In this document: piece after piece, positions 1-64,000 of the stretch
Numbering within the stretch: the first letter of the stretch is position 1
Layout: every line of letters starts with the position of its first letter
Source: an uncultured Gammaproteobacteria bacterium
GTDB lineage: Bacteria; Patescibacteriota; Microgenomatia; JAUYPR01
DNA length: 64,000 nucleotides
Assembly: GCA_964372495.1 (NCBI GenBank)
Contig: CAYJQU010000002.1
Coordinates: forward strand, 25,040 to 89,039
Reading direction: 5' to 3'
Notes under the pieces: model-generated
What the model was told of the DNA's origin: nothing
Seen by the model: the letters and a program-made list of their open reading frames with translations, nothing else
Databases searched by the model: none
Position numbers and translations under genes: made by a program

Positions 1-93
1 AAGCCCGCAGACAATCTCCCTCTTTAAGTACTCATTAAACTTTATATAACTGACTTGACCACTGAACCGTTCTTATTTGTACAATAGGGGATT

Positions 94-1038
94 ATGAGCT
101 CATTTGAGGTTCTCACTATCGTAGGCACGCTTATTTTTCTCGAGGGGATACTCTCGCTTGATAACGCGGCTATTTTGGGAGCGATTGCGAGTAAACTCCC
201 AGCAGACCAAGCAGTTCCGTGGCCACGAGGATTACGAGCTATCGGGTCAAAACTGAATCGACTCCTTGGAAATCAGCGGCAGGCAGCCCTCAAAGTTGGC
301 CTTTTTGGCGCGTACGCTGGTCGACTGCTTATGCTCTTCCTTGCCAGCTGGATTGTTCATAATCCATGGCTCAAATTAGCAGGAGGAGGATACCTACTGA
401 AGCTGGGACTTGAGGGAATCTCGATTGCTCCAAAGGAGAAACAAAAAGAGCAACAGATCCATGCACCCGAGAGTTTTTGGAGTGCGGTTGCAGTTATTGA
501 ACTGGTGGACCTTGCGTTTTCACTGGACAATGTGCTGGCTGCGGTGGCTATCTCCGAAGCATTTTGGGTTATAGCCCTTGGGGTGGGTTTGGGCATCATC
601 GCGATGCGATTTGCGGCCAGCATCTTTGCCTACCTTATCAAGATTGAGCCCCACTTGGTGCGGGCAGCGTATCTCCTTATCTTTGTCATTGCAATCGAGC
701 TCATCTTAGAACAACTGGCGCAGCTACATGTGGAACACTGGCAGAGGTTAGTTATCTCACTTGCAATCATCGGGTTTACGTTTCTGTATCGCCGTCTGCC
801 TCCGTACTTGCAGTTGCAAAGGACGTTTCGACTCATCGGCACTGCGGGGTATTACCTTGATGAAGGTATTAATTATCTCTTTGTCCCAGTAAAGCTTAGT
901 CTTCGCTTTGCGTTTGTCGAGGTACTCAGACCCACCGGCCTGCGCCTTGCCCATGTCTACAGTCGCATAGAAAAAATCGTAATCGCGTCAGTCGCCTACA
1001 TTGCCATACGGCTCCGGCGCATCCGCGGCTCTGCCTAG
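94..1038 (+). CDS. TerC-family integral membrane protein
   Basis: Hydrophobic throughout, with repeated LSLDN/FSLDN motifs typical of the TerC/Alx family. Confidence 0.55.
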   Translation: MSSFEVLTIVGTLIFLEGILSLDNAAILGAIASKLPADQAVPWPRGLRAIGSKLNRLLGNQRQAALKVGLFGAYAGRLLMLFLASWIVHNPWLKLAGGGYLLKLGLEGISIAPKEKQKEQQIHAPESFWSAVAVIELVDLAFSLDNVLAAVAISEAFWVIALGVGLGIIAMRFAASIFAYLIKIEPHLVRAAYLLIFVIAIELILEQLAQLHVEHWQRLVISLAIIGFTFLYRRLPPYLQLQRTFRLIGTAGYYLDEGINYLFVPVKLSLRFAFVEVLRPTGLRLAHVYSRIEKIVIASVAYIAIRLRRIRGSA

Positions 1039-1087
1039 AGTTTTCGAGCATGGCCTTCAATCTTCCCAAAAGACAGGTGATTCTGGT

Positions 1088-2023
1088 ATGCTGTTTCCTA
1101 CGTTTATGGCGCCAGATTTCACCGGCGGCACCAGCTGGCTCAACTCAGAGCCGCTTACTATTACCCAGCTGCGAGGTAAAGTTGTCGTCGTAGATTTCTG
1201 GACCTACACCTGTATCAACTGCATTCGCACACTCCCCTATCTCACCAAATGGTACGAGAAGTACAAAGACAAGGGGCTAGTCATCATCGGTGTGCATACC
1301 CCTGAGTTTGAGTTTGAAAAAAGCACAAAAAACGTACAGGAAGCCATCAAAGATTTAGGTATTACCTATCCAGTGGTACAAGACAACGAGTATCTGATCT
1401 GGCAAGCGTATGACAATCACTACTGGCCGGCAAAATACTTTATTGACAAGGACGGCGTTATCCGAAACTCCCATTTTGGGGAGGGAGCCCACGAGGAATC
1501 CGAGAAGCTCGTCCAGCAGCTTCTTGTAGAAACAGGAGTAAAGGCACAGATGCCGATTACAAAACTCCAGGAGCCGAAAAACGGTGCACGCACGCCGGAA
1601 ACGTACCTTGGCTATCGGCGCATGGCAAATTTCGCATCTCCGGAAATTCTACGAAGCAACAGGCGCTCCTCCTACACCATACCGACAAATTTACTGGTGA
1701 GAAGCTTTGCACTGGGCGGCAGCTGGACTGTTGGCGAGGAGCGTTCAATTGCCGAAAAAGGTGCATCGTTGGCATTTCACTTTGAAGCAAAAGAGGTGTA
1801 TGTAGTTATGCGACCGCCTGAGGGGAAAGCGACAGTAAACGTGCTGCTGGACGGCAAGCCTGTAGATAAAGAGCATGCTGGTATAGACGTTCAGAACGGA
1901 CAGGTCGGTATTGATGAGGATCGGATGTATCGGTTCATCAAGCTCCCCCGCACCGAAAGCCATATCCTGACGCTCGAGTTTCCTGAAGGCAATGTTGAGG
2001 TCTACGCTTTTACGTTTGGGTAG
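1088..2023 (+). CDS. Thioredoxin-fold thiol-disulfide oxidoreductase (TlpA/ResA/DipZ-C-like redoxin)
   Basis: VVVDFWTYTCINCIRTLPYL carries a CxxC motif in a redoxin-like context. I placed the start at ATG 1088, after the AGGTGA ribosome-binding site at 1074-1079, rather than at the overlapping track start 1001. Confidence 0.7.
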   Translation: MLFPTFMAPDFTGGTSWLNSEPLTITQLRGKVVVVDFWTYTCINCIRTLPYLTKWYEKYKDKGLVIIGVHTPEFEFEKSTKNVQEAIKDLGITYPVVQDNEYLIWQAYDNHYWPAKYFIDKDGVIRNSHFGEGAHEESEKLVQQLLVETGVKAQMPITKLQEPKNGARTPETYLGYRRMANFASPEILRSNRRSSYTIPTNLLVRSFALGGSWTVGEERSIAEKGASLAFHFEAKEVYVVMRPPEGKATVNVLLDGKPVDKEHAGIDVQNGQVGIDEDRMYRFIKLPRTESHILTLEFPEGNVEVYAFTFG

Positions 2024-2904
2024 GTAGATCTGCTATACTGGTTACTGAAACAATCGAAAAGGTTCCTTGGAGGCTTCCCTACTCCAAAGATAGCTCTGTC
2101 GATACGGCCAGAGCGGGGCCACACAAGCCTCTGCCCTGTCCAGTCCAGCGCATACCCTTTTTCTGAACCGGCCAAAATAGCGCCCAAGAGCACATCTCGC
2201 ATTTGGGGTGTGTGTACCACGAAAGCACGGGCCTCTCCTGAAAGAAACTTCAGAATCGCATCCGGCCACGTCACGCAAGTTGCACTATCTGTCTCAAACA
2301 CTTCGTAGCCCTTTTGGGCAATACAATCAACGATCGATTTTGCGACTCGATTATTCTTAAATATACGCTCTCTTACCACCGGAGGAATCTTGATTATCTC
2401 CGACTGCTTCAGCCCATGACGATAGACGTTCTCTGCCTGGCAAGCATGCCCATGCTTGTCTAAAAAGTATGCTCTGTCACGCGCAGGAAAATACACGAGA
2501 GCGGAAACCATCTCCTCCTCCTCGACAAGTCCCACACAAATCGAGTACGAGTCTTTTCCGCTGGCATACTCCAATGTCCCGTCCACGGGATCTATTACCA
2601 GAGAACGGTTAGCTGTTTTATTTGGAAATAGCTTGACGAGGGAAGTGTCCTCTTCTGCATCGAGATAAATTGTTTCTGGATTGAAAAGGTCAAGGGCCGC
2701 AAGTAAAATGATTTCTTGCACCATCTCATCAACTATCGTCTTCGCCTTGCGTCCCAGTACTACATTCTCCGTGTCCCCCTCCATTACCTCTATCTCTTTC
2801 CCAACGTTCTCTACTTTTCCCTGCAGCTCCCGCGCCACCACCCCCGCCTGTCGTACTGCCCGGCTCATGCGCTGCAAAAATAAATGCCGCTGTCTCAATT
2901 CACT
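2002..2904 (-). CDS. Inositol monophosphatase / 3'(2'),5'-bisphosphate nucleotidase family protein
   Basis: DPVDGT metal-binding motif and overall IMPase-like architecture. The start is probably MSELRQ, 22 codons into the track ORF. Confidence 0.6.
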   Translation of the reverse strand, partial: SELRQRHLFLQRMSRAVRQAGVVARELQGKVENVGKEIEVMEGDTENVVLGRKAKTIVDEMVQEIILLAALDLFNPETIYLDAEEDTSLVKLFPNKTANRSLVIDPVDGTLEYASGKDSYSICVGLVEEEEMVSALVYFPARDRAYFLDKHGHACQAENVYRHGLKQSEIIKIPPVVRERIFKNNRVAKSIVDCIAQKGYEVFETDSATCVTWPDAILKFLSGEARAFVVHTPQMRDVLLGAILAGSEKGYALDWTGQRLVWPRSGRIDRAIFGVGKPPRNLFDCFSNQYSRSTYPNVKA

Positions 2905-3025
2905 CATTGTGTTTCTGGCCTGTCTTTTTTCATCGCCCGATTGTACCAAATAGCATAAACTAAACGTCAACTAGTCGACAAAACTCTGCTATAGCACATT
3001 TTCGTCGGTCGTCCACTCCCTTGGG

Positions 3026-3931
3026 TTGATATCGCAATATGGCAACAGGTGCTATGGCAAACAGAAGCATGCTATTATATGTCCTGACCACCTAAGAAAC
3101 ATGCCTATACAGCCAATTATATCCTCAGGCCAGATGAACAAATTTCAGGCTCAAATTTACGCTTTCTATAAAAACTATAAAAGAGATTTTCCGTGGCGAC
3201 ATACAAATGACCCCTATTATATTTTAATTTCTGAGGTAATGCTCCAGCAAACGCAAACCTACCGCGTACTCCCTAAGTATCTTGAGTTCCTGAAGAGATT
3301 TCCAACGGTAGAGGACCTTGCCAGCGCTCCGCTGGCTGATGTTCTCACTGTATGGAGCGGCCTGGGATACAATCGGCGTGCACGGTTCCTTCAGCAAGTA
3401 GCCAAGATCATTGTTGAGGCATACCAGGGAAACGTACCCTCTGATCCTAAGCAGCTTGATGCACTCCCAGGCATTGGACATACTACCGCATCCGCAGTAG
3501 CCGCTTTCTCATATAACCGCCCGGTGGTTTTTATTGAGACGAACATCAGACGAGTTTTTATTCATTTTTTCTTTCCAGAGGACAAGTTTGTCTCCGATAA
3601 AACGCTTCTGCCTCTTGTTGCCCAAACACTGGATAAGGACAACTCCAGGGAATGGTACTGGGCACTTATGGACTATGGAGCTCACCTGGCTTCGAAGGTC
3701 GGTAACCCAAATCGGCGAAGTGCGCATTACACGAAACAATCAGCATTTGAAGGCTCAGTACGAAAGGTACGAGGAGAGATACTAAGGCTATTACTTTACC
3801 ATCGTGAGATTAATCGCCGGGAGTTATTTTCGAATTTCTCCAATAACTCTCCGAAGGCAGAGCGCGCCCTGGATGGACTTGTACGCGACGGTCTTCTCAA
3901 AGTGGTCGACCAGACCATTCAGCTAGCCTAA
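3026..3931 (+). CDS. HhH-GPD DNA glycosylase, MutY-like N-terminal domain
   Basis: ISEVMLQQTQ and WSGLGYNRRARFL match the MutY helix-hairpin-helix/GPD signature. The Cys-x6-Cys-x2-Cys-x5-Cys iron-sulfur loop and the C-terminal MutT-like domain are not present. Confidence 0.7.
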   Translation: MISQYGNRCYGKQKHAIICPDHLRNMPIQPIISSGQMNKFQAQIYAFYKNYKRDFPWRHTNDPYYILISEVMLQQTQTYRVLPKYLEFLKRFPTVEDLASAPLADVLTVWSGLGYNRRARFLQQVAKIIVEAYQGNVPSDPKQLDALPGIGHTTASAVAAFSYNRPVVFIETNIRRVFIHFFFPEDKFVSDKTLLPLVAQTLDKDNSREWYWALMDYGAHLASKVGNPNRRSAHYTKQSAFEGSVRKVRGEILRLLLYHREINRRELFSNFSNNSPKAERALDGLVRDGLLKVVDQTIQLA

Positions 3932-4068
3932 AACACTTCCAGTCCACAAACGGCGCATTACAACCAGCACAATTTTCTTAAACACCTGATAACGGAAGCT
4001 TTCAACAATCAGACTTCCTGAAAATGAACCTGCGATAGCAATGAAAAATAATGATGTAAAATACAGTT

Positions 4069-4404
4069 ATGGGCGTTGTGATTGTTGATGAAAAAGTTGC
4101 CCCAGAAGATCTTGTTATAGCACAAGAAGAATACGGGGAATATGTCAAGATTGTCATTGACATCGAAACAGAAGCAATGGCTATTGGGGGAGAGTGGCAT
4201 GCTGACGCCGAGAAAGAATTGCTTGAAGCAGGAAGTAAACAAAGTAACATGTGGGGAGGCGGAATCGATCTTACCTCCAAACGCATTGAGACTATTGCCC
4301 TCATTAACATACGACCTCGGCTCGGCAATGATAGCCAAGAAATTATTGATCCTAAAATCCGCCAGCGTTTCGTTACAATTGCCCGGAAAAAGTTTTGCTT
4401 ATGA
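4069..4404 (+). CDS. Hypothetical small acidic protein (111 aa)
   Basis: Long ORF in AT-rich DNA (about 42 percent GC by eye) with many D/E residues. Its TGA stop overlaps the ATG of the next ORF (ATGA). Confidence 0.45.
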   Translation: MGVVIVDEKVAPEDLVIAQEEYGEYVKIVIDIETEAMAIGGEWHADAEKELLEAGSKQSNMWGGGIDLTSKRIETIALINIRPRLGNDSQEIIDPKIRQRFVTIARKKFCL

Positions 4405-4667
4405 ATGTCGACATAGCCAATCTATCTGTCGACTTACGGAGAATCTCTTATTGGATCTATCGAGGTCGAACCGAGCTTGCTGACAAATTTCTAAATCAAT
4501 GTAAAGTAAAATATCGCACTATTCCTACACATATCGGTAATTATACGAACGTCTGGGATGAAGTAGAACGGATCCAGAATGCACAAAAAAAACAGATTGA
4601 GGGTGCAGAGCGTGCACTCACCCTTAGTCGGGTTCTGGAAATCTATTCACGCAATCATGCATCTTAA
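4401..4667 (+). CDS. Hypothetical small basic protein (88 aa)
   Basis: ATG at 4401 overlaps the upstream stop (ATGA coupling). K/R-rich and AT-rich. No motif recognised. Confidence 0.45.
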   Translation: MNVDIANLSVDLRRISYWIYRGRTELADKFLNQCKVKYRTIPTHIGNYTNVWDEVERIQNAQKKQIEGAERALTLSRVLEIYSRNHAS

Positions 4668-4718
4668 ATCAGAACGCTCGCTGCTATAGCTGTGAGCGAG
4701 CGCAGCGAGTCGAATCAG

Positions 4719-4789
4719 CTGCCGGGCTAGGATTCGAACCTAAATTACCAGGTCCAGAGCCTGGTTGCCTACCATTAGCAGACCCGGCA
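4719..4789 (-). tRNA. tRNA-Gln (anticodon CUG)
   Basis: Manual cloverleaf fold on the minus strand. The acceptor stem UGCCGGG/CCCGGCA has the U1:A72 pair typical of bacterial tRNA-Gln. D-stem UGCU/GGCA, anticodon stem CCAGG/CCUGG with loop CUCUGGA, T-stem/loop UUAGG-UUCGAAU-CCUAG. CCA is not encoded. Confidence 0.8.
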
Positions 4790-5016
4790 CTATAAGTTTA
4801 GAGATAACACCGAAAACTGATAAGCTTCTGGAAATATTGTACCTCATTTTTCTTCCGCAGTCTAATCGCCGTCTTCCTTACTTCCGAATGTAATCCAAGT
4901 AGCACAAGCGCATCGTTTACATCAGTAAGCAATTTGCGAATCCTATTTATAAATCATCAACAAGTAAAACAACTCCTGCTAAACCCTTTTTTCATAAAAC
5001 TGCCCCATTATGTATA

Positions 5017-6234
5017 ATGAGCGATATGGAAAGAATGCCGGGCCCTAGTGCTGACTGGGTGAGAAAAAGAAAGGGTGATAGAGTAAAAGTAGAAGTTGTT
5101 CAGGTCGACCCAAATACTGGAGTTACTACAATCTGGGCAAAACACTTGAAGTATTTTAGAGAATCAAGAATTGACCAACTTCCTCACAGTGGCTTATATC
5201 GCTGTATCTCCCGTTCTGCAAAGCCAGGAACAATTCCTGAACAACCCAGTTATGCAATCGAGGCGCATCACTCTGGAATCCATAAACATATAGCTTTGGA
5301 AAGAGCAGCTGATGGTTTAGGCTTAGGTTTAAAATTGCATATAATTGATGAATCAGAACCTAACCATTTTTTTGTAAACTATCAAGTCGACCATCTCAGA
5401 AGTATCGGGATACATCACAATTCGATGGATTTGGATGCAATTTACCAATCTTTAAAAGCTCGTCCCCTAGGTGCTAATCTTCTAGAGCTGGGAGAATTTT
5501 ATCGCAATACTGGTGCTGTTGCAACCTTTAACCCTTCTATGGGAGTAGTTGGCCCAGAGCTAGATGGGGACCAAAGGCTATATCTTGATTGGGCTCAATC
5601 TGAAACCAGATGGAAGAGAGACAAAATTATGAAAAATTGGACTGATGAGGAAAGAGCTAGAGTTATAATTGAAGTTGGTACAATCGTAAAAGGCGCTGTG
5701 ACGCAACATTTGGGACAAGATTTTCAACAACCTGATTTGGAGACATTAACTTCTGGTTTGATGGATGCTGTGTTAGTAGATTTACCTTTTGATTTTGATA
5801 CAAAAGAGGGAACTCTAGATAGATTAGCTGTTATTGCTGATTTAGTAGTTAGAAATACCGCCATGCTTGTTACAGCTAACAGACAAAAGTATGCGTATTT
5901 GAGTGATTTTACTGCGAACTTATATTTCTCACCACCAAATCGCGAAGAAATTGGTATAGAGATTGAAGATTTTGAATATGAGCCGATCCACAGAGACAGT
6001 TTAAGATTTGGAGAACGGTATAGGTATGAAGATTATGATTATTTAGTTACCAGAGATAATTCAGGCAGAGTAACTACTAGAATTGTCCGCATATTAGGAA
6101 AAACAACACCGTTACAAGTAACTGTCCGCGAGGAAATTGATTTGGAGGCATTAACCAAACTCTTAACGACTCCTGAAAGTATTGGGTGGGAGAAAGCATT
6201 AAGGGTTGCTGATATAGAACTTCAAAAAGGTTAA
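5017..6234 (+). CDS. Hypothetical protein (405 aa), AT-rich orphan gene
   Basis: 1.2-kb uninterrupted ORF in roughly 38-42 percent GC DNA, flanked by roughly 58 percent GC DNA. A TATAAT box at 5002-5007 precedes it. The start could be ATG 5017 or ATG 5035, the latter after GGAAAG. It has a His-rich segment HHSGIHKH and no recognisable domain. Confidence 0.6.
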   Translation: MSDMERMPGPSADWVRKRKGDRVKVEVVQVDPNTGVTTIWAKHLKYFRESRIDQLPHSGLYRCISRSAKPGTIPEQPSYAIEAHHSGIHKHIALERAADGLGLGLKLHIIDESEPNHFFVNYQVDHLRSIGIHHNSMDLDAIYQSLKARPLGANLLELGEFYRNTGAVATFNPSMGVVGPELDGDQRLYLDWAQSETRWKRDKIMKNWTDEERARVIIEVGTIVKGAVTQHLGQDFQQPDLETLTSGLMDAVLVDLPFDFDTKEGTLDRLAVIADLVVRNTAMLVTANRQKYAYLSDFTANLYFSPPNREEIGIEIEDFEYEPIHRDSLRFGERYRYEDYDYLVTRDNSGRVTTRIVRILGKTTPLQVTVREEIDLEALTKLLTTPESIGWEKALRVADIELQKG

Positions 6235-6269
6235 TCTAACAACACTATTCATTTAAGTCGGCTTCGTAG

Positions 6270-7691
6270 CTACCGATCGCCAACAGTATCAATAGCAGAC
6301 TGTAGGTGAGAAAGAACAGTATCTCTCCCCAACACGAGCATCGTGTCAAAAAGCGGAGGAGTTGCCGTTCTACCAGTAACTGCCACCCGTAGAAGCATAA
6401 ACAGCTCCCCATGCTTGAGGTGGTATCGGTCTGCTAGTGCCCGCATAGCCTGCTCAAGCGCATCATGCTCCCATTGGCACTCCTTTAACGTAGAAACTGC
6501 ATCCTGAAGTACTTGCTTAACATCAGCCACACCTTCTAACTTGAGTAGCCTCCGCTCCACCACAACATCCTCAAAGAAAAAGTCTGCAAGGATCTTGAAG
6601 TCAGCAAGCGTAATCATCCTATCGCGCACGAGCGGCAGCACGTTCTCCACCAGTCCTGCTTCCCATTCTGGGGGTACAAACGGTTTGAGTGCTTCTAGCA
6701 CCCGTGATGCGGGGAGTGTACGAATGTAGTGTCCATTAAACCAATCCAGCTTGTTGCGATCGAAAAATGCCGGACTCTTCTGCACACGCTCCAGGCTGAA
6801 CGACTGTGAAAGCTCGTCCAACGTAAACACTTCCCGGTTATCCGCCGGGGCCGAGTCAGATTCGGCTGGGGCCCACCCCAAAAGTGCCAGAAAATTAACC
6901 AAGGCTTCCGGCAAATACCCCTGCTCTCGATACGTAAGTACCGACTCCGCGCCGTGGCGTTTTGAAAGCTTTGACCGATCGGCTCCAACAATAATCGGCA
7001 GGTGGGCAAACTGCGGCGGGCTCCATCCAAGGAACTGATATACCAAAAGATGTTTTGGGGTCGATGAGAGCCATTCCTCTGCACGAATCACGTGGGTTAC
7101 CCCCATGTCATGATCGTCTACCACCACCGCCAGATGGTACGTTGGGAAGCCATCAGATTTTATAAGCACTTGGTCATCAAGTAACGCGTTTTGAAACGTT
7201 ACTTTCCCCCGAACGATATCCTCAAGCACCGTAACCCCTTGCTGTGGCACCTTCATGCGAACCACGTACGGTCTAGATGCCTGCAGGGCCTTGGCTACCT
7301 CGTCCTTACTGAGGGCCAAACACGTCTGATCATAGCGCGGCGGTTCCCTCCGCTCTTCTTGCTCCTTTCGCATCTGCGCCAGCCGCTCAGGAGTGCAGAA
7401 GCAATGATATGCATTGCCGCTCTCCAGAAGGATCTCTGCCGCTTTCTTATACACATCCAGGCGCTGCGACTGATACACCGGCCCCTCGTCCCACGAAAGC
7501 CCCAACCACTGCATGCTTTCCATAATCCTGTCAACCGACCCTTCTATATATCGCTTTCGGTCTGTATCTTCTATGCGTAGGATAAATATACCTCTCTGTT
7601 TCTTTGCAAAGAGGTAATTGAACAAGGCGGTTCGAATATTGCCAACATGCGGATCTCCGGTTGGCGATGGAGGATAGCGAACGCGCACCAT
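6270..7691 (-). CDS. gltX: Glutamyl-tRNA synthetase
   Basis: Class I HIGH motif (PHVGN) and KMSKS-type KLSKRHG, with GluRS-like length and sequence. Confidence 0.9.
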   Translation of the reverse strand: MVRVRYPPSPTGDPHVGNIRTALFNYLFAKKQRGIFILRIEDTDRKRYIEGSVDRIMESMQWLGLSWDEGPVYQSQRLDVYKKAAEILLESGNAYHCFCTPERLAQMRKEQEERREPPRYDQTCLALSKDEVAKALQASRPYVVRMKVPQQGVTVLEDIVRGKVTFQNALLDDQVLIKSDGFPTYHLAVVVDDHDMGVTHVIRAEEWLSSTPKHLLVYQFLGWSPPQFAHLPIIVGADRSKLSKRHGAESVLTYREQGYLPEALVNFLALLGWAPAESDSAPADNREVFTLDELSQSFSLERVQKSPAFFDRNKLDWFNGHYIRTLPASRVLEALKPFVPPEWEAGLVENVLPLVRDRMITLADFKILADFFFEDVVVERRLLKLEGVADVKQVLQDAVSTLKECQWEHDALEQAMRALADRYHLKHGELFMLLRVAVTGRTATPPLFDTMLVLGRDTVLSHLQSAIDTVGDR

Positions 7692-8820
7692 GGGGAGATT
7701 GTATCAAATACGCTATACTGTATGTGTGGCTACCCTGACAGAGACTGCCTATTACGCGCGCAAACTCCTACGTCTTGCCGCGTATACTGCACTGGTGCTC
7801 ATCATTGCAAAACTCGGATTTGATTTAGCGTATGCGGAGTATCGCCGACGCAACCCACTCCCACTACCCCAACCGCAGGTAGCTTTTGGACGCCTCCCCC
7901 GCCCCGCGTTACCGGACACCAAACTGTTCTCCGGGCCGGTGCGCTATATTCTTGATACCATCGACGGTACGTTCCCCGAAAGTTCACCTTCCGCCCGAGT
8001 CTTCTTGACTCCAGCACCACCTGTAAGCTTTCTAACCCCCAGCCGCGTCATGGATCAGGCAAAGCAGTGGGGTTTTACGGGTGAACCAGCAAACGTGCAG
8101 GCAACTATCTATCGCTTTGTCGATGAAGAGAAAGGTAGAACCATCACCATTGACGGGCTAACCGGCAACTTTATCTATCGGTACACGTACGAGGTCGATC
8201 CGAACGTATTTACTCAAGCAAACGTCCCCTTAGGAGACAGCGCACTACGGGAAGCAATGAATGTGTTGTCGCAATACCACGTGCTCGGGGACCAAAACAC
8301 ACCTCTTTTACGAAGTGATCTTGCCCAAGGTGATACCGTAGTCACCCACTACCGCTACGAAAATAACGCACTCATACATACGCCTGCTCCCTCACAAGCT
8401 CATGCGATCCGCGTGGAGTTCTCGCGCGAACCACTTGATGGGATCCCGGTGTTGCCCGCTGACCCAGACAGTCCTCCGGTATCTATCTTGTTTTCAGGAG
8501 CAGGCGACGACCGCCGGATTCTTGAGCTTCGCTACCAATACACACCGATTGGGCTGGAAACCGCGTCCACATATCCTATCAGAAGCTCACGCGAGGTGTG
8601 GAACGAACTCCAGGCAGGCAAAGCCACCTTGGTGCGGATACCGCAAAAAGAAGTGCGCGAACTTCCCATTCGATCTATTCTTCTCGCCTACGTGCTGCCA
8701 CAAAAAAGGCAAGATTATCTTCAGCCTGTCTGGGTTTTTGAAGGAGAGCAATTCCTCGCATATGTGCCAGCCGTGACTGAGGAATGGTTCGGTCAGGAAG
8801 AAACAGCTTCCCAAGAGTAA
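7690..8820 (+). CDS. Hypothetical membrane-anchored protein
   Basis: N-terminal hydrophobic helix followed by a roughly 330-aa unannotatable domain. The true start is probably downstream of the track start, which abuts the gltX start. Confidence 0.4.
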   Translation: MGRLYQIRYTVCVATLTETAYYARKLLRLAAYTALVLIIAKLGFDLAYAEYRRRNPLPLPQPQVAFGRLPRPALPDTKLFSGPVRYILDTIDGTFPESSPSARVFLTPAPPVSFLTPSRVMDQAKQWGFTGEPANVQATIYRFVDEEKGRTITIDGLTGNFIYRYTYEVDPNVFTQANVPLGDSALREAMNVLSQYHVLGDQNTPLLRSDLAQGDTVVTHYRYENNALIHTPAPSQAHAIRVEFSREPLDGIPVLPADPDSPPVSILFSGAGDDRRILELRYQYTPIGLETASTYPIRSSREVWNELQAGKATLVRIPQKEVRELPIRSILLAYVLPQKRQDYLQPVWVFEGEQFLAYVPAVTEEWFGQEETASQE

Positions 8821-9716
8821 CTCGATAGCGTCCACTCAAGAAGCTTGCGCGATTCGCCAAAACGATCAGCACTGCCAAGTACGACGCTTACTACGATATT
8901 TCCTTTATGGTCAAAGGCAGCCACTAAACACTCGCCGGCGCCCTCTGTCCATCCAGTTTTGACGCCAATCACACCAGGTACACTCCCCAAAAGGAGATTC
9001 TTATTGGTCAGGGTATGCCAACGCGTTTTCTCGATGTTGCTTACTACTACCTCTTTCGTAGCCACTATCCGTGCAAAGTCCGGGTGCCTCAGCGCCTGGC
9101 CGGCCAGTCGTGCCAGATCCTCGGCTGTTGTGTAATGATCCGGATGGTCAATCCCGGACGGGTTTACAAAGTGAGTATTCTGTAGATGCAACTCCGCTGC
9201 CTTCTGGTTCATGCGTTCCACAAACTGCTGAGGTGTTTCTGAACAGTTTTCAGTAAGCGCAAGCGCCGCGTCGTTGCCTGAATTAAGAAGCAGTCCAAAC
9301 AGAAGTGACTCAACCGTGATCCGCTCTCCGGAGTACAATCCCATCTGGGTACTCGTATCATCAGCATCCAGCGTCCTTACTTGCACAATCTTATCAAGCG
9401 GACACTGTTCAAGTGCTATGAGCGCTGTCATTATTTTGGTTGTTGAGGCAGGTTTTACCCGCATTTGGGCCTCATGGGCAAATAGTACGACAGCCGAGGT
9501 GACATCCACTACCGCCGCCGACCGTGCGGTAAGAGGAGGCGGTGCACTCGCTGTTGCTATCCGAGGATAGGGAACCGGGGTGGGAATCGCTATTGGCAGC
9601 TCCCGTACCAGTGTCTGATCGGTGCGCAGCGCCAACACGGAGGCTCGCTCTGTCGACCCACGGCTAAGCAGCAGCAATCCAGCAAACGCCCCCAGAGCCA
9701 GTATCCTACTTCTCAT
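8793..9716 (-). CDS. Serine-type D-Ala-D-Ala carboxypeptidase (low-molecular-weight PBP, DacA-like)
   Basis: Signal peptide plus SxxK (ASTTK), SxN (SGND) and KTG (KTGWT) motifs. Confidence 0.85.
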   Translation of the reverse strand: MRSRILALGAFAGLLLLSRGSTERASVLALRTDQTLVRELPIAIPTPVPYPRIATASAPPPLTARSAAVVDVTSAVVLFAHEAQMRVKPASTTKIMTALIALEQCPLDKIVQVRTLDADDTSTQMGLYSGERITVESLLFGLLLNSGNDAALALTENCSETPQQFVERMNQKAAELHLQNTHFVNPSGIDHPDHYTTAEDLARLAGQALRHPDFARIVATKEVVVSNIEKTRWHTLTNKNLLLGSVPGVIGVKTGWTEGAGECLVAAFDHKGNIVVSVVLGSADRFGESRKLLEWTLSSYSWEAVSS

Positions 9717-11067
9717 CTAAGCGAATGTCGACACGCTCCATATCACGGGGAAATAGCGATGCTTCTCGGATATTTTTTAATTTGAGTATTTGCATGGTGA
9801 GGCGCTCGAGTCCAAAGGAAAACCCTCCCTCTGGAGGCATCCCGTACCGAAACGCCTGTAGATACAGCTCAAATGACTTCGGATTCATGCCACGCGACTC
9901 TATAGCAGCCACTAGTTGCGCGTAATCGGTGACCCGGAGGCTGCCGCTTGCCCACTCCAGTCCTCTACAGAGAAGGTCGCAGCTTAACGAGTACTCCGGC
10001 TGCTCTGGATCGGGATGGGTGTAGAATGGCTTTTTGGCAGTAGGAAAGTGCGTAACGGTGACAAAATCAGATCCATGCTCCCGCAGACTCCACGCGCATA
10101 AATCTCGCTCGTCCTCTGGAGTTAAATCTGGCTCTTTTCGATTGTCCCGCCTGGTTTTTTGGTACAGAAGTTCCTGTGCTTGCCTGAGAGTCAGGCGTGG
10201 AATTTTCTTACCAACCACAGGAGCTGTTACCCCAAACTGGACCAGGATTTCTTTACACGCTGTATTCACTCCCTCTACCAAGTCGATTGCTGTTTGCTCA
10301 AGCTCGTCGAGCAAGTTTTCAAAATGTTCGATAAACCCAATCTCTATATCCAGTTGGGTAACCTCAGAAAGATGTCGGGTGGTCACTGAAGGCTCAGCGC
10401 GGTACGCGTGCGCAATCGTGAACACCCGCTCAAACACTCCCACCATGATCTGTTTGTATAGCTGCGGACTTTGGGCAAGATATGCTTCTTTCCCATAATA
10501 GGAAAGCTCGAAGACTTCTGCGCCTCCCTCAGTCGCGGACGCGACGATGGTAGGTACCACAATTTCCGTACAGTCTCTGCGCAACGCTGACTCTCGGAAG
10601 CTGGTAAGCAGTGCCGCTTGCAGCGCAAAAATAGGACGGACACTTGAGTGTCGCAAGCTGAGGGTGCGATAATCAAGTAGTGTAGGGAGGGTTACTTCAA
10701 GACTCTTGCCTCCGGTGTCGAAGGGTAGACTTTCTGCTTTGGCAATGAGCCGTAGCTCTTCGGCTTGCAGCTCCACCGTTCCCGTAGCTAGTTTCGGGTT
10801 TACCAATTTCTCGGGGCGCTCCTTGACCGTTCCCGCCACGAGCACAACGTCTTCGGGCCGCAGACTCCCAGCCTGCTCTCCACTCAGTACAACCTGGAGA
10901 ACCCCGGTGCGGTCACGAAGATCTACAAACACAATCTTCCCGTGGTCCCGTCGTACTTGTACCCAGCCGTATACTGCAACTTTTTTGCCCACACGCGCAA
11001 GCGTCTCCCGAGCATACATGCGTTTCACAAAGGTCATTGTACCAAAACACCCCGTATTGACAAGCAA
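9706..11067 (-). CDS. aspS: Aspartyl-tRNA synthetase, archaeal/eukaryotic-type (AspRS2; could be non-discriminating)
   Basis: Class II aaRS with an N-terminal OB fold (GWV..RDHGKIVF), a QSPQLYKQ motif and a GGFSFGLERL motif 3. Its roughly 450-aa length fits the archaeal-type AspRS/AsnRS. Confidence 0.8.
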   Translation of the reverse strand: MLVNTGCFGTMTFVKRMYARETLARVGKKVAVYGWVQVRRDHGKIVFVDLRDRTGVLQVVLSGEQAGSLRPEDVVLVAGTVKERPEKLVNPKLATGTVELQAEELRLIAKAESLPFDTGGKSLEVTLPTLLDYRTLSLRHSSVRPIFALQAALLTSFRESALRRDCTEIVVPTIVASATEGGAEVFELSYYGKEAYLAQSPQLYKQIMVGVFERVFTIAHAYRAEPSVTTRHLSEVTQLDIEIGFIEHFENLLDELEQTAIDLVEGVNTACKEILVQFGVTAPVVGKKIPRLTLRQAQELLYQKTRRDNRKEPDLTPEDERDLCAWSLREHGSDFVTVTHFPTAKKPFYTHPDPEQPEYSLSCDLLCRGLEWASGSLRVTDYAQLVAAIESRGMNPKSFELYLQAFRYGMPPEGGFSFGLERLTMQILKLKNIREASLFPRDMERVDIRLDEK

Positions 11068-11217
11068 GCGCTCCTTATGCTAAAGTCCCCCTCATTATGT
11101 TGCGTACCGACGCACAGTATGCCTTCCAGTTTATTAAGCTCCACGTGAGTGGGGCTCTTTTGGGAGGCAGAAAGCGCACGCACATATAAGTAAGCAAAAG
11201 AATACGGTATAAAAACA

Positions 11218-11247
11218 GGAGCCTCTCAAGAGAAGAGAGGCTTTTTT
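11218..11247 (+). terminator. GC-rich hairpin GCCUCUC/GAGAGGC followed by U6, with an A5 tract on the 5' side (bidirectional terminator-like)
   Basis: 7-8 bp perfect stem with a 7-nt loop and TTTTTT at 11242-11247. GTATAAAAA lies 5-10 nt upstream and AAAGGAGAG plus ATG 11275 lie downstream. Confidence 0.5.
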
Positions 11248-11274
11248 AGTGCATGAAAGGAGAGTGAGAACAGG

Positions 11275-11511
11275 ATGGAAAGAGAAAGATATGGGTTAGC
11301 CCAGATGCGTTCGCTGGACCCAGTTGAGTGGCAACAGGCATGTGCGACCATGCGTGAGAAAGCAGCTAGGCAGCGCACATTGAATAGGGTTAGTTCGCCA
11401 GAAGATGCTGCAGCTCCCCGGCCGGCGACTACTCCATCGTCTGGAAACGAAGCAGTAAACCTTGGCGGCAAAGACCCTTACCGCCCGATTGGGAGGGTGC
11501 GTGTCTGGTAA
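11275..11511 (+). CDS. Hypothetical small protein (78 aa)
   Basis: AAAGGAGAG ribosome-binding site 10-18 nt upstream of the ATG. It lies downstream of a promoter-like TATAAA and the hairpin. No homology recognised. Confidence 0.35.
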   Translation: MERERYGLAQMRSLDPVEWQQACATMREKAARQRTLNRVSSPEDAAAPRPATTPSSGNEAVNLGGKDPYRPIGRVRVW

Positions 11512-11716
11512 AGTACCATCATGGAGTATCACTCCAGTACGCTACCATGGGCTCTTGACAGAACACTGCTGGAGTGATATATTCCCGTTCATTCAAATGA
11601 ATACGTGGCATTTCATTACCATTCTTCCGCTTATGGTGCTCCGAGCAATCGGAGCTACTTTGGGAGGGAACAGGTAAGAAAATAGTCGTATAAAAGTAAA
11701 AGGATAAGAAGTAAGA

Positions 11717-11746
11717 AACCTCCCAAAGAAACGGGAGGTTTTTGTT
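11717..11746 (+). terminator. GC-rich hairpin (AACCUCCC/GGGAGGUU) plus U-tract, paralogous to the element at 11218
   Basis: 8-bp stem, 8-nt loop, then TTTTTGTT. GTATAAAAG is upstream and GAAAGGAAG plus ATG 11761 are downstream. Confidence 0.5.
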
Positions 11747-11760
11747 GGTGAAAGGAAGTA

Positions 11761-12087
11761 ATGATGCAGTACGAAAGACGGCCCAGTAAAAAACCAACTG
11801 CGTTCGAGCGGTATATAACATTTGTGCTCTTTACATGTCATACCATAAACGACGTATCCTCTACCGAGACGCGTCGTGCAATGCTCCATCATGAAGCGGC
11901 AGACGAATATCGGAGGGCTTATAACGTTGGTCTTCCGAAGGCTTACCAAATGGTCAGGGCAGATCTTGATAAAGTTTTAAGATGTGACCAATCGAACGGT
12001 TTTGCACCAATAGCAATGCCATCAGAAAAATGGCGAGGTCAGAATAGAAACAACTATTGCACCCACGATATAAGTGGGGTACGCTAA
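11761..12087 (+). CDS. Hypothetical small protein (108 aa)
   Basis: Ribosome-binding site GAAAGGAAG 5-13 nt upstream. It is the second copy of the promoter-hairpin-smallORF arrangement. Confidence 0.35.
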   Translation: MMQYERRPSKKPTAFERYITFVLFTCHTINDVSSTETRRAMLHHEAADEYRRAYNVGLPKAYQMVRADLDKVLRCDQSNGFAPIAMPSEKWRGQNRNNYCTHDISGVR

Positions 12088-12302
12088 AAAGCATGGCAGC
12101 ATCTCCGGACCGACCATCGTCAATAACTTATTTTAGGAGAGGCGGGGCAGAGTCACCCGCTCGTTTGCGCGGGCACTTTAACAGCCTTGCGGTACATGCG
12201 GCGCGTCAGAAGGACACATATACAAGAATCCCTCTGACTCGACGTCGCGAGATTTCCGCTTCTCGCCTTGACAACCACAGAGGTACTCCTCATGATAGAA
12301 GT

Positions 12303-12938
12303 GTGAGCGACCTGTTTGACGAAGAGACCCCTATTACAAAATCACCGGTGCAGCGTACTCGTCGCAGAGGGTTCCTGGGAACGGCGGTAAAGATCGCGGG
12401 GGGTGCCGGTGTCGCTCTGGCTGGAGGTGTGACAATAGCAAGAAATATCGAACCAGCAATGGCCAAATGGTACGAGGTTACGGGAGATCCACGTTTTTTC
12501 CAAGCCAAAGCGCGAGAACTGTTCTCCTCGCCTCCTCCCAATGCACCACTTCTTTCCGACATTTCAATAGCCACAGTATTCCCTGCAGAAAACATCTATA
12601 AACAACAGTACATTAAGGGTGCAACCCTGCGTGCCGCTCCCATTATCTCAGGAAATGCTATTGGAGAAACACAAGCAATTCCCCGAGGGACAAGGCTGCC
12701 GGAAGGTTACATCATTGAAGATGGGTTTGATGAAGTTATAGGGGATAACCGATGGTTCGTTTTTCCTCTCGCGCAGCTCCTTAAAGAAAACCCTACCATC
12801 AAGATAGATCGATCAAAAATTCCCGCAGGTACCGAATTTACATTTATCCATCTAGCAAATACAAGCGTGTGGGGAACAGAAAAGATAACTCACATTACGC
12901 CGATTCGTTGGCGACACTTACCCTCCGCACGTCCCTGA
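12303..12938 (+). CDS. Putative Tat-exported protein (start uncertain)
   Basis: Twin-arginine motif TRRRGFLG followed by a hydrophobic h-region AVKIAGGAGVALAGG. The track ORF starts at 12057 but has no in-frame ATG. GTG at 12303 or 12348 would place the Tat signal at the N-terminus. Confidence 0.4.
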   Translation: MSDLFDEETPITKSPVQRTRRRGFLGTAVKIAGGAGVALAGGVTIARNIEPAMAKWYEVTGDPRFFQAKARELFSSPPPNAPLLSDISIATVFPAENIYKQQYIKGATLRAAPIISGNAIGETQAIPRGTRLPEGYIIEDGFDEVIGDNRWFVFPLAQLLKENPTIKIDRSKIPAGTEFTFIHLANTSVWGTEKITHITPIRWRHLPSARP

Positions 12939-14526
12939 TTTTTAACTGCACGCGTGTATTACCATTCCAGACATCTTGTAACACGCTGTAGGCAATATCC
13001 AGCAAATCTCCTGGAGCAAGTATGGAAGCAAGCTCCCCGTGCCCAAACCCAATTGCGTCAACAGACACGCGATCAGATGGGGCAGACACCGTTAGTTTGA
13101 GGTGTTTATTGCCATTGCCTACGGCACGCACACGCTCAACCTGTAGTCCCGAAGACATGAATACCGGCTCGGGATTGCCTATCCCAAACGGTTCCAATAC
13201 TCGCATTCGCTCATACAACTCCCGCCCAACAAGCCCCACCGGAATCAAGGCATCTATCAAAAGGGTACGCGTCAGAAGTTCTGGGGCCAGTTTTTCTTGA
13301 GCTATGCTCATAAGGCACTCGCGCAGCGCCGGGATATTGCCCGTTTCGATGGTAAAACCTGCCGCCATGGGGTGACCTCCTACATCAACAAGCAAATCTT
13401 TTGCCGATCGAAGGGCTTCAACAATATTGAATCCTGCCACTGAGCGAGCTGATCCTTTGCTGATAGCTGCCCCTTGGCTAATCACCACTGCCGGACGATA
13501 ATGCTGCTCGACAAGCCTTCCTGCAATAAGGCCAATAATCCCCTGTTGCCATGACGGACTTGCCATGACAATTACCCTGTCAGTATCGACATTGACTCGT
13601 TTTATCTGTTCAAGCGCATGTTGCACCCCTTCTGTGGTAAGTTGCTGGCGCCGCGCGTTGGCAGTACACAGAACCTGGGCAAGCTGACGCGCCCGTGCAC
13701 CATTGGTGGTGCACAAAAGCCGCAGCGCGTCAAGGGCATGGTCCAGCCGTCCCAACGCGTTTATGCGCGGCACTAGGAGGTGCCCGACCTCATACGTGGA
13801 AAGCTGCCCAACGCTGAGACCGCTCGCCGCAATAAGCTCCTGGAGTCCGAATGACGACGTCGCGTTGAGTACTGAAAGTCCCAGTCGAGCCAAGATACGA
13901 TTTTCTCGCGTAAGCGGAACAAGATCCGCGATTGTAGCGGTGGCCACAAGATCAAGATACTTCTGCGGATATCGATGCTTAGTCAGTACTTGTGCCAGCT
14001 TCCACGCCACTGCTGCCCCGCATACGTTCGTATCATGCACAATCGCGAAAGCGTCCGGTAATTCCGGTGGCGCTACGTGATGGTCTGTAATGATAACATC
14101 AACAGATTTCTCTCGCGCATGTTCTACTGCCTCTATGCTTGTGATACCACAATCAACCGTGATAATAAGTTGTGTGCCGTCCCCGATTAATCGATCAACC
14201 GCTTCTTTCTTTAACCCATACCCTTCTTTCTCTCGATGCGGGATATAGGGCAGCACCTTGGCACCAATACCCCGGAGGGTCTGCCACAACAGCGCAACTC
14301 CGCAAATACCGTCCGCGTCATAATCAGAGTAAATCGCTATCTGCTCGTCGCGTTCAATCGCGCGCTGAATGCGCTTTGCGGCTTTCTGTATACCGGGTAG
14401 ATCAAAACGAAGGATTGAAATTGAAGCTTTTGTATCAATACCCCGCTTGGCAAGGAGCAGTGCTAATAAACTCTCCTGATCTTTCGCTTCATCCCCATCT
14501 GTCAGTGACCATACGTACCGTCGCAT
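12895..14526 (-). CDS. recJ: Single-stranded-DNA-specific exonuclease RecJ
   Basis: DHH-family motifs DYDADGI, VDCGITS and IITDHH, and a DHHA1-like C-terminal half. Confidence 0.9.
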   Translation of the reverse strand: MRRYVWSLTDGDEAKDQESLLALLLAKRGIDTKASISILRFDLPGIQKAAKRIQRAIERDEQIAIYSDYDADGICGVALLWQTLRGIGAKVLPYIPHREKEGYGLKKEAVDRLIGDGTQLIITVDCGITSIEAVEHAREKSVDVIITDHHVAPPELPDAFAIVHDTNVCGAAVAWKLAQVLTKHRYPQKYLDLVATATIADLVPLTRENRILARLGLSVLNATSSFGLQELIAASGLSVGQLSTYEVGHLLVPRINALGRLDHALDALRLLCTTNGARARQLAQVLCTANARRQQLTTEGVQHALEQIKRVNVDTDRVIVMASPSWQQGIIGLIAGRLVEQHYRPAVVISQGAAISKGSARSVAGFNIVEALRSAKDLLVDVGGHPMAAGFTIETGNIPALRECLMSIAQEKLAPELLTRTLLIDALIPVGLVGRELYERMRVLEPFGIGNPEPVFMSSGLQVERVRAVGNGNKHLKLTVSAPSDRVSVDAIGFGHGELASILAPGDLLDIAYSVLQDVWNGNTRVQLKIRDVRRVSVANESA

Positions 14527-14560
14527 CGCGAACTTCTATTGTACAAGGTATACTTTACCT

Positions 14561-15913
14561 ATGGCAAACAACGCGCTTCCGCTTCCAGCGTCCATCCGCA
14601 ACGTTTTTACTACTCTTGCCGACAACGGGCACCGAGGATTCGTGGTGGGCGGGGCGGTGAGGGATCTTTTGACTCAGAAGGAGCCGCACGACTGGGACTT
14701 CGCAACCGACGCGAGACCTGACCACATTCTAGGTATCTTCCCCGGCAGTTTCCTCAATAACCAATACGGGACTGTTGGGGTGCCACTTCCTCAGCCAATC
14801 GGTAATGCAGAAATAACCACATTCCGGAAGGAAGGAAAGTATCAGGACTTTCGACACCCGAGCACGGTCGAATGGGGCCGCACCATCGAGGAAGATCTTG
14901 CGCGCCGAGATTTTACCATAAACGCGATGGCTGTCGGCCAAGACGGGCAGGTCGTTGACCCATACCATGGACGGGAAGACCTGGAGGCTGGCTTGATTCG
15001 AACGGTGGGAGATCCGCATACACGCTTTTCCGAGGACGCACTGCGGCTACTGCGGGCGGTGCGGCTGTCCGTTGAACTTGGCTTCACTATCGAACCAGCC
15101 ACCCTCCTTGCCGTACAAGAAAATGTTCACCTGATACAACACGTCTCGGGAGAGCGCATCCGCGATGAGCTCCTCAAGATGCTTGCTGCCCCAACCGAAG
15201 CGTCTGCCAACAGCTTCTTCTTGCTCCGGGAAGTTGGACTTCTTGCACATATACTACCAGAATTGGAGCACGCGTTTGCGCAACCGCAGGCGCGGCACCA
15301 TACACATGACGTTGGCACGCATCTCGTGCTCTCTTTAAAACACTGCCCCTCACCGGACCCCATCGTCCGACTTGCAACGCTCCTACATGATATTGGCAAG
15401 CCGGCAGTCGCTCGTAAGGAGGATAACTTGATTACGTTTTTCAACCATGAGGTGGTCGGAGTGCCCATCGCCCGTCGCATCCTAGATCGTTTGCATGTTA
15501 CCCGCAAAGATCGAGATCGCATTCTCAATCTTATCCGGTGGCACCAGTTCACAGTGGATGAGCACATTACCGATGCTGCGGTTCGGCGTTTCATTCAGCG
15601 GGTGGGTGTGGAAAACGTCAACGATATGCTTGACCTGCGCATTGGGGACCGATTGGGAGGTGGGTGCCGGGAAGCGGAAAGCTGGAGACTTAGACTGTTC
15701 AAAAAGCGTATTTGGGAGGTTCAGCATCCACCTCCGACAGCGGCAGATCTGGCAATCGACGGCCACGACGTGATGCGCGAGTTCAACCTGCAACCCGGAC
15801 CACAGGTTGGGAAAATCCTCAATACGCTGTTCGAAGAAACAGTAGACGACCCGAGTAAGAATAACCGAGAATACTTACTGCAGCGCCTGAAGGAGTTGAA
15901 AAAACACGAGTGA
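14561..15913 (+). CDS. cca: CCA-adding tRNA nucleotidyltransferase with HD domain
   Basis: GGAVRD..DWD polymerase-beta head motif plus an HD domain (HTHDVGTH...LLHDIGK). Confidence 0.85.
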   Translation: MANNALPLPASIRNVFTTLADNGHRGFVVGGAVRDLLTQKEPHDWDFATDARPDHILGIFPGSFLNNQYGTVGVPLPQPIGNAEITTFRKEGKYQDFRHPSTVEWGRTIEEDLARRDFTINAMAVGQDGQVVDPYHGREDLEAGLIRTVGDPHTRFSEDALRLLRAVRLSVELGFTIEPATLLAVQENVHLIQHVSGERIRDELLKMLAAPTEASANSFFLLREVGLLAHILPELEHAFAQPQARHHTHDVGTHLVLSLKHCPSPDPIVRLATLLHDIGKPAVARKEDNLITFFNHEVVGVPIARRILDRLHVTRKDRDRILNLIRWHQFTVDEHITDAAVRRFIQRVGVENVNDMLDLRIGDRLGGGCREAESWRLRLFKKRIWEVQHPPPTAADLAIDGHDVMREFNLQPGPQVGKILNTLFEETVDDPSKNNREYLLQRLKELKKHE

Positions 15914-15935
15914 ATCAAAGGAACAGTCACGAAAA

Positions 15936-16436
15936 CTAACTAGTGGAAGATGCCGCTTGGAAACGAGCCATCAACCGCAAGCCGCCATCGAATATCTCTT
16001 GTATCGGCCGGGAGATAGTTTCACTGACGCGGACAAATCTACCGGGGGCTATTCGAGCATCGACACGCCATCGTCTCATAAACGTTCCCTCAAGAACAGC
16101 TGCGGGGTCTCCTGCAGAAACCCCTTTCCCTGTACTGTTCACTCTAGCCACCAATATACACTCGATCAGACTAGCAATAGCCAGCTCCACCTCGAGCTCC
16201 CGAACTTTCTTGTCATACGGAACAACTTCATTGTACATGCCCGCACGTTTCATCCCATTGCTTTGCTTCCTACAGTCATTCAAGAGCTCCCTGATTTCTA
16301 CTATGACTGCAGCAAGGCCTCCTAGAGTCGCGTCAGGAAATTTAGGACTGGGATACTCCGACACAACCGCTGGTCTCGCCCGAACTTCTCTCACGAGCGC
16401 TGACGGATCAGGAAATTTTCGTTCATACCGCGCCAT
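15936..16436 (-). CDS. Hypothetical protein (166 aa)
   Basis: ORF with a palindromic element about 80-110 nt upstream of its start. No motif recognised. Confidence 0.4.
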   Translation of the reverse strand: MARYERKFPDPSALVREVRARPAVVSEYPSPKFPDATLGGLAAVIVEIRELLNDCRKQSNGMKRAGMYNEVVPYDKKVRELEVELAIASLIECILVARVNSTGKGVSAGDPAAVLEGTFMRRWRVDARIAPGRFVRVSETISRPIQEIFDGGLRLMARFQAASSTS

Positions 16437-16516
16437 AGGTATTAGACAAAGATTATATCAGAAATCTGACGGCACACTATTAAAATGTCGACCCTCCGCT
16501 TGCTACTGTCCAACAT

Positions 16517-16544
16517 TTGTTCAATATACTGATATATTGAACAA
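16517..16544. repeat. 28-bp perfect palindrome TTGTTCAATATA-CTGA-TATATTGAACAA (copy 1 of 2 in the window)
   Basis: Its 26-bp core is identical to the copy at 26846-26875. It ends 4 nt before the secF stop codon, a position typical of REP-like elements. Confidence 0.7.
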
Positions 16545-16547
16545 TCA

Positions 16548-17438
16548 TCATGCAGTGCGTGTTGCGCGCTCGTGCCATACGACCAATAGCGGTGCCGCGT
16601 TGAAGATGCTCGAGTAGGTACCAGAAGTAATGCCTATCAGAAGTGCAGCTATAAACCAGCGGATGGACGCACCACCGAACAGAAGCAGTGCCAAAAGGAC
16701 TAGCAGTACCGTCAGTGAGGTCATCAACGACCGGCCGAACGTCTGCACAATGGAGTCGTTTACCACCTGGGCAAACGGTAAGGTAATGTGCCGTCTTATG
16801 TTCTCCCGAATACGATCAAACACCACAATCGTATCGTGCACCGAAAACCCGATGACCGTAAGGAGGGCGGTAACAAACAACGCATCTACCTCTGCATGAA
16901 AGTAATACCCGAGTATAGCCATCACCCCCACCAGCACTAACACATCGTGACAAAGGGCCACAATCGCACATACGGCAAAACGGATGGAAGAGGCAGGTTT
17001 GGGTACACTGCGAAACGCCCACGCGATATACAACATAATTGCAAGCGAGGCAAACAGAAACGCAAGCAGTGCATTTTTCTGCAGCTCCTTACCAATGGTG
17101 GGTCCCACTGTTTCAAATCGCAGCTGCTTCACAGCACCATAGCGACTGCTCAAATCAGCAGCCACCTCGTTCCTCTTGGCTTGATCAATCACTTTCGTGC
17201 GCACGAGTACTTCCTGCTTACTGACTCGCTGAATACTGCTGACGTCTACCCTACGCTGCCGAAAGATCTCTTCTATACCCCCTGTATCGGCCGGCTGCTC
17301 AAACTGCAGCTCAAGCAAGCTCCCTCCGGTAAAGTCCATCCCGAGCCGCACGCCGTACACGATAAGAAAAAACAATCCGGGCAAGATGACGACGCCAGAG
17401 AATACAAAGTACCAATACTTAAAACGCAGCAGGTTCAT
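16548..17438 (-). CDS. secF: Protein translocase subunit SecF
   Basis: About 6 transmembrane segments and SecF-like sequence (GMDFTGG..., C-terminal RND-like bundle). Confidence 0.9.
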   Translation of the reverse strand: MNLLRFKYWYFVFSGVVILPGLFFLIVYGVRLGMDFTGGSLLELQFEQPADTGGIEEIFRQRRVDVSSIQRVSKQEVLVRTKVIDQAKRNEVAADLSSRYGAVKQLRFETVGPTIGKELQKNALLAFLFASLAIMLYIAWAFRSVPKPASSIRFAVCAIVALCHDVLVLVGVMAILGYYFHAEVDALFVTALLTVIGFSVHDTIVVFDRIRENIRRHITLPFAQVVNDSIVQTFGRSLMTSLTVLLVLLALLLFGGASIRWFIAALLIGITSGTYSSIFNAAPLLVVWHERATRTA

Positions 17439-17770
17439 GACTTTCTCTGCTCAAGGGCTTGACGAATCTGTTCGAGCAACTGTTCTTGGTAGACACGAGT
17501 GGCAGCAGAAGCTTGCGTTTTAAAGTCAGGAATATGCTTCTCAAACCACTCGAGTGCGCCATCCGAACTCTCCTGGCTCATGAGTATATCAGCCATGCGC
17601 TGCTGATCCTCAACTGAGAGCTTTTCCAAAATCCATTCCAGCAAATGATCCTGCAGCAGGATCGACAATTTCAAAAGCACGAGCTCGGTTTCCTGGGGCG
17701 AGAGACCAAGGTTTGCCACGTGATCCGCAAGGTTCTCAGAGTCAATGATGTGGTCTTTCAGCGATTTCAT
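17435..17770 (-). CDS. Hypothetical small acidic protein (111 aa)
   Basis: ORF with 4-nt stop/start overlaps to both neighbours, lying inside the secD-secF operon. Confidence 0.45.
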   Translation of the reverse strand: MKSLKDHIIDSENLADHVANLGLSPQETELVLLKLSILLQDHLLEWILEKLSVEDQQRMADILMSQESSDGALEWFEKHIPDFKTQASAATRVYQEQLLEQIRQALEQRKS

Positions 17771-18831
17771 GCGTTGCCTGCAACATGGACATCGCTAATA
17801 CCAAGATCAACCGGGCCTGGCGGAAGCCTGTTTTCCTGATCATCAACAAATAACACAATCACACCCCGTTTTTGCGCCCCATCTTCCAGTTTCATATAAT
17901 CCATCAGCTCCGGAGAACCTCCAAACTTCTTACCTGTCCAGTCCGCCGGTCCTGCATCGCCAATCACTGCGATGACAGCTCTTTTTGTCGTAGGATCAAT
18001 GACAATTACTTTACGCCACTTAAACCAGGTATACAACTCATTGGTGCGCTCTTGCCATCCGGGGGCAAGAAAGGTCTGTGCAGCAATATACCACTTTTCC
18101 CGCTGAAGTGCCTGAGGGGTAAGCGCTGCTTTACTCGTGGCAAAATATCCCCAGGCAGAAAGCCCTGGCGCAATCCCCCTGCCAAGCACACGCACTTGGT
18201 TTCCTATTCCCGATGCGTGCTCGGCCAATGAGTCCCCAGGATATCTGTATAAATGCTGTTCTGCCCCAATAAGACCATAGGTCACGTTCAACCGATTCTC
18301 CTCAAGCTCAGCAGCAACTGGCACCGACACTATTTTTGAGAGCAGTTGTTCGAGCGTGGCCTCCTCACCTGGCGTCAGTGCATGGGTAAGGGTAGGCAAT
18401 ATCTGAGCCAGTGCTGCCTTTGCCTCATCTGGGCTTGCCTGGGCAAGCGTGGGGATAGGCACCACCGTCCTCCTCGGATCATACCCAATAGTGGAACGGA
18501 GCAGTGGGGGGCCGCGGATAGGCGGTGCTTGGCCGGTCACGGTGACTGGAGCAACGATTGCAAGCGTACCTATGAGTGCGGTTGCAATCACTTTACGATT
18601 GAGCGCAGCGCGAATATCACCAAACGTCCAGCCCTTTTGCGCAAGATAGGCAAAAAATTCTCGATACCTGCGCCGCAGCTTCCGCTCCTGCTTTTCAATG
18701 AGCTTATCAAGGTGCGAAAGGATGTCCTGGGCGCCTTCGCTGAGGACCCGCTCGCTTCGGCGAAACAAGCGCCGACTGACCCGTTTCCATCTTTTGATTC
18801 GTCGTAGTACTTCCGGCAGACTCTCATCCAT
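17767..18831 (-). CDS. 3D/DPBB-domain protein (MltA/YuiC/RlpA-like putative cell-wall-binding or lytic protein)
   Basis: C-terminal KVIVIDPTTKRAVIAVIGDAGPADWTGKKFGGSPELMDYM resembles the 3D (three-Asp) double-psi beta-barrel signature. N-terminal basic region plus a transmembrane segment. Confidence 0.5.
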   Translation of the reverse strand: MDESLPEVLRRIKRWKRVSRRLFRRSERVLSEGAQDILSHLDKLIEKQERKLRRRYREFFAYLAQKGWTFGDIRAALNRKVIATALIGTLAIVAPVTVTGQAPPIRGPPLLRSTIGYDPRRTVVPIPTLAQASPDEAKAALAQILPTLTHALTPGEEATLEQLLSKIVSVPVAAELEENRLNVTYGLIGAEQHLYRYPGDSLAEHASGIGNQVRVLGRGIAPGLSAWGYFATSKAALTPQALQREKWYIAAQTFLAPGWQERTNELYTWFKWRKVIVIDPTTKRAVIAVIGDAGPADWTGKKFGGSPELMDYMKLEDGAQKRGVIVLFVDDQENRLPPGPVDLGISDVHVAGNA

Positions 18832-20225
18832 TACAGCACCCGTAGAAATGCTTTCAGTAATGTCTTCGTCACTGTTAAAGCGGTAAACATCGATACGAGT
18901 ATTCCTATGGCAAGGGTTAAGGCAAATCCACGCACCAGGCCGCTCCCAAAGTTAAACAGGATAAAGGTAGTTATCAGGCTACTGACGTTTGAGTCGCGAA
19001 TCGAACTCCACGCCCGCTGAAAGCCAAACTCCAAGGCGCTCGCCTTTCCTTTTCCCCACCGAAGCTCCTCTTTCATCCGCTCAAAAACTAAAATGTTGGC
19101 GTCAACGGCCATGCCGATACTCAAGATAAAGCCCGCAACGCCGGCAAGGGTGAGTGTGACCGGCAAGAGCTTAAAGATCGCAAGCGTCGTGAGCGCGTAC
19201 AGAAGCAAAGCGATACTCGCTATCAGCCCCCACCTGCCATAATAGAGAATCATAAACACAAAGAGGGTACTAAGCCCGATTGCGCCAGCTACGACACTCT
19301 TTTGTACTGATTCGTTGCCGAGGGTAGCTCCCACCTGCCGCTGTTCCACTACTGAGATAGGAACCGGCAATGCTCCTGCGCGCAGCTGAATCGCAATCTC
19401 CCGCGCACGCTCGGCGCTAAAATTGCCGGTGATAACGGCCCGGCCTGAGGGGTCCCCGGCAAGTTCGGGCTGAATAACCGGAGCTGGGTTCATAAGCGGC
19501 TCGCTATCCAGAAACATCGCCAAAGGCTTATTAACATTGCGCTGTGTGATGTCCGCAAATTTCTTGGCGCCCTCAGGGGAAAACTCAAGCGCGATCACCC
19601 ATTTGCCACTACGCTGGTCAATCTGAGGCTCGGCACGTTTGAGATCTGCTCCTGAAAGCCCGGTAGATTTGGTGGTTTCCAGCGTCACCCACGTGTCACC
19701 GAATAATTCTGTAAATGCAGATGGGCTCGCCCCGTCGGGTTGAAGCAAGCTCGCTGCAGAGGTAGCTGTCTGAGCGGAGGTGCTTGACTCCCGAAACTCA
19801 AGCTGCGCGGTCTTGCCCACGAGCGCGATCGCCTCGTCCACATTCTCAACACCTGGCAGTTCAACGAGCACTCGGTACTCCTCGCCCACTTTCGAGGACT
19901 GGACGGCGGCCTCGGACACACCAAAGAAATTTACCCGCCGCTCAAGCACCGCCTTTGCCGACTCGAGTGCATTGTCTCGATCCTCTACCGGGATCTTCTG
20001 CATGTCTGTAGCAAGGGCGAGATGTACGCCGCCCTGCAGGTCCAGTCCCCTGCGCAGGGAAAGATCCCTATAGATTCGGTTGCCAGCAAACGTCAGGTCC
20101 ACGTTATAGCCGCCAATGCTGTCAATGCGCACCGGCCCGATCTGGTAATTGATAGGGATCTTTGGAAGATCAATACTAATCACCAGAACCGCGAGGACGA
20201 GAATGAGCCACAGCGATAAGCGCAT
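18831..20225 (-). CDS. secD: Protein translocase subunit SecD
   Basis: N-terminal transmembrane segment, a large periplasmic domain and a C-terminal 6-transmembrane bundle with SecD-like sequence. Confidence 0.9.
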   Translation of the reverse strand: MRLSLWLILVLAVLVISIDLPKIPINYQIGPVRIDSIGGYNVDLTFAGNRIYRDLSLRRGLDLQGGVHLALATDMQKIPVEDRDNALESAKAVLERRVNFFGVSEAAVQSSKVGEEYRVLVELPGVENVDEAIALVGKTAQLEFRESSTSAQTATSAASLLQPDGASPSAFTELFGDTWVTLETTKSTGLSGADLKRAEPQIDQRSGKWVIALEFSPEGAKKFADITQRNVNKPLAMFLDSEPLMNPAPVIQPELAGDPSGRAVITGNFSAERAREIAIQLRAGALPVPISVVEQRQVGATLGNESVQKSVVAGAIGLSTLFVFMILYYGRWGLIASIALLLYALTTLAIFKLLPVTLTLAGVAGFILSIGMAVDANILVFERMKEELRWGKGKASALEFGFQRAWSSIRDSNVSSLITTFILFNFGSGLVRGFALTLAIGILVSMFTALTVTKTLLKAFLRVL

Positions 20226-20253
20226 AGCGTACCCCTATTGTACATGCATAGGC

Positions 20254-21255
20254 TTACTTTGAGGAGGGTGGGGGAGCGAGGTAATCTTGTAAGGTTAGGG
20301 CACCGTGCGGCCTTTCAAGTTCTCGTAGAACTGCCCTGCCTATCTCACCTGAAAAGTACGCTTTATACAAAGGGAGACGGCCACGCACCGGGTCTGGCTT
20401 GAATCCCAGTTTTGCTGCGATCCTTGAAATCCAGCCTAATTCTGGCCCAGCAGGAGCACAAGGAAAATTAACCCGCCAGATGTCACGTTGGTCAGTTTGT
20501 CTGGTAAACTCCTCATTTTCTCGTCCTACATAATCCAGAATAAATTCCTTGCCAAGCGGCTTCTGGATAAGGCACTTCGCAACAAGTCTATCAAACGCTA
20601 CGCCGAGAGCAACCTCTGACTTTAATCTTTCGTTAGCCTCCATATAACACAGATGTACCCTAGTTCCTGCCACGACGATTATATCCGCTATATCCGCACG
20701 CGGAACGTCTATGAACCGTTTGGCTGCGAGCACTTTTCTATACTGACGCGCGGGCACTCCTACCTCAAGAGAAACAGACCAGCGGGCCGAGAGAAGTGCT
20801 TCGTAGCACTGGTCCATTTCCCACTGTAAGGCAGCGGGTAGGGAAGCAAGTTTCTGCGCACGCGGCCAATACGGGATACTCATTCCCAAAATCTCCTCCG
20901 CAAGTGTCGCCTCGGCAAGTGCACGGTGAGCCGCATCGCCTGTCGGAAACTGATAATTCTCTAGTACTCCATACAAAGCTTTTCCACTACGTGTAATCTG
21001 AAGTGTCATCCTGTTCTCGCAAGAAACTGTCCATTCTCCCGGTCGCACTGTCACTGCCGGCCAGACTACTGCATCAAAGACTGTCTTTGGAAGGAGAAAA
21101 ATCTCGTCGGGATGAAACATCGCCTCTTGGTTTATCTGCAATACGGGATAGCGTCTGCGTAGAAACTGTCCCAGCCCGTATGTTGCCTGAACAGTCAACT
21201 GCTTGGCCGTACTATCGTAGTGTGCAGCCTGTATTTCCGTTCGATCGGTAAGCAT
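20254..21255 (-). CDS. Hypothetical protein (333 aa)
   Basis: Long ORF on the same strand as secD. No motif recognised. Confidence 0.45.
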   Translation of the reverse strand: MLTDRTEIQAAHYDSTAKQLTVQATYGLGQFLRRRYPVLQINQEAMFHPDEIFLLPKTVFDAVVWPAVTVRPGEWTVSCENRMTLQITRSGKALYGVLENYQFPTGDAAHRALAEATLAEEILGMSIPYWPRAQKLASLPAALQWEMDQCYEALLSARWSVSLEVGVPARQYRKVLAAKRFIDVPRADIADIIVVAGTRVHLCYMEANERLKSEVALGVAFDRLVAKCLIQKPLGKEFILDYVGRENEEFTRQTDQRDIWRVNFPCAPAGPELGWISRIAAKLGFKPDPVRGRLPLYKAYFSGEIGRAVLRELERPHGALTLQDYLAPPPSSK

Positions 21256-21355
21256 ACGAATAGTGGTGAACTTTAGTATATTGGTCCTGCAAAGTCAAAT
21301 CGCGATTGCGCCACTCGTGCTTTTAATGCCATGATACAGAGAGGTCTTTTCACCC

Positions 21356-24300
21356 ATGAGACGGCACTACCATACACTCATCGTCGGTATTACCCTTCTC
21401 GGCTCTCTTCTGTGGCCTTCTTGCATTTTCGCGCAAGAGCCAACTTGGTCATCGCCGGTTAGTCTCACGGGAAATCCTACCAACAGAAAGGGCGAACCGT
21501 CCGTCGCAGTGGACCGGTACGGGACGGTCCATGCCGTCTACGTAGACAACTTCCGCGTGTACTATCAAAAACGGCCCGGCAGCACGTGGGCTGCGCCTAC
21601 CGACGTGACTAGCACCTCTGGTTTTCCTACAAGCACCGACTATTACTCACCGAAAATTGCCATCGGCATAAACAACATCCCGCACCTCCTCATCACGGGG
21701 GCCCCGCGCGGCCCCGGAACTGCCGGCATCTATCACACGTCGTACAAAGATGGATCATGGCAACCCGCAGTCCGAGTAAGCCGTTCGCATATGAATGGCT
21801 ATATGTACAGACAGCCGCTCGCGATCGGCGCGGACGGCACCGTGCATGCAATCTGGAAGGAAAATCTCGGGTGGGCAGGGGACCAGGTGTTTTATTCCAA
21901 GAAGGTGGGGAACGTATGGAGTGAGCCCGTACAGGTTACCGGCAACGAGGACGAGGCATTGCAGGCAGTGGCGCTCTTGGACGGCGATACCGTGCGCTTT
22001 GTGTTTGCCACTTACCCAACTAAGCTCATTCGCGAGCGGCGGCTGGTGGGGGCCACCTGGCAAAATCCCACCACCCTTTTCTCCAACGTCTCGGTCAATA
22101 ACGACTCTTTCACAGCAGCATTCGGCGTAAACGGCGGTATGACGATTGTCTGGGTGAAGGTAGAAGGGAGTACCCATACCCTTGAGGCTAGCAGCTTGAG
22201 TGGATCGGCGTGGTCTGCTCCCACTGCCATCTTTACCGAATCGCCACCGCGGTACGCGCGCGAGCCGATCGCAAAAGTAGACGACTACGGCCAAGCGCAC
22301 CTTAGTTTCTTTGTCGACCAGTGGCAGGATGATCAGACTGATCGTATCCTCTACATGCATCAAAGTGCGACGGGATGGACACAAGCAGTTGCGTTGTCTT
22401 CTGGAAATGACGCGGATGCCCCGTTTATTGTGGCCATGGATAAAGTATACGCAGTCTGGCGACAGCGCATATCCGGCTCTTTATACGATATCTACTTTAC
22501 CGCAAGTAGCGAGATTGCGGCGCGGACTCCGGTGGTGCTGGTTCCCGGGATTGCGGCTTCGTGGAATTGGGGAGTGATGTCCGACCTTAATCTTTCCGAT
22601 ACTAACTGGATGTGGTCACCCACGACTGATAAGGGTTGGGAGGGGCTTATCACCGCGCTTGAGGCGGCCGGGTATCAGAAAGATAAGCACTACTCGATCG
22701 CATTCTATGACTGGCGCAAAACGAATGACTGGTTGGACAATGACCCCGATGCAGCAAAGGCTGCCAAGGTGTACTTGAAGGCTGCCATAGACAAGGTCAA
22801 GGCTGCAAACCCAGGAGTTTCCAAAGTTCATGTGGTCGCGCACAGTATGGGGGGACTGGTGGTACGCAGTTACGTTGAGTCGGGAGAGTACCGGGGGGAT
22901 ATCGATCAAGCAATCTTCGTTGGGACCCCAAATCAAGGTGCAGCGTTTTCATATTACATGTGGGGTGGGGCAGAGGTACCACCGAGTTGGGATTTGGTAA
23001 GTAGAGCAGTAGTCAAGGTCTACATGTTGTATCTAAGACGGCTCAAAAATACAGACGATCTTAATATAGTCAGAGGCTTTACAAAATCTATAAAAAACTT
23101 GCTCCCAGTCAATTCAAACTACCTAGCCGTCAACGGAAATTCCCTACAGTGGGACTTACTGTCTGAGGTCAACACGTTCCTCAAAACTACCTCGCCCTCT
23201 GATAGCATAAGCTCTCGATTTGCTGCCAAAGGAGTGCGACTGTCGACCATTCACGGGACCGGTGTAAATACCGTCCACCAAATGTCGGTCGAGCCGTACC
23301 AAGCTAGTTTTGGTAGCCTGTGGAAAGACGGTAAGCCGACCGGGGACATCACCACGATCAACGGCGACGGGACAGTAACTGAGCTAAGCGCAAAGATTAC
23401 GGGGGTAGAAAGCTCGAGCTTGATCTCAAAGCATGCGCGCTTACCCAGCGACGCTGCCGAAATCATCATGCGCAAACTCGGCCGCGTGCATACGCTAGCC
23501 ACTATCGCACTCCCATCTTCAATCCTAACCGTATGGACCCATCCAGTCACCGACGTAACTGTGGAAGATCCGGACACTAATACGCCAGTGGGCACCAAGC
23601 TTGAGGAACGAGCAGATGGGGGATTCAAAGTAATAACGGTGCCAGAACCCAAGAAACCGAAGTACCGCGTGAAGCTAAAAGGGCAGGGGACCGGGAAGTT
23701 CAAAGTTGGGAGCGACCTGCACACAGAAACAAGCTCCACCCCAACGGAAAAAGAGGGCACTGCAAAGCAGGGTGTAACGATCTCTTACACTCTGGCAGTC
23801 GCCACCACCAGTGCGACTCCCCTCTTACTTTCTTCTGACGATACCAAAGCGCCGCAGACGACGCTTGCTAGCTCTGGCTCCACCGTAACCCTCACTGCCC
23901 AAGACGATAATGAGGGAACCGGCGTCGGATCCACTGAGTATAGTTTTGACAGCATCACGTGGTCTGCTTACACATCTCCCTTCACAATAAGCGGCACAAC
24001 GACTATTTACTACCGATCCACAGATCTTGTGGGAAATATGGAACCCACTAAATCTTCAAGTGTCACTGTGTCCTCTACAACCACAAGTTCCCAGAGTTCA
24101 ACCTCCACTTCCTCTACCTCGACGGCGCAAGTTCTCGGTGCGCAAGCGCAAAAACAAGCCGAGGCAGTAACCAACACGGTAAAGCACGTACCTGCTCAGG
24201 TTGGCAGAGCTTTAACCTCGGTTATAGACGACCTTTTAGGTAACGAGCCGCAGCGTGAGGAACCCACGGGCCAGCAACAGCCACCCAACCGTCCCGAAGT

Positions 24301-24445
24301 GAAAGCGGAAAGCACCATTAACTTCTTTGCTTTCATGCGTAATCCCGTTGTAATTGTCGCAGTCGTCACACTTACCTTGGCCGGGGGAGCGGTGGGAATT
24401 TCAGTGGCTTCAGGAAGCGGGTTCTTTGGAAAGTTTAAGTTATAA
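21356..24445 (+). CDS. Large cell-surface multidomain protein: signal peptide, BNR/Asp-box-like beta-propeller region, LipA-like alpha/beta-hydrolase (lipase/esterase), OmpL47-type Ig-like domain, Ser/Thr-rich stalk and C-terminal transmembrane anchor
   Basis: Signal peptide MRRHYHTLIVGITLLGSLLWPSCIFAQ. SYKDGSW-type Asp-box-like motifs. VVLVPGI...HVVAHSMGG nucleophile elbow (GXSXG), very like Bacillus LipA. The TVTLTA.DD..G.GV..TEYS.D...W..YT.PFT..GTTTIYYRSTDLVGN.EP motif of OmpL47-type Ig-like domains. SSTTTSSQSSTSTSSTST low-complexity stalk. C-terminal hydrophobic helix. Confidence 0.7.
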   Translation: MRRHYHTLIVGITLLGSLLWPSCIFAQEPTWSSPVSLTGNPTNRKGEPSVAVDRYGTVHAVYVDNFRVYYQKRPGSTWAAPTDVTSTSGFPTSTDYYSPKIAIGINNIPHLLITGAPRGPGTAGIYHTSYKDGSWQPAVRVSRSHMNGYMYRQPLAIGADGTVHAIWKENLGWAGDQVFYSKKVGNVWSEPVQVTGNEDEALQAVALLDGDTVRFVFATYPTKLIRERRLVGATWQNPTTLFSNVSVNNDSFTAAFGVNGGMTIVWVKVEGSTHTLEASSLSGSAWSAPTAIFTESPPRYAREPIAKVDDYGQAHLSFFVDQWQDDQTDRILYMHQSATGWTQAVALSSGNDADAPFIVAMDKVYAVWRQRISGSLYDIYFTASSEIAARTPVVLVPGIAASWNWGVMSDLNLSDTNWMWSPTTDKGWEGLITALEAAGYQKDKHYSIAFYDWRKTNDWLDNDPDAAKAAKVYLKAAIDKVKAANPGVSKVHVVAHSMGGLVVRSYVESGEYRGDIDQAIFVGTPNQGAAFSYYMWGGAEVPPSWDLVSRAVVKVYMLYLRRLKNTDDLNIVRGFTKSIKNLLPVNSNYLAVNGNSLQWDLLSEVNTFLKTTSPSDSISSRFAAKGVRLSTIHGTGVNTVHQMSVEPYQASFGSLWKDGKPTGDITTINGDGTVTELSAKITGVESSSLISKHARLPSDAAEIIMRKLGRVHTLATIALPSSILTVWTHPVTDVTVEDPDTNTPVGTKLEERADGGFKVITVPEPKKPKYRVKLKGQGTGKFKVGSDLHTETSSTPTEKEGTAKQGVTISYTLAVATTSATPLLLSSDDTKAPQTTLASSGSTVTLTAQDDNEGTGVGSTEYSFDSITWSAYTSPFTISGTTTIYYRSTDLVGNMEPTKSSSVTVSSTTTSSQSSTSTSSTSTAQVLGAQAQKQAEAVTNTVKHVPAQVGRALTSVIDDLLGNEPQREEPTGQQQPPNRPEVKAESTINFFAFMRNPVVIVAVVTLTLAGGAVGISVASGSGFFGKFKL

Positions 24446-24838
24446 CCGTACCAGCTTTACCCCTAGAAATGCAAACGACGCCCATACAAATATTTGAACG
24501 ACGTTTGTAAAAATAAACGCCTCTCTCGGCCATGTAATTAACTCATACCAGATACCATTCACAAACAGTACAGAAAGCAAGGGTGACAACATACCTCCAA
24601 TAAAAAAGCCCACCGTCCCCAACGTTAACGCAAGCTTTGGAAGTCTACTCAAACCCCACATGAGTGCCATACCGACACCAAGCAGTGTGCTGACACCCCT
24701 CACCCACCACTCATCACTCGGCTGTCGAGCGAAGTTGTAGATTGGCGTTATATACGGAAATACAAAATAGCCAGCTAACGCACCAATAAGCCCAAAAAGA
24801 ATGATCTTGGACAGGATGGGCTTCATCCCTCTTTCCAC
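24440..24838 (-). CDS. Small integral membrane protein (132 aa)
   Basis: About 4 predicted transmembrane helices. No motif recognised. Confidence 0.4.
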   Translation of the reverse strand: MERGMKPILSKIILFGLIGALAGYFVFPYITPIYNFARQPSDEWWVRGVSTLLGVGMALMWGLSRLPKLALTLGTVGFFIGGMLSPLLSVLFVNGIWYELITWPREAFIFTNVVQIFVWASFAFLGVKLVRL

Positions 24839-25383
24839 TTAATCGAGCAGCCGATGGAGGGTTCTTGCGGGGATGGGGGAGTGCCGCCGGTAACAAGCCG
24901 CTCAAGCGCGTCTTCTAAATTCCGCTCTGTGACACGCGTCGGGCTCTGCCAATTGTCGTTGACGCGCCCATGGTAAAACACCGTCCATTGATCATCCGTT
25001 TTTTTGAATAAATACGGGTCAGGTGTACATTCCGCCTGGAAGGCTTTAGCTACCTCTTGCGATTCATCACGCAGGTAGGGGAATGGTATCCCCCACTCTC
25101 TCTCCTTCTTTTTCATTTCCTCAAAGGAATCCTCTGGGTAGGTCGCCGCATCATTCGGGTTAATCGCGAGAAACCCGACCTCTCCCCCATATTTTTTATG
25201 GAGATTGATAATAAGCGGCCACGCGGCCTTTGCGTATGGACAGTGATTACAGGTGAAAACAACCAGGAGTCCCTTTTTATCAGAAAAGTCCGCCGGGGAA
25301 ACGGTGTTCCCTTCAGTATCAGGGAGGGCAAACTCCGGCATCTCCCACCCTGCCTGATGCAATTGTGAATACGTCAGCGCCAT
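24823..25383 (-). CDS. Thioredoxin-fold protein (CxxC; redoxin/peroxiredoxin-like)
   Basis: LLVVFTCNHCPYAKAAWP carries a CxxC motif in a thioredoxin-like context. Confidence 0.6.
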   Translation of the reverse strand: MALTYSQLHQAGWEMPEFALPDTEGNTVSPADFSDKKGLLVVFTCNHCPYAKAAWPLIINLHKKYGGEVGFLAINPNDAATYPEDSFEEMKKKEREWGIPFPYLRDESQEVAKAFQAECTPDPYLFKKTDDQWTVFYHGRVNDNWQSPTRVTERNLEDALERLVTGGTPPSPQEPSIGCSIKWKEG

Positions 25384-25451
25384 GTTGGTATACTATCACG
25401 GATACCACATCAGCTCAAGCTTGATGCCATCCGGATTCTCGAAAAGCCGTG

Positions 25452-27608
25452 TTAACTATCTGCTACAATCTTCCTAAAAAGATACAGGGCTGTCAATGCG
25501 CTTACCGCAAGCCCTAGCTTAAACGTCCATGGATCATAGATAAAAGTGACCGTGTGCTCCCCTTCTGGTACCTGCACGGCACGGAACGCGATATTGGCGG
25601 GGTAAATAGGCACTTCCCTGCCATCCACACTCGCTTTCCATCCGGGGTAGAAGGAATCAAGCAGCACCAACCACGCATCCTGAGTTGCATTCGCCCGTAC
25701 TTCTACCCGCTCCGGCCCTCTGACCAACACCTCGGCTTTCAGGGGCTTAACCTCTAATCCTGGTAGGGGTTTAACCCCTAATCCGCTGGATTCGAGGATC
25801 ACACCGCGAGTGTAGTCAAAGCCGGATTGCAGAAGCGCAAGGGCTGACGGCGCGTCGGGCACGAATTGGGCGTGAGGCACAAGGTACGCCCGCGGCAAAG
25901 CTGTGCTCCACGGCCGCACACCACCAGGATACTCCTGGTCCAGGATTGCTCGTGTTGCGGTCAAATCGAGAAACGCGCGTGCTCGGTCAGGTTCTTGCAG
26001 CAACAAAAAATAATCCTGGCGATTCTCAAGGTAGGCGGAGGCAAACAGTTCATAGCGGCGTGGTCGCAGCACCTCATATCCCCGCGGATCGGCAAGTCCG
26101 TATAACATGCCGATGTTCGGGGGAAAGTAGCCGTCACGGGAAATGACTCTGCCGTCGCCTTGCAATGCCTGCAACCTAACAATTTCCGCAGTCACCGAGT
26201 ATACGTACTCCGGCTGGATACTGGGGTAGTGCTTGGAAATCCACACGCTCCCGTCAGCAATGACCAGAAGGCACAATCCCGCTCCCACCATCCATCCCCA
26301 CCTTGCAAGGGGACGCTTTGCAAACGCAAGAGCCGCACATCCTGCGATCATAAACACCAAGAAATAGTGCACGCGATGATTGTTGGCCATACGCATGATC
26401 GGAAGGAAGTTCACTAGATGGAGCACTGGCGCCTCAAACGCCACTCCTACGCTCAGAAGCCCAAGTGCGAGCAGTATCTTGGCTCGTACGTCCGTAAGTA
26501 ACCATCTCAGCGACAGAAATAAGGTTATTGTCGCCACAATACTCACATAGCCAAGCTGCTCGTTGTAATTGGTAAACGGCAGCTCATAGTGTCCCAACGC
26601 TGGACTGCCAAACGCGTACGGAGAGGTGAGCGCTTTGAGGGTGGGCACGTACAGTCTGAGGTGCTCCCAGTTTCCTAACAACCCAAATGCGATACTGTCA
26701 CGCACTGGGGTCTGTCCCAAATAGCTTCTCCCTACCTCTGATGCACTGCTCTGCAAGATGTATTCTGCCATAGGAAATAACAGCGGCGCTACCAGCAGGG
26801 TACCGCACACTATGCCCCCAATGAGCGTCCGCAGACCACGCGACGCATGTTCAATATACTGATATATTGAACATGACTCACGAATGCTTAGTCGCACGTT
26901 CGTACCACTACACCACAAACGTAAAGTGCCATAGATCGTGCTAAACGCAATGATCTGAAACGATGTCTCTATATGGCCGGGAAGCCAGACCAGCGCCACC
27001 GCGCCGGAAAGCACAAGTAAGGAATACACCCCTCCAGTAATCACCCGCTCTATCGCCCATAGCACAAGGGGGAGCCACAACAGCACCGCAGTCACTGGCC
27101 AGATCGCCCAGGCAACCACAAACTGTGCGGTCAGTACCACAAAACCGCCTAACAGAGCCGCCCAAAAGTGATTGGTCAAACGCCTCAACCACAGGAAGGT
27201 AAAAAATCCACACAGCGTCAGTCGCACTATTACCAAAAATAACGGTACGTGCTCAACGGGAAGGGGCAGTATCGCAGCGAGCACTATCGTGGGATCCAAA
27301 AACCCCGACTGCCCATTGGCTACATAGGGCATCCCGCCCCATGTATAGGGATTCCACAGCGCGAGTTCTCCCGAACGCCAACGCTCCAGGTTATACGCAA
27401 GGTAGGGATAAATTAGCGCTGAAACGTCGCCCAGTAAAAAATTGCGAGAATCTGGCAAGTCCGCCGGGCGGTGCAACGTCCATGGGTAGACATCATAGAA
27501 ATGTACTGCCGGAACGAGTGCCAATCCCTTACTGAGTGGTTGCCAGAAGTAGAAACACGCAACCAATGCATACGCGCCGAGCGCCGCAAGGGCCGGAACT
27601 GCTTTCAC
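25452..27608 (-). CDS. Large polytopic membrane protein, YfhO/ArnT-like (putative membrane glycosyltransferase family)
   Basis: 718-aa ORF with at least 12 hydrophobic helices and a C-terminal soluble domain. It contains an in-frame 30-bp palindromic repeat that encodes SCSIYQYIEH in a hydrophilic loop. Confidence 0.55.
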   Translation of the reverse strand: MKAVPALAALGAYALVACFYFWQPLSKGLALVPAVHFYDVYPWTLHRPADLPDSRNFLLGDVSALIYPYLAYNLERWRSGELALWNPYTWGGMPYVANGQSGFLDPTIVLAAILPLPVEHVPLFLVIVRLTLCGFFTFLWLRRLTNHFWAALLGGFVVLTAQFVVAWAIWPVTAVLLWLPLVLWAIERVITGGVYSLLVLSGAVALVWLPGHIETSFQIIAFSTIYGTLRLWCSGTNVRLSIRESCSIYQYIEHASRGLRTLIGGIVCGTLLVAPLLFPMAEYILQSSASEVGRSYLGQTPVRDSIAFGLLGNWEHLRLYVPTLKALTSPYAFGSPALGHYELPFTNYNEQLGYVSIVATITLFLSLRWLLTDVRAKILLALGLLSVGVAFEAPVLHLVNFLPIMRMANNHRVHYFLVFMIAGCAALAFAKRPLARWGWMVGAGLCLLVIADGSVWISKHYPSIQPEYVYSVTAEIVRLQALQGDGRVISRDGYFPPNIGMLYGLADPRGYEVLRPRRYELFASAYLENRQDYFLLLQEPDRARAFLDLTATRAILDQEYPGGVRPWSTALPRAYLVPHAQFVPDAPSALALLQSGFDYTRGVILESSGLGVKPLPGLEVKPLKAEVLVRGPERVEVRANATQDAWLVLLDSFYPGWKASVDGREVPIYPANIAFRAVQVPEGEHTVTFIYDPWTFKLGLAVSALTALYLFRKIVADS
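26846..26875. repeat. 30-bp perfect palindrome CATGTTCAATATA-CTGA-TATATTGAACATG (copy 2 of 2)
   Basis: Shares its 26-bp core with 16517-16544. The outermost arm positions differ from copy 1 but change on both arms, so the palindrome is preserved. It lies in-frame inside the YfhO-like CDS. Confidence 0.7.
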
Positions 27609-28187
27609 CTAGGCTTCGAGCATCGCGTCCTCATCACCCAAAAGCACAACCCGCGGTTTCGCAAGGATTTCTAAGATAAATGGGTCTTTGCGCCGCTTGC
27701 GGAAGAGAAATTCCTCCTCGCTCATCACCGTATAATTAATCTCGGTCCCCCGCCGCGCCTCCTCCTCGCGCACCAGTGCCGCAAGCTCCGGCAGTACTAT
27801 GTTTCCTACCGCCAACAGGTTCACATCATTCGGCCCTAACGGTTTCCCCTGCACGAAGCCGGCAGCAAGCATGGCGTACTTGATCTTGCCGAGTTTACCG
27901 CGGTGCTTGATGATATTGCCGCCCAGGTGTTGAATTTTTGCTGTCATGCGCATGAGCTCAGGATAGAGTACGTAGCTGCGTTGGAGTTCGTAGTACCGTC
28001 GGTTGGCACGCCACTCACTCCGCAGCAGTCCTGTCTTCTCAAGACGCGCAAGCTCCCTGCGCACCGCATTAATCTCCTCCTCCACCTGACGCACGATCTC
28101 GCGCACATGGTATATTTGGCCAGGATTCCCGAAGAACAGCTGGAACATCTTGACGCGAACTTTAGAAACGATAAGATCTGCAAGCAT
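27609..28187 (-). CDS. Putative winged-helix transcriptional regulator
   Basis: N-terminal wHTH-like segment (IYHVREIVRQVEEEINAVRRELARLEKTGLL). Its stop abuts the start of the YfhO-like gene. Confidence 0.45.
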   Translation of the reverse strand: MLADLIVSKVRVKMFQLFFGNPGQIYHVREIVRQVEEEINAVRRELARLEKTGLLRSEWRANRRYYELQRSYVLYPELMRMTAKIQHLGGNIIKHRGKLGKIKYAMLAAGFVQGKPLGPNDVNLLAVGNIVLPELAALVREEEARRGTEINYTVMSEEEFLFRKRRKDPFILEILAKPRVVLLGDEDAMLEA

Positions 28188-28226
28188 CTGCTACTCCTTT
28201 GTATATAATTTTGGAGGGCAGCAAGT

Positions 28227-29423
28227 TTATTTAATAACGAGCGATATATTCCCCTTAGGCAGAGTATGGATCCATATTGGTCCACGGGTTAACTCAATTT
28301 CTTTGCCAGTTTTATCTTTGTAGCGGGTGCGGTCTTCTCGGCTTGCCTTGTGCCATTTGCCGTCAATCACTTTCCCGTCACGTAATATCTTAACCACCCC
28401 CTCGCCGGTGGTACTATACAGCAGATGTACATTCCCAGGATAGCCATCGTTGGCTCGAGATTCCTCCATGTATTGGATAATGACCGTACTTGCGACAAGC
28501 GGCTCTCCGGAGGTTGCATCCAGGTGTGACTTGCCGCCATTGACGCGATCATACCGATTCGTTTGCGGATTGTACTTCCACGTAACCTCAAACTGTTCAT
28601 CTTCCCAATAATTGAAGGTTGCTGAATTGGAGGCGGGCCGCTCCGACTGTGATGGGTCGTCTTTGAACTTCCATGGAGCAAACGCGCCGTCCCATTTTTT
28701 GCCCTTCTTGTCTACCTCCGTCAAACCTCGCTTTTTGGCAACATCCCACAGCTTCTGCAGATCTGCATACATCGTATGCTCGGTTGCCACACCGCGCGAA
28801 TAATCTCGCCAGAAAGTAGGAAATCCTATACTAAATTGATTCAAATCATTGTACCCTTCCCACCCATACTCTTTAATCTGGCCGATCGCATCAGCAGGAC
28901 CTGGCATATTGGCGCCGCCCACGTGCGCATACAGAGGACTGGCGCCATACTCAGAAACCCACTTCAAAAAGTACTCCCGCGCAGAGCGAACTGGCCCGAC
29001 AGTTAATGATTCATCGGGAACACAGTAGTACACAGCAAGAAACCGTGTGATTCCCCCCTCGGCAACTGCCTCGTACACTACATCTGCAAGCCCCAGCGCC
29101 ACTTGCGGCCGCGCTTCGATATGGTTTTCAATCATGACTCCCAACGGCCGGCGCTTCTCCCACGCTTCCCGCACTTTCTTGGGGTGTTTTGCGCCGTTTA
29201 AAGGACAAGTTTCTGTCTTTGCACCCGCAACATCGATTTTTTTGCCTATTGGGACGCCGCCGATACTCTCTGCTAGCGGTGAGGTGAAGCGGGCAGTTTT
29301 GCCCTGCCCAGCAGAGAACACAACGTAGGAAATACCGGTGGAAAGGCTATAGAGCGCAAGGACAGTCAGCAGAAGCACCGTCAGCCGTTTCGTGGGTGAA
29401 AGGTTTTCAAGCATCTGTGTCAA
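28227..29423 (-). CDS. DUF3048 (YerB-like) secreted/lipoprotein-type protein
   Basis: N-terminal transmembrane segment or signal peptide. IENHIEARPQVALGLADVVYEAVAEGGITRF matches the DUF3048 core as I remember it. Confidence 0.55.
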   Translation of the reverse strand: MTQMLENLSPTKRLTVLLLTVLALYSLSTGISYVVFSAGQGKTARFTSPLAESIGGVPIGKKIDVAGAKTETCPLNGAKHPKKVREAWEKRRPLGVMIENHIEARPQVALGLADVVYEAVAEGGITRFLAVYYCVPDESLTVGPVRSAREYFLKWVSEYGASPLYAHVGGANMPGPADAIGQIKEYGWEGYNDLNQFSIGFPTFWRDYSRGVATEHTMYADLQKLWDVAKKRGLTEVDKKGKKWDGAFAPWKFKDDPSQSERPASNSATFNYWEDEQFEVTWKYNPQTNRYDRVNGGKSHLDATSGEPLVASTVIIQYMEESRANDGYPGNVHLLYSTTGEGVVKILRDGKVIDGKWHKASREDRTRYKDKTGKEIELTRGPIWIHTLPKGNISLVIK

Positions 29424-29943
29424 TTGCGTAGGCTACAGCCACATCAGACGTGGCTACCGCTTTTTCTTCCTCCTCTGATAGTGCGTGCTGTAGTCCTTTG
29501 CCATTACGCACTGCTTTTGCATAAACTCGTGTACCTGCTCGACTATGCAAACTGCTTACGACTAACCCGTTCTTATTCGCATCCAAGAACGCGGCTACAA
29601 AGCTTTGATCACCACCCGTTTCTTCAAACGGATTAAATCGCACAAACCCGATATGTTGTATATGCACCCGTCCCTCGTACCGCAGCTTCTCAAGCGCAGT
29701 TTCCGCCTTGGACAGGTTCTCTGCCAGGGCCTCCTGTCGTCGGAGCACTCGCTCTAGGATATCCTGCAGGTGTTCTCCCTTACTTCCAACAACAAGCCGC
29801 CGGTAGTGACCTACCGTTCGCACCAGACACCACGTCAGTACGACCGCCCAGACCACCAGTGCCCCCAGTGCAATAAGAAACAACGCGCTGCCTGAGGTCC
29901 CCAGTAAGCTTGGAAACATTTTTCCCTCGATGCAGATTAGCAA
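29407..29943 (-). CDS. DUF4446 family protein
   Basis: N-terminal transmembrane segment and a coiled region. GFVRFNPFEETGGDQSFVAAFLD is DUF4446-like. Confidence 0.55.
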   Translation of the reverse strand: MLICIEGKMFPSLLGTSGSALFLIALGALVVWAVVLTWCLVRTVGHYRRLVVGSKGEHLQDILERVLRRQEALAENLSKAETALEKLRYEGRVHIQHIGFVRFNPFEETGGDQSFVAAFLDANKNGLVVSSLHSRAGTRVYAKAVRNGKGLQHALSEEEEKAVATSDVAVAYAIDTDA

Positions 29944-29984
29944 AGCAGCTGGCGCATGTCAATGGATTTTGCTACAGTACCCGT

Positions 29985-30239
29985 ATGCCCAGACGTACGC
30001 GCGAGCAAAAAGTACGAGCTGCCAAACGGCAGGTAGTAACCAGATCAGCTCCTGCGGTGACTCCGCCGAGCGAGCCAAAGGAGTATCATTTCCAGACTCC
30101 CCCAACATCTCCTATTGTGACCCCAGCCGATCTGAGTGCAATACGGAAGGACCTGGTAAAAATTGCTATCCTGACGCTGCTGGCGACAGCAGCTCAAGGC
30201 GGGCTTTACCTATTCGGCCTACCGGCGTTTGCGCGATAG
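29985..30239 (+). CDS. Hypothetical small protein with C-terminal transmembrane helix (84 aa)
   Basis: Basic, Pro-rich N-terminal half and a hydrophobic C-terminus. It occupies the gap between divergent genes. Confidence 0.3.
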   Translation: MPRRTREQKVRAAKRQVVTRSAPAVTPPSEPKEYHFQTPPTSPIVTPADLSAIRKDLVKIAILTLLATAAQGGLYLFGLPAFAR

Positions 30240-30360
30240 CCCTGCCACCCATCCGGTGACAAAGCCGCCGATATGCGCAAACCATGCTATGCCGCCGGAG
30301 GCAGTAGCCTCCAGGGTACGGAAAAATACTGCCCGGATGTGAATCTTTCAGCGGAATCAT

Positions 30361-31890
30361 TTAGTGTTCCTGTGCCTGGCGATACTGGAGAGCCTCGGAA
30401 AGATGCGTAAGTTCGAGCTCTCCGCTCCCGGCCAAATCTGCAATCGTCCTGGCCACTTTCAGGACGCGGTGGTATGCGCGGGCAGACAGGCGCATTTTTG
30501 CAATCGCCAAGCGCATCATGGCAAGCGACTCTTTGTCCAGTTGCGCAAACTTGGCTAGCTCCTTGCTACCCATCTCCGCATTACACGTAAGTGAGGTGCC
30601 AACAAACCGCTTCGTTTGGGTGTCTCGTGCCTTTTGCACCCGGCGGCGAATCTCCCGTGATGACTCGGCGTTAGCATCTCTTGCCGTCAACTTTTCTTCC
30701 TGTACCGCGGGCACTTGTACGTGCATGTCTATCCGATCCAAGATAGGACCTGAGAGCCTTTTTTGATACCGTAAAATATGGTGCGGCGTGCACACACACG
30801 TTTTGGTCGTATCCCCCAGGTACCCGCAGGGGCATGGATTGGCAGCTGCTATGAGGGTAAATTTACTAGGGAACTGATAGGTGCCTGAAGCCCGGGACAC
30901 CGTGACCGATCCATCTTCCAGTGGCTGGCGGAGCGCTTCAAGTACGTTGCGATGGAATTCTGGAAATTCATCCAAAAACAACACGCCGCGATGTGCCAGA
31001 CTAATCTCTCCTGGCTTTGGGTAGTTACCACCGCCAATCAGGCCCACATAACTCGTGGTGTGATGCGGCGAGCGAAACGGTCGCACGCGCAGCACTGGCT
31101 GGCCATAGGGAAGTAAGCCAGAGATGCTGTAGATGCGAGTAACCTCAAACATCTCCTCATGGGTCAGCGCTGGCAATATAGAGGGAAACGCACGTGCAAG
31201 CATCGTTTTTCCCGCTCCCGGAGGCCCCTGGAGGATGAGGTTGTGACCGCCGGCCGCAGAGATCTCCAGCGCCCGCTTTGCATGCTCCTGCCCACGCACG
31301 TCGGCAAAATCCAGCTCTGCCTCTTCGTTTTCGTCCAACGCGTCCAGCGAAAGGGGAGGATGGGCAGTGATAGGGGAGGCTCCGGTGAGGTGATGAAAAA
31401 CCGACAAGAGATGTTCCACTGGATACACCTCTACACCAGCAACGAGAGCCGCTTCTTTCGCATTGGCCGCTGGCACGAACACGCGAGCAAATGTGTGCTC
31501 CTTTGCCATCAACACCAACGGGAGCGTACCGGGGACAGGACGGACGCTTCCATCAAGAGACAGCTCGCCGAATACAACCGCATCGCTTACATCTGCTTGC
31601 ACCTGGCCACTTGCAAGCAGTACCCCAAGCGCAATGGGCAAATCATACGCCGGCCCCTCCTTGGGGAGATCGGCAGGGGCAAGATTAACCGTTATCCGTT
31701 TGGATGGAAAATCGGCACCTGCATTTTTGACCGCGGCGCGCACTCGGTCCCGTGACTCCTCGACCGCCTTGTCTGGCAGCCCCACAATAGCAAAGGCAGG
31801 CAAGGACTGTGCCACGACGTCCACCTCCACCGTTATTGGCACACAGGAAAGTCCTACCGTTGCACCAGAATTAATCTTTGCGAGCACCAG
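30361..31890 (-). CDS. comM: Mg-chelatase-like AAA+ ATPase YifB/ComM
   Basis: [13 protein letters not shown]-terminus, Walker A GPPGAGKT, a ChlI-like core and a C-terminal Lon-protease-like fold. The track ORF starts at a TTG inside the zwf 3' end, so the true start is probably the V/L a few codons later. Confidence 0.85.
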
Positions 31891-33406
31891 TTCCCCCCGT
31901 ATGCACGTCGCACACTCGCAGGGCAAACGTCAGCCACGCCCGCTCATCTTGGGTGATCAGCTTCTCAAACTGCCGCGGGCCCCAGGTGCCAGCTTTATAA
32001 ACAGAGAGTCCTCGCCCCTTTTGCCCGCTTCGCCGCGAGGCGAGTTTCTCCCAATAGCTCAACAGCGGGTCCACGAAGCGCCAGGATGCCTCTACCTCGT
32101 CGATATGCGTAAATAGGGTCTGATCTCCATGCATTGCATTTAAAAGGAGCGTATCATACGCCTCATGCAGGGATTCCTCGCTACGCATCTGTGTATAACA
32201 ATAACTCATCTCTGTCTGCTGAAGATCCCTTCCATGTCCCAATCTTTTGACGTTTAACCGTACCGACACCCCTTCATCAGGCTGGATACGCATGGTTAAA
32301 ATGTTACTTTCTTGAACAGAACCCGCCCCAAACAAGTGTTGGGCTGCGGGGTTAAATTGGATGTTGATCTCGGTTACGCGGGCAGGGAACCGTTTCCCGG
32401 TCCGTAGATAAAACGGCACCGTGCGCCAGCGGGGGAGTCCCAGGGACACTTTAAGCGCGACTGCTGTCTCGGTAGTAGAAGAAGGGGACACGTGTGGTTC
32501 GTGGCGGTAGTCTGCGTACTGTCCCCGCACTACATGGCGTAAATCAATAGGGGAGAGGGCCGCCAGCACTTCTGCTCGACGACGCCGTACCGCTTGCGCA
32601 GTAAAGCTATCTGGCACATCCATCGCAACATGCGCCAGAAGCTGCAGCAAATGGTTTTGTAGCATGTCTCGCGTCGCCCCGGCTTTTTCGTAGTACTCGC
32701 CCCGATCTTCCACCCCCAAGACTTCAGCTACTGTTATCTGCACATGGTCGATAAACTCACTGTTCCAAGTTGGCTCAAAGAGGCCGTTGGCAAACCGAAA
32801 TGCAAGTATATTCTGTACTGTTTCCTTTCCAAGGTAATGGTCGATGCGGTAAATCTGCTCCTCGCGAAAGATACTTGAGAGCTTGGCGTTCAGCTCCAAA
32901 GCGCTACGCAAATCGTGTCCAAACGGCTTCTCCACAATAACGCGGGTCCAGGACCGTGGGTCAGCACACATCGTCGAAAGCAAGCTCCTCTGAAAGTTCT
33001 CAAAAATAGCCGCATAATACCGCGGAGCGATAGCTAAGTAAAACAGTTTCGGGCGACAGCGGTGGCTCTCCTTATCAATTGTATGCAAGACGTTTGCCAA
33101 CCGCTTGTAATCACCTGTATCCGTAAACTCAAGCGGCACATAGCGCATGCCTTGGGTAAGCTTTTTCCACGCATGCTCTTCATATGAGTTGCCAGTGGCT
33201 TTGACAATAGCCTCGCATGCAAGGTCGCGGAACGCCTCGTCCGAAAGCGGCCGGCGCGCCGCACCAACCAGGGTAAAGTGCTTCGGCAAATACTCCTCGC
33301 AGGCCAGGTGATACAGTGCAGGAAATAATTTCCGCTGTGTTAGATCGCCAGTCGCTCCAAACACAACCATCGTGATCGGTTCAACCGGCGTTGCGTCTAT
33401 AGCCAT
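31871..33406 (-). CDS. zwf: Glucose-6-phosphate 1-dehydrogenase
   Basis: [18 protein letters not shown]-binding N-terminus and the RIDHYLGKE active-site motif. Confidence 0.9.
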
Positions 33407-33515
33407 AGGGAACTGTGATCGCTTCTAAATTCCATACAAGGGCATCATACTAAAAGTAACCTCGTGGCTCAAACACTAAAAATACTAAACCGTGAGGTGT
33501 TAGAATTTAAGTACA

Positions 33516-34208
33516 ATGAGAGCTGCGATAGTAACAATTAAAGCGAGGCTACTGGGTTTGTTGCCCATGCTCCGTTTCGCTCTTATTGTTGCCTTTTTAG
33601 TATTAGTTCTGGTAGGGGAGTTGGTGGCAGCTGGGTATTTCTTGGTGCGCCAGTCTAGCTACTCCCCTGCCCCTACCGTTATTCCCCTACCTGCGCCGGT
33701 AGCGACTGCGCCGAGCCCAACCCCAACGCGAGCGCCAACTTCCTCACCTACCCCACCACCTCGGCAATTAGCTCCCGCTTCGCCTGCCGCCCGCCAAGCA
33801 CCAAAACCCCCTCCCCCAAAGACCTACAACTACACAAGCGACGATCTGTGGAAAGCGCTCGCTGACTACCGGTCAGCTCACCGGCGGTACCAGTTTAATA
33901 AAGATGACCGGCTGTGTGCAGTTGCACAGGATCGACTCCAGCAACTACTCAAGCTCGGAACACTGGATGCTCACAAAGGATTTAAGGAACGCTTTAGCAA
34001 CGACGAGGCTTTTCTCCAGGTTGGGTTTGCCAAGGTTGGCGAAAATTTGGCATCCGGATTTGAAACCGCGGTGAAAGTGATCGAATGGGGGTGGGATACC
34101 TCTACCGAAGGTCATCGTGAGGCGCAGCTTTCTGATGAGTATACCCACGCGTGCATCGCCACCTCGCAAGGCATCTCGGTCTTAACCCTCGGCGCCCAGC
34201 CGTTGTAG
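33516..34208 (+). CDS. Membrane-anchored protein with Pro-rich linker and possible CAP/SCP (YkwD-like) domain
   Basis: N-terminal transmembrane segment, PSPTPT-type linker and a C-terminal roughly 120-aa domain (LWKALADYRSAHRRYQF...YTHACIA) loosely resembling CAP domains. Confidence 0.4.
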   Translation: MRAAIVTIKARLLGLLPMLRFALIVAFLVLVLVGELVAAGYFLVRQSSYSPAPTVIPLPAPVATAPSPTPTRAPTSSPTPPPRQLAPASPAARQAPKPPPPKTYNYTSDDLWKALADYRSAHRRYQFNKDDRLCAVAQDRLQQLLKLGTLDAHKGFKERFSNDEAFLQVGFAKVGENLASGFETAVKVIEWGWDTSTEGHREAQLSDEYTHACIATSQGISVLTLGAQPL

Positions 34209-34274
34209 GGCAGTTAAAAAACAATTGCAAAACCGCCTATTTTCTGGTAGAATAAATACTGCCTGGGAGGGACA

Positions 34275-34600
34275 CGACACCGCTCCCCGTCGCTCCGACG
34301 GACGTCGGAGTTATGGTAGGAGAGGAAAGTCCAGACAGCAGAAGGCAGGGTGGTCCGATGTAACATCGGACAGCCGCAAGGTCTAGTTAGAGCAACAGTG
34401 ACGATTCGGGTGGCGCCGAGTGAAACGACCAAGCTTTTGGGGTCTTTGATTTGCTCCAAACGCATAAGGGTTTACCCTGAGCGAGCGAAGCGAGTCGAAG
34501 GGCAATCCTCCCCGCTGCAATCCTTGACCCGAACCGCCTGACGATGCCTTCCGAATGGTTCGAAAAAGGAGCATCCCGATGTATGTCGGGGCGGGTGTGA
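34275..34600 (+). ncRNA. rnpB: RNase P RNA (bacterial type A, reduced)
   Basis: GAGGAAAGUCCAGAC...AGAAGGCAGGGUGGUCCGAUGUAACAUCGGAC matches the universally conserved GGAAAGUCCGGGC...AGGGCAGGGUGCCAGGUAACGCCUGG block (P4 5' strand and the P5.1/P6 UAAC hairpin). GAGCAACAG is also present. A P3 hairpin CUCCGACGGACGUCGGAG is present. Candidate P1 pairing CCGCUCCCCG with CGGGGCGGG defines the ends. Confidence 0.75.
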
Positions 34601-34775
34601 CGATACACCATACCTGAGAGAGATGGTGTCTAACCATGTAAAACCGAGTCTGAATCGGTCCGTGGTGAAACAGAATCTGGCTTATGACCTCCCAGGCCCA
34701 GCACCGTTCAGTGCTGGGCAGGCACAAACCTTTACACAATTTGCTTCAATTCATTACAATAGAACAACACTACCT

Positions 34776-35792
34776 ATGACGAGCAAAGCGCCAGTTATCT
34801 CCATTGTAATTGCAGCACACAATGAGGAAGCGCTTCTGCCTATGTGCCTACAGTCCATCGCGGCCCAAGATTTTCCCTACCCATACGAGATCATCGTGGT
34901 AGACAATGCATCTTCCGACCGCACGGCCGAGATTGCAAAGTGCTATGGCGCAAGGGTCATTATTGAACCGCACCTTGGGCTCGCCCGCGCTTGCCGAACT
35001 GGATTCGCCTACGCCCGCGCCCCGATCATCGCTCGCACCGATGCAGACACCATTGTACCCACGCAATGGCTGCGCACGATCTCTACGTATTTTGCCCAGC
35101 ACCCGGAAGTGGTCGGCATCAGTGGCCCCACCTTCCCCCTGGAGTGCTCTCGCACTGCGAGTTTGTTCTTTTATCCAGCCAATGTGCTCTGGATGTATAT
35201 CGAGAAATTGCTTGGGAACGGCTTCTTCTTTGCCAATATGGCAGTGCGCAGAAACGCCTATTGCAAATCCGGAGGATTCGACCCAAGCTGCAAATTCGGT
35301 GAGGACGCAGGTATTGGGAAACGAGTCAGTAGCGTTGGTAAGGTAACTATGGTGCTGAGTATGTATATTTACGTCTCGATGCGACGGGTGAAAGCAATGG
35401 GGCTGTTTGCATACCTGACTACGTACGCAATCGCCAATTACATTCTTACCTGGATGTTGCGCAAAGACCCTATTGCCACCGAGCCGGTGCGCGTGGCACC
35501 GCGGTTTGCTACCGTGCCAAAACACCCCTACCTATACTTATGCACCCTCCCGGTGTCTCTCCTTGTGCTCTCAGGCACTGCCGGATTTCTCCAAACAACT
35601 CGAGGGGGGAGTATGGCACGAGAGGTTATTGCAGATACCAAAGGAGTCGTAACGCGCCAACAGGCAAACTTACGGCGCGGGGTTACTTTTATTAAAAACG
35701 TCAAGCAAAACAGTCTGCGCTACTACCAACACTGGAACCGCAAGGAGAGCTCCTACTACCCCAGCCAGTTTCCCCCCTACCATCAAAGCTAA
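34776..35792 (+). CDS. Family 2 glycosyltransferase
   Basis: ISIVIAAHNEE...IIVVDNASSDRT...DAD GT-A motifs. The start is moved to MTSKAPV because the track ORF's N-terminal 51 codons overlap rnpB. Confidence 0.75.
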   Translation: MTSKAPVISIVIAAHNEEALLPMCLQSIAAQDFPYPYEIIVVDNASSDRTAEIAKCYGARVIIEPHLGLARACRTGFAYARAPIIARTDADTIVPTQWLRTISTYFAQHPEVVGISGPTFPLECSRTASLFFYPANVLWMYIEKLLGNGFFFANMAVRRNAYCKSGGFDPSCKFGEDAGIGKRVSSVGKVTMVLSMYIYVSMRRVKAMGLFAYLTTYAIANYILTWMLRKDPIATEPVRVAPRFATVPKHPYLYLCTLPVSLLVLSGTAGFLQTTRGGSMAREVIADTKGVVTRQQANLRRGVTFIKNVKQNSLRYYQHWNRKESSYYPSQFPPYHQS

Positions 35793-36662
35793 GAGGGTAA
35801 CGAGCGGATGGAGTCCGACTGCGCGCTCCATCACTTTGGGTACGACAATGGTATTTTCCAACTGCTGTACCAAGAAATAGAGCGCACCAGTCGCTAGTGC
35901 AAGCACCGGAGACGTTGACAGCGCGATAAGGATGGCCGGAATCGCCGCGATGATAGGCCCAATAACCGGCAAGATCTCAAGGAGTCCCGCAAGAATCGCC
36001 AAGGGGAGCGCAAACTCCACCTTGAGCAACCACAGCCCGATATAACTTAACAGACCAATAAGGGTCATTAGGGTAAGCTCGCCTCGCACCCATGCACCAA
36101 GGCGGTCTTCAATTCTAAGAATCACGTTGTAGACTCGTTCATGGTTATCCCCTGCAATCAGTCGAGCCAGATGGTACTCGAGCCGGTGGCGCTCAAGCAA
36201 AAGATAGAACGTAAATACCGCAAGCGTTATGAGTCCTACCAGGTTACTAAATAGTCCGACCGACACCCGCACGATATTGCTGGACAGCGGCGCTATGTAC
36301 TCTTGCAGGAACGATGGGTCGATTGTCTGTGAACCAAACCCTAGTATCTGAGAAGCCTCGCTCACATACTCCGGAAGGCGGCCTAACAGCTTCACGCTCT
36401 GATCAATAAGCGGCGGTATGAGAAGCATCCCGATACCAGCAAGCACGCCAAGCACCAGGAAGTACACCAGGAGTATTGCAACGCCGCGCGGCACTCGAAG
36501 CCTCGTTATCCGTTCAACCAAGGGATGGGTCGCAGAAACGATGATCACCGCGACAAAGAGCGCGATGAGAATATCGATAACCTGATACACAAACCAGAGT
36601 AGTAGCCCAAACCCTGCAAGTAAAATAAGGGAACGGGTAGTAAATTCAATCCTGCGCTCCAC
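35670..36662 (-). CDS. AI-2E family transporter (PerM/YhhT, UPF0118)
   Basis: 8 transmembrane segments and a C-terminal NTIVVPKVMERAVGLHPLVTLLALMVG block typical of AI-2E. Confidence 0.8.
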   Translation of the reverse strand: MERRIEFTTRSLILLAGFGLLLWFVYQVIDILIALFVAVIIVSATHPLVERITRLRVPRGVAILLVYFLVLGVLAGIGMLLIPPLIDQSVKLLGRLPEYVSEASQILGFGSQTIDPSFLQEYIAPLSSNIVRVSVGLFSNLVGLITLAVFTFYLLLERHRLEYHLARLIAGDNHERVYNVILRIEDRLGAWVRGELTLMTLIGLLSYIGLWLLKVEFALPLAILAGLLEILPVIGPIIAAIPAILIALSTSPVLALATGALYFLVQQLENTIVVPKVMERAVGLHPLVTLLALMVGGKLAGVVGALLAVPVLVVAQTVLLDVFNKSNPAP

Positions 36663-36705
36663 TGTCTAAATACTCCTTGTTGATGCAGTAAGTGTACCAG
36701 ATATA

Positions 36706-37137
36706 TCAGAAGAAGTCATGTGTGCTCTCGTCCGGACTGCCAAATACGAAGCGGCTACCAGTCGGCCGTGCGTCGGGCAGGATTTTTTTAGGACGCCCAA
36801 CTCGCCTTCTCCGGCGATGATCAAGCAGTGGATACGCCATGCGGACGGCGCGCCACAGCGCACCATTTCCCTCTCGCAAACGCCTAATGGTACGCATAAC
36901 CGTATCAGTGCCCACCCCTGCCAAATCTGCAATCTCCCGCATGGGTTTTTCTTTTGCAACCAAACATGCCACATACCAGCGCCGTTTCATCATGCGGAAC
37001 TCTGAGTGGGTAAGTAAATCCTGTAATAGGTCCTGGAATCCTTTTGCATTCACCGCGGTCTTCGATAATACATCGAACAAGAGCTGTGTATCTCTACGAT
37101 ACGCAGTATGAAGCTCTTCTGTATCTGGCTTTGTCAT
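36706..37137 (-). CDS. TrpR-like YerC/YecD-family DNA-binding protein
   Basis: EFRMMKRRWYVACLV..MREIADLAGVGTDTVMR matches the YerC/YecD helix-turn-helix. The start is moved to ATG 37137 because the upstream codons are encoded by a 15-bp inverted repeat. Confidence 0.55.
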   Translation of the reverse strand: MTKPDTEELHTAYRRDTQLLFDVLSKTAVNAKGFQDLLQDLLTHSEFRMMKRRWYVACLVAKEKPMREIADLAGVGTDTVMRTIRRLREGNGALWRAVRMAYPLLDHRRRRRVGRPKKILPDARPTGSRFVFGSPDESTHDFF

Positions 37138-37138
37138 T

Positions 37139-37175
37139 ATGTATGGATACATAGTGTACTTATGTATCCATACAT
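37139..37175. promoter_or_regulatory. Inverted repeat ATGTATGGATACATA-N7-TATGTATCCATACAT (15-bp perfect arms) directly upstream of the yerC-like start
   Basis: Seen directly. It sits 2 nt upstream of the ATG, where an operator or translational hairpin would sit. Confidence 0.45.
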
Positions 37176-37217
37176 GTTGTACCACACTATACGTACACGT
37201 GACAACAAGGGAAGTAC

Positions 37218-37491
37218 CTAGCGCACAAGTTTCTTAAATGATTTTCCTGCGATGAACCCCGGCGTTTTTCTGCTCCCAATTTGAATGGGTGCGCCAGTCT
37301 GGGGGTTGCGGCCGCGCCGGGCAGCGCGCTGGCGAATGGTAAATGTTCCAAAGCCCGACAGTACCACCTTCTCCCCCCGCGCTACCGACACGCGGACCAT
37401 ATCGAGCATAGTATCCACCGCTTCACGGGTGGCGCGCTTGGTCAAATGCGCCTTTTTGGCAAGTTGTTCGATGAGCTGGTTTTTGGTCATC
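37218..37491 (-). CDS. hup: DNA-binding protein HU
   Basis: MTKNQLIEQLA...GFGTF..R.R.ARRGRNPQTG matches the HU/IHF signature. Confidence 0.85.
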
Positions 37492-37512
37492 ATTCCCTCC
37501 TTGTATGTATGG

Positions 37513-39027
37513 TCACGAGGCCTTCGCCTCGGTTCGAAACTCCCGAATACCAATCACTTTGATAGCACCGGGGTATTTCAGCTCTTTCTCTATTTTTTCT
37601 GCAATCTTTTCCACTAACACGGTCATCGTTGCATCATCGGTTTCTTTCGGCTTGAAAAGCACTCGCACTTCTCTTCCCGCCTTAATGGCAAATGCTTTTT
37701 CTACCTCCTTAAACGAGGTGGCGATAGACTCGAGATCAGATAAGCGTTTGATGTACTCCTCAACTGGCTCATGACGCGCACCGGGCCGTGACCCAGATAT
37801 CGCGTCAGCAATATACACGAGCCGGGACTCAAGCGTGCTAAAGGGCACGTCTTCGTGATGCTCAGCAACACAGGCAACGACCGACTGGGGAAACTTGTGG
37901 CGCTTCAGGAGTGCCACGCCCTTCTCTACGTGGGTACCTTCATCATCTGTGAGAATCTTTCCAATATCATGCAGCAAACAGCCGAGCCGCACTACGTTAA
38001 CATCCGCACCCGCCTCTTGAGCCAGCGCCACACCGATCTTTGTTTCTTCAAGCGTGTGCACAATCATATTTTGGCCGTAGGAAAAGCGATATTTAAATCT
38101 GCCTAAGAGATCCACAATCTCACCCGGCAGGTTATAGACGCCAAGGCCGTGACAGAGTCGCTCTCCTTCTTCATGCATAATTTTTTCCACTTCTGATTTG
38201 GTTTTGGCTACTAACTCTTCTATGCGCGTCGGCTGGATGCGACCGTCTACTATCAGTTTCTCAAGCGATCGCTTGGCTATCTCTCGCCGCACCGAGTCAA
38301 AAGAAGACAAACGGATCTCGCCTGGAGTATCATCAATGTCCACATCAACGCCGGTAGCCATTTCAAACGCCCGAATGTTGCGGCCCTCACGACCAATAAT
38401 GCGGCCCTTGATCTCATCGTCGGCAAGCCTTACGGTCGTTGTTGTATATTCGGGCACATAGTCGGTCGCGCCATGGTACATCGCCTCAATCAAGATCTCT
38501 CGCGCGCGCCTGTCGGCAGTCGCTTTTGCCTCTTCTTCTGCCTGTCGGATCCTCTTGGCCATCTCATCGTTCAGCCGCTGCTCAACCGCCTCCAAAATGA
38601 CGGTCCGAGCCTCCTCCCGAGTCAATGAGGCAGCACCTTCTAGCTTTGTCACATACGTCGTTTTAAGTGTCTCAAGCTCGCTGCGTTTCCCTCCTACTTC
38701 TTCCTGCTCTCGTACCAAAGCCTGCTCTTTTGCCGCCAGCACGGCTAGCTTTTGATCGATGGTTTCTTCTTTCTGCTGGAGTCGCTGCTCAAGCTGGAGT
38801 ACTTCCTGGCGCACTCGCCGAGCCTCTTCCTCCGCTTGATGTTTGATCTTAAGCGCTTCGTCCTTTGCCTCGAGAATAATCTCGCGTGCTTGGGTCGACC
38901 CAGGTCTTGCACCTTGTGGCCGTTGCTGCGAGTACGGAGAACGCTGAATGTGCGTCTCTTGAGGACGAGAAGTACCAGAACGACCGGTTATGACCCCGGA
39001 GATCCCGGCAAATAATTTCTTAAACAT
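37513..39027 (-). CDS. rny: Ribonuclease Y
   Basis: N-terminal membrane/coiled-coil region, KH domain (GRIIGREGRNIRAFE) and HD domain (LLHDIGK). Confidence 0.9.
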   Translation of the reverse strand: MFKKLFAGISGVITGRSGTSRPQETHIQRSPYSQQRPQGARPGSTQAREIILEAKDEALKIKHQAEEEARRVRQEVLQLEQRLQQKEETIDQKLAVLAAKEQALVREQEEVGGKRSELETLKTTYVTKLEGAASLTREEARTVILEAVEQRLNDEMAKRIRQAEEEAKATADRRAREILIEAMYHGATDYVPEYTTTTVRLADDEIKGRIIGREGRNIRAFEMATGVDVDIDDTPGEIRLSSFDSVRREIAKRSLEKLIVDGRIQPTRIEELVAKTKSEVEKIMHEEGERLCHGLGVYNLPGEIVDLLGRFKYRFSYGQNMIVHTLEETKIGVALAQEAGADVNVVRLGCLLHDIGKILTDDEGTHVEKGVALLKRHKFPQSVVACVAEHHEDVPFSTLESRLVYIADAISGSRPGARHEPVEEYIKRLSDLESIATSFKEVEKAFAIKAGREVRVLFKPKETDDATMTVLVEKIAEKIEKELKYPGAIKVIGIREFRTEAKAS

Positions 39028-39054
39028 AACATATAGCCTCCTGGCGGCATGAGG

Positions 39055-39528
39055 CTATTGTACTGTTTTACGCCTCGCTCTGTCAATCACAGTCCGAATA
39101 ACCTCCCAGGAGAAACCGCGGCGCGCCAGGTATGCGGCAGCGCGTTGCTGTTCCTGAGGGGTTTCCAGAGACGCATCTGGTCGTTTTTCAAGCGCGGCGC
39201 CGGCAAGTTCCAGCTGACGGGCAGCATCGTGTGGTAACTCACCCATAACCTCCTCAACAATATCCCGAGAGACCCCTTTTGCCAAAAGCTCTGCCCGGAG
39301 TAGTTTCGGCCCACGCGGCGCACGCCGCAATCTACTTGTTACAAGCCAGCGTGCGAAAGCACGATCGTCAATAAAGTGGCGCGTTGTAAGTGCTGCCAGC
39401 ACTTCTTCAATACGGTGCCCGGCCGTCTCTTTTCCCACACTTTTTTTGAGGTACTGTCGTACCTCTGCACGAGAGCGTGGACGGATCGCAAGCCACCGGA
39501 GCACTTTTTCAAATAACACTTGCTTCAA
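39055..39528 (-). CDS. recX: RecA regulator RecX
   Basis: Position immediately downstream of recA and RecX-like three-helix repeats. Confidence 0.7.
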   Translation of the reverse strand: MKQVLFEKVLRWLAIRPRSRAEVRQYLKKSVGKETAGHRIEEVLAALTTRHFIDDRAFARWLVTSRLRRAPRGPKLLRAELLAKGVSRDIVEEVMGELPHDAARQLELAGAALEKRPDASLETPQEQQRAAAYLARRGFSWEVIRTVIDRARRKTVQ

Positions 39529-39529
39529 T

Positions 39530-40600
39530 TTAGGCTTCAGGGAGTTCTGGTTCGGCCGCCGCCTCGGGCACTTCTCCTACCACCAAGTCATCGATGCCTT
39601 GTCTGGAGCGCGATCTAATTTCTTCCTCAATCTTTTTGGCAAGTTTTACATCGGTAATAAGCGTGTCTTTGGCCGCCTCACGCCCCTGCCCAAGCATCGT
39701 CTCTCCATACCGAAAGAAAGCGCCGGATTTGGTAAGCACCGCAAGCTCAAGTCCCAAGTCCAAAAGCCCCCCTGCATGCGAGATTCCTCGTGAATCCATA
39801 TCGAACTCGGCCATGCGAAATGGCGGGGCTACTTTATTCTTCACTACACGCGCCCGATGACGACTGCCGATCACCTGGTCCCCGGGTCCTCCTTTAATAT
39901 TTTCGATCTTGCGAATATCCAGCCGAATGCTACTGTAAAACTTCAGTGCCAACCCGCCGGTGGTTGTCTCGGGATTCCCAAACATCACACCTATCTTTTG
40001 ACGCAGTTGGTTGGTAAAGATACACACGGTCTTGGTTTGCGCAATTGCACCGGTCAACTTCCGCAGTGCCTGGGACATCAGTCTTGCCTGCACTCCTATA
40101 ATGGAGTCGCCCATCTCACCTTCTATCTCGGCGCGCGGCACAAGCGCTGCCACTGAGTCGATCGCGATTACGTCGATGCCTCCTGAGCGAATAAGGGTGT
40201 CGGCAATCTCGAGTGCCTGCTCGCCGGTATCAGGTTGTGAGATGAGCAGTTCATCAAGATTGACGCCAATTGCTTGTGCCCGCACCGGGTCCAGCGCGTG
40301 CTCGGCATCAATAAAGGCAGCAACGCCCCCACGCTTCTGCGCTTCAGCAATAATATGGAGGACGACGGTCGTTTTTCCTGAAGCTTCTGGTCCAAAGACC
40401 TCAGTGACCCGACCTCGCGGCACGCCGCCAACACCCAGCGCAAGATCAAGCGCGATCGAACCGGTAGGAATCACATCAATCGCCAAACGGTCAGCGTGCT
40501 CGCCCAATTTCATGATTGCGCCTTTGCCGTACTGCTTCTCGATCTGCTGCATAGCGGCCTGTACCGCTTGGAGTTTGGCTGCGTTATTATTGTTTGCCAT
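39530..40600 (-). CDS. recA: Recombinase RecA
   Basis: GPEASGKTT Walker A and a canonical RecA core. Confidence 0.95.
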
Positions 40601-40707
40601 GTCCCTCTCCTTTTACCACAAAGGTACTTGCATGTCAGTAGATTTGGATTATATTTGGAAACCATAGTCAGTATACTGCAACTATGCTAAAATGTCACTA
40701 TACGTCG

Positions 40708-40781
40708 CGGGAAGTAGCTCAGATAGGCAGAGCACTCGCATGGGGTGCGAGAGGTCGCTGGGGCGGAACCAGTCTTCCCGA
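40708..40781 (+). tRNA. tRNA-like gene, anticodon GGG (Pro), with non-canonical T-loop GGCGGAA
   Basis: Manual fold gives an acceptor CGGGAAG/CUUCCCG, D-stem GCUC/GAGC with G18G19, anticodon stem CUCGC/GCGAG with loop AUGGGGU, and T-stem GCUGG/CCAGU. The T-loop lacks the T54-Psi55-C56/A58 consensus. Confidence 0.45.
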
Positions 40782-40889
40782 CTTGGAGGTCGCTGCATAC
40801 TACTCACTACTGCTGAAAGGCCAGGCCTTTAAATGGTCACCAACTCTTGATTTACAAAAAGTGCTTGAGACAGTAGAATAACCGGTTAT

Positions 40890-41327
40890 ATGTCAGCAGG
40901 TACGATATGGGGTAGTCTCGGTGGGTCTCCTGAGAGAAGTGTCCCCGGGGCCAGGACAAGTCACACCTCGTTTCCTCGGCTGGAACCAGATATCAACTGG
41001 CATTTAGACAGAAGAGACCTCTACCGCCGAAATCTAGTGACCTGTATTTTACGCGACGCTTGGGGTTTGAGGTGCGCTCTAGCTGAATCCAACCCCACGG
41101 CCGCTACCTTTCATATAGACGGCCTCATAGTCTATGAAAAACTGGCGCGGGAAGCACTGGTGAGCTATGACTTACTTAACCTTGTGTACGTTGACCCACG
41201 GCTTGTAAAACAATTAATGCGGCTGCGCCGCGCACAGCTTACAAAACTTGCGAAGCAAAGAGGTATTCCCGTGGAGGTTCCTATAAGCAAGCAGATCCTG
41301 CAATTCTGGAAACAGGAGCGACAGTAA
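40890..41327 (+). CDS. Hypothetical protein (145 aa)
   Basis: ORF only. No motif recognised. Confidence 0.3.
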   Translation: MSAGTIWGSLGGSPERSVPGARTSHTSFPRLEPDINWHLDRRDLYRRNLVTCILRDAWGLRCALAESNPTAATFHIDGLIVYEKLAREALVSYDLLNLVYVDPRLVKQLMRLRRAQLTKLAKQRGIPVEVPISKQILQFWKQERQ

Positions 41328-41348
41328 ATCCTGCTATTTCTACCGAAA

Positions 41349-41756
41349 CTAGCGTTTTGGTGATTGTTTCTTCTTGCGCGCTTTTCCAGCAAGTCCGTAT
41401 TTGCGCCGCTCTTTGGCGCGGGGATCGCGGGTGAGAAGTCCTGCCTTGCGCAGTTTGACTCGATAATCGTCGCCGATTGCGGCAATCGCGCGCGAAAGGC
41501 CGTGTATCACCGCAGCGAGCTGGCCAGCCTTCCCTGAACCCTCCACTTTGACTGTCGCAGAAAGGGTACCGAGTGTTCCGGTAACCTCAAAGGGTTTGCG
41601 ATATGCCACCTGGGCCACTGGCCCAGTAAAATACTGTGAGATCGGCTTCTGGTTTACGGTAAGCGCGCCTTCACCGTTAAACACACGCGCGCGCGCCACC
41701 GCTGTCTTGCGCCTCCCCACCGCCCGGAATAGTGTTATCTCCTTTTGCACTGCCAT
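41349..41756 (-). CDS. rpsI: 30S ribosomal protein S9
   Basis: GRRKTAVARARV...C-terminal KR S9 signature. Confidence 0.9.
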   Translation of the reverse strand: MAVQKEITLFRAVGRRKTAVARARVFNGEGALTVNQKPISQYFTGPVAQVAYRKPFEVTGTLGTLSATVKVEGSGKAGQLAAVIHGLSRAIAAIGDDYRVKLRKAGLLTRDPRAKERRKYGLAGKARKKKQSPKR

Positions 41757-41757
41757 A

Positions 41758-42219
41758 CTATACGTTCTCCGCATCCCCATCAGGTGCTACTTTTGCCAAC
41801 GGTTTTACATTCGTGTGCGGATGCTCTGTTCCTTTGTACACATGCAGTTTCTTTATCAATCGCTCCCCAAGGCGATTATGGGGAAGCATGCCCCGCACTG
41901 CATGATACACCACTCTCTCGGGCTTCTCCGCTAACAGCTTTGCATAGGGTATTTCAGCAAGTCCACCCGGGTACCCCGAGTGACGATAATACTTCTTCTG
42001 TATCATCTTTTTACCGGTTACTCGTACCTTGGCGGCATTGAGCACCACTACAAAGTCCCCAGAGTCAAGGTACGGAACAAACGTTGGCTTGTGCTTACCT
42101 AACAGGAGGGTGGCAATACGCGTTGATAACCGACCGAGTACCTGGCCTTCCGCGTCAATCACATGCCATTGTTTTGGCAGTTCATGCATCTTTGGTTGCT
42201 TATCCGCTTGTTTTTTCAT
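41758..42219 (-). CDS. rplM: 50S ribosomal protein L13
   Basis: [29 protein letters not shown]13 signature. Confidence 0.9.
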
Positions 42220-42739
42220 CTTCCTTCGCTTTTGCTTTTACTCTATGCGTTCTTGTTTTTCGCACCGGCTTAGTCCCTGTTTCAGCTTTCTCCTCTTTCG
42301 GCTCACCACTCTTACGTTCTGCCTTTTGTTTGCCCTTCCGAAGCGCAGCGGAGGGAGAACTTTTAACTTCTTCCGGGTATACGTCCTTATCCACCATTTC
42401 CATAAGCACTATCGGAGCGCGGTCACCCCGACGCGTGCCGAGGCGATAGCTTCGCGAAAAGCCGCTGACGCGATCTTGATACCGCGGGACCATCACTTCA
42501 AATAGCTTGCGAACGGCTTGACCACCGGGAAGCCACGCAGCGGTCTTGCGTCGAGTCGCGAGATTCGAATCCTTTGCATCACGAATAACTCGGTCCACCA
42601 GTCCCCGCACCGCTTTGGCCCGTGCCTGCGTTGTTTCTATGCGCTCGTGTACAATAAGCGCACCAACCAAGTTGCGAAACAACGCGTTTCGCTCGTTTAC
42701 TCGTCGGTTCAACTTCTTCCCAGAAACCCCATGTCTCAC
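42200..42739 (-). CDS. rplQ: 50S ribosomal protein L17 (with Lys/Glu-rich C-terminal extension)
   Basis: [12 protein letters not shown]...LFRNLV L17 N-terminus. Confidence 0.9.
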
Positions 42740-43662
42740 TACAACTGCTCCTTAAACGCTGCTCCCTTTACATGCAGCTCTTTTTCAATAAGCTCAACCG
42801 ACTTGCCACCCAAGTTGCGCACCTGCATTAACTCTTTCCGGGTAAGAGCTGCCAGCATTCCTATCGTCTCCAAGCCGTGTGCTTTCAAGCTATTAATTAC
42901 GCGCACCGGCAAATCAAGTTCATCAATCGGACGATCAAGATTCCCTGATTCGGTCGCTGGTTGCCGAGTTTCTCCTGGAGTCACCGCCGCTTGCTCGCCC
43001 AATAGCACCTGAAAGTGCTCCACCAGAATGGTCGCTGCTTGCTTGAGGGCCGCAAGCGGTTCGATCGTCCCGTCGGTATAAATCTCAAGCGTGAGTTTAT
43101 CAAAGTTGGTAATTCTCCCCACCCGAGTCGTATCTATCGCATAGTGAACCCTGATGACTGGATTGAACAGCGCGTCAATCGGGATTACTCCGACTTCGCT
43201 TTCCTGTCGCTCTTCTGCAGGAGAATAACCTGTTCCTGCCGCCGCAGTCATCTCAACCTCCAGCTTTCCCCCCTTGTCGAGCGTAGCCAACGGTAGATCC
43301 TTGTTGATAACTGCCGCCTCTGTTGACGTTTTTATATCGCCGGCGGTTACGTTACCAGGACCCCGAGCAGAGAGAGAAAGCTTTGCCGTCTCTTTCCCTG
43401 TAAGCTGCAATCGCACTTTTTTCAGACTCAGAACAAACTCTACGATATCCTCGGTCATTCCTTCAAGCGTCGTGTACTGGTGGGTCACTCCTGCAATTTT
43501 GACACTGGTAATTGCTGCTCCAGGTAGACTTGCAAGCAGCACACGCCGCAGGCTATTCCCCAACGTATGACCGTAGCCCTGCTCAAGCGGCTCAATCACA
43601 AAACGACCGTAGTCGCTGCCTCCCTTTTGAGTAACGATATGCACACGAGAAAGATCAATCAT
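42739..43662 (-). CDS. rpoA: DNA-directed RNA polymerase subunit alpha
   Basis: [22 protein letters not shown] N-terminal-domain signature and a C-terminal-domain HhH. Confidence 0.9.
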   Translation of the reverse strand: [307 protein letters not shown]

Positions 43663-43687
43663 AAAATATCTTTTCCTTTCTATACAT

Positions 43688-44296
43688 TCACCGAGAATAA
43701 TACTCGACGATGAGTTGCTCCTGTATTGCACTTTCCATTTCCTCACGCTTGGGCAAGTGCGTTAACCTGCCAACGAGCGCCTTACGCTCCAGAAAATCAG
43801 CAAGTGACTGCGGCGTTCGCTCATCCAGCGCCTCTTTAACCGCCGGCACCTTGGCAAGATCTGGATCCAATTGTACTGTCTGGCTCACCTTTACCGAGTA
43901 AGAGGGAATGGTAACTCGTTTGCCGTCCACCAACACATGCCCGTGAGACACCAGTTGTCTCGCCATAGGCCGGGACTTGGCAAATCCCAGTCGATACACG
44001 ACGTTATCAAGACGAGTCTCCAGCATTTGCAAAAGCGCAACGCCTGTTTCGCCCCGCTTGCGCATGGCCATATCCATATAGCGGCGAAACTGACGTTCCA
44101 GCACCCCATACATCCGCTTTACCTTTTGCTTCTCACGCAGTTGTCGGCCAAAACTGGAAGGTTTCCGCCGAGTACCCCGCGGTCCATGCTGTCCTGGCAC
44201 TGATTGGCGCTTGATCTGGGGACAATCTGCGCGGCCGCACAGCGGCATCCCTTCGCGCCGACACAACCTATGTTTCGGTCCAGTATAGCGTGCCAC
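43688..44296 (-). CDS. rpsD: 30S ribosomal protein S4
   Basis: MARYTGPKHRLCRREG S4 N-terminus. Confidence 0.9.
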   Translation of the reverse strand: MARYTGPKHRLCRREGMPLCGRADCPQIKRQSVPGQHGPRGTRRKPSSFGRQLREKQKVKRMYGVLERQFRRYMDMAMRKRGETGVALLQMLETRLDNVVYRLGFAKSRPMARQLVSHGHVLVDGKRVTIPSYSVKVSQTVQLDPDLAKVPAVKEALDERTPQSLADFLERKALVGRLTHLPKREEMESAIQEQLIVEYYSR

Positions 44297-44688
44297 TACA
44301 CTCGTCTCCGTTTCCGGGGGCGGGTCCCGTTGTGTGGAATCGGGGTAACGTCAGCAATCATATTGATAGTAATCCCTGCTGACTTGAGTGCCCGTATAGC
44401 ACTGTCCCTGCCAGCCCCAGGACCCTTAATATAGATCTCAACTTCCTTCAAACCCTGAGCGACTGCTTTGCGGGCTACTTGCTCAACGGTCGTGGTGGCT
44501 GCAAAGGGAGTTGATTTTCGCGCGCCCTTAAATCCGGACGTCCCAGCGCTCCCCCAACACAGCGTATTGCCTTTCATATCCGTAATCGTGACGAGCGTGT
44601 TGTTAAACGACGCGGTAACGTACACCTTCCCGCTCACCACGGGAGCTTTTGGTGCCTTCTTTGCTTTTTTCTGAGTAGCTGTTGCCAT
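44296..44688 (-). CDS. rpsK: 30S ribosomal protein S11
   Basis: S11 core [19 protein letters not shown]. Confidence 0.9.
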
Positions 44689-44692
44689 AGCG

Positions 44693-45199
44693 TTACTTCT
44701 TTGCCGGCATCGTAGTCGGCTTTGCGGTGGCGGGCGAGGCTGACGGCGAAGCGGGCTCGCCTCGCCGAGCAGGCGAAGCGGGCACTTGCCGGCCAGGCTG
44801 TACCTTTGCGGCTCCTCCCATTCGGGCTACTATTTCCTTCCGCACGGTGCCGATCGTCACTCGCTTACCACGTTTCGTGCGGGCATTACTGCGCGTGCGT
44901 TGACCGCGGGATGGCAAATTGCGCCGATGCCGAAGCCCCCGATAGGTGCCAATTTCTTCCAGTCGCTTTATATTCTGCAGTACAAACCGACGCAGGTCTC
45001 CTTCAACCGGTACTGTCTCAACCGCTTTTTGCAATCTGGTAATTTGGTCTTCAACAAGATCCTTTACGCGTGTTGCCGGCTCTACCTTGGCAACTGAAAG
45101 CAGTTTCTGCACGTTTGAACGCCCCACCCCATATAAATAGGTCAGAGCTATATCGATTCGTTTCTGTTGTGGCAGCTCAACTCCTGCAATTCGTGCCAT
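44693..45199 (-). CDS. rpsM: 30S ribosomal protein S13 (with Arg/Pro-rich C-terminal extension)
   Basis: [26 protein letters not shown] matches S13. Confidence 0.9.
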
Positions 45200-45257
45200 A
45201 GCTCGTTACACTCGCTACAAGTCCATTTACGACAACCTGTGCTTGTTTCCTCCTTAG

Positions 45258-45371
45258 TTACCCCTGCCGTTGCTTATGGCGCACATTCTCACAAATCACC
45301 CGTACAACCCCGTGACGGCGCACGATTTTACACTTTATACACCTTTTTTTGACACTTGCTTGTACTTTCAT
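45258..45371 (-). CDS. rpmJ: 50S ribosomal protein L36
   Basis: Not in the ORF track because it is under 60 aa. Manual translation gives [37 protein letters not shown], a Zn-ribbon L36. Confidence 0.85.
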
Positions 45372-45395
45372 GATTGACTACACGCACAAGGAGCG

Positions 45396-45623
45396 CTACC
45401 GAGATCTATAGGTAATCCTTCCTTTCGTAATATCATATCGCGGGTCCATCGCAGCCCTCACCTTATCACCGGGGAGTATACGAATATAGTGCAAACGCAT
45501 CTTCCCAGAGACATGGCAGAGAATAATACGCCCAATCAGCTCCTCAACCGGTGCCTCGGTAATTTCCACTCGAAAGAGCGTATTGGGTAATGCTTCGATA
45601 ACTTTCCCTTCTACTTCAATCAT
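45396..45623 (-). CDS. infA: Translation initiation factor IF-1
   Basis: S1-like OB fold with IF-1 sequence ([15 protein letters not shown]...ILPGDKV). Confidence 0.9.
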
Positions 45624-45689
45624 GTGCTCTAAAAGTGCGCAAAAGAAGGCTCGAGTGTACCTCGAGCCACAAGCTCTCTTCGTAACACC

Positions 45690-46481
45690 CTAAGCTTCTG
45701 GTACAAGTGTATCAGAAACACTCCCGAGTGTCAAAATCTGGGGGCCGTTTTTGGTAATGGCAACGCTATGCTCAAACAGACCCGCCATACTGCCGTCAGC
45801 CGTAACCACGGTCCAATTATCATACAGAATGCGAACTGTGGGGCTTCCCATCGTATAAATAACCTCAATAGCAATCGTCATGCCTTCTGCAAGTAGAGGA
45901 CCGCTCTCGGGTTTTCCCAATCCTGGCACCGAAGGGTCTTCATGCAATTTTCTGCCCACTCCATGCCCAATAAACTCCCGCACGACGGCGTACCCCGCTT
46001 CTTGAACAACGACCTGGATCGCATGACTGATATCGCCTATGGTGTTTCCAATGGTCGCCTGCTTGATGGCATTCTGTAGAGCGCGCTCGCCCACGGACAA
46101 AAACCGTACACGTTCGGTATCCTGCTTTCCGGACCCTTCTTCAGAAACCAGGATGGTCCATGCAGCATCAGTATGGAACCCTTCATGGTACACGCCGATA
46201 TCAATCCCGAGTAGATCATCACGCTGCAACACGTAAGGCCCAGGAATACCATGCACTACTTGCTCATTGACGGTTGTGCAAATAGTATGGTGGTAGCGAG
46301 GCACCATCGGGAAGGAGGGCTTCGCGCCAGCGTTGCGGATAAGGTGCCCGGCGAGAGTATCAAGGTCTGCGGTCGTAATCCCCGGTCGCGCCTTCCTGAG
46401 CACGTGTTGCAATACGGACCCTGTTATACGACCGCCCTGCCGCATCTTGGCTATTTCGGCAGCTGTCTTAATATCAATCAT
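45690..46481 (-). CDS. map: Methionine aminopeptidase type I
   Basis: MetAP metal-ligand context (HGIP, DIGV.HEGFHTD, EVIYT..). Confidence 0.9.
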   Translation of the reverse strand: MIDIKTAAEIAKMRQGGRITGSVLQHVLRKARPGITTADLDTLAGHLIRNAGAKPSFPMVPRYHHTICTTVNEQVVHGIPGPYVLQRDDLLGIDIGVYHEGFHTDAAWTILVSEEGSGKQDTERVRFLSVGERALQNAIKQATIGNTIGDISHAIQVVVQEAGYAVVREFIGHGVGRKLHEDPSVPGLGKPESGPLLAEGMTIAIEVIYTMGSPTVRILYDNWTVVTADGSMAGLFEHSVAITKNGPQILTLGSVSDTLVPEA

Positions 46482-47076
46482 GGGAAACGGGAATCCCGAG
46501 TCGGTTGAGAAGAATATCAATATGGCGGCGGAGCGTAGTAAGATCGTTGCTGCTATTCTCAATCAGATAATTGGCCATGGCGATCGGCCCTCCTTTGTTG
46601 AGCCTTTCAAGCTCAGCGACATCACGCAGAAAACACTCTTCCAACATCAGAGGCCGAACTGGCCGTTTACTTAAACGCTCATACCGAACGCGGCGCTCAG
46701 CAAATACATGGATAAGGGTGAGATTGGGGTACGCATTTTGCAAAAATAAATACTCCTCCCACGAATAGAGTCCGTCGATCGCCACCGTGCCGCGCAAAGA
46801 AAGGTGCGTATCAACCTTTGGCTTTGCCTTCTCCGCATAGACTGCCATCCCATATTCGCGCCGAAGCCGCTCGCGCACGATTCGTTCGTTTTCCGGAGTC
46901 AACGGCAGCCCTAAGGTAGCAATCTCCTCATCAGTCAAATCCCCAAAGCGCACCGAGGGAATACCTTTTTGTCTTATATACGCTACCGTTTCTGATTTAC
47001 CCGCACCAGGCATACCAACGATTGCAAGAACTCTCTTTTCTGCTGGATATTCCTTACTCTCTTTGGATGTGGTCAT
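46474..47076 (-). CDS. P-loop nucleotide kinase-like protein (dephospho-CoA kinase/UPF0200-like)
   Basis: Walker A IVGMPGAGKSE. About 200 aa. It sits immediately after adk. Confidence 0.5.
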   Translation of the reverse strand: MTTSKESKEYPAEKRVLAIVGMPGAGKSETVAYIRQKGIPSVRFGDLTDEEIATLGLPLTPENERIVRERLRREYGMAVYAEKAKPKVDTHLSLRGTVAIDGLYSWEEYLFLQNAYPNLTLIHVFAERRVRYERLSKRPVRPLMLEECFLRDVAELERLNKGGPIAMANYLIENSSNDLTTLRRHIDILLNRLGIPVSHD

Positions 47077-47647
47077 GGGTAGCCTCCTCCTCAACCTTTT
47101 TGAGAATGTCTTGCTGAATATCTGCAACGCTGCGTTCTCCATCAATTTTCACTACAGGTATACCTTTTGACTGGTAGTAGTACAGCAACGGATTCGTACG
47201 ATCTTTGTAGAGTTCGAGCCGCCTCTTGATTGCCTCAGGTGTTTCATCCGCGCGCTTTTCCGTATTGGCCCGGTTAATCAGTCTTCGATACAACTCCTCA
47301 TCGCTTACCCGCAGCTCGATAACCAAGTCTACGCCATCATTCAACCCGAGCTCCTCGTTGAGGCTGACCGCTTGTTCTATGGTGCGCGGATAGCCATCGA
47401 GTACCAGTCCTTGGTACGGCCGTTTGCTCTTTAGCCAGCGCTGCAGAATTTCTGTCATCATATCGTCCGGAACCAAGTTTCCTGACATCCAGAACGAGGC
47501 AGCTGTAAGCCCTCCCGGGATCTTGGCTTTATACATCTCGCGCAGGATAGTACCAGTGGACACATACAGCCACCCACGCGCTGTGGCTAGAAGCTTGGCC
47601 TGGGTACTTTTTCCCGAACCTTGCGGTCCGAACATCAACATAATCAT
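47054..47647 (-). CDS. adk: Adenylate kinase (short form, no zinc lid)
   Basis: [11 protein letters not shown]-loop, NMP-binding TGTILRE and LID region RxDD. Confidence 0.9.
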
Positions 47648-48933
47648 CGCTTCAAAAATCCTTCATAGCTCCGCATGATGAGCATCGCCTCAAGCTGCTT
47701 AGTCGTCTCCAGCACCACGGATACGACAATAAGTACTCCGGTGCCGCCGACCAGAATATCGCTGATGCCGGTAACGAGCTGAGCGATAGCCGGTAGTATT
47801 GCAATACTCGCTAGAAACAGTGCTCCGGCAAGCGTGATTTTGGTCAAAATGGTATTCAAGTACGCCGCGGTCGCCTGCCCTGGACGGATCCCTGGGATGA
47901 ATCCGCCGTACTTTTTGATCTCATCGGCAATCTTCACCGGATTAAAGGTCACCGCGGTGTAAAAATACGTAAAGCCGACTACCAACAGAAAGTACAGCAC
48001 GTTATACGTAACGCCGTTGGGATTAAAGAGCTGATCTATCACACGAGCCGCATTGGCCAGCACCGGCTGCGGCGCAGCCTTAAAATACTGCGCCAGCATC
48101 GATGGCAGCAATATCAAAGAAACCGCAAAAATAATCGGGATAACGCCTGCCTGATTTAGGCGCAGCGGCAAGTGTGTTGCCTGGCCTCCTACTACACGAT
48201 TACCGCGAACCCGCTTTGCATAATGAATAGGAATACGCCGCTGTGCCTCGCTCATCACTACGATTGCAGCTACCACCACGACCGTAAGGAAGAGTAGAAT
48301 AAACACTCCGGTAAGCTGCTCCTGACTAAAAGCATACAGCTTGCCCGCAGCAACGACAGGCAAACGCCCCACAATGCCGGCAAAGATCAACAGTGAAATC
48401 CCGTTCCCAATACCGTGCTCGGTGATCAGCTCTCCCATCCACATGAGTAACATCGTCCCGCCGGTCATGGTGGCAAGTATGGCAACGAGTGCTATCGGGT
48501 GAGTACTACTGATAATCTGCTGGTTGCGCAGCAGCACATACATTCCGATTGCCTGGAGTACCGCAAGGGGTACCGTAAGGACGCGGGTGTATTGATTGAT
48601 TTTCTGGCGGCCAAATTCCCCTTCTTTGGACAGTGCTTCGAGCTTGGGGAACACCATAGTCAGCAGTTGCATAATAATCGAGGCGTTGATATACGGATTG
48701 AGTCCCAAACTGATAATGGAAAAATTGATGAGTGTGCCACCTGAGAAGATATCCAACAGTCCAAGAAGCTGATTTTGCGCAAAAAGCTCCTGCAGCGCGA
48801 ACCGATTTATGCCCGTGACCGGAATGTGCGTCAGCAAACGAAAGAGGATGAGCATCCCTGCAGTAATAACGAGTTTCCTTCTCAACTCAGGGATACTCCA
48901 GGCCTGTCGAAAGGTAGCCAGGATTGCGTTCAT
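47644..48933 (-). CDS. secY: Preprotein translocase SecY
   Basis: 10 transmembrane segments, SecY sequence and its position in the spc operon. Confidence 0.9.
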
Positions 48934-49379
48934 CGCCTCGTCAGTACCGCGCCTCCTGCTTGCTCAAGTTTCTGTTGAGCGCTCCTGGTCACTGGTACAG
49001 ACACTGTATAGACGGCAGCGACATTTCCCACGCCGGAGAGCTTTACCCCACTGCGACGCATAGTGGTCACATCGACTATACCATGCACCACCAGACTGTC
49101 CATTGTAACCTCTCCCGCCGGATGCTTGGCTAATCGATCCAATGAGATAAGGAGAGGTTTTTGGCTAACTGCTCGATTGCCTATACCGCGAAGATACGGA
49201 AGGCGCTTGAGCAGTCGGTTGCGACGCCCGCCGCCTCCTGCAAAGTAGGATGGAACGTTTTCGTGGGCCTTTTGACCCTTCGTACCACGCCCCGCTGTTT
49301 TTCCCTTGCCTGAAGCTATGCCACGACCCAGACGTTTGGCTTTCCGTTCGACTATTTTTGGAAGACGAGAAAGATTCAT
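48930..49379 (-). CDS. rplO: 50S ribosomal protein L15
   Basis: L15 Gly/Arg-rich N-terminus [21 protein letters not shown]. Confidence 0.9.
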
Positions 49380-49831
49380 CGTGAACGCTCCCGTAAGAGT
49401 GCGAGTGCTTCCATCGTAGCATGTACATTAGAGGCTTTATTGGTCGTGCCGAGGCGCTTGCTCACGATATCCTTGATCCCCGCAGCCTCAACCACCGCGC
49501 GCACCGCACCACCTGATATAACGCCAGTCCCTGTGGGTGCTGGCTTAAGGAGCACCTTGGCCGCGCCACGTTTCACCATCACTTCATGAGGAATGGTTGT
49601 CTTATACAATGGTACCGAAAGCAAATGCTTTTTTGCATACGCCACGGCCTTGCGCACCGCGCTCTGAACATCTGGCGCGTTGCCCTTGCCTACTCCTACT
49701 TTACCTTTTTGGTCTCCCACTACCGCTAACACCGAAAACCTCATTCGGTTGCCTCCCTTGGTCTTTTTGGAAACGCGCTTCACGGTAACGATAGTTTCTA
49801 CAAAAGTCGTAGGTTCTATTGTATTCATCAA
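49376..49831 (-). CDS. rpsE: 30S ribosomal protein S5
   Basis: S5 double-stranded-RNA-binding and C-terminal domains. It abuts rplO directly, with no rpmD between them. Confidence 0.9.
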
Positions 49832-50175
49832 AACTGAAGTCCTCCCTCACGAGCGCCGAGGGCAAGTGAGGCTACGCGTCCATGAAATCGATAGCCGCCC
49901 CGATCAAATACGACCCGGGCGATACCAGCATCCCGTGCGCGCCTGGCCAGCAGCACCCCAGCTTCATGCGCCTTTTGGCTCTTGGAGCCAGTGGCCAGCT
50001 CTTTCGTAGTGACGGCGACGAGGGTTTTGCCCTGGGTGTCATCGATGACCTGCGCGTATACATGCTTTGCCGAGCGGAAGACTGACAGCCGTGGTCGGTC
50101 AGATACCCCCCGCACTGTTTTACGGACCCGCTTTTGTCGTCGTATTCGAGTCTGCCAAGTATTTTGTGTTTTCAT
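49828..50175 (-). CDS. rplR: 50S ribosomal protein L18
   Basis: L18 sequence [18 protein letters not shown]. Confidence 0.9.
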
Positions 50176-50177
50176 AG

Positions 50178-50729
50178 CTACTTTCCTTGCTCGCTTACTT
50201 TGCCCACCTTACCTGCCTTTCGGCGCACCCGTTCACCTACGTACCGAATTCCTTTTCCCTTATAGGGTTCAGGGGGCTTGACCGCACGAATATTTGCTGC
50301 CACCTGCCCGACGAGTGCTTTATCAATACCAGTTATTACTATCTTCCCATCACGTATGCTCAATGCGATGCCTGCCGGCGCCTTCACGGTTACCGGATGA
50401 GAGTACCCGACGGTCATGTGCAGATCCGTACCCTGCATGCTCGCCCGGTAGCCTACGCCGCTCATCTCCAGTTCTTTCTGCCACCCATGGATCACCCCGT
50501 GCACCATATTGGCAATGAGTGTGCGCGTGAGCCCGTGAATTGCTTTGCTTACCCTATTTTCCTCTTTCCGTTCGACCCTAATCACGCCATTTTCAGTATG
50601 TACGACGACCGTTCTATGGATCGGCTGCGAGAGTACTCCCTTGGGACCACGCACCGTTACCGTATCACCTTCCAGCGCGACCGTCACTTCCTCAGGTACT
50701 GTAATTGGTTGTCTACCAACTCTACTCAT
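50178..50729 (-). CDS. rplF: 50S ribosomal protein L6
   Basis: [17 protein letters not shown] matches the L6 N-terminus. Confidence 0.9.
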
Positions 50730-50731
50730 GC

Positions 50732-51112
50732 TTACCACACGTAGGCAACTACCTCGCCGCCTACACCCTCCTTTTTGCATTCGCGATCAGACAAGACTCC
50801 TTTTGGCGTCGTAAGGATAGCCCTACCCAAACCTCCCAAAACCTTCGGTAATGAGCGGCTACCCGTGTATACCCGCAGCCCTGGCTTCGAAACACGCTTG
50901 AGACCACGCACTGCAGGTACTTTCTCGCGGTAAGCAAGGGTTAGCGTGAGTGCACGCTCCTTCTTCTCGACCTTCTTGACATAGCCATGGCGAGAAAGAC
51001 AGCGCGCCACTTCCTCCTTCAACCGAGAGGCCGGCATGTGTACTTTCTCCCTACCTACTGCGTAGGCATTGGTTATACGAGCAAACATATCAGCGACTGG
51101 ATCAGTATTCAT
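50732..51112 (-). CDS. rpsH: 30S ribosomal protein S8
   Basis: DPVADMFARITNA matches the S8 N-terminus. Confidence 0.9.
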   Translation of the reverse strand: MNTDPVADMFARITNAYAVGREKVHMPASRLKEEVARCLSRHGYVKKVEKKERALTLTLAYREKVPAVRGLKRVSKPGLRVYTGSRSLPKVLGGLGRAILTTPKGVLSDRECKKEGVGGEVVAYVW

Positions 51113-51116
51113 CGTT

Positions 51117-51302
51117 TCACCAACTTGCTTTGTATACTCCTGGCAACTCGCCACGATGGGCAAGCTCCCGGAAACATAATCTGCATAATCCAAACTTACG
51201 CAAGTACCCCCTGGGTCTGCCGCAGAGCATGCACCGATTATGTGCCTGCACCCGATATTTAGGTTCCTTGGCTGCCTTTACCATGTTGGATTTCTTTGCC
51301 AT
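51117..51302 (-). CDS. rpsN: 30S ribosomal protein S14 type Z (zinc-binding)
   Basis: 61 aa with CxxC...CxxC. Confidence 0.9.
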
Positions 51303-51788
51303 TTACTGTGCTCCCTCTTTTCTAAACGGCATGCCTAACTCCTCAAGGAGAGTATGCGTCTCTTTGGCCGTCTTGGCCGTCGTTACCACGGTTATCCCTA
51401 ACCCTCGCAGCGCATCCACTTGCGCCAAATCAACCTCTGGGAAAATGGTGCACTCTCGGATGCCAAGATGTAAGTTGCCGCGTGCATCAAAGGCGGGGGC
51501 CACCCCGCGAAAGTCACGCACTCGTGGGAGAGCCACATGTATTAGCCTGCCAAGAAAATCCCGCATGCGTTTACCACGCAATGTCACCTTTACCCCAATC
51601 GCGTCACCCTCGCGCAGTTTAAAGCCGGCGATCGCTTTTCGTGCTCTGGTTACCATCGGCCTCTGACCAGTAATATGCTCAAGCTGCTCGCGGGCAACCT
51701 CCAGGGCTTTGGGATTGCTCGCTGCCTCACCGACTCCTGCGTTCACGACGACTTTAACGATCTTATTCACGCAATCACCTCTTTGCAC
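51303..51788 (-). CDS. rplE: 50S ribosomal protein L5 (N-terminally short)
   Basis: VNAGVGEA...L5 core. About 18 aa shorter at the N-terminus than typical. Confidence 0.85.
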
Positions 51789-52090
51789 TTATGACAGACG
51801 CGCACCTTTTTGTCTTTGAGGCTAAATCCCACGCGCGTTGGCTTCTTACATCTGACGCACACGATTGCAACATTCCCAAAAGGAAGTGGGCGCGGGAATT
51901 CGATAATACCTCCCTGTGTTTGCCCGCCTTGCTGCGAGGCAGACCCACGAGGCTTCGTGTGACGCTTATAGAGCCCCACACCCGAAACCAACACGCCGCG
52001 ACCAGGAAGGACGCGCTCGATGCGGCCAGTCTTACCCCTATCTTTACCAGCAGTCACGAGTATCTCATCACCTTTTTTAAATTTCACCAT
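51767..52090 (-). CDS. rplX: 50S ribosomal protein L24 (with CxxC-x14-CxxC near C-terminus)
   Basis: KOW motif [19 protein letters not shown]. Cysteines occur at CVRCKK...CHKCK. Confidence 0.9.
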
Positions 52091-52459
52091 TTACCATACC
52101 TCTGGGGCAAGCGAAATGATCTTATGAAATCCCCGCTCGCGAAGCTCACGTGCGATAGGTCCGAAAACGCGGGTGCCGCGCGGATTGCCGTCTTTGTCGA
52201 TAATAACCGCGGCATTGTCATCAAACCGAATATATGACCCATCAAGGCGACGACGCTCCTTGTGCGTGCGCACCAGCACCGCTTTGACGATCTCATGATC
52301 CTTCACTGCCGACTCAGGAGCTGCCCCCTTTACCACGGCGGTAACCACGTCGCCTACACTTCCAAAACGACGTCTACTGCCTCCCACGACTTGAATCACC
52401 AAGAGCCTTCGTGCTCCAGTGTTGTCAGCAACATTCAGGATGGTGCGATGTTGTACCAT
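52091..52459 (-). CDS. rplN: 50S ribosomal protein L14
   Basis: [17 protein letters not shown] matches L14. Confidence 0.9.
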
Positions 52460-52463
52460 AGTG

Positions 52464-52718
52464 CTACTCAGAAAGTATCTGTGTTACCACAAACGTTTTA
52501 CGCTTTGAAAATGGCCTGGATTGGGCAATGGCTACCCGCGCGCCCATTGTGGCTCCCAGCTCATCATGCGCGAGCACCTTCGAGTACCGACGCAGGCGCT
52601 TGTGGTACAGCGGATGCTCCCAAGTACGCGTAATGCGCACGGCGACAGTCTTCGGCGTCTTTGCAGATACTACCGTACCGGTCAGTTTGTTTGGCTTAGT
52701 TTTCAGACGTTTCTCCAT
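52464..52718 (-). CDS. rpsQ: 30S ribosomal protein S17
   Basis: [19 protein letters not shown] matches the S17 OB fold. Confidence 0.9.
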
Positions 52719-52914
52719 GTGTCTCCTTTGCAGTATGTAGCGTATACAGCCTGGCCAGGTCGCGCCTGAGCTGCCGTACTGCATGCACGTTTTTCAGTTT
52801 CCCCGCAGCTTTCTCAAGCTGAAGTGCACTGATCCTTTGGTGCATAGCTTTAATCTGGGCGGCAAGCTCGGTGGCCGACTTTTTACCCAGTTGCTGCCAT
52901 TCTGCTTTTTTCAT
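52696..52914 (-). CDS. rpmC: 50S ribosomal protein L29
   Basis: 72-aa helical protein whose sequence and position match L29. Confidence 0.85.
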
Positions 52915-53327
52915 ACCGTCTCAACCTTACTTACAAAGCTCGTTGCGACCGGCAACTTATGTCCTGCCAAACGCATCGCCTCACGAGCGGTTTCTTTTGT
53001 AACTGCTCCCATTTCAAACAAAATGGTTCCCTTTCGCACGACCGCGACATATCCTGCCACCTCGCCTTTCCCGCTCCCCATACTTGTCTCGGCAGGTTTC
53101 TTGGTAATAGGCTTATCGGGAAAAACACGAATCCAGATACGTCCACCTCGCTGCGTATAGTGAGTCATAGCACGCCTGGCAGCTTCGATTTGACGCGAGG
53201 TAACCCACCCAGAAGAAAGTGCACGCAGACCAAAACGGCCAAACGCCAGCTTAATAGTGCGCGTGGCTACACCCCCGATAACACCGCGAAACTGTTTTCT
53301 ATGCTTGGTGCGTGTCGGTTGTAGCAT
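52911..53327 (-). CDS. rplP: 50S ribosomal protein L16
   Basis: [15 protein letters not shown] matches L16. Confidence 0.9.
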
Positions 53328-53962
53328 TAGCTCACACTCCTACAAACCCATACTTTTATTCCGATGACCCCCGATTTGGTGCAAACATCCACTTTGGCAA
53401 AATCAATATCGCTGCGCAGGGTATGTAGCGGTATGGTACCTTCCTGTCTTTTTTCAACCCGTGCAATCTCCGCACCACCGATTCTGCCAGCAAGTATGAT
53501 TCGTGCCCCTTTCGCCCCTGATCTCATCGCGCGATCAATCACTTGATTCATCACCCGACGGCTTGGCATTCGCTTGAGCAACTGATCGGATGCGAACTGA
53601 GCAAGCAGATACGCGGATAGGTCTGCTTTTTCAACTTGCTGTACTTTCAAATTGACCATCTTTGGATCCTTGAGGTTGAGTGTCTCTATGATAAACTTCT
53701 TCAGTTCCTCAAGTCCGGTCCCGCCGCGACCAATCACTAACCCTGCTCGAGCTACCCACACGGTTACGTCAATCCGTTTGATCGAGCGCTCAATATCGAC
53801 TCGCGTGATGCTGGCAGGTTTCAGCTTTGCAAACAGACTGCGGCGTAATCGAATGTCCTCAAGGAGGACCTTTTTATATTCTTTATCGCTTGCAAACCAT
53901 CGCGATGTCCAGTCATAGAGGATACCTAGTCGCAACCCTGTCGGGTGTACCTTCTGCCCCAT
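53327..53962 (-). CDS. rpsC: 30S ribosomal protein S3
   Basis: [13 protein letters not shown] and KH domain match S3. Confidence 0.9.
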
Positions 53963-54294
53963 CAGTCTACCTCCAGCACCACGCGAATGTGGCTCGTGCG
54001 CTTGACAACCGGATGAGCAGTCCCACGACTCACTGGCCGAAATCGTTTAAGTCGCATGCCGTCGTTGATAATAATATTTTTGATACGCACAGGGCCCGTA
54101 CGTCCAAATGTATTGCGCGCATCCGCAAGCGCGGTCTTTATCGTTTTGTATATCGGTTCAGCTGCCGCCTTGGGTAACGCAGCAAGCACATGGAGCGCTT
54201 CTTCGGGATCACCAATCCGCTTCACCTGCATGGCAACCAGCCGTACTTTACGGGCCGGCATCGGTACAAAGTTTCGCTGTGAAACAATTTCCAT
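53962..54294 (-). CDS. rplV: 50S ribosomal protein L22
   Basis: L22 sequence ARKVRLVAMQVKR. Confidence 0.9.
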   Translation of the reverse strand: MEIVSQRNFVPMPARKVRLVAMQVKRIGDPEEALHVLAALPKAAAEPIYKTIKTALADARNTFGRTGPVRIKNIIINDGMRLKRFRPVSRGTAHPVVKRTSHIRVVLEVD

Positions 54295-54578
54295 TAGGTC
54301 AACCTCGTCGCTTTCTCGGTAATCTTGCCGTGACCGTGAAACGTACGAGTTGGCGCAAACTCACCGAGTCGGTGCCCAACCATGGTTTCAGTGACAAACA
54401 CACTGATAAAATGCTTTCCGTTGTGTACCAAAAACGTAGCACCCACAAACTCAGGAGGGATTTGACAATTACGCGCCCAGGTTTTTATTGGTTCACGCTT
54501 ACCTTCTTCTTTTTGCTTTAGCATCTTACCCATCAGCTTCTGATCAACGTACGGTCCTTTTTTCATGCTCCGACTCAC
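54294..54578 (-). CDS. rpsS: 30S ribosomal protein S19
   Basis: [12 protein letters not shown] matches S19. Confidence 0.9.
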
Positions 54579-55336
54579 CGTGACTTCCTCCGTGCTACTA
54601 TGAATCGATCCGAGTACTTGCGCTTTGCACGTGTTTTCTTCCCCAGTGTTTTCTTACCCCATGGCGACTTCGGACTCGGCATACCAATACCGGAGCGACC
54701 CTCGCCGCCCCCATGTGGATGATCACGCGGAGACATGGCAACGCCACGCACCGAAGGACGTATCCCCATAAGACGCTTCCGGCCTGCTTTCCCGATTACT
54801 CGGTGCTGCCAATCCGCATTACCTAACTGGCCAATACTTGCAAATGAAGCGTCTGGGATCCGGCGCACCTCTCCCGATGGCAGTTTTACGTTTGCAAAAC
54901 CGCCCTCCTTGGAAAGGACGACAGCGGCGGTGCCAGCAGAACGGATAAGTTGCCCACCCTTTCCAGGTATGAGCTCGATGTTGTGAATAAGCGTGCCCAC
55001 CGGTACCTTTTTCAACGGCAGCGCGTTTCCTGGCACCACATCTACCTGCTCGCCAGCTGTAACGGTGCTGCCAACGTCGATTCCTTGGGGGGCTAGAATA
55101 TAGCGTTTTTCACCATCAGGATAATGCAGGAGCGCAATGCGCACTGTCCGGTTTGGATCGTACTCGATGGCCACTATTTTTCCAGGCAAGTCGTGCTTGT
55201 CTCGCTTAAAGTCAATCACTCGGTAGTACCGCTTTTGGCGTCCCCCTTGATGTCGCACCGTAATGGACCCATGTGACCGGCCGCTCATCTTAGGCAAAAT
55301 TTCCATAAGACGCTGTTCTCTCCGGCGCGCTATCAT
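54575..55336 (-). CDS. rplB: 50S ribosomal protein L2
   Basis: L2 C-terminal [17 protein letters not shown] and RNA-binding core. Confidence 0.9.
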
Positions 55337-55644
55337 GAGGGTTTCTCCTTCGTCGCCTGGAGCGTAAATAGATCAATACTTTGTCCCTCTTTCACCGTTA
55401 CTATCGCCTTTTTCCAACTCGACAGACTTTGTAACATGCGTCTGCGTCCTATGCGGCGCCGCTTTCCGGGAACCGTAATAGTCCGTACGTTTATGGCATC
55501 TACCGAAAAAAGCTCTTTGACCGCTTGACGTATTGCGGGCTTGTCAGCCTGTACATCAACCGCAAAGGTGTAGCGATTTTTTGCAATCTCCTTCATGCTC
55601 TTCTCTGTTATGACCGGCCGTTTTAATATGCTACTGCCCTGCAT
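55333..55644 (-). CDS. rplW: 50S ribosomal protein L23
   Basis: [11 protein letters not shown] matches L23. Confidence 0.85.
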
Positions 55645-56314
55645 GGCCCACCTTCTCTGGCGTCCAAATCTGTTGTAGCTTTTCGACAGCCTCCTTCGTA
55701 AAAATAAGGTTGTCATAGCTGAGGACTTGGTAAGTGTTCAGCTGCGCCGGGAGTACTACGGCTGTTTCTGGTATATTGCGCATACCGCGTACAACGGTGT
55801 CACTTTTCTCTGGTAGTATCACTAGCTTAGTTAGTCCTTTCAGCGGAAGTGACTCGAGCGCTTTTGCAAAGAGCTTCGTTTTTGGCTCAAGCTCAGAAAG
55901 GCCAGTCATCACTACAATCGACTGATCCTGCCATTTACTGGTGAAGGCCGACAATAGTGCTGCCCGCCGCATTTTCTTCGGCAGTTTCCTGCTCAGATCT
56001 CGCACTACGGGACCAAACACAACGCCACCGCCAACCCGTTGAGGTGCACGTCGAGAACCGGCACGGGCGCGGCCGGTTCCTTTCTGGCGGTATAGCTTTA
56101 CCGTGCTCCCTGCCACCTCACCGCGCGTTTTCGTTTTGGCAGTGCCTTGATGGTGGTTGGCACGGTACACCTGGATAGCCTGCACCATAAGACTACGATG
56201 CACTGGATGCGCAAAGACAGATGCCGGAAGTTCCATAGTTTCTACAACCTTCCCTCCTATGTCGTACACATTTGCGGTAAGGCTTTTGCTGTTCTTATCT
56301 GGTGACGGTTTCAC
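55631..56314 (-). CDS. rplD: 50S ribosomal protein L4
   Basis: L4 core [12 protein letters not shown]. Confidence 0.9.
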
Positions 56315-57057
56315 TTTCCTAGCTCTCCATTTTTCTCGTCCTTCTGAGGTTTTTCTGAAGTTTCGACTTCCGCCGGAGCGGAGAGGGCTTCCTCTTCCGG
56401 TTTCTCCTCAGGCGGTGGTTGGTAGGCTTTCACTCTCCCCATGACCATCATGGTAACAAGGCTGCCGGTGTAGCCAGGAATGGGTCCCTTGACATACACC
56501 ACGTTACGTTCCCGATCTACGTCCATTACCTCCAAATTGACAACGCTTGCCTGCACGTTGCCCATGTGCCCTGCCATGTGCTTGCCTTTGTAGACTCGAC
56601 CAGGAGTGGTTGTTTGCCCAATAGAACCGGGAGCACGCAGTCGATCAGACTGCCCATGCGTCTTGGGGCCACCGGCAAACCCCCATCGTTTTACAACCCC
56701 GGCAAAGCCTTTGCCCTTGGAAATACCGGTCACTTTGACGAGTAATCCTTTATGAAAAACCTTCGACGCGGGAATGACAGTGCCGGGAGTTATTGTGTCT
56801 TCAGGAGAAATGGAGGCCTCGGAAATAAAGCGGGGAATCTGTGGAGCGATTTTCTTAAATTGGCCAACTATTGGTTTCTTCACATGCTTGCGGCGGCCTA
56901 TGCCCAGCTGCACCGCACTATAGCCATGCTGCTCCGGGGTACGGCGCCCGAGTACCAGGTTGGGCTCAACCACGACAGCCGTAACCGGTACCCGCCGACC
57001 GCGGTCATCATACCGGTGCGACATTTCTCCTTTTTGGCCCAATAACGTTGCTACCAT
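56311..57057 (-). CDS. rplC: 50S ribosomal protein L3 (with acidic C-terminal extension)
   Basis: MVATLLGQKGEMS matches the L3 N-terminus. The ATG is at 57057. Confidence 0.9.
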   Translation of the reverse strand: MVATLLGQKGEMSHRYDDRGRRVPVTAVVVEPNLVLGRRTPEQHGYSAVQLGIGRRKHVKKPIVGQFKKIAPQIPRFISEASISPEDTITPGTVIPASKVFHKGLLVKVTGISKGKGFAGVVKRWGFAGGPKTHGQSDRLRAPGSIGQTTTPGRVYKGKHMAGHMGNVQASVVNLEVMDVDRERNVVYVKGPIPGYTGSLVTMMVMGRVKAYQPPPEEKPEEEALSAPAEVETSEKPQKDEKNGELGK

Positions 57058-57472
57058 AGTTCCTAAACAACAAAAGAAGCAGGGCACCTTTACATCTTCC
57101 CCCGATGTCCCTCGGGGGTCTTCAGGTTGCCCTACTCTTGCTTTCAGATTCTCCTATGAAAAATCCGTAAGCTAGACTAAAAGAAGTATACCATGACTCC
57201 AGATACGATTTCAAGGGAGCTACTCGACGATCACTCCCGCTACTACAACGGTACTGACACCACGAGTACGCATGAAGCTATAGTCGCATACCAGAGATAG
57301 CTTGCCAACCACGATCAGGCAACTGAACTAGGTTCAATGTTTCAAAAGATTGAAGTTTGTTCACTCACCTAGGCTCAGGAGTATTTTTCTCGAATCCCTC
57401 CAGATCAAGACCGTCGATGAGGTCCCTGAGCACACCACCACATTGATCTTCCCGCTCCAATATATGCGTCTC

Positions 57473-57781
57473 TTACATCTTCAGTTCGACGTTAACTGAG
57501 GCGGGGAGTTCCAAGTGCATGAGGGAGTCTATGGTTTTCTGCGTTGGTTCTACAATATCAATGAAACGCTTATGAGTGCGGATCTCGAAGTGCTCACGGG
57601 CATCTTTATCCGTATGGGGTGAAGTAAGTACCGTAAATCGCTCAATTTTCGTTGGCAACGGCACCGGACCAACAACCTTTGCTCCGGTACGCAAGGCAGT
57701 CTCTAGAATGTCCCGACACGCCTGGTCAAGTACCCGGCTGTCAAAACTTTTTAATTTGACCCGAATTCTGCCCTTAGCCAT
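57473..57781 (-). CDS. rpsJ: 30S ribosomal protein S10
   Basis: [14 protein letters not shown] matches S10. Confidence 0.9.
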
Positions 57782-57805
57782 CTGTTAAAGAACGGGGGAG
57801 TGTCG

Positions 57806-58984
57806 TTAGGAAACAATAGTACTAACGACCCCTGCACCAACCGTATGACCGCCTTCCCGAACCGCAAACCGAAGCCCTTCATCTAGCGCCACCGGCGCGA
57901 TAAGCTTCACGGCCATCTCGGTGTTATCACCAGGCATAACCATCTCGGTACCCTCCGGCAGTGTTACCTCGCCTGTCACATCAGTGGTGCGAAGGTAAAA
58001 CTGTGGTCGATACCCAGAGAAGAAGGGGGTATGACGTCCGCCTTCCTCCTTGGCAAGTACATACACCTGTGCTTTAAACTCCGTGTGCGGCTTTATGGTA
58101 CCGGGTTTTGCAAGTACTTGGCCCCGCTCAACATCACCCTTTTCAACACCGCGCAGCAGTACTCCAACATTGTCACCTGCCTGACCCTGTTCCAGCTGCT
58201 TGCGGAACATTTCAACACCAGTGACCACTGTCGACTTGGTAGGTCGAATACCAACGATCTCTACCGTATCGTTGACCTTGACCACGCCGCGCTCGACACG
58301 GCCGGTAACCACAGTACCTCGTCCTTTGATTGAGAACACATCCTCAATCGCCATGATGAATGGCTTATCGAGGTCCCGCTGGGGCTCGGGGATATATTCA
58401 TCCACTTTAGTCATGAGTTCCTCGATCGCCTTGACAGCTTCCGCATCCCCCTCCAAAGCTTTCAATGCAGAACCGCGCACCACGGGGATATCATCACCTG
58501 GAAACTGGTACTTGGTGAGGAGCTCCCGAACTTCCATCTCAACGAGATCCAGGAGCTCTGGATCATCGACCATGTCCACTTTATTCATAAACACGACCAT
58601 AGCCGGTACCCCAACCTGCCGCGCCAGCAAGATATGCTCACGCGTCTGCGGCATGGGTCCATCGGGTGCAGACACAACCAAGATCGCCCCGTCCATCTGG
58701 GCTGCACCGGTAATCATGTTTTTGATGTAATCAGCGTGTCCTGGCGCGTCGATGTGTGCATAGTGACGCTTGGCTGTTTCATACTCAACGTGGGTAATGT
58801 TGATCGTGATCCCACGCGCCTTCTCTTCCGGAGCATTATCAATTTGGTCATACGCTTTAAACTCGGCCTGACCCTTTTGGGACAGCACTTTTGTGATCGC
58901 TGCCGTTAACGTAGTCTTGCCATGGTCGACGTGACCAATGGTTCCGATGTTAACGTGCGGTTTAGTTCGTTGAAATACTGCCAT
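57806..58984 (-). CDS. tuf: Elongation factor Tu
   Basis: [17 protein letters not shown] and NKVD G-motifs. Confidence 0.95.
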
Positions 58985-59012
58985 ATAAGTTAACTCCTTT
59001 CAAGTTATACTA

Positions 59013-61103
59013 TTATGTGCCTTTTGCTTTCGCAATAATAGCTTCTGCAATGTTTGCTGGCACCTCTTGGTAATGGGAAGGCTCCATATAGTAACCTGCC
59101 CTCCCTTGGGTCATACTCCTCAACTCTGTTGCATATCCAGGTAACTCCGCCAGCGGTCCTTCTGACATAATAACCACGGCATTCGCCCGCTTCTCGGTAC
59201 CCAAAATCTGGGCTCGCTTGCTTGATAAATTACCGATCACTTCACCCATAAACTCTTCAGGAGTCGTCACTTCAAGTTTCATGATCGGTTCCAAAAGTAC
59301 CGGTTCGGCGTGCCGCGTGGCCTGCTCAAGTGCCATAGACCCGGCGATTTTAAACGCAATCTCCGACGAATCCACCTCGTGATACGTACCATCATACACC
59401 ACAACTTTCATATCCACGAGTGGATACCCCGCTACAACCCCTGCCTCCATCCGCTCCCTGACACCTTTCTCTATGGCCGGGATAAACTCCCGCGGAATTG
59501 CTCCGCCGACCACTTCTGACACCCACTGGTAGCCTTCACCCCGGGCACGTGGCTCAACCCGGAGGAAACAATGCCCATACTGCCCCCGTCCGCCAGATTG
59601 ACGAATATATTTCCCCTCACCTATGGCTGCGTGCTTGATCGTTTCTTTGTACGCCACCTGCGGCTTCCCCACATTTGCACCAACGCGGAATTCGCTCCTT
59701 AAACGGTCAACGAGCACCTCAAGCTGTAGTTCTCCCATACCTGAAATAATGGTCTGTCCTGTCTCGTGGTCAATCTTTACCCGAAACGTGGGATCTTCCT
59801 CAGAAAGTCTACCAAGCGCATAGCCCATCTTCTCCTGGTCAGCTTTTGTCTTTGGCTCTATGGCAAGCGATATTACCGGATCAGAGAATGTAATACCTTC
59901 CAACACAATAGGTGCTTGTTCAGAAGCCAAGGTATCTCCGGTACCGGTCTTTTCCAATCCAATAACTGCCACGATCTCGCCTGCAAACGCCTCGGGTACT
60001 TCCTCGCGCTGATTGGCGTGCATAAGGACCACACGACCTACTCGCTCCTTCTCGCCCTTAGTTGCGTTGAGCACATATGACCCACTTTTTAAGGTACCAG
60101 AATAGATCCGCACATAGGTTAACTTTCCCACATGCGGATCCACTTGAATTTTAAACGCCAAGCCTGAAAATGGCGCCGACGGATCGGCTTTGCGTATTTC
60201 CTGGACCTGACTTTTTGGATTGTATCCAGAGACTTCAGGAATGTCAAGCGGGGACGGCAAAAAGTCTACGATAGCGTCCAGTAATGGCTGCACTGCCTTG
60301 TTGCGTAGACTTGAGCCAGCCAGCACTGGCACAATCTTATACTCAATCACCGCTCGCCGGAGTGCGACCTTCAGTTCGTCGACTGTAAGTTCCTGGCCAT
60401 TTAAGTACTTCTCAAGGATTGTATCATCGGTCTCAGCTATTTTTTCGACCAGCACGCGGCGAGCCTGCGTACACTGCTCACGTACATCCTCTGGAATTTC
60501 TTCCTTCCGGTATGTGGCACCGGTCTCATCTCCCTCCCAAATCAGCGCTGCCATGGTCAGCAGGTCCGCTACACCCCGGAAGGTCTGTTCCTTCCCTATG
60601 GGAATATTGTACGGTACTGCGTTGGCGCCCAGACGGTCTCGCACCGTTTGCACTGTGTGCTCAAAATCAGCGCCCAGCTTATCCATCTTATTGACAAAGC
60701 AGATGCGGGGAACCTTATACTTATCAGCTTGACGCCATACGGTTTCCGACTGGGACTGCACTCCCTCCTCTGCATCCAGCACAGTCACTCCACCATCCAA
60801 CACGCGCAGCGACCGCTCAACCTCTGCCGTAAAGTCCACATGACCCGGCGTGTCAATAAGGTTCAATCGAACATCTTTCCAGAAAGTTGTCGTCGCGGCA
60901 GACACGATCGTAATCCCCCGGGCCCGCTCTTGCTCCATCCAGTCAGTGACGGTCGTTCCTTCGTCGATATCGCCTAACTTATAGGTCCGGCCAGTGTAAA
61001 ACAGGATACGTTCAGTCGTAGTAGTTTTGCCCGCGTCAATATGCGCAATGATGCCAAAATTGCGAATCTTATCTAGAGGATATAAACGCGATGGAATCAC
61101 CAT
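59013..61103 (-). CDS. fusA: Elongation factor G
   Basis: AHIDAGKTT and DTPGHVDF G-domain and EF-G domains II-V. Confidence 0.95.
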
Positions 61104-61118
61104 AATCGTATTTTACGG

Positions 61119-61150
61119 CAAAGAAAAAAGCTTCCTCAATTGGAAGCTTT
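61119..61150 (-). terminator. Rho-independent terminator (AAAGCUUCC-AAUUGA-GGAAGCUUU then UUUUUCUUU), ending 16 nt upstream of the fusA AUG
   Basis: Read on the minus strand: a perfect 9-bp stem, a 6-nt loop and a U-tract. Confidence 0.6.
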
Positions 61151-61225
61151 CCGTGGGAATTCCACTTCTTTCTTCGCCTGATAGGTATTGTAACCTACGG
61201 GCTATCAGATGTCAAAAGCAATGGA

Positions 61226-62404
61226 CTAGGAGCATGCAAGTGAATCAGATACACACCGATCTGGGTCGGCAATATACACCCACCAATTGGGCACTTTCTT
61301 CCCATCAGTACCCATCAAGGTATTCCCAGCTCCAGGCATATTCTGCATCCACCATTGTAAATATCCATCTGTGGTACATTTCCATGCCGTGCAGTTAAGA
61401 TTTTCTTTTTGCCCTGATCTATCCGGCTTCCAGTTCCTGCAGTCGCTTTGAAAGTACGCCGTATTGATTCTGTCATATTCGGCGCTGGCATTTGGAGGGT
61501 TATGGGCATTCCCACATGACGTGCCCCTCCCCCATGACCTCTGATTTTGCGATTCATTTTCCCCCGACCAGCTCGACCACTCCGGTCGAAATCGTCTGAA
61601 AACTGCTTCCAAGTGATGGCTATACGACTCAAGTGCTTCGGCGAGGCCCCTGGTATAATTTAAGCCGTAGACTACTATTGTCTTATCGGGACAATACGGA
61701 AGCTGAGCACCATTTGTCGGTATTCCCCCGGAACCGGTAATCGCAGATTCCCACATACCGCCTGCGTACTCCCCTAGTCCATCTGCCCATAGAATGACAG
61801 CTTTTATATCTTTCTGTTTTGCCACATTACACAGATCGTACTTGCTAAATAATGCCCCGTAGTCGTATTTTCCTGATATTGTTGGCGGTGGGTTGTTCTC
61901 TGTTTTTATATCTTCGCTGCTTAGTGTGTACCGGAGGGATGCCTGAGCGTTCGCATTTGAGTAGCCGTGGTATCTACTAGCTTCATTCAGCGCAGGGAGT
62001 AAGGTGTTCTTCGTATATGCGGCCGGGTCACCTATTTCGGTGACGTACGTTGTGTTTGGATAATAGGCAAGCATCCACACTTTCACCTCGCGAGTTACTC
62101 CTGTGGGCGCAGGTGTTTGTTGGGGTGAAGGAATGGGACTGACCACAGAGGCTGGAGTAGAGCGTGGAATCGGGATTGGTGTTGGAGAGGGACGGACTGG
62201 TACATTTGTAGGAGAAGCACTTGGAATCGGAGTTGGACTCGGCACGGGAGTTGGATTAGATAGTGGCGACGCTGAGGGAGCGGGATTCGGCGAGGATGTT
62301 TGAGGTTGGGAATTTCTCTTGGTAAGAGAAAATGTTATCCCTGCTACTAGCGCAACTGCCAAGATAGCCACTAGGACCCAGAATTGCGAAATCCCACGCT
62401 GCAT
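61226..62404 (-). CDS. Hypothetical membrane-anchored, Cys-rich extracellular protein inserted in the str operon
   Basis: N-terminal transmembrane helix (FWVLVAILAVALVAGITF), a PSPTP-rich linker, a roughly 280-aa globular domain and at least 8 Cys in the C-terminal 90 aa. No recognised domain. Confidence 0.55.
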   Translation of the reverse strand: MQRGISQFWVLVAILAVALVAGITFSLTKRNSQPQTSSPNPAPSASPLSNPTPVPSPTPIPSASPTNVPVRPSPTPIPIPRSTPASVVSPIPSPQQTPAPTGVTREVKVWMLAYYPNTTYVTEIGDPAAYTKNTLLPALNEASRYHGYSNANAQASLRYTLSSEDIKTENNPPPTISGKYDYGALFSKYDLCNVAKQKDIKAVILWADGLGEYAGGMWESAITGSGGIPTNGAQLPYCPDKTIVVYGLNYTRGLAEALESYSHHLEAVFRRFRPEWSSWSGENESQNQRSWGRGTSCGNAHNPPNASAEYDRINTAYFQSDCRNWKPDRSGQKENLNCTAWKCTTDGYLQWWMQNMPGAGNTLMGTDGKKVPNWWVYIADPDRCVSDSLACS

Positions 62405-62485
62405 ATACCTATCCTCACGGAAGTGGCAAACCATGTCAATAGCTCTTATCCGCTTAAATGATTTAAATGAACAGAATTAGGAAAT

Positions 62486-62965
62486 TTACCACCTGAAGTG
62501 AGCAAATGCGCGGTTGGCTTCAGCCATTCGGTGAGTGTCGTCCTTTTTCTTGATCGCGGCGCCAGTGCTTGCCGCCGCATCAATAAACTCTTGCGCAAGT
62601 TTCTGGCCCATCGTCTTGTACTCCTTATTCGGTCGCGCGGCAGCAGCCTTTATGAGCCAGCGGATTGCGAGCGCCTCCCGGCGATCCCCCCGAACCTCCA
62701 TTGGCACCTGATACGAAGCACCGCCGACTCGCCGAGGCCGTACTTCCATCCGCGGGGACACATTACGGATCGCTGTTTCAAACACAGGCAGGGGGTTACT
62801 CTCCTGCTTTTGTTCTATGCGCTTGAGCGCATCATAAAAAACTTTTTGCGCCACGGTCTTTTTTCCATCATGCATGAGCCGGTTTATAAACCGCGTCACC
62901 AGCGGACTCTCGTAGACTGGATCGGGAGTTAATGCTCGCTTGACGACAGTACGGGATCGTGCCAT
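62486..62965 (-). CDS. rpsG: 30S ribosomal protein S7
   Basis: MARSRTVVKRALTPDPVY matches the S7 N-terminus. Confidence 0.9.
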   Translation of the reverse strand: MARSRTVVKRALTPDPVYESPLVTRFINRLMHDGKKTVAQKVFYDALKRIEQKQESNPLPVFETAIRNVSPRMEVRPRRVGGASYQVPMEVRGDRREALAIRWLIKAAAARPNKEYKTMGQKLAQEFIDAAASTGAAIKKKDDTHRMAEANRAFAHFRW

Positions 62966-62972
62966 AGGATAT

Positions 62973-63407
62973 TTAAGAAGCGCGAGCGGCTTGGGGGCCT
63001 GTACTGCGCTTGGTGCCATATAAACTTCTCCCCTGCCGGCGTCCTTTGACTCCAGAAGCATCGAGTTTCCCGCGCACAATGTGATACTTTACTCCTGGTA
63101 AATCCTTCACCCTGCCACCTCGAACCAACACAATACTGTGCTCGGCAAGCTCATGGCCGATACCTGGGATATACGCGGTGATCTCCTGCCTATTTGAAAG
63201 GCGTACGCGGGCAACTTTACGCAAGGCCGAGTTTGGTTTCCTCGGCGTCATTGTCTTTACTATCGTACACACGCCCCTTTTCTGCGGCGCAGGAGCCGTG
63301 CTGACTACACGAGCACGCGCATTAAACAGTTTGCGCAATGCGGTCGCCCGCACTTTCTTTGGTTTCGTGTCTCTTCCTTTTCGAATCAGTTGATTAATAG
63401 TTGGCAT
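62973..63407 (-). CDS. rpsL: 30S ribosomal protein S12
   Basis: [12 protein letters not shown]...PNSALRK matches S12. Confidence 0.9.
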
Positions 63408-63440
63408 ACGTACCTATTATACCACAAAAAAACCAAAACT

Positions 63441-64000
63441 TTACTCGGTCATAGCCGCACGCTCCGGAGTGACTGGTATGAGTCGACCAATAATGACGTT
63501 CTCCTTAAGACCGAGCAGCCTATCGACCTTCCCCAGCACCGCAGCTTCGGTGAGCACGTTCGTTGTCTCCTGGAACGAAGCGGCGGATAGGAACGATTGG
63601 GTATAGAGTGCAGCCCTCGTTACCCCCAGCACGGTCACTTCTGCGGTCGCAGGCTCGCCGCCGGCTGCCAGTATTTTGCCATTCTCTTCGTCAAATCGGA
63701 CACGATCGACGAGTTCCCCAGGAAGCAGGGCAGTATCGCCTGCGGTGGTGACACGCACTTTGTCGCACATCTTGCGCACGATAACCTCAAAGTGCTTGTC
63801 CGATATTGTCACGCCCTGGGATTCATACACCTCTTGTGCGCCGTCGACAATATAGCGCTGCGCGGCACGTAGACCTTGTATCCGGAGCAGTTCTTTAACA
63901 TCCAAGGGCCCCGCAGCAAGCGCAGTTCCCGGGCTTACCAAATCGCCGTTTGCCACAGTAAGCTCCAGGGTCGCCGGAATAATATACGTGCGCTCGGCCG
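63441..64000 (-). CDS. rpoC: DNA-directed RNA polymerase subunit beta' (C-terminal fragment; 5' part lies beyond the window)
   Basis: The ORF is open to the window edge. Its C-terminal beta' sequence is followed 33 nt later by rpsL. Confidence 0.8.
   Translation of the reverse strand, partial: AERTYIIPATLELTVANGDLVSPGTALAAGPLDVKELLRIQGLRAAQRYIVDGAQEVYESQGVTISDKHFEVIVRKMCDKVRVTTAGDTALLPGELVDRVRFDEENGKILAAGGEPATAEVTVLGVTRAALYTQSFLSAASFQETTNVLTEAAVLGKVDRLLGLKENVIIGRLIPVTPERAAMTE

What the first reader, a model, noticed from the sequence alone, without database searches (positions are those of the whole stretch)
61226..62434. Non-ribosomal gene inserted between rpsG and fusA in the otherwise universal str operon
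A roughly 390-aa protein with an N-terminal transmembrane anchor, a PSPTP-rich linker and a Cys-rich globular domain (at least 8 Cys in the last 90 aa, likely disulfide-bonded and extracytoplasmic) interrupts rpsL-rpsG-fusA-tuf. It is followed by its own terminator. Insertions at this position are rare because the operon is under strong selection. No family is recognised.
Basis: partly seen in the sequence, partly recalled or inferred. Interest (0 to 1): 0.55.

Follow-up and report, generated by a model that had tools for sequence, protein, structure and literature searches.

The report
Surface-protein gene splitting the str operon
A real gene for a membrane-anchored, disulfide-rich surface protein of an unnamed but widespread family sits between rpsG and fusA in this candidate-phyla-radiation (CPR) bacterium; that junction is often broken in its relatives, so the placement is a local curiosity and the uncharacterised protein family is the more interesting part.

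Summary
The ORF is real. It runs 61226-62404 on the minus strand (392 aa from the Shine-Dalgarno-preceded ATG; 402 aa from the first ATG) and lies between rpsG and fusA. The same arrangement is recovered from two further sequencing runs of the same population, so it is not a chimera. The protein has one N-terminal hydrophobic anchor, an 80-aa Pro/Ser/Thr linker and a 285-aa globular domain with 8 Cys (only 5 in the last 90 aa, not at least 8).

None of 87 other family loci lies in a str operon, so the placement is lineage-specific. In CPR relatives, however, the rpsG-fusA junction is often filled with unrelated cargo. The supposed "own terminator" follows a promoter-like site, and the same layout precedes fusA in a relative that lacks the gene, so it is more likely a fusA leader.

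Best reading: a secreted or anchored metal-dependent hydrolase-like protein parked at a permissive transcription-unit boundary.

The parts
61226..62404 (-). CDS of the inserted gene ('X'): 392 aa plus stop
   Evidence: ORF. ATG at 62404 with GAGGA 7 nt upstream. Identical 392-aa database entry P0001.
62405..62434 (-). In-frame upstream extension to the first ATG (10 codons), probably not translated
   Evidence: No Shine-Dalgarno sequence upstream. Homologs begin at the hydrophobic segment. One gene caller chose this 402-aa form (P0169).
62412..62416 (-). Shine-Dalgarno-like GAGGA for X
   Evidence: Read directly from the sequence.
62324..62383 (-). N-terminal hydrophobic segment (residues ~8-27): signal anchor or signal peptide
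   Evidence: Kyte-Doolittle 19-residue window of 2.55; the next best window in the protein is 0.66.
62081..62320 (-). Pro/Ser/Thr-rich linker (residues 29-108)
   Evidence: 30% P, 17% S, 11% T. Length and sequence vary between homologs.
61229..62080 (-). Conserved globular domain (residues 109-392) of an unnamed family, with 8 Cys
   Evidence: 27 homologs and 2,724 representatives. AlphaFold2 model pLDDT 87.5, pTM 0.89. Conservation.
61607..61630 (-). Helix motif E259-S-x-x-H263-x-x-E266, a candidate metal or catalytic site
   Evidence: H263 and E266 are 99% conserved. Position 259 is E in 76% and H in 23% of 169 domains. The motif lies in model helix 149-168.
61490..61516 (-). Motif C297-G-x-x-H301-x-P-P-N305
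   Evidence: C, G, H, P and N are 98-100% conserved across 169 domains.
61187..61215 (-). Promoter-like TTGACA-17-TACAAT starting 10 nt after the X stop codon; probable fusA-tuf promoter
   Evidence: 11 of 12 consensus matches. An equivalent element lies 93-113 nt upstream of fusA in L011, L026 and L031.
61120..61151 (-). 10-bp hairpin plus U-tract, ending about 15 nt before the fusA ATG
   Evidence: -13.6 kcal/mol, z = -2.7. The whole intergenic region folds with z = -3.7. Hairpins in the same position, with unrelated sequences, occur in L011, L026 and L031.
62486..62965 (-). rpsG (S7), upstream neighbour; 81 nt separate its stop from the X start
   Evidence: PF00177 on the identical Logan contig.
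62973..63407 (-). rpsL (S12)
   Evidence: PF00164.
59013..61103 (-). fusA (EF-G), downstream neighbour
   Evidence: EF-G Pfam domains.
57806..58984 (-). tuf (EF-Tu)

Best explanation
X is a functional gene for a cell-surface protein of a CPR (Patescibacteria, Microgenomates-type) bacterium. It has an N-terminal membrane anchor or signal peptide, a Pro/Ser/Thr-rich spacer and an extracytoplasmic domain. That domain is probably held by four disulfides (inferred pairs 192-238, 297-322, 338-343, 384-391).

The domain belongs to a large, unnamed family. Its alpha/beta fold resembles zincin/metzincin catalytic domains only distantly. Its invariant residues ([E/H]259, H263, E266, H301, N305, plus E219, N231, R252, Q354) most likely form a metal-dependent hydrolytic site. 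That site probably acts on an extracellular or envelope polymer such as a glycoprotein, glycan or cell wall.

The gene landed in its own lineage only, in the spacer between rpsG and a pre-existing fusA promoter and leader. In this part of the CPR that spot is a boundary between two transcription units (rpsL-rpsG and fusA-tuf), not a tightly coupled junction, so it tolerates cargo. Because there is no promoter or terminator between rpsG and X, X is probably co-transcribed with rpsL-rpsG.

SHOWN: gene reality, domain conservation, family size, lineage-specific placement, and recurrent breakage of the junction in relatives. INFERRED: extracytoplasmic location, disulfides, metal site, hydrolase activity, co-transcription, and the fusA leader role of the hairpin.
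For: GENE REALITY AND FUNCTION. X carries every invariant family residue. The identical arrangement appears in independent assemblies.

SURFACE LOCATION. There is a single N-terminal hydrophobic segment and a PST linker. The Cys residues occur in co-varying pairs: six are about 98% conserved, and the last two are present or absent together. Homologs are fused to Dockerin_1, CBM2, Big_7, PA14, Lectin_C, fn3, TIG and TSP3 modules.

METAL SITE. The E/H alternation four residues before the invariant His is typical of a metal ligand.

PLACEMENT. 0 of 87 other family loci are in a str operon. No X homolog occurs in 80 related str operons. No remnant of X is found in the spacers of relatives. 9 of 14 CPR-titled loci have a broken rpsG-fusA junction carrying different cargo. 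The promoter-hairpin-fusA layout is shared with L011, which lacks X, and with L026 and L031.
Confidence: 0.55

Rival explanations
1. The domain is not an enzyme but a binding or adhesion module, for example for attachment to a host cell or a polymer. On this reading the conserved His and Glu residues hold a structural metal or make up a ligand-binding site.
For: The domain is fused to adhesion-type modules (Ig-like Big_7, fn3, TIG, PA14, C-type lectin, TSP3). It has many invariant aromatic residues (W325, W341, W375, Y310). There is no canonical catalytic motif, and the structural matches are weak.
Against: The set of invariant polar residues (E219, N231, R252, H263, E266, H301, N305, Q354, D382) is kept across 169 domains that are only 25-35% identical overall. 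That pattern is more typical of a catalytic centre. Dockerin and CBM fusions are typical of enzymes.
Confidence: 0.25
2. The placement is adaptive and not merely tolerated. On this reading X was selected at this site to ride the strong, growth-rate-coupled str promoter, making it an abundant constitutive surface protein.
For: There are only 81 nt between rpsG and X, with no promoter-like or terminator-like site on that strand. X has a good Shine-Dalgarno sequence.
Against: The relatives' junctions carry unrelated cargo with no common theme (PHP, DNA glycosylase, flavodoxin-like, radical SAM). That fits a permissive site better than a selected one. No other family member uses a ribosomal operon. 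There are no expression data.
Confidence: 0.15
3. The arrangement is an assembly chimera, or X is a decaying pseudogene.
For: The source is a metagenome-assembled contig. Composition is mildly atypical.
Against: The same junctions on both sides of X are recovered in assemblies of two other sequencing runs. The ORF is intact, with all invariant residues and all Cys pairs.
Confidence: 0.03

Closest known systems
Metzincin/adamalysin-type zinc metalloprotease catalytic domains (ADAM17/TACE, atrolysin C, ulilysin, mirolysin) and bacterial glycoproteases CpaA and OgpA
   Different: X has no HExxH or HExxHxxGxxH motif; the helix reads [E/H]SxxHxxE. There is no sequence-profile match to any peptidase family. 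TM-scores are only about 0.3. The second conserved His sits in a CGxxHxPPN loop that has no metzincin counterpart I know of.
[quoted passage not shown]
   Same: Foreign, unrelated cargo is found within the otherwise conserved block of transcription and translation genes.
   Different: There the insertions separate whole operons. Here a single gene lies inside the classical str operon, between rpsG and fusA, in a CPR bacterium.
Predicted attenuators and structured RNAs upstream of fusA (streptococci, Pelagibacter) (PMC2965389, section 'The rpsL-leader')
   Same: A terminator-like hairpin sits between rpsG and fusA, directly in front of fusA.
   Different: There is no sequence similarity and Rfam gives no hit. 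Here a sigma-70-like promoter precedes the hairpin, and the evidence rests on four loci only.
CPR relatives with a broken rpsG-fusA junction (WWE3 L012: PHP-domain gene; Gottesmanbacteria-type L019/L022/L023/L026/L028/L031/L032/L034: HhH-GPD glycosylase plus cargo)
   Same: The same junction, in the same broad lineage, is occupied by non-ribosomal genes on the same strand.
   Different: The cargo is different in every clade. None of these loci carries an X homolog.

Membership tests
Zincin/metzincin metallopeptidases | HExxH (in metzincins HExxHxxGxxH) zinc-binding motif on the active-site helix | tested here: not met
   The conserved helix reads A-E-A-L-E259-S-Y-S-H263-H-L-E266. Across 169 domains the pattern is [E/H]-S-x-x-H-x-x-E, with Ser, not Glu, after the first ligand position.
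Zincin/metzincin metallopeptidases | Catalytic-domain fold (five-stranded sheet, active-site helix, C-terminal subdomain) | tested here: inconclusive
Zincin/metzincin metallopeptidases | Sequence-profile match to a peptidase family | tested here: not met
   No Pfam or NCBIfam hit for X or for any of 22 family members even at E<=10. No PDB sequence hit with the family profile.
Zincin/metzincin metallopeptidases | Met-turn beneath the metal site; bound zinc | not testable with these tools
Classical str operon (rpsL-rpsG-fusA-tuf as one unit) | rpsG immediately followed by fusA | tested here: not met
   1,382 nt, including X, separate the rpsG stop from the fusA start. In 64 of 80 related loci the gap is at most 222 nt.
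Classical str operon (rpsL-rpsG-fusA-tuf as one unit) | Gene order and strand rpsL, rpsG, fusA, tuf conserved | tested here: met
   All four genes are in order on the minus strand, preceded by the end of rpoC.
Intrinsic terminator belonging to X | GC-containing hairpin followed by a U-tract | tested here: met
   10-bp stem, -13.6 kcal/mol, followed by UUUCUUU. The tool's own terminator scan did not list it.
Intrinsic terminator belonging to X | Located directly after the stop codon and specific to the inserted gene | tested here: not met
   It starts about 75 nt after the stop, downstream of a promoter-like site. The same promoter-hairpin layout precedes fusA in L011, which lacks X, and in L026 and L031.
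Mobile element or integrated island | Flanking direct or inverted repeats, an integrase or transposase, or a tRNA target | tested here: not met
   Only chance-level 11-20 nt repeats. The insert is a single gene. There is no PHROG or PADLOC hit.
Recently transferred foreign gene | Clearly deviant composition or codon usage | tested here: inconclusive
   Codon-preference score is -0.035 against 0.030 +/- 0.036 for 30 window genes. GC3 is 0.46 against 0.53 +/- 0.06. Trinucleotide distance is in the top 7.6% of tiles.
Sec-exported or membrane-anchored extracytoplasmic protein | N-terminal hydrophobic segment | tested here: met
   Residues 8-27, Kyte-Doolittle 19-residue mean 2.55. Homologs have the same feature.
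Sec-exported or membrane-anchored extracytoplasmic protein | Signal-peptidase cleavage site and orientation | not tested
   No signal-peptide predictor was available. The flanking charges are ambiguous.

The most novel reading that the evidence does not exclude
The domain founds a previously undescribed family of extracellular metallohydrolases. It would have a zincin-like fold with a non-canonical [E/H]SxxHxxE + CGxxHxPPN metal site and three conserved disulfides. The family would be used widely (more than 2,700 sequence clusters) on the surfaces of CPR bacteria and at least one DPANN (Woesearchaeota) archaeon, often on giant multi-domain proteins, for attacking or remodelling host or environmental polymers. 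In this genome it would have been wired to the ribosomal str promoter.
Probability: 0.25. Interest if true: 0.6.

Novelty: new variant of a known kind. Interest (0 to 1): 0.35.

Why it matters
The operon interruption teaches a modest lesson. The rpsG-fusA link, treated as near-universal (PMC3150367), is loose in Microgenomates-type CPR bacteria. There fusA appears to have its own promoter and leader, and the junction collects unrelated cargo. This matters for synteny-based annotation and for the use of this block as a phylogenetic marker.

The protein is the more useful lead. It is a confident, compact, disulfide-rich domain with an invariant His/Glu/His constellation, found in thousands of clusters and on giant surface proteins of ultrasmall episymbionts, yet it is absent from every curated family library searched here. 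If it is a hydrolase, it is a candidate tool for host-surface interaction in organisms whose biology is largely unknown.

Tried and rejected
- **Curated family libraries.** Pfam, NCBIfam, PHROGs and PADLOC gave nothing for the globular domain. The only hits (TonB, GltJ, CwsA) fall on the low-complexity linker or the hydrophobic segment and are far below their cutoffs.
- **PDB sequences.** A family-profile search returned only noise-level antibody hits.
- **Structure libraries.** The AFDB Foldseek library was unavailable. The viral structure library gave no significant match.
- **Mobile element.** No flanking repeats were found.
- **Functional pairing with Wzy_C.** The two closest homologs sit next to a Wzy_C (O-antigen-ligase-like) gene, but this pairing is seen in only 4 of 89 family loci and not in the window.
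- **Loss in relatives.** No remnant of X is detectable in the rpsG-fusA spacers of L009, L011 or L013.
- **Independent strain.** L168 turned out to be the same population. All its differences cluster in the last ~95 nt of the contig.
- **Known RNA families.** Rfam gave only a sub-threshold ctRNA hit on the hairpin.
- **Paralogs.** There are none in the window.
- **Literature.** Searches for this family, or for str-operon insertions in the CPR, found nothing specific.

Full report
1. WHAT IS IN THE SEQUENCE

An uninterrupted ORF lies at 61226..62434 on the minus strand (402 aa). Upstream on the same strand are the end of rpoC, rpsL (62973..63407) and rpsG (62486..62965). Downstream are fusA (59013..61103) and tuf (57806..58984).

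The second in-frame ATG, at 62404, has a GAGGA 7 nt upstream. It gives a 392-aa product identical to a database entry held by NCBI and Logan (P0001). I take 61226..62404 as the gene, called X below.

X is not an assembly artefact. A Logan contig from run ERR3478686 carries rpoC'-rpsL-rpsG-X-fusA-tuf at 100% identity. A contig from run ERR4904391 carries X-fusA and is identical except for the last ~95 nt at its end. These represent the same population, not a second lineage.

2. ANATOMY OF THE PROTEIN

- Residues 8-27 form the only strongly hydrophobic segment (Kyte-Doolittle 2.55; the next best window is 0.66).
- Residues 29-108 are 30% Pro, 17% Ser and 11% Thr.
- Residues 109-392 form a conserved globular domain.

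The protein has exactly 8 Cys, at 192, 238, 297, 322, 338, 343, 384 and 391.

Across 169 family domains, six Cys are about 98% conserved. The last two occur together in only about 11% of members. This fits sequential disulfide pairs (inference).

3. THE FAMILY

No Pfam, NCBIfam, PHROG or PADLOC model and no PDB sequence matches the domain. The word-indexed search found 27 relatives, and the few that carry a name are from Patescibacteria.

The exhaustive profile search found 2,724 representative clusters at E<=1e-3, of which 1,041 are at E<=1e-30. Many are proteins of 500-4,600 aa. One is a 4,654-aa Woesearchaeota protein.

Other members carry Dockerin_1, CBM2, Big_7, PA14, C-type lectin, fn3, TIG and TSP3 modules. 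This is the repertoire of secreted enzymes and adhesins.

Residues that are invariant or nearly so (numbering of the 392-aa protein) are E219, N231, R252, S260, H263, E266, C297, G298, H301, P303, P304, N305, Y310, W325, W341, Q354, P357, W375 and D382. Position 259 is Glu in 76% and His in 23% of members.

4. FOLD

An AlphaFold2 model built on the 22-sequence family alignment is confident (pLDDT 87.5, pTM 0.89).

The order of secondary-structure elements is strands and helices followed by a long helix (model residues 149-168) that carries E259, H263 and E266. This is what a zincin N-terminal subdomain with its active-site helix looks like (inference). The i/i+4 spacing of [E/H]259 and H263 mimics the two His of HExxH.

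The canonical motif is absent, so I do not file X as a zincin. I say only that it most likely works like a secreted metal-dependent hydrolase.

5. THE PLACEMENT

None of the 8 homolog contexts looked up by exact protein sequence is in a str operon. These homologs are 35-71% identical to X. Their settings are a type IV pilus cluster, positions next to two-component kinases, next to uvrC, next to a Wzy_C gene, and near a penicillin-binding protein.

None of the 79 metagenome loci is in a str operon either. In total, 0 of 87 non-self loci have a str-operon neighbour, and 39 family loci (two of them copies of the window's own locus) have at least 1.5 kb on both sides.

Conversely, none of 80 str operons from species-representative genomes contains an X homolog. 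The spacers of the nearest relatives hold no remnant of X. The placement is therefore specific to this lineage.

Its age cannot be set, because the closest available genome has only 72% S7 identity. Codon usage is mildly atypical:
- codon-preference score 1.8 SD below the window's genes;
- GC3 0.46 against 0.53 +/- 0.06;
- trinucleotide distance in the top 8% of tiles.

No flanking repeats were found. There is thus neither a clear foreign signature nor a mobile-element scar.

6. HOW UNUSUAL IS AN INTERRUPTION HERE?

In general it is unusual. In 64 of 80 loci fusA follows rpsG within 222 nt, with a median of 82 nt. [quoted passage not shown]

Among the 14 loci whose titles name a Patescibacteria/CPR lineage, however, 9 are interrupted:
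- WWE3 (L012) has a PHP-domain gene.
- Gottesmanbacteria-type loci have an HhH-GPD glycosylase as the first or second ORF after rpsG, ahead of variable cargo, with fusA at least 4 kb away or not within 5 kb.
- L015 has a radical-SAM gene on the opposite strand.

Three loci labelled 'uncultured Gammaproteobacteria' (L019, L022, L023) show the same glycosylase arrangement and are probably mislabelled CPR genomes. In this organism's neighbourhood the junction is therefore a recurrent landing site.

7. THE 'OWN TERMINATOR'

Ten nucleotides after the X stop codon lies TTGACA-17-TACAAT (61215..61187, 11 of 12 consensus matches). About 35 nt further on is a 10-bp hairpin with a U-tract (61151..61120, -13.6 kcal/mol). 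It ends about 15 nt before the fusA ATG.

L011 is the closest relative by EF-G (76%) and EF-Tu (86%) and has no X. It has TTGACA-18-TACAAT 110 nt before fusA, followed by a GC-rich hairpin and a T-run. L026 and L031, where fusA is detached, show the same layout with unrelated hairpin sequences. Loci where fusA abuts rpsG lack it.

The hairpin is therefore better read as part of a fusA leader or attenuator, or as a unit boundary, that predates X. Predicted attenuators between rpsG and fusA have precedent (PMC2965389).

This suggests a mechanism for tolerance. Where fusA-tuf has its own promoter, DNA inserted between rpsG and that promoter does not uncouple anything essential. X sits exactly in that slot. 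It has no promoter-like or terminator-like site between rpsG and itself, so it is probably co-transcribed with rpsL-rpsG.

All of these transcription statements are inferences from consensus matches at four loci. An equally good promoter-like match lies inside fusA.

8. VERDICT

What remains of interest is the protein. It belongs to a large, unnamed family of Cys-stabilised surface domains with a distant zincin-like fold and a non-canonical His/Glu/His constellation. I rate interest at 0.35. I class it as a new variant of a known kind: a secreted metallohydrolase-like domain, and cargo at an operon boundary.

Noticed in passing
window 61120-61215 (-); L011 5759-5845; L026 ~9930-10000; L031 ~9390-9465: The four loci share the same layout upstream of a detached fusA. 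A -35/-10-like pair lies 93-113 nt before the ATG, followed by a hairpin with a U-tract ending 20-35 nt before the ATG. The hairpin sequences are unrelated. In the window and in L011 an outer helix pairs with the U-tract. This may be a fusA leader or attenuator specific to Microgenomates-type CPR bacteria.
   Followed up: partly
L019, L022, L023, L026, L028, L031, L032, L034 (first or second ORF after rpsG): In Gottesmanbacteria-type genomes an HhH-GPD (AlkA-like) DNA glycosylase gene of about 200 aa follows rpsG, directly or as the second ORF, in place of fusA, ahead of variable cargo. This is a clade-level break of the str operon. L012 (WWE3) has a PHP-domain gene there that overlaps the fusA start by about 37 nt.
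   Followed up: partly
L013, L014, L019, L022, L023, L029, L035 (record titles): MAGs titled 'uncultured Gammaproteobacteria' or 'Pseudomonadales' have S12, S7 and EF-G most similar to CPR genomes. L019, L022 and L023 also share the Gottesmanbacteria-type gene order. They are probably mislabelled.
   Followed up: no
window 60219-60247 (-), inside fusA: A second 11-of-12 promoter-like match (TTGACA-17-TACAAT) lies within the fusA coding region, about 1.2 kb upstream of tuf. It could be an internal tuf promoter or a chance match. It also shows that such matches are not rare here.
   Followed up: no
window 62973-63407 (-), rpsL: S12 is 144 aa and has a C-terminal extension ending ...[19 protein letters not shown]. 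Several CPR relatives align over the full 144 residues, whereas most other bacteria align only to about residue 134.
   Followed up: no
L005 1838-3061; L006 1917-3089: The two closest homologs of X (71% and 67% identity) are each followed immediately by a Wzy_C (O-antigen-ligase/polymerase-like) membrane protein gene. The pairing is restricted to this subclade (4 of 89 loci), and no such gene is in the window.
   Followed up: yes
L001 (P0004 context): A 59%-identical homolog with an added Laminin_G_3-like N-terminal part sits inside a type IV pilus gene cluster (T2SSE, T2SSF, prepilin peptidase, several N_methyl pilins). This hints at a link to pilus-associated surface functions in some members.
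   Followed up: no
L168 positions ~2640-2742 (window 59733-59823): All differences between the ERR4904391 contig and the window are packed into the last ~95 nt of the contig, inside fusA. This is probably a strain-variant path or a contig-end artefact, not real divergence.
   Followed up: yes
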